Source: Candidatus Micrarchaeota archaeon (GTDB taxonomy: Archaea > B1Sed10-29 > JAJRYS01). From it: a stretch of 35,137 nt of DNA. The translations under genes were made by a program, and so were the position numbers. Location: contig CAZBZN010000004.1 of NCBI GenBank assembly GCA_964496415.1, forward strand, positions 1 through 35,137. Direction: 5' to 3'. The stretch's first letter is position 1. Every line of letters begins with the position of its first letter. Below, in pieces: positions 1 through 35,137 of this stretch. Below the pieces are notes generated by a model. The model was not told the DNA's origin. It searched no databases and saw only the letters and a list, made by a program, of their open reading frames with translations.

Positions 1-2
1 AA

Positions 3-212
3 ATAATTGGAAACAAAGCTTATGATTACATTAAAGAGCTTCTTGAAAAAGGCTTGATAAAAGCAAAAAAACAAGGAAACACAAAGATCTTATCAACAAC
101 CTCAAAATTCGAATCTTATTTCGGAAAACAAGTTGATGAAATAAAAAAGATGACTGCAAAAGCGTACCAGTCAACCTTAAGTTTTCAACTTTCAAAAGAA
201 GAGTCAAAATAA
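3..212 (+). CDS. scpB: SMC-Scp complex subunit ScpB, C-terminal part (5' truncated by window edge)
   Basis: Manual translation of frame 3: IIGNKAYDYIKELLEKGLIKAKKQGNTKILSTTSKFESYFG...; matches the second wHTH of archaeal ScpB; TAA at 210-212. Confidence 0.8.
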   Translation: MIGNKAYDYIKELLEKGLIKAKKQGNTKILSTTSKFESYFGKQVDEIKKMTAKAYQSTLSFQLSKEESK

Positions 213-1363
213 TTCATTAAAGCTTCTTGCACTTCCTTAAATTCTTTTTTATCCTCACTTATCAAGTTTTCTAAAAACTCTTGTTTTTCCCTAATCCTTT
301 TATTTATTCTTTGCTTGCTAACCCCGCTTAATGCTGAAAGCTCATCAATCTTCTGGCAAGGAACACCTGTTCTTTCAAGCAAGTCAGTCTTTGCATTATA
401 AACAAACAACTCACCGAAAGAAACCCCTACCTCTGACTTCTGCACTTCAACAATAGCACCAATCCTTCTCTTAAGACCTTCAGGGCTCCTGATCTTCTTA
501 CATAAAATAATCAAATCAACCAAGCTAAGCATGTTCTTCGGAACATTCATCGGAGGATTAGTCAGTCTTGACACACACTCGCTTGGAGAATTAGCATGAA
601 GAGTTCCCATCGCAGAATGCCCTACATTCATTGCATTAAACAAAGTCTCTGCTTCAGGACCCCTGACCTCTCCAACTATTATCCTATCAGGCCTCATACG
701 CAAAGCATTAATCAATAAGTCATTCATGGTTATTGGCTTCTTATGCTCTACACCAGCCCTGCTCTCCATACGAACAACGTTTTTCCTGTCAAAGAAATTA
801 AGTTCAAGAGTATCTTCAATCACAATAATCCTCTCATCAACTGGAATAAAAGAAGTCAAAACATTAAGAGTAGTGGTCTTTCCAGCACCAGCACCGCCAA
901 TAATAAGCAAATTCATTGGGTAATTCCTTTCCCCTTCAATAAGCTCCCATAAAAAAGCAGCAGCCTCTGAAGAAAGAGTATTGTTTAATATCAAGTCAAC
1001 TATGGACAAAGGATTTTCCCTGAACTTCCTAATGGTTATCGTAGGGCCGTTAGGAGTTGCTGGAGGAATCGTGGCATTAAGCCTTGAACCATCAGGAAGC
1101 CTTGCATCCAAAAAAGGCTTTTCCTCACTAATAATATCATCAGCTTCCATTGCTACTTTGTTAATCCACTCAATTATCTCATTATTAGACAAAACCAAAT
1201 TAGTCTCACACATCCCATGCTCACGGTGATAAACAAAAACAGGCTCATCAGGACCATTAACCATTATCTCCTCAAGCGCGTTGTCTCTTATCAACTCATC
1301 CAAAGAAGGATTACTCAACTCATAATAAGTAAGACCCTTCCTTTTAGAAATCTTAGCACCCAT
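185..1363 (-). CDS. CpaF/TadA/VirB11-family secretion/pilus ATPase
   Basis: EEIMVNG, DARLPDGSRLNA, TIRKF, Walker A GGAGAGKTT, IEDTLEL, Walker B RMRPDRIIVGEVRG, His box GTLHAN. Confidence 0.93.
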   Translation of the reverse strand: MGAKISKRKGLTYYELSNPSLDELIRDNALEEIMVNGPDEPVFVYHREHGMCETNLVLSNNEIIEWINKVAMEADDIISEEKPFLDARLPDGSRLNATIPPATPNGPTITIRKFRENPLSIVDLILNNTLSSEAAAFLWELIEGERNYPMNLLIIGGAGAGKTTTLNVLTSFIPVDERIIVIEDTLELNFFDRKNVVRMESRAGVEHKKPITMNDLLINALRMRPDRIIVGEVRGPEAETLFNAMNVGHSAMGTLHANSPSECVSRLTNPPMNVPKNMLSLVDLIILCKKIRSPEGLKRRIGAIVEVQKSEVGVSFGELFVYNAKTDLLERTGVPCQKIDELSALSGVSKQRINKRIREKQEFLENLISEDKKEFKEVQEALMNYFDSSFES

Positions 1364-1408
1364 GCAGTTATTCAGGAAAAAAACCTTTAAAAAAGTTCTA
1401 CTAAGAGA

Positions 1409-1675
1409 CTAAAATAATTTTGAGAAATCATCATAAACTTTCTTCCTATGCCCAATGAACAAGACAATAACTTTCTTTTCGTTATCCTTAATCTCATAAA
1501 TGACTCTGTAATCGCCAACTCTTACTCTCCAAAAATTTGAATACTTTAAATGCCTCCCGACTTCTTCTGGAAACTTCTTCAACTGCTGCAGCTTCTTTTT
1601 TATCCTCTCTTGAATACTTGGCTCAAGTTTATTAAGGCTCTCTCTTGCTCTAGGATGGAAAAAAACTTTATACAT
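1409..1675 (-). CDS. relE: Type II toxin, RelE/ParE family
   Basis: 88 aa, basic; WRVRVGDYRVIYEI and VLFIGHRKKVY are RelE signatures. Confidence 0.92.
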   Translation of the reverse strand: MYKVFFHPRARESLNKLEPSIQERIKKKLQQLKKFPEEVGRHLKYSNFWRVRVGDYRVIYEIKDNEKKVIVLFIGHRKKVYDDFSKLF

Positions 1676-1894
1676 TTAAATTTCCTCTAAAGGGACTAGA
1701 GTTTCAGGGTTCTCTTCTGCTTCTTTACTTCTCCTAATAAGCATCTTGTAAAACTCTCTTGTTTTTTCTCTTTCCTCATATAATGTTATTATTGTCTTTA
1801 TAGCGTCACTTCTACTCCTAAACCTCCCCTCTTTAACCCATTTATCCAGTTCTTTTGCTATTTCTTTAGGAACTCTAACTTGCACTTGAACCAT
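1676..1894 (-). CDS. Ribbon-helix-helix (CopG/Arc/MetJ) antitoxin
   Basis: VQVQVRVPKEIAKELDKWVKEGRFRSRSDAIK RHH pattern; C-terminal LVPLEEI; abuts relE. Confidence 0.85.
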   Translation of the reverse strand: MVQVQVRVPKEIAKELDKWVKEGRFRSRSDAIKTIITLYEEREKTREFYKMLIRRSKEAEENPETLVPLEEI

Positions 1895-1905
1895 AGAACA
1901 ACACC

Positions 1906-1923
1906 GTAAACAATAGTGTTTAC
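1906..1923. promoter_or_regulatory. Perfect palindrome GTAAACA-N4-TGTTTAC, probable TA autoregulatory operator
   Basis: Lies between a minus-strand TATA-like CTTATAAA (~1929-1936) and the antitoxin start. Confidence 0.6.
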
Positions 1924-1960
1924 ACTAGTTTATAAGCGTTTCCCTATAAAACTCAATGCA

Positions 1961-2125
1961 GGAGATTGAGTGAATGCGAAATCCCCTTCCCTTTCACTGG
2001 ACTGAGCGACAGCGAAGTCCTGTAAATGCCAGCTTTTTGAAGCCTTAGGGGATTGAGAACCACGTTAGTGGTTCGAACATCCCCTGTCCGTAAACCGCAC
2101 GCGGTTTATGCCAGCTTTTTGAAGC
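1961..2125. repeat. Two degenerate ~82-bp tandem units built from hairpins, each ending in ATGCCAGCTTTTTGAAGC
   Basis: 18-bp exact repeat at 2026-2043 and 2108-2125; shared GGRGATTGAG...CGAA(C)ATCCCCT hairpin. Confidence 0.7.
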
Positions 2126-2129
2126 TGTA

Positions 2130-2204
2130 TGGGCCAGGTGAGATTTGAACTCACGACCTCCCGATTATCAGTCGGGTGCTCCAACCAGACTAAGCTACTG
2201 GCCC
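2130..2204 (-). tRNA. tRNA-Ile(GAT), intronless, CCA not encoded
   Basis: GGGCCAG TA GCTT AGTCTGGTT GGAGC A CCCGA CT GAT AA TCGGG AGGTC GTGAG TTCAAAT CTCAC CTGGCCC A folds as a cloverleaf. Confidence 0.97.
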
Positions 2205-2284
2205 TTAACCAAGTATAAATTTTACTGATTTTCTTATTTAAAAAGAATACGCTAAGCTTTTTATTAAATTACCTCCATAGAAAA

Positions 2285-2689
2285 ATGATGGTGCTAAGAA
2301 GACTAAGAGAAAGATTAAACAGAAGGAAAAAAATTAACACACTAAGAGAAAACTTTGAAAAAATAAGAAACGCTGGGCTGCTTGATGCTTATATAGCTGA
2401 AGTTGAGCAGGCACTTGCAGGAATTACAGATCAAAAAGAAAGGGAAAAAATCATAACTGGAATTCAAGATAAATTCTTATCCCAGGATAGGGGTCTAATT
2501 TATGAAGAAGAATTATATGAGCCTGCTCAGGCAAGTCCAGAAATGAAAGTAAAAAAGAAGTTGGGAATAAAATTCTATGGAAAACCACCTCGTTTTGCAA
2601 AGGAAGGTGAAGAAGTCATTGGCGCTCTTCTCATTTTAGTGATCTTTATAATAATCCTTATTGGTTTTATAATGAGCTTGCTTCATTAA
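2285..2689 (+). CDS. Hypothetical protein with basic N-terminus and C-terminal transmembrane helix
   Basis: 134-aa ORF filling the gap; hydrophobic tail IGALLILVIFIIILIGFIMSLLH. Confidence 0.65.
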   Translation: MMVLRRLRERLNRRKKINTLRENFEKIRNAGLLDAYIAEVEQALAGITDQKEREKIITGIQDKFLSQDRGLIYEEELYEPAQASPEMKVKKKLGIKFYGKPPRFAKEGEEVIGALLILVIFIIILIGFIMSLLH

Positions 2690-3759
2690 GCTCCTTTGAA
2701 TATCTTTATTATTTCCTCGTAAGGAGCGTTGGTTTTTATTCCTGTTGGTGAAAAATGAGTTTCTGTTGTCTTGTATCCTTTTTTTGTCAATTCTTCAATT
2801 ACTTTTTTCTTCTTTTTTTGAGTTTTGAAAATTTTTCCTAAAGCAACCAAATCATAGTAAGGAATAAGAATTTCATTTTCGCCTGTGAAAAAGTAATCTT
2901 TTACTCCTAACTCACCAAGCCATAAGGGCCCTATTTGGATAAACTCCCCACCGCATTCGCATTTTACTGAAAACGTCTCACTTAGAGTCACTGGTTTTCT
3001 TCTCTCACATTTAGGACAATACTCATAGTAACCTATTTTTTTAGTTTCACGGTTCACTGTTTTTCTTCCGCTGAAAACTTCTACAAAAACCCTGTAATAG
3101 TGAAGTTTGTGATATGAAAAATAAGGTTTTATAGCGTAATTTAATTTTGCTGCTTCTTTTGCAACAAAACCTAAAAGTGCTCTTACTCCTGCTTCATGCA
3201 TGAAGCTTGTCTTAACAACCCATGCGCCATACTTCCTCCATCCTGCCTTGGGATAAGCACCTGCCAAAGAACCAATATCAGTAGCAGTAACGCATAGGAG
3301 AGAGTCTCTTGGTTTTACTGCTAATAAAGCATTGAACAAAAACTTTGCAGGCGATCCAAAAGGATCTATGTCAATACAGTCAAAGTTTTCTTTCCTCTGA
3401 GTTACGAGAAACTCGTTAGCTTCCATACAACTTGCTTTTACTTTCACATTATTTAGTGCAGCGTTTTTTTCAACTAACTTAACAGCAGTTGGCTGAATGT
3501 CGTTAGCATAAACATCAAGATCCATATCCAACTCATTAGCATATCTTACTGCTCTTGCACCTAAACCTGAAAACAAGTCAAGCAACTTTATTTTCTCCGC
3601 CTTTTTTTCTTTAAAAAAATCCTGAACTATTTTCAATGATAAAGTCCTATCAAAGCTCATTTTAGGATTATAAAACACTTCACCATGTTCTGGAACATCA
3701 TCATGCAATTCTGGGACAAAGAGCTTTGTCTTTCCTTCAATTACTTGCTTTAAGTTCAT
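2686..3759 (-). CDS. trm1: tRNA (guanine26-N2)-dimethyltransferase Trm1
   Basis: VFYNPKMSFDR, LDLFSGLGARAVRY, DIDPFGSP, VTATD, CxxC...CxC zinc site, GPLWLG, THFSPTGIKTNAP. Confidence 0.95.
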   Translation of the reverse strand: MNLKQVIEGKTKLFVPELHDDVPEHGEVFYNPKMSFDRTLSLKIVQDFFKEKKAEKIKLLDLFSGLGARAVRYANELDMDLDVYANDIQPTAVKLVEKNAALNNVKVKASCMEANEFLVTQRKENFDCIDIDPFGSPAKFLFNALLAVKPRDSLLCVTATDIGSLAGAYPKAGWRKYGAWVVKTSFMHEAGVRALLGFVAKEAAKLNYAIKPYFSYHKLHYYRVFVEVFSGRKTVNRETKKIGYYEYCPKCERRKPVTLSETFSVKCECGGEFIQIGPLWLGELGVKDYFFTGENEILIPYYDLVALGKIFKTQKKKKKVIEELTKKGYKTTETHFSPTGIKTNAPYEEIIKIFKGA

Positions 3760-3796
3760 GAATATGTTTTAAATAATCCTTGTTTTTAATAGTTGC

Positions 3797-4453
3797 ATGC
3801 TTGTTTTAGGAATCGATGAAGCTGGAAGAGGGCCTGTAATAGGCCCAATGGTCATTGCAGGAGTATTACTGGAAAAAAAAGCTGAAAAAGAACTGAAAAA
3901 TGCTGGAGTTAAAGATTCAAAACTGCTTAGTAAAAAACGTAGAAAAGAACTTGAAAAAATAATAAAAGAGAAAGCAACAGAAGTAAAAACAATAATAATC
4001 CCTGCTAAAGAAATTGACTCTTTAAGGAAAAAAATGAGCCTTAATGAAATCGAAGCCATGAAAATAGGCAGGCTTATTTCATCTTTTAGTGAAAAACCAG
4101 GGCTTATAATAATTGACTTAGTTGACCCATCTGAGCTTGATTTCTTAAAAAGACTTAAAAAATACGTTACTTTCCCTTGTAGGATAAAAGCAGAACATAA
4201 AGCTGACTTGAAAAACATAAGCGTTGCAGCAGCATCAATAATAGCCAAAGTCAAAAGAGACGAGTTAATTGAAAAACTATCAAAAAAACACGGGGAGTTT
4301 GGAAGTGGTTACCCAGCTGATGAAAAAACAATAAACTTCCTGAAAAAAAACCGTGGTAAAGAAATGGATTTCGTAAGATACAGCTGGGCTACTGCGAGAA
4401 AAATCTTAGGAAAAAAGAAAAACCAAAAACAAAAAAAGTTATATGAATGGTAG
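3797..4453 (+). CDS. rnhB: Ribonuclease HII
   Basis: GIDEAGRGPVIGPMV, VKDSK, HKAD, VAAASIIAKVKRD, GSGYPAD, RYSW. Confidence 0.97.
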   Translation: MLVLGIDEAGRGPVIGPMVIAGVLLEKKAEKELKNAGVKDSKLLSKKRRKELEKIIKEKATEVKTIIIPAKEIDSLRKKMSLNEIEAMKIGRLISSFSEKPGLIIIDLVDPSELDFLKRLKKYVTFPCRIKAEHKADLKNISVAAASIIAKVKRDELIEKLSKKHGEFGSGYPADEKTINFLKKNRGKEMDFVRYSWATARKILGKKKNQKQKKLYEW

Positions 4454-4828
4454 TTCTTCTGGCTTTTGTTCCTTTTCTGGTTTTACTTTAAAAGCATACT
4501 CAATAAACCTGTCAAGCACGTCAGCTATTATTGTCTTTCCATCTTCATCTTCATAAAACAAACACTTAATTACTGTTTTTCCAGTAGTAGCTTCAAAATT
4601 AGCTAACGCGTCAAGAAAAGCTTGATTTTTTTCTCTTTCACTTCTTATCATTTCAACTATCAAAGCAAGCTCGTCAACTTCACTAAAATTATTCAACAAA
4701 GCTAATGCATCAAATAAGTCCATTGCCTTTTTCTTTTTACATACTATTCCTTCAACTTTTTCAAACAAGTACTCTTCAAAAAAATCAGCTAAGCCAGCGT
4801 TTCCTACTTCAACAACACCTATTATCAT
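4439..4828 (-). CDS. Hypothetical protein, possibly a divergent archaeal riboflavin synthase/lumazine-synthase-fold homolog
   Basis: MIIGVVE start, TTGKTVIKCLFYEDED and FKVKPE echo archaeal RibC (MKIGIAD...TNKHIIEVFVHEDEA...LFKPE, recalled from memory); other conserved motifs absent. Confidence 0.45.
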   Translation of the reverse strand: MIIGVVEVGNAGLADFFEEYLFEKVEGIVCKKKKAMDLFDALALLNNFSEVDELALIVEMIRSEREKNQAFLDALANFEATTGKTVIKCLFYEDEDGKTIIADVLDRFIEYAFKVKPEKEQKPEELPFI

Positions 4829-4839
4829 GGTTAAAACAA

Positions 4840-4876
4840 CTCAAAAATAATTTAAAAAAGTAAAGGAAAAGGGTTT
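4840..4876 (-). terminator. T-rich terminator-like tract after the thermosome gene
   Basis: Minus strand after the stop reads AAACCCTTTTCCTTTACTTTTTT. Confidence 0.4.
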
Positions 4877-6520
4877 TTACATTTCACCCATTCCTTCCAT
4901 TCCAGGAGCTCCTGGTCCTCCTGACTGAGAAGTCTTTGGCTTTGAAGCAGCTATTATGTCATCAATCTTTAAAATCATTTCAGCTGCTTCTGCTGCTGAA
5001 GCAAGTGCTTGTCTCTTCACTTTTGCTGGTTCTATAATATCATCCTTTAGTAAGTCTTCTACTTTTGCGTTTGTCACGTTCACTCCTATTGTCTTGTTTC
5101 CATTAGCGTGTTCTGTCCTAAGCCTTACTAAAGTGTCTATTGGATCCATTCCAGCTGACTCTGCTAAAGTCCTTGGAATAATCTCTAAAGCATCTGCAAA
5201 AGCTTCTATTGCAAGTTGTTCTCTTCCACCAACCTGAGTAGCGTAATCCCTAAGCTTTACTGCAAGCTCTGTTTCAATAGCTCCACCACCTACTACTATT
5301 TTTCCCATTTCTATTGCTGAAACCACTGCACCAATACCGTCTTCCACTGCTCTTTCAGCCTCATTCACAACATGCTCTGTTCCTCCGCGAATGAGAATAG
5401 TCACTGCCTTAGGATCTTCACAGCCTTCTACAAAAGTCATTGCTTCTCCTGAAACTTTTCTCTCTTCAACTAACTGTGCGTGACCCAAGTCTTTTTCGCT
5501 TAACTCTTTCAAATTAGTTATTATTGTTGCTCCTGTTGCTCTTGCAAGCTTTTCCATGTCTGACTTCTTAACTCTCCTCACAGCAAAAATCCCTGCTTTT
5601 GCAAGGAAATGCTGTGCCATGTCATCTATTCCTTTCTGGCAGAACACTACATTAGCTCCTGAAGCTTTTATCCTGTCAACCATCTCCCTGAGCATTTTTT
5701 CTTCTTGCTCAAGAAAAGCTTCTAACTGTTCAGGAGAGGTTATCCTAATCTCTGCATCAGTTTCTGTTTCTTTTATCTCTAAAGCAGAGTCAATCAAAGC
5801 AATCTTAGCGTCTTCAACTCTTCTTGGCATTCCAGCATGCACTCTCTCCTTGTCAATCACTATTCCTCTGATAAGCTTTGAATCGTCAACCTCACCACCT
5901 TCTTTCTTCTCAACTTTGATGTAATCCTTGTTTATCACTATGCTTCCGTTGTTGTTTTCTGCGACTTGCCTTACAGCATCAACTATTATCTCTGAAAGCT
6001 TATCTTTGTACTTTCCAACAGCTCCTTTTGAACTCATAGTAGTAATACAAACCTTCACCAGCTTATCCTTATCTTCTATGCTTATAGGCTCTGCTGCTTG
6101 CTCAAGAATTTCTATTGCTTTTTCTTCAGCCATTTTAAACCCGCGAATTATCACTGAAGGATGAATCTCCTGTTCCAAAAGTTCTTCAGCTTTCTTTAAC
6201 AACTCTCCTGCTATGACAACTGCTGTTGTTGTTCCGTCTCCTGTTTCACTGTCCTGAGTCTTTGCTACTTCAACAAGCATTTTTCCTGCCGGGTGCTCTA
6301 TGTTCATTTCCTTCAAGATAGTTGCTCCGTCATTGGTTATGGTAATGTCACCCAACTCATCAACAAGCATTTTATCCATTCCTTTAGGGCCTAAAGTGCT
6401 TCTTACTGCATTGGCTACTGCTTTAGCAACCATTATGTTAATCCTTTGAGCGTCTCTTCCCAAGATTCTTGTTGACCCTTCAGGAAGCACCACTATTGGT
6501 TGGCCTGACAACTGAGTCAT
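4877..6520 (-). CDS. thsA: Thermosome (group II chaperonin) subunit
   Basis: [36 protein letters not shown]-terminal GMEGMGEM; start moved to ATG 6520, which follows the SD GGAGGG; alpha/beta subunit not distinguishable. Confidence 0.97.
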
Positions 6521-6644
6521 TCGCAATCCCTCCTTTTAAAAATTTAAAAACAAGTCAACATGAAGAACACATTAATAAATATAGTATTTAATATTAAGTC
6601 ATGAAAGGGGTATAAATAAGTTTTGTAAGCTGAAAGACTAATCC

Positions 6645-9461
6645 TTAAAGTTTTTCAACAATAATTCTTACTTTTTGACCTTTTATCAACCATTCTCTTT
6701 CATTTCCCTGAATCTCAGTGTCAAGAATTTGCTCTGCATTTACTGCTTTCATCACTTCATCATAATAAACATCCTGTCTTGGGATTATACTCACTCTCAC
6801 CTTATCCTTTTCGACCAAGCCCATTTCTTTTCTCATCTGCTGAATTCTCCTAATAAGCTCTCTCGTAAGCCCTTCTTTTAACAACTCATCATCAAGCCTC
6901 GTGTCAAGGAACACTTTGATTTCTCCAGCTTCTGCTTTTTCAAAACCCTCAGGCTCTTCTCTTGAAAAGGTTACTTTTTTCACATTAGCTTGTCTTGCTA
7001 TCACATCCTTTAAATCTTCAAAAGGCTCTTCAGTTACTATGACAAGTTCTCTTAAAGGCTGTCTTAAGTTTATCTTTACACTGTTCCTGACACTAGCAGC
7101 TGCTTCGACTACTCTCATTGCTTTATCCATTCTCTTCTCAAGTTCTTCATCAATCAAGCTCTCATCTGGCTCAGGCCAATCCTCCAAGTGAATGCTTTCT
7201 TTTTCCTTGAACAAGTCAAGATAAATGAACTCAGTCAAGTGAGGAGCTACTGGAGCATACAATCTTATGATTCCTTCAAGTACTTTCCTCATCGTGCCAA
7301 TAGCAGCGTTCTTATCCTCGCCTTCATAAGAAGCCTTAACCCTTGGCCTGACCAGCTTAACATAAGTCTTACTAAAATCATTAATCATGAAATCCTCAAC
7401 TGCCTGCACTGCCTTATAATGCCTGAGATTCTCAACTTCCCTGTCAACTGTCTTTATCAACTTGTTCAACTTGGACAAGATCCACTTATCTTCAACCAAC
7501 AAGTCCCGAGAAACCACATTAGAACCACAATAAGTCTTCACAAAGGAATACAAGTTAAACAAAACACCTAACTTATTATTTCCTTCTTTTATTTGATCCC
7601 AACTGAAATTAAAGTCAAGAGAAGTATCCATTCCTAAAAAGTACTCACGCACCACGTCCCTACTGTATTTTTCACATAATTCTCTTGGCGAGACTCCTCC
7701 CTTTGACTTTGAAAGCTTTGACTTGCCATGCTCTTCTAACACAAAACCATGCACCACGACCTGCTCAAAAGGCCTTCTGTCAAAAGTTATGACTCCTGCA
7801 ATCATCTGAGAGTTATACCATCCTCTAAACTGATCAATACCTTCTATTATGAGCTTAGCAGGCCATAATTCCTCAAACAACTTCTTTTCTTTAGGATACT
7901 TCAACGAAGCCCATGAAGCTACTCCTGAGTCAAACCAAACGTCAAGAACGTCTGGTATTCTTTTCATCTGCTTCCCGCACTTCGGGCATTCAAAAACTAT
8001 CCTATCAATGTACGGCTTGTGAAGATCCTCTGGTTTTTCAGGAAGCTCATCAACAGAACCAACTACTCTAACTTCACCACACTCACACACCCATATTGGC
8101 AATGGAATGCCCCAATACCTTTGTCTTGAAATAGGCCAGTCATCTAATGACTCAAGCCAGTTCTGGAACCTTTTACCAGCCCATTCAGGACTCCACTTAA
8201 CCTTTTTGTTTTCTTCTATGAGCTTGTCTCTTATTGATGTTACTCTGAAAAACCACTGAGGTACTGAAATGAAAAGAAGAGGTGACTCGCATCTCCAGCA
8301 AGTAGGATACTCATGCCCAATCTGCTCAGTAGCCACGAGCAGGCCTTTTTCCTCAAAGTCTTTGATTATTTCAGCGTCACAGTCTTTCACAAACCTTCCA
8401 ACATACTTCCCAACACCTTCAGTGAACCTGCCTGACATGTCCACTGGTGAAAGTACTGCTAAGCCGTTTTCCTTACCCACCTTGTAGTCTTCAAGACCAT
8501 GTCCAGGAGCAGTATGCACGAGGCCTGTTCCTTTTTCAAGAGTAACAAACTGGTCTGACATAACTACCTTGTGCTTTACTCCTTTCTGCACTTCCCACTC
8601 GTCAGCAAAAGGATGCTCGTACTCAAGGCCTTCAAGTTCTTTTCCTTTGAATATGTCAATCACTTCATACTGCCTACCTGTAATCTGCTCGAACTTGTCT
8701 TTTAACTCATAAGCTATTATCAAAACTTCTCCTGTTTCTTTATCCTTGAGCTTGGCATAATCAAATTCAGGATGAGCCATTATGCCAGTGTTTGCTGGAA
8801 GGGTCCAAGGAGTAGTAGTCCAAATCACCAAGTACTCTTTCTCTTTTCCTTTCACAGGAAACTTCACATAGATAGAAGTATCCACCAACGGCTTGTACTC
8901 TATCTCGTTGTAAGCCACTACTGTCTCACAATGAGGGCATACCGTGACTGGGTAAATGTCCTTGAAAAGAAGGCCTTTCTCATAAGCTTTTTTGAAAGTA
9001 AACCAAGCTGACTCCATGTAATCATTATCCAACGTCAAGTAAGGATTATCCCAATCCATCCACACTCCTAAGTCTTCAAAGTCTCTGCTCATCACATCAA
9101 TATACTTTGTTGCAAACTCACGGCACTTCTTGATGAACTCCTCAACACCTATCTTCTTCTCTATGTCTGACTTTTCTTTTACTCCTAATTCTCTTTCTAC
9201 TTTTAGTTCTATTGGCATGCCATGGCAATCATATCCTGGCTGTGCCCTCACATCAAAGCCTTTCATCCTATAGTAGCGCAAGTAAAAGTCTTTGATTATC
9301 TTATTAAGAGCAGTCCCAACATGAATATGCCCACTAGCGTAAGGAGGCCCGTCCAAGAAATAATACTTTGGCTTTCCCTGTCTTGCCTTTAATACTTTTT
9401 CCTCTATGTTGTTCTTCTGCCAGTATTCTTTTACCTTCTCATCAATTTCTTTTAACTTCAT
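6645..9461 (-). CDS. ileS: Isoleucine--tRNA ligase
   Basis: FLDGPPYASGHIHVGT, GYDCHGMPIE, IWTTTPWTLPAN, GTGLVHTAPGHG, DWPISRQRYWG, EGIDQFRGW, KLSKS; ATG 7 nt after the valS stop (GTG 9467 alternative). Confidence 0.97.
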   Translation of the reverse strand: MKLKEIDEKVKEYWQKNNIEEKVLKARQGKPKYYFLDGPPYASGHIHVGTALNKIIKDFYLRYYRMKGFDVRAQPGYDCHGMPIELKVERELGVKEKSDIEKKIGVEEFIKKCREFATKYIDVMSRDFEDLGVWMDWDNPYLTLDNDYMESAWFTFKKAYEKGLLFKDIYPVTVCPHCETVVAYNEIEYKPLVDTSIYVKFPVKGKEKEYLVIWTTTPWTLPANTGIMAHPEFDYAKLKDKETGEVLIIAYELKDKFEQITGRQYEVIDIFKGKELEGLEYEHPFADEWEVQKGVKHKVVMSDQFVTLEKGTGLVHTAPGHGLEDYKVGKENGLAVLSPVDMSGRFTEGVGKYVGRFVKDCDAEIIKDFEEKGLLVATEQIGHEYPTCWRCESPLLFISVPQWFFRVTSIRDKLIEENKKVKWSPEWAGKRFQNWLESLDDWPISRQRYWGIPLPIWVCECGEVRVVGSVDELPEKPEDLHKPYIDRIVFECPKCGKQMKRIPDVLDVWFDSGVASWASLKYPKEKKLFEELWPAKLIIEGIDQFRGWYNSQMIAGVITFDRRPFEQVVVHGFVLEEHGKSKLSKSKGGVSPRELCEKYSRDVVREYFLGMDTSLDFNFSWDQIKEGNNKLGVLFNLYSFVKTYCGSNVVSRDLLVEDKWILSKLNKLIKTVDREVENLRHYKAVQAVEDFMINDFSKTYVKLVRPRVKASYEGEDKNAAIGTMRKVLEGIIRLYAPVAPHLTEFIYLDLFKEKESIHLEDWPEPDESLIDEELEKRMDKAMRVVEAAASVRNSVKINLRQPLRELVIVTEEPFEDLKDVIARQANVKKVTFSREEPEGFEKAEAGEIKVFLDTRLDDELLKEGLTRELIRRIQQMRKEMGLVEKDKVRVSIIPRQDVYYDEVMKAVNAEQILDTEIQGNEREWLIKGQKVRIIVEKL

Positions 9462-9467
9462 CAACAC

Positions 9468-11765
9468 TCACTTCAACTTATGCATTTTTCTCAAGTCTTC
9501 TTCAAAAGGCTTAAGGTCTTCAGGAACCTCGATTCCTGTTATTTCAGAGTTAAGAGATAACCCCTGGTCTTTTTTCTTCTTCCACACGCTTGAATTAAAC
9601 TCAACAAGCCTTTCAGTAAGTTCAAGGAACTCTTCTTCTCCGCCTGGTTCTGGAAGCAGTTGCCTGTGAACGCTTTCACCATACACTTCCCTGTAAACCT
9701 TGTCAGTTACGAAAGGAGCTATTGGAGCAAGAAGCTTTGTAATAGTCTTCAAACAATGATGAAGAGTAAACAACGCTGACTCATCACCTTCATATGCTCT
9801 GTGTTTTACCATTTCAAGGTAATGAGGAGCAAACAAGTTCCACACAAACTCCCTTATCCTCGTGGCAGGGATGAAAAAGTTATAATCATCATAGCCTTTC
9901 CTGCATTCTTTTATCAGTTTGTTAAGCTCGGAGATTATCCAAAAGTCAGTTGGCTTAAGCTGCTCTGGCTGTTCTTTTTCATCAAACCCTGACACGAACC
10001 TAGCGACATTCCAATACTTAGTCAGGAACTTAGAAGCTCCTGCTATTCTCTCCTCACTTATCCTAAAGTCTTCTCCTATGCTTGTTTCTGAAGCAGCCCA
10101 GAACCTGTAAGCGTCAGCGCCGTACTTGTCAAGCACTGGCTCTGGGTCCATGAAGTTTCCTTTGCTTTTACTCATTTTCTTCCCATGCTCATCCAAGCCC
10201 ATGCCATGAATCATAACATGCTTGAAAGCAGGCTTTCCAGTAAGCTGGTAGTTCCTGAGAAGAGTATAATAAAGCCATGTTCTTACTATGTCTCTTCCCT
10301 GCGGCCTCATGGCACAAGGATAAGCTTTCTTAAACAATTCCTCGTCTCTCAAGTAACCAGTAACGTACAGGTTTGAAATTGAAGAGTCCATCCAAGTGTC
10401 AAACACTCTTGTCTCCCCAATGAATTCAGTAGACCCGCACTTGCTGCACTTGCTTCCTTCAGGAGGATCTTCTTTCCAAGGCTGGTAATACTTTCCAGGC
10501 TCTGGCACGAAAGGCTCCCCGCATTTCTTACAATACCACAACGGGATCTCAGTAGCATAATACCTTCTCCTGCTAATAGGCCAGTCAATAGTAATGCTGC
10601 TTATCCAGTCAAGAAGAATCTGCTTATGTTTTTCAGGATGAAACTCTATCTCGTCAGCTATCCTTTTAACATCCTCAAGGAATTCAAGTTGCTTTAAATA
10701 ATACTCATTCATTGCTATTATTTCGACAGGAGTGCCTGACCTCTCACAATAGGGAGCTCTATGAGGCACCTGCTCTTGCTTCACTATTAATCCTTGTTGC
10801 TTGAGATCTTCTATTATTACTTTCCTCGCTTCTTTCACTGTCATGCCTTTGTACTTTCCAGCAGCATCAGTCATCCTAGCATTGATGTCAATTGCTTCTA
10901 TTGGCTTCAATTTAAGTTCTCTGAATATTTGCACGTCAGTAAGGTCTCCATAAGAACAAACCATCACAAGACCTGAACCATACTCAGGAGAAGCAGAATG
11001 ATGACCCCTTATAGGAACTTCTCTCTCATAGATTGGTATGACTGCATGCTTTCCTTCCAAGTGTTTATATCTTTCATCTTCTGGATTGAACAACACCACC
11101 TGGCAAGCACATAATAGTTCAGGACGAGTAGTAGCGATTATTATCTCTTCTCCTGTTTCTTTCACCTTGAACTTCACGTAGTTCAAGGTAGTTGTTTCTT
11201 CTTTATATTCCAACTCAGCGTCAGCTATGGTGGTCTTACATTCAGGGCACCAGTTGTTAGGTTTTTTATCTTCGTAGATAAGCCCTTTTTTCCACAGTTC
11301 TATAAAAGTAGCTTGAGTAATTTTTCTGTATTCTTCCATGTCAGTGTAATAATAGTTTTCATAGTCAGCTGAAATGCCAAGTCTTTCATAAAGTCTTCTA
11401 ATCTCTTCCCCGTACTCGTTTATGGTCTGCTCGCATAACTTCAAAAATTCTTCTCTGTCATACTCATGAGCTGACTTACCATATTTCTTTTCAACAGCTG
11501 TCTCCACTGGCAAGCCGTTACGGTCAAGGCAAAAGGGGAAGTAAACTTCTTTCCCTTTCATCCTCTCACAACGTGCGATCATGTCAATAAGAGAATACCC
11601 CGCCATCGCCCCAGGATGCCATGAACCTGAAGGGTAAACAGGAGGATTATCTATTACAAATACTTCATCTTTTGTCTTGTCAAAAGAGTAAAGCTTCTCT
11701 TTCATCCACTCATCAAACAACTGTTTCTCAATCTCACGGCTTATCCTCTTATCTTTAATTTTCAT
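9468..11765 (-). CDS. valS: Valine--tRNA ligase (archaeal type, short)
   Basis: IDNPPVYPSGSWHPGA, DRNGLPVE, IATTRPELL, GSGLVMVCSYGD, DWPISRRR, DTWMDSS, RPQGRDIVRTW, KMSKSKGN. Confidence 0.95.
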   Translation of the reverse strand: MKIKDKRISREIEKQLFDEWMKEKLYSFDKTKDEVFVIDNPPVYPSGSWHPGAMAGYSLIDMIARCERMKGKEVYFPFCLDRNGLPVETAVEKKYGKSAHEYDREEFLKLCEQTINEYGEEIRRLYERLGISADYENYYYTDMEEYRKITQATFIELWKKGLIYEDKKPNNWCPECKTTIADAELEYKEETTTLNYVKFKVKETGEEIIIATTRPELLCACQVVLFNPEDERYKHLEGKHAVIPIYEREVPIRGHHSASPEYGSGLVMVCSYGDLTDVQIFRELKLKPIEAIDINARMTDAAGKYKGMTVKEARKVIIEDLKQQGLIVKQEQVPHRAPYCERSGTPVEIIAMNEYYLKQLEFLEDVKRIADEIEFHPEKHKQILLDWISSITIDWPISRRRYYATEIPLWYCKKCGEPFVPEPGKYYQPWKEDPPEGSKCSKCGSTEFIGETRVFDTWMDSSISNLYVTGYLRDEELFKKAYPCAMRPQGRDIVRTWLYYTLLRNYQLTGKPAFKHVMIHGMGLDEHGKKMSKSKGNFMDPEPVLDKYGADAYRFWAASETSIGEDFRISEERIAGASKFLTKYWNVARFVSGFDEKEQPEQLKPTDFWIISELNKLIKECRKGYDDYNFFIPATRIREFVWNLFAPHYLEMVKHRAYEGDESALFTLHHCLKTITKLLAPIAPFVTDKVYREVYGESVHRQLLPEPGGEEEFLELTERLVEFNSSVWKKKKDQGLSLNSEITGIEVPEDLKPFEEDLRKMHKLK

Positions 11766-11856
11766 GAACCCACCTTAGAACAAGCTACTGCAAAGACTAG
11801 CAGCAGCTTCTTAAGCTACTACACGTATTAGAATAACACGGGTCATTTTTCATCCC
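11766..11856 (-). promoter_or_regulatory. Candidate attenuator leader of valS-ileS with alternative hairpins
   Basis: Segments 11813-11822 and 11782-11791 are near-identical, and both are complementary to 11800-11809; SD AAGGTGG at 11770-11776; TATA-like TTTTAAAA at ~11880-11887. Confidence 0.6.
11811..11846 (-). CDS. Putative Val/Ile leader peptide MTRVILIRVVA
   Basis: ATG ACC CGT GTT ATT CTA ATA CGT GTA GTA GCT TAA; 5 of 10 post-Met codons are Val/Ile; preceded by SD-like GGGATGA; 45 nt upstream of valS. Confidence 0.6.
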   Translation of the reverse strand: MTRVILIRVVA

Positions 11857-11956
11857 AAATTATTTTTAAATTAAGTATTTTTTAAAACTTTTACTCTTTT
11901 AAAGTTTTTAGTTTAAACCTTATTATTTTTTAAACAAGCTCAACCCATAAGAACAA

Positions 11957-12427
11957 ATGATGCGAAAACGTTCTGTTAAAAAGGAGACATGGGGTCTTTC
12001 AAGAGAAGTTGAAGGGAGTCTTGCTGATCCTTTTGTTAAAGCAAAGCAGGCTTTTAGTCTAAGAGGTAAAAGAGAGCATTTTTTAGCATCGACTAAAATG
12101 AAGATTGGTGGGAAAGAAAAGAAGGTAACAATTCTCTCAGCAAAGAAAAAAGCTTTAGTAATAGTGAAAGGACCAGAGGGAAAACTTGAGGGAATAGTAA
12201 AGATAGAAGGCGGGAACGTTTATTTGGATGGTAAAGTTCCAAAGACAATAATAAGAAAAAGCTTTGAAATTGCTGGTAGGGAATCGCAAATACAGGAGTA
12301 TGATTTAAAACGTGAAATAATTAGTGACGTTTCAAGCATTTACAGGTCAGCTGGTTTTAAGAAAATCACACTCGCAGATCTTGAAAATATTCTTGGAGTA
12401 AAAATCAAGGGAATGAGACAAAGATAA
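11957..12427 (+). CDS. Hypothetical basic protein
   Basis: 156-aa ORF filling the gap between valS and proS on the opposite strand; no family recognised. Confidence 0.65.
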   Translation: MMRKRSVKKETWGLSREVEGSLADPFVKAKQAFSLRGKREHFLASTKMKIGGKEKKVTILSAKKKALVIVKGPEGKLEGIVKIEGGNVYLDGKVPKTIIRKSFEIAGRESQIQEYDLKREIISDVSSIYRSAGFKKITLADLENILGVKIKGMRQR

Positions 12428-12431
12428 AACT

Positions 12432-13895
12432 TTAGTATTCTCTTGCCACGTAAACCACTGCTCTTGCAGGCTTCCCGCATACAATGCATTTGCCTTTTGG
12501 CTTTTCTTCTCCTCCAACGAGTGTTCCTCTTACTTTCCCGCCATTAGTTTCTATGCGTAGTTTTTCAGCGCATTCTTCTCCGTCAAAGTCTCTTGAGCAG
12601 AATTCTACTCTTACAAATCCTCCTTTTTCATCAAGGATTTTTTTCACTTCTTTCAGTGTTTTTGCTTCGTGGATGCATTTCTTAAAAGCAACATCTGCTT
12701 CTTTCCTGAGGTTAGCAAGGAACTCTTCAGGGACTCTTTTAAGGTACTCGTCAAGTTCTTCTTCTTTGACTTTTTCTTTCTTTCCAGTGTCCCTACGTGC
12801 GACTGTTATGAATCCTTTTTCAGCTTCTTTGGGGCCTATCTCGAAACGCAGGCAAGCTCCTTTAAGCTCCCAGTAATAATACTTCATCCCTGGCCTTTTA
12901 TCACTTAAGTCAAGCACGACTCTTATCTTTTTCTCCTTAAGCTTTTCGTAGAGTTGCTTGCATTTCTCGATAACTGCTTGCTTGTCAGCTTCTTTCTTAA
13001 GCACTGGCACTATGACTACTTGGTAAGGAGCAATGCTCCAAGGGAACTTCAGCCCTTTGTTGTCACCATGCATCATTATGACGCTTGCTAAAATCCTTGA
13101 GATTGCCGGGCCATAACAAGTATGCCAAACGTAGTGTTCTTTTCCGTCATCATCCACGAACTTCACGTCATAGGCTCTTGCAAAGTTCTGACCAAGAAAG
13201 TGAGTGCTTGGTTGTTGAATAACAATACCATTAGGCATTACGACGTCAGCAGCGTAAGTATGAACAGCTCCTTTGAATTTGTCCCAGTCAGGCCTCTTGA
13301 AAAACAAGAAAGGCAAAGCTAATTGTTCATGGAGTACTTTTTCAGTTATTTCCATGTCTTCAAGCACTTGTTTTTCAGCTTCTTCTCTTGTCGCAAAGGC
13401 ATTATGTGTTTCTATCCAGTAAAACTCTCTATCACGCAGTAAAGGTCTAGTGTGCTTTGTCTCATACCTCCATACTTGGCATTCTTGATAAGTCTTGAGA
13501 GGTAAGTCTCTCCATGAACGGATCCACTCGCTCATCATAGTATGCACGACTGCTTCAGAAGTAGGCCTAAGGCCTAGTTTTTCAGGAAGCTCATCATCAC
13601 CTGCTTTTTCAATCCAGAACACTTCAGGAGTGAATCCTTCAACATGCTCCATTTCCTTAGCAAATACTGAGAGAGGAATCAGTGAAGGAAACCTATGAAG
13701 TTTGTGTCCTGTCTTCTCAAGTTCTTCTTCATAAAGCCTGTATATTTCTCTTTCAGCAACAGCTGCTATTTCCCTGTGAACTAAAAGCCCTTTCACAGGA
13801 TACCTTTGATCAACTACTTCTGCTTTTTTCAAAAGTTCAAAATACCATTCACTCACATTTTTTTCCTTGTCTTTGTTGAATAACTCTTCAGCCAT
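12432..13895 (-). CDS. proS: Proline--tRNA ligase (archaeal/eukaryotic type)
   Basis: HVEGFTPEVFW, LRPTSE, WRYETKHTRPLLRDREF, HFLGQNFARAY, GDNKGL, C-terminal CIVCG...AREY; start set to ATG 13895 behind the SD GAGGAG. Confidence 0.96.
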   Translation of the reverse strand: MAEELFNKDKEKNVSEWYFELLKKAEVVDQRYPVKGLLVHREIAAVAEREIYRLYEEELEKTGHKLHRFPSLIPLSVFAKEMEHVEGFTPEVFWIEKAGDDELPEKLGLRPTSEAVVHTMMSEWIRSWRDLPLKTYQECQVWRYETKHTRPLLRDREFYWIETHNAFATREEAEKQVLEDMEITEKVLHEQLALPFLFFKRPDWDKFKGAVHTYAADVVMPNGIVIQQPSTHFLGQNFARAYDVKFVDDDGKEHYVWHTCYGPAISRILASVIMMHGDNKGLKFPWSIAPYQVVIVPVLKKEADKQAVIEKCKQLYEKLKEKKIRVVLDLSDKRPGMKYYYWELKGACLRFEIGPKEAEKGFITVARRDTGKKEKVKEEELDEYLKRVPEEFLANLRKEADVAFKKCIHEAKTLKEVKKILDEKGGFVRVEFCSRDFDGEECAEKLRIETNGGKVRGTLVGGEEKPKGKCIVCGKPARAVVYVAREY

Positions 13896-13944
13896 GCTCC
13901 TCAACCTTGTCCAACAGGTTATTTGAAACAAGAATGGTTTTTAT

Positions 13945-14502
13945 TCATTTGCTAATAAACTCTGAGTCAGGGTCATAAAACCTCCATTCTAAGTGAGTTG
14001 CTTTTTTTATCCCTATCCTCTTAGACCTCTTTACTCTTGGCTTCAACCCAACATCATAGACTTTTATTCTTTTTCCTAAATCTTCGCCGTTAAAACTCTC
14101 GTCAATGTCAAGAGCTTGGCATAATCTCCCAGGGCCAACAGCAAGCTTTTTCAAGTCCTCTGTTTTCCTGCGTTCTATCATCTTTTTAATGCCGTGAGTT
14201 GGTTTTATTGCTCTTATAAGCACTGCTCCTGGTCCTTTGTCATCACAGGTAAAGTTCAAGCAGTAATGATTACCATACACGAAGTAAACATAAACCTTGC
14301 CATAAGAGTCGTACATTATGCTTGACCTTGGAGTCTTCTTAAAAGCATGAGATGCCTCATCATCCTTGTATGCTTCTGTCTCAGTTATGATTCCCCCAAC
14401 ACCTTTAACTAACAGCAGCTTACCGATTAGTTCCTCAGCTACTTTTAAGGTGTCTTGTTTAAAAAACTCTTTTGAAATAAGCTTTTTACTGCCCCTATTC
14501 AT
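13945..14502 (-). CDS. mpg: DNA-3-methyladenine glycosylase (MPG/AAG family)
   Basis: IITETEAY, DEASHA, YVYFVYGNHYCLN, AVLIRAIKP, GPGRLCQAL, RIGI, WRF; ATG 14502 follows GAGGT. Confidence 0.95.
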   Translation of the reverse strand: MNRGSKKLISKEFFKQDTLKVAEELIGKLLLVKGVGGIITETEAYKDDEASHAFKKTPRSSIMYDSYGKVYVYFVYGNHYCLNFTCDDKGPGAVLIRAIKPTHGIKKMIERRKTEDLKKLAVGPGRLCQALDIDESFNGEDLGKRIKVYDVGLKPRVKRSKRIGIKKATHLEWRFYDPDSEFISK

Positions 14503-14538
14503 TGAATAAGACCTCAAGAACGCTTTTTTTCAGAAATA

Positions 14539-14632
14539 AAGCAATTTTAGAGGAATACTGGAAGTAAGGGGGATTTTTAGAGCTTGTTCCAGTATTCCAA
14601 GCAATTCTAAGCGAATACTGGAAGTAAGGGGG
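14539..14632. repeat. 60-bp-period direct repeat with an internal inverted copy
   Basis: GAATACTGGAAGTAAGGGGG at 14553-14572 and 14613-14632; inverted TTCCAGTATTCC at 14587-14598. Confidence 0.85.
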
Positions 14633-14674
14633 TGTTTTTGGCCTTTTTTCAACAAATAAATGGTTTGAACATGT

Positions 14675-15070
14675 TTAATCTTTTTTCACTCTTGTTATCA
14701 TGCGTTTTCCCATCACTTCTTGAATTTCTACTTCTTGTCCTGACTGAAGGCCAGCGTATTCTGGTTCTACTTCAATCTCATAAGTCTCGTAAGTTTCTAA
14801 GTCCATTAGCTGAAGCCTGTTACCACCAAGGTTAGCTATTACTTGAGCTGACTTCCTTAAAATTACAGGGACTTCACAAGTAGCATCAACGCTTTTTAAA
14901 AGAGTCTTTTTTGCTCCAGTAAACAAAGAAATGCCTTCTACTCTTGCTTTTGCAGCACCATGTTTTCCTGGTTTTGACTTTTGAATACTCACTATCTTAC
15001 AAGGTTCGCCGTCAATTACGACGTACTTCCCTTCTTTTAGATCTTTTACTTGAGCCAAGTTTGTAGTCAT
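14675..15070 (-). CDS. eif5a: Translation factor aIF5A
   Basis: Hypusine-site motif SKPGKHGAAKAR; QLMDLETYETYE; SD AGGAGG. Confidence 0.97.
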   Translation of the reverse strand: MTTNLAQVKDLKEGKYVVIDGEPCKIVSIQKSKPGKHGAAKARVEGISLFTGAKKTLLKSVDATCEVPVILRKSAQVIANLGGNRLQLMDLETYETYEIEVEPEYAGLQSGQEVEIQEVMGKRMITRVKKD

Positions 15071-16076
15071 GTTTTAACCTCCTCTTAAGATAATAAGAAG
15101 AAACAAGACCTATAAAACTAAACAACCAGTAAGATATAAACCTATCTATTAAAGTGCCTACTCCAGCAACTACTAAACTTATTCCAGAAGCACTATAAGC
15201 TCCTATCATCGTGGTTTCAATAGCTCCTAAACCACCTGGGAGAAAAGGAAGTGCTCCAGCCACTGCTGACAATACGATGGCAGTAAGTATTACATGAAGC
15301 TGGACATTAACTCCTAAAGCTAAAAACACGAAATAAATCCTAAGCACGTCAAAAGCCCAAACCAGCAAAGAATAATACACACAAACAACCCATAAATACT
15401 TATTCTTAAGAAACTTTCTTATGTTCTTAGAGTATTTTTCAGAATCTTCAATCACTTTTGCTTCAAACTCTTCATACTGTTTAAGTTTTTTTATCAGCCA
15501 TTTGAACTTGCCTAAACTCCATTTTATGAGTTTTATTCTTGTTTTACTGTTTATTGAAATAAATGTTATAATCACTGTTACTGCTAAAGCAAGCAAGACT
15601 GTAAAAACCAAAATCAAAAACAAATAGAGTGGAAGGCTTCCTGAAACCAAAACAAAAACCAGCACGCTTAAAGCTACAATAGTAAAAGTTATTGAGTCAA
15701 AAAGTCTTTCACCTACTATTGTAGCAAAACTATGTTTTGTGTTTGTTTTTCCGAACTTGTTAAGAAAATAAGCTTTTATTGGTTCTCCACCCATCCTAGA
15801 ACTTGGAGTAATATTACTAAAAGCAACTCCCGAAAGTGTTGCAAGAAGAAGCAGGTTATTTGAAACTTTTATTCCAGCAGACTTTACAACCATCCTCCAT
15901 CTTTGATTAATGCATAAAATTGAAAGCCAGTTGAAAAGAAAAGCAATGAAAAGAAAAAATAAGTTAGCTTTAGCCAAGGCGTTTAAAGTCTGTTCAAGAC
16001 CTATGAAAAAACTAATAAGAAAACTAACTATTATACCAAAGATTACTGTTAATACTATCACTTTTGAAGTTTTCAT
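15012..16076 (-). CDS. UPF0104 / lysylphosphatidylglycerol-synthase-TM (flippase-like) membrane protein
   Basis: Multi-TM; RW, NITPSSRMGGEPIKAYFL, ERLFD, LPFLPGGLGAIE, DRFISYW. Confidence 0.9.
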   Translation of the reverse strand: MKTSKVIVLTVIFGIIVSFLISFFIGLEQTLNALAKANLFFLFIAFLFNWLSILCINQRWRMVVKSAGIKVSNNLLLLATLSGVAFSNITPSSRMGGEPIKAYFLNKFGKTNTKHSFATIVGERLFDSITFTIVALSVLVFVLVSGSLPLYLFLILVFTVLLALAVTVIITFISINSKTRIKLIKWSLGKFKWLIKKLKQYEEFEAKVIEDSEKYSKNIRKFLKNKYLWVVCVYYSLLVWAFDVLRIYFVFLALGVNVQLHVILTAIVLSAVAGALPFLPGGLGAIETTMIGAYSASGISLVVAGVGTLIDRFISYWLFSFIGLVSSYYLKRRLKHDYKLGSSKRSKRREVRRN

Positions 16077-16122
16077 ACTTGTTTTTAATTACTCCTTGTT
16101 TAAAAAATAAGAGGGATTTTGA

Positions 16123-16860
16123 ATGATTGACTCGCACGCTCATCTTGATGATAAAAAATTCAAAAACCTTGACGAAATAATCCTAAAGGCAAGAAATTCT
16201 GGAGTAAAAGCAGTCATCGACCCAGCTACTTCTTTTGCTTCAAATTTTAAAATACTTCAGCTTTCTGAAAAGTATTCTGGCTTCGTTTTCCCAGCATTAG
16301 GAATTGACCCTTTAAACTCAAACATAAGCCAACAGCAACTTGAAGAAGTAAAAGAACTAATAATTGAAAAAAAACCAGTAGCAATAGGAGAAGTAGGGCT
16401 TGATTATTACTGGTTGAAGGAAAAAGAACCACAGCAGAAAGTGTTTGAGTTTTTCATAAAGCTTGCTGAAGAACTAAAGCTTCCTTTAATAGTTCATGCT
16501 AGAAAAGCTGAAAAAGAAGTAATAGATTTACTTAAAAACTCTGAAACAGCAGTGATAATGCATCATTTTTCAGGAACTCTTGAGCAAGCAGAAGCTTGCG
16601 TTTACTATGGGTTTTATGTTTCTCTTGCAACTAACTGCTGTTATTCTAACTGTGAAGCCTTAATTGAAAAAATTCCTTTAGAAAGCATGTTATTAGAAAC
16701 TGACTCCCCTTACAACCATCCTGACAGGAAAGGAATAAACGAGCCTGCAAACATAAAAAAACTCTATGACTTAGTAAGCAGGGTAAAAGAACAGGAATTT
16801 AAAGAAGTTGAAAAGGTAATTGATAAAAACGCCAAAAGAGTATTTAAGTTAGGTGATTGA
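16123..16860 (+). CDS. tatD: TatD-family metal-dependent hydrolase/DNase
   Basis: MIDSHAHLD, AIGEVGLDYYW, PLIVHAR, HHFSG, LLETDSPY, NEPAN. Confidence 0.95.
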   Translation: MIDSHAHLDDKKFKNLDEIILKARNSGVKAVIDPATSFASNFKILQLSEKYSGFVFPALGIDPLNSNISQQQLEEVKELIIEKKPVAIGEVGLDYYWLKEKEPQQKVFEFFIKLAEELKLPLIVHARKAEKEVIDLLKNSETAVIMHHFSGTLEQAEACVYYGFYVSLATNCCYSNCEALIEKIPLESMLLETDSPYNHPDRKGINEPANIKKLYDLVSRVKEQEFKEVEKVIDKNAKRVFKLGD

Positions 16861-17319
16861 ATGTTCAAACTAAGGAAATCTGAAAAGAAAAGAATTGCTT
16901 TTTTTATTGACGGGCCTAACATGCTAAGAAAAGAATTTGACCTTGACCTTGGAAAAATTAAAAAAGAATTAGAACAGTATGGGAAAATTTCAATAGCAAA
17001 AATTTTCCTGAATCAATTTGCTCCTGATAAACTAATAGAAGCAGTAGTAAACCAAGGCTTTCAGCCAGTGATAGTTACTTCAGATGACGTTGATGCGCCA
17101 ATGGCTGCTGAAGCAATGGAAGCAGTATTCAACCCGCATATTGATATAATAGCTTTAATGACAAGGGATGCTGACTTTCAATTAGTGCTTACAAAAGCAA
17201 AAAAACACGGAAAAGACACCATTGTTTTTGGAAGCGAGCCATTTGCAGCTGCTTTAAAAAACACTGCTGACAAAGTAATAATGCTTGACAAGAAGTTTAA
17301 GAAAAAGGTGACTTCATGA
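16861..17319 (+). CDS. NYN domain protein (TIGR00288-like)
   Basis: FIDGPNMLRKEF, KLIEAVVNQGF, DVDAPMAAEAM, TRDADF, ALKNTAD. Confidence 0.9.
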   Translation: MFKLRKSEKKRIAFFIDGPNMLRKEFDLDLGKIKKELEQYGKISIAKIFLNQFAPDKLIEAVVNQGFQPVIVTSDDVDAPMAAEAMEAVFNPHIDIIALMTRDADFQLVLTKAKKHGKDTIVFGSEPFAAALKNTADKVIMLDKKFKKKVTS

Positions 17320-17921
17320 AACTACCTGCAGGAAACCCTATTGAAAGAGGAAAAACACTAAAAGAACTTAATGCTGAAGAGCATTTAAAAAAACTCTCAG
17401 AAGAACAATTCACAGGCTATTTATGCGTAACAATTCATGGGAAAAAAGGAATAGAAGAAGGCATCCTCCTTTACCATAAGGGGAAAATAGTAGCTTCTTC
17501 TTATGAGTACTTTTACTATGACAGGACTTTCAAAGCTGAAGAAGCTTTAAAAAGAACTCTTAATGCTTTAAAAGCAAACTTTGGAGTAGTTGACTATTTC
17601 TCACTTTCACCTTCACAAGTTCAACTTGCCTTAACCTTAAACGACGAGTTTAACCTTGAAAAAGCTCTTGAATTTGAAGAGATAAACCTTCCAAAAGTGT
17701 TCTCACAGGAATTTGAAGAAAAAATAGCCGAAGAACAAGGGGAACTAAGCAAGGAAGAATTTTTCAAAAAACTTGGCTTGCAGAAAGCTGGGAAAAAAGC
17801 AACTTATGCTCAAATAGTTGAAAAAGCAAAAAAAGAAGCAGAACCTATTGAAATAGAAGAAAAACCTTCTGATAAAGAAGCTGAAAGGCTCAGCAAGCTT
17901 AAAAAACTATTAAAGAAATAA
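17316..17921 (+). CDS. DUF2226-like protein
   Basis: MKLPAG start, FTGYLCVT, GIEEGILLYHKGKIVA, VVDYFSLSPSQVQLA, SKEEFFKKLGL. Confidence 0.7.
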   Translation: MKLPAGNPIERGKTLKELNAEEHLKKLSEEQFTGYLCVTIHGKKGIEEGILLYHKGKIVASSYEYFYYDRTFKAEEALKRTLNALKANFGVVDYFSLSPSQVQLALTLNDEFNLEKALEFEEINLPKVFSQEFEEKIAEEQGELSKEEFFKKLGLQKAGKKATYAQIVEKAKKEAEPIEIEEKPSDKEAERLSKLKKLLKK

Positions 17922-17930
17922 AGTGATAAC

Positions 17931-18374
17931 ATGCCTTTCTTGAAAAAACTTGCTTACAAAGTACTGAATAAAAAAACAGAAGAAGAAAAATTAATGATAA
18001 AACTAAAAATATTAAAAGAACTGCTTGAACTAAAGCAAAAACAAGAAGCAGAAAATTTGACAGACCACGCCTGCAATCTTGCTGAAGAGTTTTATGTTGA
18101 TGAGATGATAGTATCTGGAAAAGATGGGAAAGTAATAGTAAGCACTTCCAAAGCTGACGGGTTTGAAAAAATGGTAAAAGCAACCTCACTGTTTGAGTTC
18201 ATAAACACAGAGTTCCCTGACACAAGAATGCTTTTAATAAAAGACAAAGATAAATACAACGTATTATACTCTGATGGAAAATACTTATATTACTTTAAAA
18301 CTAGTGGAGAAGTAAGTTCTCTTGAAACAAAAAGAATCGCTGAAAAAATAGCAGAAAAAATAAGAAGTGAGTGA
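17931..18374 (+). CDS. Hypothetical protein, possible Roadblock/longin-like C-terminal domain
   Basis: MIVSGKDGKVIVST resembles the Roadblock beta-hairpin; SD AAGTGA; within the operon. Confidence 0.5.
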   Translation: MPFLKKLAYKVLNKKTEEEKLMIKLKILKELLELKQKQEAENLTDHACNLAEEFYVDEMIVSGKDGKVIVSTSKADGFEKMVKATSLFEFINTEFPDTRMLLIKDKDKYNVLYSDGKYLYYFKTSGEVSSLETKRIAEKIAEKIRSE

Positions 18375-19146
18375 GATGGGAAGAATAATTGCAATAGCTT
18401 CAGGAAAAGGAGGGGTTGGAAAAACAACCCTGACAGCAAACTTGGGGCTTGCGATAGCAAAACTTGGGAAAAAAACAGTAATGGTTGACGCTGACCTTGA
18501 CATGGCTAATCTTGAACTAGTCTTAGGCATGGAAGGAAGACCAATAACACTGCAAGATGTTCTTTCAGGAGAAGCAGTGCTTGAAGACGCTACTTATGAA
18601 GTAATCCCGAACGGGTATTTTATTCCTGCAGGAATCTCACCCTCGCAATTCAAAAGAGTGGACCCTGAAAAACTATCATCCTTAATGAAAGAACTTGGCA
18701 AGAGCTTTGACTTTGTATTACTTGACGTTCCAGCTGGAATAGGAAGAGACGCGATAGCCTGCTTTTCAGCTTCAAAAGAAACAATCCTTATAGTAACCCC
18801 TGACCCTCTTAGCATAGCAGATGCTTATAAAACAAGCGTGGTTGCTTCAAAAATGGGTTCAGAACTAATAGGAATAATAATGAACTTTATCACTGGAAGT
18901 AAAAAAGAACTAAGTGAGAAAGACATTACTTCTATTCTTGACGCTCCAGTAATCGGTAAAATAAAGACTGATGAAAAAATAGCAGAAAGCGTGATAAAAG
19001 GAAAGCCAATAATAACAAATGATCCTGAAAGCGAGCCTGCTAAAGAAATAATGAAAATAGCTTCAAGATTAACTGGAATAGCTTATATAGAAGAAAAACA
19101 TAAAAAGTCACTGTTATCAAAACTTTTTGGATTTTTAAAGAGGTGA
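18367..19146 (+). CDS. minD: MinD-family ATPase (archaeal MinD)
   Basis: Deviant Walker A SGKGGVGKTT, DADLDMANL, LDVPAG, C-terminal amphipathic helix LLSKLFGFLKR. Confidence 0.93.
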   Translation: MSEMGRIIAIASGKGGVGKTTLTANLGLAIAKLGKKTVMVDADLDMANLELVLGMEGRPITLQDVLSGEAVLEDATYEVIPNGYFIPAGISPSQFKRVDPEKLSSLMKELGKSFDFVLLDVPAGIGRDAIACFSASKETILIVTPDPLSIADAYKTSVVASKMGSELIGIIMNFITGSKKELSEKDITSILDAPVIGKIKTDEKIAESVIKGKPIITNDPESEPAKEIMKIASRLTGIAYIEEKHKKSLLSKLFGFLKR

Positions 19147-19150
19147 AATC

Positions 19151-19375
19151 ATGGAAAAAATAACAAGACCTTTTGACTTACTAAACAACGCATTAGGACA
19201 GCAAGTGCTAGTGAGACTAAAAGGAAACAGGCAGTTAAGAGGAAAACTTTTAAGCTTTGACCAGCACATGAACCTTGTGCTTGAAGAAGCAGACGAGCTT
19301 GAAAATGACGAAGTAAAAGCAAGAATTGGAAAAGTAATAGTTAGAGGAGACAACATTTTATACGTTAGTCCTTAA
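19151..19375 (+). CDS. Sm-like archaeal protein (Lsm/SmAP1)
   Basis: RPFDLL, LRGKLLSFDQHMNLVLEEA (Sm1), VIVRGDNILYVSP (Sm2). Confidence 0.96.
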   Translation: MEKITRPFDLLNNALGQQVLVRLKGNRQLRGKLLSFDQHMNLVLEEADELENDEVKARIGKVIVRGDNILYVSP

Positions 19376-19403
19376 TGCTACTTTCCGGTAATTAAGTGAT
19401 GAA

Positions 19404-19634
19404 ATGATAAACTCTAAGCGTAGAGCAGCGTTTAGGAAAAAATCTGAAAAAGAAAAAGAAGAGATATTAAAGTGGGCTTTAAGTGAAGCAAAAAAGCTTT
19501 TGGAAGAAAGAAAATTTTCTAAAAGGCAGTTTTCTAATCTTTTAAAACAGATTGAAAAAGATCCTGATACAGCAGCACGTTTCATTAAAATGATAAAAAA
19601 AGACAAGGACGTTTCTTTAAAAGACTTTTTCTAA
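19404..19634 (+). CDS. Hypothetical small basic protein
   Basis: 76-aa ORF preceded by SD-like AAGTGA. Confidence 0.55.
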   Translation: MINSKRRAAFRKKSEKEKEEILKWALSEAKKLLEERKFSKRQFSNLLKQIEKDPDTAARFIKMIKKDKDVSLKDFF

Positions 19635-19668
19635 CCTAGTTAATTTATTAAATTTAAAAATAACCCAA

Positions 19669-19815
19669 CGGGTCCGAGGGGATTTTCTCCTGCAGGAGAA
19701 AAGCTCAGAGAGCTTAGCTCTCTGCAGATTTGAACCCCTGATCCACGGCTTAGGAGGCCGTTGCCCTATCTGCCCCAACTATTCTTATCAGTTGTCCAGA
19801 CTAGGCCACGGACCC
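19669..19815 (-). tRNA. tRNA-Arg(CCT) with two non-canonical introns (19770-19795 at 19/20; 19683-19728 at ~59/60)
   Basis: Removing both inserts gives GGGTCCG TG GCCT AGTCTGGATA GGGC A ACGGC CT CCT AA GCCGT GGATC AGGGG TTCAAAT CCCCT CGGACCC G. Confidence 0.9.
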
Positions 19816-19855
19816 GTCAGCGTATGTTTTTTAAACAAAAACTATTATAAAACTA

Positions 19856-19928
19856 TTAAGTGCAGATGATTAAGTGTACAACCAATGAGCATCTGCGATG
19901 ATTTGAAAAACCCTTATGATGCACTTAA
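19856..19928 (+). ncRNA. Candidate C/D-box guide sRNA with variant boxes
   Basis: 9-bp terminal stem TTAAGTGCA/TGCACTTAA; C ATGATTA 19866-72, D' ATGA 19885-88, C' ATGATTT 19898-904, D ATGA 19916-19; 12- and 11-nt spacers. Confidence 0.65.
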
Positions 19929-19932
19929 AGAT

Positions 19933-20670
19933 TTAAAACAGTTTCTTCACATTTTTTGCAAAATAAGGTGATTTTATCCAGGCACCCATTTCTTTTTTAG
20001 AGTTTTCAGGAGTCAGGAAAAAAAGCACGTGATCATCAGCAATAACCATCCTCTGTTCATTATCTTTTGGAATAAACTCAGCAAACTCTGAAGCTATTTT
20101 TGAATAACGAGGGTCATGAGGAGCTATTATTTTAATGTCAACGCCTCTTTCCCTTGCTTTCTTTAAAGCATCCCCATAGTTCTCAAGCTTTTCTCTCAAA
20201 CCATCCTTAGAAGTAGCTATTATTATACTTTCATTAGCATTGTTAATCAAAGTCTCTATTTTTGAATACAAGTGCTTTTTATTCTGCAGCACCCAAACCA
20301 TTTCTTCGTTATCATCATCGCCATTAACCTTCTTTATCTTTTCTTTTACCTTGTCTTTTATTCTCTTCATTTCTTTCAATTCTTTTTCAAATTCTTCTCT
20401 TTTCTTCTGCTCATAAGTTGAAAAAGCCTCATCTAAGTCAACTGCCAAAAACTTCACAGGCCTCCCAGGTTGTTTTGTAACAAAACCTTTCTTTTCAAGC
20501 TTTTCAAGCACGTCATAACTTCTAGGCCTTGGAATGCCAGCAGCACTACTTACCATGCTTGCAGAAGCAGGGCCATGACCAGCTAAAAAAGCATAAGCTT
20601 TAGCTTCATACTGGTTAAAACCAAGATTCCTAAGCATTGAGATTATTTCTTTTTCCATACTTTTTCTCAT
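19933..20670 (-). CDS. TrmB-family transcriptional regulator
   Basis: LGFNQYEAKAY, AGIPRPRSYDVLEKLEKKGFV, GRPVKF; C-terminal PLD-like domain (ARERGVDIKII). Confidence 0.92.
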   Translation of the reverse strand: MRKSMEKEIISMLRNLGFNQYEAKAYAFLAGHGPASASMVSSAAGIPRPRSYDVLEKLEKKGFVTKQPGRPVKFLAVDLDEAFSTYEQKKREEFEKELKEMKRIKDKVKEKIKKVNGDDDNEEMVWVLQNKKHLYSKIETLINNANESIIIATSKDGLREKLENYGDALKKARERGVDIKIIAPHDPRYSKIASEFAEFIPKDNEQRMVIADDHVLFFLTPENSKKEMGAWIKSPYFAKNVKKLF

Positions 20671-20749
20671 AAAACATTACCTATTTATAAACTTTTGAGT
20701 TCCTAATCAAGCCAAATCCTGGGTTTTATTATAAACCAAAAAGTATTTA

Positions 20750-20780
20750 AATGTTGTCACTCATTAATAGTAACATCATT
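20750..20780. promoter_or_regulatory. Imperfect inverted repeat AATGTTGTCACT-N7-AGTAACATCATT, candidate operator
   Basis: 10/12 symmetric positions; between TATA-like TATTTAAA and the SD of the surface-protein gene. Confidence 0.35.
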
Positions 20781-20797
20781 AAGGAGGGGAATGAAAG

Positions 20798-21988
20798 ATG
20801 AAAGCAGCAAAATACCTGATCTTAGGAACCCTATTAATAGGCCTGGCAATGGCTTTAAGCATAACAGCAGAAAACCCACTTCAAACTGTTGAAAAAGGAA
20901 AAGTAGCTGACTTCAAAATCCAAATAACAAATACTGAAGCAGACCAACAAAACATACTATTATCAGCAGAATCAGACTTGCCAGTATCACTGTCAGAAGA
21001 AGTAATAAGCTTGGCAAGTGGAGAAACAAAGATAGTGCATTTATTCGCAGTGACAGAAAATGCAGAACAAGGACTGCATTTGATAAAGTTTAACGCTAAC
21101 GGGCAAATTGAAAACCTTGCAGTTAATGTTGAAGAAGGAAATGGAATTCTTGAAATAAACTCAATATATGACAAGATAAAAGTACTGCAAGGAGAAACCC
21201 AAGAGTTAAAGTTCTTGATAAGAAACAATGGAGATGAAAAACTAAGAAACATAGTGATAAGTGGAGACATTCCTGAAAGTCTTTCACCACAATACCCTGA
21301 AACCTTTAACCTTGATGCAAAAGCAGTAAAAGAAATAAGCATAAAAATCAATGTTCCAAAAGACTACCCAACAGGAGAATATGATGTTAGGGTCTTTGCA
21401 GGAAGCGGAAACACAATCACAAAAGCAGAAACCACAATAGAGGTTGAAGGAAGAAAAAGCCTTAAAGACGCTTTAGACATTCAAATAATGCTTCCATGGG
21501 AGCCAGTGAAAGAAAATGGAAAAGTAATAGGATACAAGATAACTGCAAAAGTAAGGAACAGGCTGATCTCAGACCTCAGCAATGTTGAATGGAAGTTTGA
21601 AGGAATGCCAGAAACCTGGGAAGTATCAGGAAACGAACCATTCACCATAAAAGGCTATGAGACAAAATACGTTGAACTAACAATAATCCCAGACTCTTTT
21701 GCTGAAAAACAAGTAAACATCACCCTTGAAAAAGACGGAGAAGTCATAACAAGCCAAACAATAACCTTCGCAGGATACAAAGTAGGAGCACCAACAGGCT
21801 TAGTAATAGCAGGAGGGTCAACACTTATCGGAGCAGTAGTTGTAATAGCCTTAATAATAGCATTGCTCTACGTTAGGGCAAAAAACGCTGAAAAAGACCA
21901 AAAAGAAATTGAAGAAACAAAAACTTATCTTGAGAAAATAGTGAGTAAGATTTCAGGAGAAGCCAAGTCAAAAACCAAGAAAAAATAA
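20798..21988 (+). CDS. Secreted, C-terminally anchored surface protein with Ig-like (NEW3/CARDB-like) repeats
   Basis: Signal peptide; three beta-rich repeats (IQITNT, LIRNNGD, KVRNR; VPKDYPTGEY); TM helix plus charged tail; SD AGGAGG. Confidence 0.75.
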   Translation: MKAAKYLILGTLLIGLAMALSITAENPLQTVEKGKVADFKIQITNTEADQQNILLSAESDLPVSLSEEVISLASGETKIVHLFAVTENAEQGLHLIKFNANGQIENLAVNVEEGNGILEINSIYDKIKVLQGETQELKFLIRNNGDEKLRNIVISGDIPESLSPQYPETFNLDAKAVKEISIKINVPKDYPTGEYDVRVFAGSGNTITKAETTIEVEGRKSLKDALDIQIMLPWEPVKENGKVIGYKITAKVRNRLISDLSNVEWKFEGMPETWEVSGNEPFTIKGYETKYVELTIIPDSFAEKQVNITLEKDGEVITSQTITFAGYKVGAPTGLVIAGGSTLIGAVVVIALIIALLYVRAKNAEKDQKEIEETKTYLEKIVSKISGEAKSKTKKK

Positions 21989-22099
21989 AACTCCCCCTCC
22001 TCTCTTTTTTAATATTTTTAAGGAGGGCTAATTTTCAAACGCCAGCTCGTAGGCTTTAAATACTCTTTCTGGTTTTATAATCACTGGTGACGGTGACGC

Positions 22100-23077
22100 A
22101 TGAGACTATCCTATCAAAAAGGAATACTATTAAAGGAAAAAAACTTGAAGTTGTTCCTTGACCCGCAAGTAAAAATTAAACAAGAGGCAATCATAGGCAT
22201 AAGCCACGCTCACTCAGACCATTTAAAACCTCATGACACGGAAAGCTTTTCAACTCCTCAGACAAAACAGCTTTCAAAAGGAAAAATAAAAAAAGAAATA
22301 GAATACGGTAAAATTATAAACTTGAACGGGTGGGAGATAAGCCTTCATGACTCAAACCATATCCTTGGCTCTGCGCAATTCCTAATAAAATCGAAAGAAA
22401 CAAGCATAGCTTACACCGGAGACTTTAGGCTAAATGAAAGCGTGTTTGACTCAGAGTGCGAATTACTTGAAGCAGACTACTTAATAATAGAATCAACCTA
22501 TGGACTGCCTGGAATAAAATTCCCTGAGCAAAAAACTGTTGAAGAAGAAATAAAAAACTGGGTGAAAAACAATCAAAAAAATGACATTCTCTCTCTAATA
22601 GGCGCTTATTCTCTTGGAAAATCACAAGAAATAATAAAAATTTTAAACCAGGAAGGAATAGTCCCTTCTGTTCACCCAAAAATAGCTGAATACTGCAAAA
22701 TTTACGAGCAAAATGGAATAAAACTTAAGTACTCCTGCTCTAAAACAGAACCATTAAATGACGTGGTAATAATCCCTCCTCACCTAATAAATAAAGTGCT
22801 TATAAGAAGCATTGAACAAGTCACTAAAAAGAAAACAAAAGCAAGCATGGTAACTGGCTGGGGAGCAATGTATGACTTTAAAACCAAAGGAATAGAAAAA
22901 ACTTTCATCCTTTCAGACCATGCGGACTTCTACCAAATCATTGAGTACATAAAAGCAACTAAGCCAAAAAAGGTCTTCACAGTCCACGGGTACTCTGAAG
23001 AACTAGCAGAATACCTTAATAGAAGAATCGTCAAAGCAAAGCCCTTGCATCATTTTTATAAACCAATTATTCTTTAA
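22100..23077 (+). CDS. Metallo-beta-lactamase/beta-CASP nuclease
   Basis: SHAHSDH, HILGSAQ, YTGDF, IIESTYG, YSLGKSQE, SDHADF, VHG. Confidence 0.9.
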   Translation: MRLSYQKGILLKEKNLKLFLDPQVKIKQEAIIGISHAHSDHLKPHDTESFSTPQTKQLSKGKIKKEIEYGKIINLNGWEISLHDSNHILGSAQFLIKSKETSIAYTGDFRLNESVFDSECELLEADYLIIESTYGLPGIKFPEQKTVEEEIKNWVKNNQKNDILSLIGAYSLGKSQEIIKILNQEGIVPSVHPKIAEYCKIYEQNGIKLKYSCSKTEPLNDVVIIPPHLINKVLIRSIEQVTKKKTKASMVTGWGAMYDFKTKGIEKTFILSDHADFYQIIEYIKATKPKKVFTVHGYSEELAEYLNRRIVKAKPLHHFYKPIIL

Positions 23078-23085
23078 AACAACGC

Positions 23086-23766
23086 ATGAGAATACCTACA
23101 GGAGTACCAGGGTTTGATAAGATAATAGGCGGGGGACTGCCAGAAGCATCAGTAACACTACTTTATGGTCCTCCTGGAAGCGGAAAAAGCACTTTCACCT
23201 TGAACTTAATAAGCAACGCGTTAGATAAAAAGAAAAAAGTCATATTCATAAACACTTACGAACCAGCATCCGCGGTAAGGAAAAAAATGAAACTCTATAA
23301 TTTTACTGTAAATGACAACCTTATTTTTATAAATGCTTACCCCTTCCTGAAATGTGAAGAAAAATACTTCATAACAAACCTCTCAAACTTAAACGAGTTA
23401 AACCTTCAAATAAAAAAAGCAGTAGAAGACACTAAATTCAAAAAAGGATTGTTCGTGATAGACAGCGTGTCAGACTTCTTACTATACAATGATGAAAAAG
23501 AAGTTTATAAGTTCCTGCAAATCACAAGGGGAAAAATAATAGCTTTAGACTCTGTAGGGTTATTCGTGTTAGAAGAAGGAATGCATAAAGAAAACCAGTT
23601 TTCAACCATCAACTATCTCACAGATGCTACAATAAGAATGGAGATTTCAAAAGCAAAAAGGTATTTAAAAATTGAAAGAATGCATAATACCAAACACCCT
23701 TTAGAATGGATTGAATTTAACATCGCCCCTGATGCAAAAATAACTGTAAGGGAGTTTTTCAAATGA
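23086..23766 (+). CDS. Single-domain KaiC/RAD55-like RecA-superfamily ATPase
   Basis: RIPTGVPGFDKIIGGGLP, GPPGSGKST, VIDSVS, RYLKIERMHNTKH. Confidence 0.9.
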   Translation: MRIPTGVPGFDKIIGGGLPEASVTLLYGPPGSGKSTFTLNLISNALDKKKKVIFINTYEPASAVRKKMKLYNFTVNDNLIFINAYPFLKCEEKYFITNLSNLNELNLQIKKAVEDTKFKKGLFVIDSVSDFLLYNDEKEVYKFLQITRGKIIALDSVGLFVLEEGMHKENQFSTINYLTDATIRMEISKAKRYLKIERMHNTKHPLEWIEFNIAPDAKITVREFFK

Positions 23767-24125
23767 TAAAACAAAACCTTGGAAAAATACTGTTAGCTGG
23801 AAACATCATCGCGTTCTTGCTATTATTCGGAAGCCTCTTCACTAAAAAAATAACAATTGACCTACAAGTCCTCATCTTAGTAGAAATTCTTTTATGCTTA
23901 AACGCGTTTGCATTACTTTACTACGTGATAAAAACTTATCTTTACTTTAAAGAAAAAGACATCTTAGTAGGCACGGTTGGATTTGTTTTGATAGCTACTG
24001 GTTACTTCTTCACAGCATTACTTCAAGCTACAAACCTGATAACCATACAATCAGAAGCAGCAATAAACATGATTATAACCATAGGATACTTATTCATAAC
24101 AATAGCAGTAGGGTGGATTAAATGA
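23763..24125 (+). CDS. Hypothetical membrane protein (~4 TM)
   Basis: Hydrophobic 120 aa; ATGA overlap with the ATPase gene. Confidence 0.7.
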   Translation: MIKQNLGKILLAGNIIAFLLLFGSLFTKKITIDLQVLILVEILLCLNAFALLYYVIKTYLYFKEKDILVGTVGFVLIATGYFFTALLQATNLITIQSEAAINMIITIGYLFITIAVGWIK

Positions 24126-24421
24126 TAAGAGAAGTACTCTCATATTACTTCATAACAAGCGTGGTAAGCTTTTCAGTATTCCTAACAACAGCAATAATCT
24201 TATACAAGAAGTACTTGAAGAAAAACTTAAACTTGATAAAATGGGCTGCTGTTGCTTTCTTCTTCTTAGCATTACAAGAAATAGTAGTCATTTACTGGCT
24301 TGTTGATTCCTTAACCACTGGATATTTAATAAGCTTAAGACCATGGCATCTTCAAGTTATAGCATTATTCTTCTCCTTCAACCTTTTAGGACTTTCAATG
24401 ATTGGAAAAATAGAGGATTGA
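24122..24421 (+). CDS. Hypothetical membrane protein (~3 TM)
   Basis: Hydrophobic 99 aa; ATGA overlap with the previous gene. Confidence 0.7.
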   Translation: MIREVLSYYFITSVVSFSVFLTTAIILYKKYLKKNLNLIKWAAVAFFFLALQEIVVIYWLVDSLTTGYLISLRPWHLQVIALFFSFNLLGLSMIGKIED

Positions 24422-24424
24422 AAA

Positions 24425-25333
24425 ATGAAGTATGATTTTGAATTAGAAAAGATAATAAAAGAAGTTAAAAAAAGAAAAGCAAAGAAACTCCTTCTTCAAT
24501 TCCCAGAAGGCCTGAAACAAGAAGCAAGAAAAATAATGGACGCTCTGAAAAAAACAGGAGCAGAAGTATGCCTCTCAGCAGAACATTGCTACGGCGCATG
24601 TGACATCATAACTCTCCCAGGGTTCTTAACAATACACTTTGGTCATACAAAAATGCTTGAAAACAAAAACGTAATTTACATAGAAGTAAAAGCAAAAGTA
24701 AGCTTGAAAAAAGTTGTGAAAAAAGCAGCTCCATTACTTGGGAAAAAACCAGCAGTAGTAACTACAGCACAGCATCTTCATAAGCTAAAAGAAGCAGTAG
24801 AAGAACTAAAAAAAGCAGGAAAAAAACCAGTAATAGGAAAAGGTAAAAGAACAACTTATGCTGGGCAAGTGTTAGGATGCGATGTTGGAGCTGTTACTAG
24901 TTTGAAAAACTATGATTCAATTCTTTTCATAGGCTCAGGGGAATTCCACCCACTCATCATATCTCTTGTTACTGGAAAAGAAGTAGTTCAAGCAAACCCT
25001 TATTCCAACGAAGTAAGGGTAATATCTGGGAAAAAGCTTGAAAAAGAAAAATGGATGAGGATAAGCAAGGCATTAAACTCAAAAACTTTTGGAATAATAG
25101 TAAGCTTAAAGCCAGGGCAAAAAGACTTCAAAACAGCAAGGAAGTTAAGCAAAGAAAAAAACACATACTTAATAATATTAAATGAAGTGACTCCTGAAAA
25201 AATAGACTACCTTCCATTTGACGCGTTCGTTGTAACAGCTTGTCCAAGAATAGTAATTGACGACTGGAAGAACTACAAAAAGCCAATACTGCTGCCAGAA
25301 GAATTTCAAGAACTAAAAAAACTAAAAACTTAA
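24425..25333 (+). CDS. dph2: Diphthamide biosynthesis enzyme Dph2
   Basis: LQFPEGLK, CYGACD, HFGH, GQVLGCD, GSGEFH, KPGQ, TACPRIVIDD (three Fe-S cysteines). Confidence 0.96.
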   Translation: MKYDFELEKIIKEVKKRKAKKLLLQFPEGLKQEARKIMDALKKTGAEVCLSAEHCYGACDIITLPGFLTIHFGHTKMLENKNVIYIEVKAKVSLKKVVKKAAPLLGKKPAVVTTAQHLHKLKEAVEELKKAGKKPVIGKGKRTTYAGQVLGCDVGAVTSLKNYDSILFIGSGEFHPLIISLVTGKEVVQANPYSNEVRVISGKKLEKEKWMRISKALNSKTFGIIVSLKPGQKDFKTARKLSKEKNTYLIILNEVTPEKIDYLPFDAFVVTACPRIVIDDWKNYKKPILLPEEFQELKKLKT

Positions 25334-25521
25334 ACAACAGCCACGTCAATAGTCTCGCCATTATAAGTAATAGAAGCGCGTTTCCCATCTTCTGAAATGA
25401 CAACTTCTGCTCCTAAAATCTCCTTAAAAAGCTGCAAGTCCTCCATGGTAGCTTTCTTGTACTTTTCAGCATAATAAAGCTTAGAACTTGCTATAGCCCT
25501 GTCAAAACTACCGTACTTCAT
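25330..25521 (-). CDS. Hypothetical small protein
   Basis: 63-aa ORF filling the gap with protein-like composition; upstream TATA-like sequence. Confidence 0.55.
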   Translation of the reverse strand: MKYGSFDRAIASSKLYYAEKYKKATMEDLQLFKEILGAEVVISEDGKRASITYNGETIDVAVV

Positions 25522-25576
25522 GATTTATTATAAAACAAACCAAGTTTTTAAAAGTTTACAGTCAAAAAATACTATT

Positions 25577-26026
25577 ATGAGAAAAAGACTTCTAATTCAA
25601 AAGAAAAAGAAATCTTCTTTGCTAATGGCAAAAGGAGAAAAACTAATAGTGAAAAAAGAAAACTTTGGACCTAATAACTTAATCGTAAAAATAAAAGACC
25701 CTGCCACAGGCAAACCAGTAGGAGTAACTCACCTTGTAATAGAAGAAAACAAAGCAGAAATAGTTGATTTGATAGTAGCTGAAAAATTTAGAAGAACAGG
25801 TTTGGGAGAATTTCTTCTTTCAAAGGCAATCACTGAAGCTGCTGAAAAAGGAGTAAATGAAATAAGTCTCTGGGTGTCTTCAAAAGAAGCAGATAGAGAA
25901 GCAGCCCTAAACCTCTACAGGAAGATGGGATTCAAACCAACACGCGTTGACCAGAACAGGTTAGTTCTTAAAAATCCAAAACCAAAACACAAGAAAATAA
26001 AGAAAAGATTAAACTATGAATCATGA
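25577..26026 (+). CDS. GNAT-family N-acetyltransferase
   Basis: LIVAEKFRRTGLGEFLL (motif A), AALNLYRKMGF (motif B); ATG 25577 preferred over 25520. Confidence 0.85.
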   Translation: MRKRLLIQKKKKSSLLMAKGEKLIVKKENFGPNNLIVKIKDPATGKPVGVTHLVIEENKAEIVDLIVAEKFRRTGLGEFLLSKAITEAAEKGVNEISLWVSSKEADREAALNLYRKMGFKPTRVDQNRLVLKNPKPKHKKIKKRLNYES

Positions 26027-26701
26027 TTTTATTACTGTTCCCGAATGCTCTTGGCCTAGAATTGCTTTCCTAACTTCATCCAAATCAAAACCATCAACAA
26101 CATGTGCTTCTATCTTGCTTCTTGCAAGAATCTTTGCAGCAAGCAAGTCAATAACAAAGTTCTGTCCTGGGTTTCTTTTATCATTTTCTTCTGCAAGAGC
26201 AAGCAATTGCTCATGAGTTAAATAATTGAACTTCTTAGCATCGTTATAGATGAAAGGATCCTTGTCATACACTCCATCAACATTGGTTAGATTGACCCAC
26301 CTGTCAGCTTCTACTTTTTCAGCAAATAACGCACTTGTAGTGTCACTTGTCTGGCCAGGGGAAGTTACTCCTAATACTATTAATGCTTTTTCATGGCTTA
26401 AAAAGTACTTTGCTGCTTCATCATAATCTTCAAAATAAACAGAAGAAGGCAATGCAGCGCTGACTATTCTTGAATTTGCCTTAACTAACTGCATCATTAT
26501 CTCGTCAAGTTCAAAATTATTAGCACCAAGTAATTTTCCTTTCTCATAATACTCTCTTGCAATCCTACCCCCGCCAACAGAAAGACCAATCCTTCCTTGA
26601 ACTCCTTCAATCAGATTCCTAAAATTCTTTAAGTATTCTACGTTAATCCCTACTCCCTGCTGGTAAACTAAGGAACCACCCAAAGATAAAACAACCTTCA
26701 T
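26021..26701 (-). CDS. pyrH: UMP kinase (archaeal type)
   Basis: VVLSLGGS, VGGGRIAREY, PGQTSDTTSA, TNVDGVYDKDP, GTVI. Confidence 0.93.
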   Translation of the reverse strand: MKVVLSLGGSLVYQQGVGINVEYLKNFRNLIEGVQGRIGLSVGGGRIAREYYEKGKLLGANNFELDEIMMQLVKANSRIVSAALPSSVYFEDYDEAAKYFLSHEKALIVLGVTSPGQTSDTTSALFAEKVEADRWVNLTNVDGVYDKDPFIYNDAKKFNYLTHEQLLALAEENDKRNPGQNFVIDLLAAKILARSKIEAHVVDGFDLDEVRKAILGQEHSGTVIKS

Positions 26702-26783
26702 CAAAAACCCCTTGGTTTAAATATAATCCTGCTGATAATTAAAAACCACGACAGTATAAAAAAATACTTGTTCTGTGAGTCAA

Positions 26784-27860
26784 ATGAGTGAAAAGAGCAG
26801 AGAAGAATACGAATTTAAGAAACTAGTAAAGTTCCTTAAAAAGCAAAAAGGGCAGGGAACAGAATTAATTAGTGTTTACATTCCTCCAGGTTCTAATGTC
26901 AACGAAGTCACTGCAAGACTTCGAGATGAATACGGTCAAGCAATGAACATAAAATCAAAGCAAACAAGAAAAAATGTACAAGCAGCAATTGATAAAATTA
27001 TTGGAGTGCTTAAAGGAGTTCACAAGCCACCTGAAAAAGGAGCAGCAATATTCTGCGGAAACATAAATGGAAAAATAGAATTATACATAGTAAATAATCC
27101 CCCAGAAGACATACCAATCTCATTATATCGGTGTGATTCAACTTTTTACATTGAACCATTAGAAGACATGCTTGAAAAAAAAGACACTTACGGATTGTTT
27201 GTATTAGATAGGAGGGAAGCTACTTTTGCATTCCTGAAAGGAAAAAAGATAATAATAGTGAAAAAACTTACTTCAACAGTGCCTGGAAAACATCATAAAG
27301 GAGGTCAGTCAGCGAGAAGGTTTGAAAGACTGATTGAAGGCGCTGTTCATGACTTTTATAAAGAAATAGGAGAAACAGCTAACTCATTATTTTCAGACCC
27401 AAAAGTAAAAGCAATAATAGTAGGAGGCCCTGGACCAACCAAGCATGACTTCCTAAAAGGAGATTACTTGTTCAACAACGTCAAAGAAAAAATAGCTGGA
27501 ATAATTGACACAAGTTACACTGACGAATTCGGGATAAGAGAATTAGCTAACAAAGCAGGTGAAGTAATAAAAGAGCTTGAAATAAACAAGGAAAAAGAAT
27601 TAGTTGACAAGTTTGTAAAAGAAGCAGTAACTGGTGGATTAGCTACTTATGGTGAAAAAGAAGTTAAGGAAGCCTTGCTTGAAGGAAAAGTAGAAACCCT
27701 TTTACTTTCAGAAAGCTTAGATGATGAAAAAATAGAAGAATTAAGCGAACTAGCAGAGCAAATGGGGTCAAAAGTTGAGATGATTTCAGAAGACACTGTT
27801 GAAGGAGAACAGTTCAAAGTAGCTTTTGGCGGAATAGGAGCCTTGTTAAGGTTCAAGTAA
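26784..27860 (+). CDS. prf1: Peptide chain release factor aRF1
   Basis: GTELISVYIP, NIKS, YRCDS, GGQS, GGPGPTK, YGEKEV, FGGIGALLRF; GTG 26775 is an alternative start. Confidence 0.97.
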   Translation: MSEKSREEYEFKKLVKFLKKQKGQGTELISVYIPPGSNVNEVTARLRDEYGQAMNIKSKQTRKNVQAAIDKIIGVLKGVHKPPEKGAAIFCGNINGKIELYIVNNPPEDIPISLYRCDSTFYIEPLEDMLEKKDTYGLFVLDRREATFAFLKGKKIIIVKKLTSTVPGKHHKGGQSARRFERLIEGAVHDFYKEIGETANSLFSDPKVKAIIVGGPGPTKHDFLKGDYLFNNVKEKIAGIIDTSYTDEFGIRELANKAGEVIKELEINKEKELVDKFVKEAVTGGLATYGEKEVKEALLEGKVETLLLSESLDDEKIEELSELAEQMGSKVEMISEDTVEGEQFKVAFGGIGALLRFK

Positions 27861-28514
27861 GCCTGCTTCTTTAAAACTGAAGTAACCATCACCAATAATC
27901 ACATGATCAACAACTTTTATCCCAATAATCTCACCTGCTTTAACCATTCTTTTAGTTAAAGAAATATCCTCTTTGCTCGGTGTTTCATCTCCTGAAGGAT
28001 GATTATGAATTAATATCAGTCCTGCTGCTGATTTTTCAATAGCTTTCCTGAAGACTTCCCGGGGGTGAGCTATAGCAAGATCCATGCTTCCAACAGATAT
28101 TCTTTCAATTGAAATCATCTTTCTGGCATTGTTCAGCAACAACGCAAAAAAACATTCTTTATCAAGCTTACGGAACTGTGAACCGAAAAATTCAACAACA
28201 TCTTCAGGACAGTTGATCTTACAAGAGTATGCTCTTTCATTATTGACTCTACTTGCTAACTCAAAACAAGCGACTATCTTAGCAGCTTTAGCTACTCCAA
28301 TACCTTTAACTTTTAGCAGTTCATCAGCACTCATTCTTGAAAGTCTTATTAATCCAAAACCAGCAAGCTTTTCAGCTATCCTTAACACGCTTAAGTTATT
28401 GGAACCATTTGACAGTATAACTGCAAGAAGTTCAATGTTGCTTAAAGCTTCTGGACCGTATTGAAATAATCTTTCTCTTGGCCTTTGAAAAAGAGGAAGG
28501 TCAGTAACTTTCAT
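27846..28514 (-). CDS. radC: RadC (UPF0758) JAB-domain protein
   Basis: RPRERL, ELLAVIL, HhH VKGIGVAKA, HPREVF, HNHPSGDETPSKED, DHVIIG. Confidence 0.95.
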   Translation of the reverse strand: MKVTDLPLFQRPRERLFQYGPEALSNIELLAVILSNGSNNLSVLRIAEKLAGFGLIRLSRMSADELLKVKGIGVAKAAKIVACFELASRVNNERAYSCKINCPEDVVEFFGSQFRKLDKECFFALLLNNARKMISIERISVGSMDLAIAHPREVFRKAIEKSAAGLILIHNHPSGDETPSKEDISLTKRMVKAGEIIGIKVVDHVIIGDGYFSFKEAGLLEP

Positions 28515-28566
28515 GAAAGCAAATAAGGTATTATCATAAATTTAAAACCTGACAAAACCGTGTCAA

Positions 28567-28839
28567 CTAAGAACTGGATTTATTCCGTTTCTTCAGAATT
28601 TGGTAGATTTCTTTTCCTTTTTTGGTGTACTTATAAACTCTTCCTTTCCTAAGTTCTGAATTCACGCATCTGACTAATCCTAATTCTTCAAGTTCTTTTA
28701 TCATCTTGCTCACGTTAGAACTAGCCAAACCTGTTTCTCTGCTTACTTCACTTGGCATCTTACCATCATAAAGAGAATAAAACACCTTGCGTCTGTTTTT
28801 GCTTGACAAAAGTTTTCCGATTGTCTTCCAATCACTCAT
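28567..28839 (-). CDS. Winged helix-turn-helix transcriptional regulator
   Basis: SSKNRRKV, MPSEVSRETGLASSNVSKMIKELEELGLVRC, RKGRVYKYTKKG. Confidence 0.88.
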   Translation of the reverse strand: MSDWKTIGKLLSSKNRRKVFYSLYDGKMPSEVSRETGLASSNVSKMIKELEELGLVRCVNSELRKGRVYKYTKKGKEIYQILKKRNKSSS

Positions 28840-28859
28840 GCCTTAAATTTATAAGGCAT
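28838..28859. promoter_or_regulatory. Perfect palindrome ATGCCTTA-N6-TAAGGCAT over the wHTH start codon, probable operator
   Basis: 8-6-8 inverted repeat seen directly. Confidence 0.6.
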
Positions 28860-28923
28860 TTTAATATTATAATATCTATAAAATAAATATAAATTAGCTA
28901 TAAAATTGTTTAAAGGTGAGTTA

Positions 28924-29037
28924 ATGGAAAATGACTTGCTGATAATAGAAAAAAGAAAAGCAGACAGCTTAGAAGAACTCGTAACCACTCTCAAAGAAAT
29001 CAAACAATTACTAAAAAGAATCAGTTCAAGACTCTAA
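28924..29037 (+). CDS. Small hypothetical protein (37 aa), not in ORF track
   Basis: MENDLLIIEKRKADSLEELVTTLKEIKQLLKRISSRL; strong SD AAGGTGAG just upstream; amphipathic helical pattern. Confidence 0.6.
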   Translation: MENDLLIIEKRKADSLEELVTTLKEIKQLLKRISSRL

Positions 29038-29069
29038 AAAATAAAAACACAAAAGAGCATAACAAAAGC

Positions 29070-30152
29070 ATGTATGAGATAAAAAAAACAGCTGAAGATT
29101 TCATTGTGGAAGAAATTACCCCAGAAGGTGAAATTCTTGAAGTTGGAAAAGAATACAAGTTTAAAGGAGGAAAAGGAAAACATTTAGTCTGCGTGCTAAT
29201 CAAAAAAGACTGGGACCAAAACCTAGTGCTTAAAAAAATAGCAAGAAATCTTAGAATATCAAAAAAAAGAATAAGATACGCTGGAATGAAAGACAAAAAA
29301 GCAATAACAAGCCAGAGAATATCAATCTTTGCGATAACTCCAGAAGAAGTGGAAAAAATAAGAATAAAAGACGTAAAAATATTTCCAATAAATTATTCAA
29401 CAGAAGGTCTGAAGTTAGGGGACTTAAAAGGAAACAGATTCACGATTAAAGTCTTTTCAGACAACCCGCCAAGAAAAATAAAAAGAATACCTAATTTTTT
29501 TGGAATTCAAAGATTCGGGGATAAAAGAGCAACCAGCCACCTTATTGGAAAAGAAATAATCAAGGGGAACTTCAAGAAGGCAGTAGAAATAATGCTCACT
29601 TATTACTCTGAAAAAGAAAAACCTGAAGCAAGAGAAGCAAGGAAAAGGCTTGCTGAAGAAAAAGACTACAAAAAAGCCCTTGAGTACTTTCCAAAATACT
29701 TGAAGTTTGAAAGAAGCATGCTGGCACACTTAAGCAAATACCCTAATGATTACGTTGGAGCGTTAAGAACCCTGCCAAAAATGCTTAGAATAATGTTTGT
29801 CCACGCTTACCAGGCTTACTTATTCAACAAGTTTCTCAAAAAAGTCATAGAACTAAACTTGCCGTATGAAGAAGGGCCCTTATACGGTTACGAACTGAAC
29901 TTAAAAAACAAACTAGAAGAAGAAATACTAAAACAAGAGGGACTGACTCTCTCACAGTTTAAAGTAAATTCAATGCCTGAAATGAGCACTAAAGGCAAAA
30001 GAAGAAAACTCTTTATTGAACTAAAAGACCTTGAAATAAAAAAAGAAAATAAAAAAGAGTATTTAGTCAGGTTCTCGCTTCCAAAAGGAAGTTACGCCAC
30101 AATAGTCATATCAGCTTTATTTGGAGACATCCTTGATGAAGTGATCGCATAA
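29070..30152 (+). CDS. truD: tRNA pseudouridine(13) synthase TruD
   Basis: EDFIVEEI, YAGMKDKKAITSQRIS, GDLKGNRFTI, PNFFGIQRFG, HAYQAYLFN, FSLPKGSYAT. Confidence 0.96.
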   Translation: MYEIKKTAEDFIVEEITPEGEILEVGKEYKFKGGKGKHLVCVLIKKDWDQNLVLKKIARNLRISKKRIRYAGMKDKKAITSQRISIFAITPEEVEKIRIKDVKIFPINYSTEGLKLGDLKGNRFTIKVFSDNPPRKIKRIPNFFGIQRFGDKRATSHLIGKEIIKGNFKKAVEIMLTYYSEKEKPEAREARKRLAEEKDYKKALEYFPKYLKFERSMLAHLSKYPNDYVGALRTLPKMLRIMFVHAYQAYLFNKFLKKVIELNLPYEEGPLYGYELNLKNKLEEEILKQEGLTLSQFKVNSMPEMSTKGKRRKLFIELKDLEIKKENKKEYLVRFSLPKGSYATIVISALFGDILDEVIA

Positions 30153-31607
30153 ATCAAAAGGAACTGCTTTTCCAGAATAGTCAACTTTAAAAACAAACTT
30201 ATCTCCTGACGAAAAAACTTTTTCAAAATAAGGATATCTGGAAAGATAGCTAAACCCAGTGCAATACTTCTTGTTGATAAGAGGATAATAAATGTACTTG
30301 ACATTATACTTTCTAAGAACTTTTAAAGCTTCATCCACGTCAGAGCCTTCCATTACTTTAAGCATGGAATAATACCTATCATCAACATCCGGGGCAAACT
30401 CAGCGTAAGCATCAATCACATTCTTTCTCTGAGCTATCCCAGTAATCCAATGCCCATCCTGCCAATAACCCATTACAACACTATCTTCAGGAGTATTTTC
30501 TCTAATCCAAAGCATGGCACTATAATCAGCAGGTGAAGGTGGGAAATACATTAAAGAACCAGCAGCAAGCAACCCAGCTAACGCTGAATAAAATAAGAAA
30601 CCAGCAAGCCAGAAGTGATTGTTTTTAACAAAATCAGTCAAATGGAAAGTGTCAGTAAACTCACTCCATAAAGAAATCACTGTCTTCGCAGCAAGCATTG
30701 CAACTGGAAACAACATCATCTCATTCAAACGATTCCCAACAATCATAGAAGCAGCAATGGACAAAAACAACCAAAGCTTAAGAAAATTAACACCCTTAGT
30801 TTTTAACTTTAAAGCAGAATAAAGAGCTGCAATAATTGTCAAAGCACCAATAGAGTCACTCACTACAGCAGCTTCAAAAACAAAATACTGCACTCCTGAC
30901 CTTAACTCAATATACTCATGATAAAAGTCAAGCTGTGGAGGGATTCCATTAAACAACAATAAAGGAAGCAACCAAGCAATAACAAAAATACTGCCTCCTA
31001 AAACCAATGGAACTAACACATCATTAATTCTTCTAATGAAAAGAATTAAACCAAAAAGAGCACCAATAAAAGCAGCAAAAGGATGAGTGAGTAAAGCAAA
31101 CATAAAGGTAATAGAAGCCAGATACTCATAATGAGGGTTGTTTTCTGCTTTTTTAATTAAGAAAAAAGTTAAGATCATAAGCAAAAGAGCAGGCATCCTT
31201 GGATTAAGATGGCCTGAAAGATAGACATAACCTGGAATCAGCCCAAGAATACCTGAAGCAGTTAAAGCCTCTTCATCATTAAATCCTAATTCTCTTGCAA
31301 AATAATAACAAAGCACTAAACCCAAAGCGCCGATAAAAGGAAGTAAAAATTCCTTAACAGAAAGAAAACCTGCTAAAAGCAAGTGAAATCCAGGAGGATA
31401 AGTATAAGGCCTCCCGCCAAAAGACAATGGGTCAAAAAGCTGGCCCTTCAAAAGCATTTCAGCCATCCTAACATGAAAATAAGTAGTAGTACCAATCATG
31501 CTGTCAGAATAAGCAAATTTTCTAACCTGCTGCGGAGCTGAAAAAAACAAAAAGAAGAATACAAAAACCAATAATAATCTAAGTCTTGCTTTGTTCACTT
31601 CATTCAC
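30117..31607 (-). CDS. GT-C fold membrane glycosyltransferase, STT3/AglB-like (short)
   Basis: YFHVRMAE, YPPGFH, many TM helices, WIRENTPEDSVVMGYWQDGHWI (WWDYG-like), LRKYNVKYIY. Confidence 0.7.
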   Translation of the reverse strand: MNEVNKARLRLLLVFVFFFLFFSAPQQVRKFAYSDSMIGTTTYFHVRMAEMLLKGQLFDPLSFGGRPYTYPPGFHLLLAGFLSVKEFLLPFIGALGLVLCYYFARELGFNDEEALTASGILGLIPGYVYLSGHLNPRMPALLLMILTFFLIKKAENNPHYEYLASITFMFALLTHPFAAFIGALFGLILFIRRINDVLVPLVLGGSIFVIAWLLPLLLFNGIPPQLDFYHEYIELRSGVQYFVFEAAVVSDSIGALTIIAALYSALKLKTKGVNFLKLWLFLSIAASMIVGNRLNEMMLFPVAMLAAKTVISLWSEFTDTFHLTDFVKNNHFWLAGFLFYSALAGLLAAGSLMYFPPSPADYSAMLWIRENTPEDSVVMGYWQDGHWITGIAQRKNVIDAYAEFAPDVDDRYYSMLKVMEGSDVDEALKVLRKYNVKYIYYPLINKKYCTGFSYLSRYPYFEKVFSSGDKFVFKVDYSGKAVPFDLCDHFIKDVSK

Positions 31608-32974
31608 CTTACTTTAAAAATGCTTGTCTCCTTAGAGCAATAATCACCCCAACACTCAAAAGCGACATATGTTTTATTCACTTCCAAGTATTTTAATAAT
31701 TCTGCGCCCCAGTCATTAGATGAAAAAACAACAAAATCAAAATCCCCCTCATCAATTACACTTTTCATCTGTTCTGGTTTGTTAGTCCAAAAAAACCTTT
31801 CATAATCATAAACTCTTGAATCATTAAAACTCTCAAAACCAAGGTCAAGAACACAATTAGCTTCTGTAAGAGTAAGCATTGTAGCGCAAAAATCATGGTC
31901 AGAGAGAACTTTTACTCTCGAGTCATTAAGAAAAGTCATAGCATAAAAATCCTGTTCTCTTAACACTGGATGAAAAGCCTGTGAAGAATAAAGAACAACA
32001 GAATAACCTAAAAAGCTTAAAATAAAACAGAAGAAAGCAAGAAGTTTTAGCCAGTCACTTCTTTTTAACCTTGAAAAAACAGTACCTGCCAAAAAACTCG
32101 CCCCAAATGCTGAAAAGACATCATGCCTCCAAGGATGATGAACAGAAGTAAAAAAAGCACCGCAAAACAAGGCAAAAAAGAACAAAGCCCAAAAAAACCA
32201 AAACTTTTCAAAAATCTTCTTAGGTTTTGAAACAAAAATAACCGAAAGCACAGAAGCAACTAAAAAAGGGTTAAGGAAAGCCATAATATTTAAAGTCTTT
32301 GAAACAAAATAAGCTCCAATCACATTATTTAAACCACCTGCTCTTGGAAGATACCAAAACAAAGAAAAGATAATTGGAAAAGAAAGAATTTTCCAAGAAT
32401 CCTTGAACTTAGTAAAGATAGTAAAAACAAGAATAGCAAAAGTAAAAAACAATGCTGAAAAAGGATTAAACAAAAACATTAACCCTAAGAAAAAACTTGA
32501 AAAATAAAACTTGTCTTTCAACAAGTAAAAAACAGCAGGAAGTAAGAAAAAAAGATTAATCACTTGAGGAGAGTCATAACTCACATTTATTAAAAATGGA
32601 TTAACTGCTATAAAAAAAGCAGTAAGCAAGGAAGCTTGGTCATTATAAAACTTTCTCACAAAAAAGAACGAAGCTAAAGGAAGCAAAGAAGATAATACTG
32701 GCAGTGTAAACCGAACCGCTTGATAAAGACCCCCTGTAAAAAAGGAAACAAGAATCAAAATAAAATGATATCCTGGAGGATAGAGTAATGGCCTGTCTTC
32801 AGGCCAAGGCTGAGTCAAAGGAACGCTTGAACTTGACTTTATCAATTCTGCTACTCTCAAATGATAATAAGAATCATACTTTAAAAGCCTTTGATTTTGA
32901 AAAACAGGATAAAGCCTAAGGAAAAAGCCTGTTGCTAAAATTACAATTAACACAGCAATAGTCTCTTTTTTCAT
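31604..32974 (-). CDS. GT-C fold membrane glycosyltransferase, STT3/AglB-like paralog
   Basis: FFLRLYP, YDSYYHLRVAE, YPPGYH, many TM helices, soluble C-terminal domain. Confidence 0.65.
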   Translation of the reverse strand: MKKETIAVLIVILATGFFLRLYPVFQNQRLLKYDSYYHLRVAELIKSSSSVPLTQPWPEDRPLLYPPGYHFILILVSFFTGGLYQAVRFTLPVLSSLLPLASFFFVRKFYNDQASLLTAFFIAVNPFLINVSYDSPQVINLFFLLPAVFYLLKDKFYFSSFFLGLMFLFNPFSALFFTFAILVFTIFTKFKDSWKILSFPIIFSLFWYLPRAGGLNNVIGAYFVSKTLNIMAFLNPFLVASVLSVIFVSKPKKIFEKFWFFWALFFFALFCGAFFTSVHHPWRHDVFSAFGASFLAGTVFSRLKRSDWLKLLAFFCFILSFLGYSVVLYSSQAFHPVLREQDFYAMTFLNDSRVKVLSDHDFCATMLTLTEANCVLDLGFESFNDSRVYDYERFFWTNKPEQMKSVIDEGDFDFVVFSSNDWGAELLKYLEVNKTYVAFECWGDYCSKETSIFKVR

Positions 32975-33321
32975 CAGTTCACCTTTAAAATTAATTCATA
33001 AGGCTTGTTTAAACCACCATAACCATCAAACCTCTTATCACCAAAAACCAAAAACTTAACCACACTTCCATTCTCAGCTTTAACTGAAAACTTCTGATAA
33101 CTACGCAAAACCCCCTTCTCAACAACTAATCCATCCACGGCCAAAGAGTAATTCATCACACCAGCGCTACGGTTCTTAAAAACCACTGAAAAAGAAAGAA
33201 AGCCATTTGAGTAACTTACATTGCTAAAATATACTTCATTAGGCTCCTCAGAATTATGCTTATAATGAATCAAAGGAACTAACAGGAAAATAAAACACAA
33301 CGCCAAGATTAACTTTCTCAT
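32974..33321 (-). CDS. Small exported protein
   Basis: N-terminal signal/anchor, beta-rich; sequons NVS, NRS, NYS, NGS. Confidence 0.65.
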   Translation of the reverse strand: MRKLILALCFIFLLVPLIHYKHNSEEPNEVYFSNVSYSNGFLSFSVVFKNRSAGVMNYSLAVDGLVVEKGVLRSYQKFSVKAENGSVVKFLVFGDKRFDGYGGLNKPYELILKVN

Positions 33322-33983
33322 ACTCTCCTCACCAAAACCAACTTCACCAAAAACGCTATAATCAAAGCACTTTGCCTCCAGCCAAGCTTGTTAAACTTGA
33401 ACGCTTTTTTCTCATGATACTTAACTCTTTCAGGAAACCAACAGTACTTAAGCTTATTTTTTACTGCTTTAAACCTTATCTCACACTCGATATTAAACCT
33501 ATCTTCTTTAAGACGCAAGTTTAAAAACTTCCTCTTATCAGCACCCATAAAACCAGACAAAGGATCTCTTATAATCCTCCCAGTAGCTAAAAACAAAGCA
33601 AGAGTAGTTAACACATTATTAACTCTCCTAGGCCAAGGAATAACCCCTAAATCCCTAACCCCAAAAACCAAATCACATCCACTTTCAAGCAAAGCAACTG
33701 CTTTTTTAACATCCTCAACATAAAGCTGGTCATCCCCTTCAAAAAAAACCACGTAATCATAAGAAGCTCTTGAAGCACCATACCTCATTGCATAACCTTT
33801 GCCTTTATTCTCACCATAACTAACTACCTTAGCATGCCTTTCAGCAATAACTGCCGTCTTATCAGTAGAGCCATCATCAACAACTATTATCTCACCTACT
33901 TCTTTTAGTTTTTTCAATTTCCTTAAAACCTTTTCAATATGTTTTTCTTCATTATACGCTGGAATTACAATACTTACTTTCAT
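33318..33983 (-). CDS. Family 2 glycosyltransferase (DPM1-like, polyprenol-phosphate sugar synthase)
   Basis: VSIVIPAYNEE, IIVVDDGSTDKT, NKGKGYA, EGD at the DxD position, DPLSGF, FNIECE. Confidence 0.92.
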   Translation of the reverse strand: MKVSIVIPAYNEEKHIEKVLRKLKKLKEVGEIIVVDDGSTDKTAVIAERHAKVVSYGENKGKGYAMRYGASRASYDYVVFFEGDDQLYVEDVKKAVALLESGCDLVFGVRDLGVIPWPRRVNNVLTTLALFLATGRIIRDPLSGFMGADKRKFLNLRLKEDRFNIECEIRFKAVKNKLKYCWFPERVKYHEKKAFKFNKLGWRQSALIIAFLVKLVLVRRV

Positions 33984-33985
33984 TT

Positions 33986-34855
33986 TTAATCACGGGTGAA
34001 AAGCATTCCAATAATTGCAGGCACCCACATTCTAATAATGCTCCAGTTAATTAAAAACAATGCTATTATTTTCTTCTGTACTGAAAAAAAACCCATTGAC
34101 ATGACAAGAGCACCACTTGCCTCTACAAATCCAATTCCTTGAGGAGTAATTGGAACCAAAGAAAAACTATGCATTACAGAACCAAGAATGAGAACATGAT
34201 CCAAAAGCAACGGTTGGCTTACGCTTAACAAGCAAAACCACACTGCCAAGAACTCAAAAAAAGCAGAAGCCAGAAGCAGTAAAAACACTTTAAAACCATT
34301 ACCAAAGTTAAGTTGGTGTACTGTCTTAATACAAGCAGTTCTAAGCTTAAAAAACCATGAAAATCTTTCAAAAGCTTTTCCAAAAGGAAGTAGTAAAAAC
34401 AATACAAAGGCAATGATTAAAAGCAAGCTGAAAAAAGTAGTTAAAATGAAAAACAAGGAATTAGTTTTAAAATCAGAAGACTTAAAAGCAAGAATACTCA
34501 CTGAAACTAGCAAGAAAAAAATCATGATAAATGCTTTAAAAAACCTTGTAACCATAGCTGACCCTATTGCTTCAGAAGCACTAAGCTTTCTTTTCCTTAA
34601 CTCCTGCGCTCTTGACAAGTCAACTCCAATCCCTGCTGGAAGAATAAAACCTTTCAAAGAAGAAAAAAACACTCTCAAACCAACTTTTCTTCCCATGACT
34701 CTCTCCCAAGAAACAAACCAAAGGAAAGTAGAAAATAAAAAAGCAAGAGCGCCTGCAAGCAAGTAAACAAACTTAATCCTGAAAAACATATCCTTAGAAT
34801 AAAAACCCAGACCTATCACTAAAAGCAACGCAAGAAGAAAACCCTTAAGCTTCAT
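33986..34855 (-). CDS. UPF0104/flippase-like membrane protein
   Basis: Multi-TM; ILPAGIGVDLSR, VPITPQGIGFVE; ATG 34855 overlaps the upstream TGA. Confidence 0.75.
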   Translation of the reverse strand: MKLKGFLLALLLVIGLGFYSKDMFFRIKFVYLLAGALAFLFSTFLWFVSWERVMGRKVGLRVFFSSLKGFILPAGIGVDLSRAQELRKRKLSASEAIGSAMVTRFFKAFIMIFFLLVSVSILAFKSSDFKTNSLFFILTTFFSLLLIIAFVLFLLLPFGKAFERFSWFFKLRTACIKTVHQLNFGNGFKVFLLLLASAFFEFLAVWFCLLSVSQPLLLDHVLILGSVMHSFSLVPITPQGIGFVEASGALVMSMGFFSVQKKIIALFLINWSIIRMWVPAIIGMLFTRD

Positions 34856-35136
34856 TTCAACCACTCATGAAGGACATTAACCATGCCAACCAAGTGCTTT
34901 CCACTCACAGCTTCAACAACAAGCTTGTTTCCTTCAAGAACAGCTTTAGTCTTTAAAGAACCAGGATACTTAAGCACTATTACAAAGTAATCATGAGGAG
35001 GATTCTCCTCTAAGCTAAGGCAATAAGAAACTTCTCTGACAGGGCAAAGAGAATGATTACTAACATTACTTCCTTGAGAAAGATTAACACACTCGTAACA
35101 AGTAACTGGAACAGAATCATTCAAACCAATACCAAT
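34852..35136 (-). CDS. Hypothetical (likely extracellular) protein, 5' truncated by window edge
   Basis: Frame open to the window end; four Cys; sequons NDS, NLS, NVS, NHS; ATGA overlap with the next gene. Confidence 0.65.
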   Translation of the reverse strand: MGIGLNDSVPVTCYECVNLSQGSNVSNHSLCPVREVSYCLSLEENPPHDYFVIVLKYPGSLKTKAVLEGNKLVVEAVSGKHLVGMVNVLHEWLK

Positions 35137-35137
35137 A

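Follow-up and report, generated by a model that had tools for sequence, protein, structure and literature searches.

A candidate Val/Ile leader-peptide regulator of the valS-ileS operon in an order of tiny DPANN-type archaea

In bacteria, attenuation by leader peptides belongs to textbook knowledge, and it needs ribosomes that follow the polymerase. The enterobacterial attenuators of branched-chain amino acid synthesis, ilvL (ilvGMEDA) and ivbL (ilvBN), are of this type, and in E. coli the pheM-pheST system applies the same principle to a synthetase gene. We know of no T-boxes in archaea. Among bacterial synthetase genes, trpS and leuS of Streptomyces have been predicted to carry leader-peptide attenuators, according to the accessible part of PMC1262725, which also mentions actinobacterial ileS T-boxes that sequester the Shine-Dalgarno (SD) sequence, as well as leader peptides “without obvious terminators”. 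For archaea, no description of leader-peptide attenuation was found in the literature searched, most subscription journals lying outside the search, and two reviews on archaeal coupling and termination do not mention attenuation. In the accessible parts of two archaeal ribosome-profiling papers, small ORFs in 5' UTRs are only called “reminiscent” of leader peptides (PMC11456600, PMC10117724).

The locus described here lies upstream of the genes for valine--tRNA ligase (valS) and isoleucine--tRNA ligase (ileS). In common with ilvL and ivbL, it has a short Val/Ile-rich leader ORF that contains segment 1, mutually exclusive 1:2 and 2:3 helices, and a stop codon next to segment 2. It differs from them in its archaeal host, in the lack of a 3:4 terminator and a U-tract, in the genes concerned, which encode synthetases rather than biosynthetic enzymes, and in the depletion of Leu codons. 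A leader ORF rich in cognate codons before a synthetase gene is likewise found in pheM-pheST. It is also found in the Streptomyces trpS and leuS predictions (PMC1262725, accessible part). Both of these systems, unlike the present one, are bacterial, have a terminator and antiterminator with poly-U, and use one amino acid per enzyme. Translational attenuation of the ermC/cat type offers a different likeness, in that a stalled leader ribosome opens a fold hiding the next SD and no terminator is involved; there, the stall results from a drug and the nascent peptide, whereas here it would presumably result from hungry Val and Ile codons, and SD masking is clear in only some leaders. The actinobacterial ileS T-boxes also make translation initiation of ileS follow tRNA charging, but a T-box binds the tRNA directly, unlike the element here, and the actinobacterial leader peptides “without obvious terminators” resemble it in being conserved leaders with the output element missing (both PMC1262725, accessible part).

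The valS leader in the window

The window is the whole stretch of 35,137 nucleotides that was analysed; it is contig 4 of an assembly of 0.69 Mb in 41 contigs with 36% G+C, from an uncultured archaeon. valS and ileS are encoded on the minus strand, with the ileS start codon following the valS stop immediately (zero gap), and profile matches bear out the earlier note, in which the downstream coupled genes had been named as these two. A gap of 191 nt separates valS from a divergent ORF of 156 aa (11957-12427, plus strand), for which the profile search returned no family match. The wider neighbours of valS-ileS are a thermosome gene downstream and proS upstream. The features of the leader and the two genes are:

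11876..11887, minus strand: TATA-like box TTTTAAAAAATA, 29-41 nt 5' of the ATG of the leader ORF (uORF)
11861..11870, minus strand: second A/T box TTTAAAAATA, read from the sequence
11852..11856, minus strand: weak SD-like GGGAT before the uORF, duplex energy -4.5 kcal/mol
11811..11846, minus strand: leader ORF MTRVILIRVVA and its stop (3 Val, 2 Ile, 1 Leu), from the sequence and the Val/Ile tests
11813..11822, minus strand: segment 1, GTAGTAGCTT (also written GUAGUAGCUU), Val-Val-Ala codons and the first base of the stop
11800..11809, minus strand: segment 2, AAGCTGCTGC (also written AAGCUGCUGC), pairs with segment 1 or segment 3
11782..11791, minus strand: segment 3, GCAGTAGCTT (also written GCAGUAGCUU), a 9-of-10 direct repeat of segment 1
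11770..11776, minus strand: valS SD AAGGUGG (DNA AAGGTGG), with GGTG starting at -9
9468..11765, minus strand: valS, valine--tRNA ligase, 765 aa (NF009687, 945 bits, above cut-off)
6645..9467, minus strand: ileS, isoleucine--tRNA ligase, 940 aa (TIGR00392, 913 bits)

The uORF has 11 codons and a stop, ATG (11846-11844) ACC CGT GTT ATT CTA ATA CGT GTA GTA GCT TAA (11813-11811); its position (11846-11811) and those of the three segments had all been given exactly in the earlier note. Segment 3 is followed by GUUCUAAGGUGG, and the AUG of valS (ATG at 11765, minus strand) comes 17 nt on.

Because the 3' end of 16S rRNA is not in this assembly, the anti-SD could not be read directly and an SD consensus was taken from 710 gene starts of this genome (GAGGTGAT, GGTG at -9). 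The valS SD is an exact fit to this consensus, and its GGTG stands at the modal position for this genome. The duplex of GGGAT with the complement of the consensus ranks in the top 7% among 2139 intergenic ATGs. Across the order, 5 of 11 uORFs have an SD-like site of -4 kcal/mol or better in front of them, as compared with 9% of the 2139 intergenic ATGs and 41% of 712 gene starts.

The distance from TATA box to transcript start is fixed enough in archaea to place the latter. The TATA-like box at 11887-11876, which the earlier note had also recognised upstream of the uORF, thus predicts a transcript start near the G run at 11856-11854; the second A/T box (11870-11861), if it were a real TATA box, could put the start within the uORF. 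In the relatives, an A/T run of at least 7 nt is found 28-50 nt 5' of the uORF ATG in 10 of 10 leaders with enough sequence, as a raw count, and in the two G+C-richest leaders a 110-nt stretch contains no other run of this kind or just one more. From these runs and the usual archaeal spacing, the transcripts would begin about 8-18 nt before the uORF.

Val and Ile codons in the valS leaders of the order

The order was represented by 18 species genomes, in 17 of which the 5' end of valS is present. A leader ORF occupies the same place upstream of valS in 11 of these 17, a comparison that the earlier note had suggested; an ATG-initiated uORF of 10-28 codons is seen in 6 of 8 families, and in all 11 leaders 45-64 nt separate its stop from the AUG of valS. 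The peptides are:

Window, family f1: MTRVILIRVVA
L005, family f1: MNANAVRVIIVAA
L004, family f4: MAFISIKQITVIVTIS
L007, family f5: MQITKCIIIV
L008, family f2: MPYQLVICGIVVIQ
L009, family f8: M..KVIIEIISLPQPVVVISK
L020, L013, L014, L015 and L011, family f3: type MPSITTKT...IIIP(I/V)(F/S)

The peptides cannot be aligned between families; composition and position are kept, and the sequence is not. Over the last 8 uORF codons, Val and Ile together make up 56% across the order. With each family given equal weight and intergenic small ORFs as the reference, Ile accounts for 0.269 of leader residues (3.8-fold) and Val for 0.163 (3.2-fold), and Leu (0.31-fold), Phe (0.27-fold) and Met (0.14-fold) are depleted. 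Neither hydrophobicity in general nor a high U content accounts for this bias. Val and Ile are exactly the amino acids on which the two downstream enzymes act.

Among intergenic ATG-ORFs of 8-30 codons, of which this genome has 742, only 4 consist of at least 50% Val and Ile. MTRVILIRVVA is the only one of these that precedes a synthetase gene, and the other three have no related gene downstream. In a run test, the 150 nt upstream of each gene were searched for a uORF in which at least 4 of 5 consecutive codons encode Val or Ile. Of the valS leaders of the order, 7 of 17 pass, compared with 1 of 207 upstream regions of other genes in this genome and with 3 of 165 valS upstream regions of other archaea among those listed; these are not clean P-values, the 4-of-5 statistic having been picked after viewing the data and the families sharing descent, yet the difference is large. 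In shuffles, 4 or more Val/Ile turn up with a probability of no more than 0.014 in any such region, and at least 3 are reached in 9 of the 17. L015 misses the run test because its uORF starts at -151, and L011 fails it and is counted as a leader only by homology to the other f3 leaders. The leader of the window itself has only 3 Val/Ile in 5 codons, a level seen in 15 of the 207 background regions. Taken alone, the element of the window is suggestive, not compelling. L124/L125 and L192, from other archaea, also have 4 of 5 Val/Ile but look like reverse-strand coding sequence.

The leader is missing in 6 of the 17 genomes. In three of them (G004, G001, G010) proS lies directly upstream of valS, and no leader was found before either valS or proS. 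An insertion duplicating the valS 5' end is present in a fourth (G002), which has no leader, the 139 nt upstream of valS in G009 contain no uORF, and G013 has a different ValRS (about 41% identical), also with no leader. No leader was found before the stand-alone ileS genes of G004, G013 and G025, before leuS in 9 relatives, where this gene always directly follows another, or before leuS, metG and thrS of this genome. Because stand-alone ileS, leuS, metG and thrS do not carry it, the leader is, on the genomes compared, tied to valS as the first gene of the valS-ileS operon. The operon itself varies: leuS follows the valS-ileS genes in family f3, and in G005 a class IV aminotransferase gene (PF01063, 196 bits) stands between valS and ileS.

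Sampling was widened to at least 80 metagenome loci and at least 80 genome-collection loci, mostly of distant archaea. Among the matches listed, the only carriers of a leader are L047, with the same leader as L004, and L172, which is of the f3 type; among those from class-level relatives with about 40% identical ValRS there was none. The record of L172 is titled Candidatus Micrarchaeota archaeon.

Alternative hairpins and the ribosome-binding site

In the RNA of the window, both helices would be 10 bp long: 1:2 would include 2 G-U pairs and enclose 3 nt in its loop, and 2:3 would include 1 G-U pair and enclose 8 nt. Owing to their G-U pairs, the helices are specific to the sense strand. Segment 1 lies within the leader ORF, and the two helices are mutually exclusive. 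Their hairpins have energies of -13.9 kcal/mol (1:2) and -19.3 kcal/mol (extended 2:3). The free leader RNA folds into the 2:3 hairpin, and in a constrained fold the 10-bp 1:2 hairpin forms once segment 3 is blocked. For the region 11750-11870 the minimum free energy gives z = -2.54, with equal stability in 4 of 200 shuffles. A “switch” score, which requires two stable hairpins with one arm in common, is -13.9 kcal/mol for the window and was reached by 0 of 40 dinucleotide shuffles. A 50-nt stretch that begins 5 nt ahead of the uORF stop has a folding energy of -20.1 kcal/mol, a value equalled by 1 of 200 shuffles; in the same genome, the corresponding stretches at 728 other small-ORF stops average -5.7.

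A hairpin starts within a few nt of the uORF stop in 11 of 11 leaders, and the corresponding 50-nt stop windows have a mean z of -3.3, with 10 of the 11 leaders matched by 4 or fewer of 200 shuffles. The stems vary between genera with compensatory changes. The mutually exclusive pair of helices described in the earlier note recurs, with such changes, in three further leaders, of which two belong to other families. Two designs can be distinguished in the order. In type A (the window, L005, L009, L008 and weakly L007) three segments make up the switch, and the stop codon lies within the 1:2 hairpin or next to it; the number of shuffles reaching the switch score is 0/40 for the window, L005 and L009, 2/40 for L008 and 7/40 for L007, and the stem sequences differ (GCUU/AAGC, CGGC/GCCG, UUAUU/AAUAG). 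Type B, comprising L004 and the five f3 leaders, has a single hairpin, and by the switch score none of these six has the two-hairpin arrangement.

In family f3, double changes affect 6 of 14 and 5 of 10 predicted pairs, counts that are conservative because the MAFFT alignment of the hairpins places the 3' arm of L011 and L229 wrongly. The first eight codons of the f3 leaders are conserved at the nucleotide level, and the changes that do occur there are non-synonymous, which points to a constraint on the RNA. This 5' block is found once per genome, before valS, in four of the five f3 genomes searched; G012 has a second copy of the valS 5' part, and G015 gave no match. The f3 uORFs end in T-rich codons. 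UGAU before the ATG of f3 leaders was considered as part of a C/D-box sRNA, a reading that was dropped because a consistent D box is missing and the motif agrees with the SD consensus. Mimicry of a tRNA anticodon arm by the hairpin loops was rejected too, as no conserved loop was found. A T-box riboswitch was likewise dismissed, the whole window having no Rfam hit at gathering score except one tRNA, and an Rfam scan of 11650-11990 gave only chance-level hits (E > 1).

As to the output, the earlier note had remarked on the lack of a U-tract, and this holds beyond the window: none follows the hairpins in any of the leaders, where A-rich or mixed sequence is found instead. Nor is there a fourth segment or 3:4 terminator hairpin in the window. 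With neither of these parts, the element is not a classical terminator-type attenuator, and a reading as an intrinsic terminator was rejected, the hairpins having no U-tracts.

The earlier note had assigned the masking of the valS SD to free segment 3 and its exposure to helix 2:3. Read from the sequence, free segment 3 can form only about 3 bp over the SD, and folds of the window instead pair the SD with uORF nucleotides -5 to 0 from the stop, at the base of the extended hairpin. The predicted partner is thus the 3' part of segment 1. A further pairing proposed there, of the leader start AUGACCC with GGGUUCAU at the valS start, does exist in a constrained fold (6 bp with a bulge) but has no clear counterpart in relatives. 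In four leaders (the window, L004, L014 and L015), and to some extent also in L011, the SD is predicted to pair mainly with the last uORF codons.

The effect of a leader ribosome was modelled with a 28-nt mask, and the unpaired probability of the SD core was compared with that in shuffles. The SD of the window would open when the ribosome stands on the last five uORF codons, from 0.34 to 0.59-0.75 unpaired, a change equalled in 11 of 60 shuffles. With the mask three codons before the stop, the predicted value for L004 goes up from 0.09 to 0.70, that for L015 from 0.02 to 0.45 and that for the window from 0.34 to 0.59. Among the 11 leaders, unmasking is individually significant only in L004 and L015 (0 of 60 shuffles each), and it is absent or reversed in L005, L007 and L008. 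When the gains of the 11 leaders are added up, 1 of 60 shuffles attains the total. A coarser measure, the mean accessibility over -16 to +4 with masks at every codon, showed no consistent switch.

Interpretation, alternatives and significance

From comparison of these sequences, the leader element appears real and conserved, and most likely senses the supply of Val- and Ile-tRNA. We think it somewhat better than an even bet that it is a cis-acting leader of the valS-ileS mRNA, gauging charged tRNA-Val and tRNA-Ile through the time that a ribosome dwells on the leader ORF. Transcription would start about 10 nt 5' of the uORF, as the TATA-like box suggests, and a ribosome would translate MTRVILIRVVA. 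When Val- or Ile-tRNA is scarce, it would dwell on the Val and Ile codons among the last eight, covering segment 1 and the 3' end of the uORF. The stretch so covered would otherwise pair with segment 2 (1:2) or with the valS SD at the base of the extended 2:3 hairpin; the dwelling ribosome may therefore change the choice of hairpin and keep the ribosome-binding site of valS open. More ValRS and, via coupling, more IleRS would then be made. When supply is good, the ribosome would reach the stop, melt the hairpin briefly and depart, and the closed fold would return. The sensor half of this attenuator reading is well supported by the sequence comparisons. For the output, the best reading of the modelled folds is translational attenuation, in which dwell on Val/Ile codons would keep the valS ribosome-binding site open; this part is unevenly supported and the least certain.

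The same sensor might act on transcription or mRNA stability, which we consider possible, at a fairly low probability. Naked RNA would be offered to FttA/aCPSF1 before ribosomes load on valS, or the stalled ribosome or the hairpin would shield the 5' end from 5'-3' decay. This would suit the 3-4 leaders (L005, L008, L009) in which the 1:2/2:3 switch is significant and SD unmasking is not. With no U-tract, any termination would need a factor; termination by FttA, and the way in which coupled ribosomes compete with it, are documented, as far as the accessible part of PMC11616081 goes. On the other hand, the leaders contain no sequence feature specific for FttA, and simple uncoupling by a stalled ribosome predicts less expression on starvation, not more. 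Factor-dependent termination or an effect on stability may be the output, above all in the type A leaders.

The conserved hairpin or hairpins might instead be an operator for an RNA-binding protein, for example in autoregulation by ValRS or IleRS, with a uORF that is incidental or tunes access. A hairpin at a fixed place is indeed the most uniformly conserved feature (10 of 11), and the nucleotide-conserved 5' block of the f3 leaders would fit as well. This explanation nevertheless leaves unaccounted for both an open frame from an ATG with an SD-like site and an in-frame enrichment of Ile and Val but not of Leu and Phe. The loops, as read from the sequences, lack a conserved tRNA-like anticodon loop and no Rfam family matches, and we judge such an operator unlikely.

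It is more improbable still that the uORF is translated and senses nothing, whether as a constitutive means of damping or coupling valS translation or as the source of a small hydrophobic peptide that has its own function. Folding of the 45-64 nt spacer into a hairpin could draw the uORF stop close to the start of valS, and uORFs in archaeal 5' UTRs have been seen by ribosome profiling with no function assigned, in the accessible parts of PMC11456600 and PMC10117724. However, the peptide sequence differs between families and only the Val/Ile composition near the stop is kept, and avoidance of Leu, Phe and Met would not be expected of a hydrophobic peptide. Chance, i.e. AT-rich intergenic DNA with a short ORF and inverted repeats, could draw on the 742 short ORFs of this genome and on the modest Val/Ile run of the window leader, matched in 15 background regions, but it is scarcely credible, being close to refuted by the relatives through the counts for run test, switch, composition and stop hairpin.

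We return to a leader that senses Val- and Ile-tRNA as the preferred reading. On balance the valS leaders probably, if with some reserve, form a family of archaeal leader-peptide regulators, spread across an order of tiny DPANN-type archaea, in which a Val/Ile-codon gauge is set on valS-ileS (in some relatives also on leuS or an aminotransferase gene) and works without an intrinsic terminator, by unmasking of the ribosome-binding site or by factor-dependent termination. The absent terminator turns the output into a question that reporter assays could answer. If this reading is true, amino-acid-specific leader-peptide regulation would be native to Archaea, and attenuation by hungry codons would not be a bacterial speciality. 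The Val/Ile leader would then be a concrete case of translation-sensed control and offer a handle on synthetase levels in archaea. Moreover, it would reveal how symbionts with reduced genomes sense the supply of amino acids, which they probably import.

Leaders of family f3

In the five f3 leaders (L011, L013, L014, L015 and L020; f3 being a family in the same order as the window), the first 24 nt of the uORF upstream of valS (ATGCCGTCGATAACAACCAAGACA) hardly vary in nucleotide sequence among three genera. In 3 of the 5 leaders, the motif AGACA could base-pair with the UGUCU found where valS starts, and the 3' ends of these uORFs also consist of T-rich codons (TTTTTTAA, TTTTCTAA). A search of five f3 genomes located one copy of ATGCCGTCGATAACAACCAAGACA each in four of them, plus a second copy in G012:

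L229:1496-1700, genome G012 (plus strand): second f3-type leader and valS 5' end (MLPMTTKTALNMIIEPEKAFIPFS), at a contig end

Compared with L011, the L229 copy retains the Ile-Ile pair, with a synonymous change, and has adjacent residues altered; the hairpin stems are identical and the loops differ. This copy could represent a paralogue or else a strain variant.

Reading frames and genes in the window

Window 11797-11853 (minus strand): second short ORF, MKNDPCYSNTCSSLRSCC, in a frame other than that of the leader ORF
Window 11957-12427 (plus strand): 156-aa ORF, between proS and the leader and on the opposite strand
Window 2130-2204 (minus strand): tRNA gene (Rfam RF00005, 72.8 bits)

The MKNDPCYSNTCSSLRSCC ORF, whose composition includes 4 Cys and 4 Ser, starts 7 nt 5' of the leader ATG and stops just past segment 2, the stretch able to pair with either of the other two leader segments. 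Its frame could be the translated one if transcription begins at its ATG; the ORF is not kept in L005, a leader from the same family as the window's. The 156-aa ORF has no match in NCBIfam or Pfam. Because proS directly abuts valS in three relatives, this ORF and the leader fill a site that is a proS-valS junction elsewhere. The tRNA gene is the sole Rfam match across the window.

The valS region in other archaea

Short ORFs with four Val/Ile in five consecutive codons also lie 5' of valS at L124, L125 and L192, on unrelated archaeal contigs (at -124..-64 in L124 and L125). Their peptides include MSNIIIVCK... and ...VKVIIDRR, and they are possibly coding sequence of the reverse strand.

Genome G002 contains two insertions of ~100-130 nt each:

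L003, ~130 nt 5' of valS: insertion 1
L128, valS/ileS junction: insertion 2

Each is bordered by a direct duplication of its target (~25-35 bp), which in one case comprises the first 12 valS codons. The insertions resemble traces left by a small mobile element.

A further gene separates valS from ileS in genome G005:

L134:169-1131 (minus strand): class IV aminotransferase gene (PF01063, 196 bits)

The order here is valS, aminotransferase, ileS, downstream of a Val/Ile leader, and the PF01063 family includes branched-chain aminotransferase.
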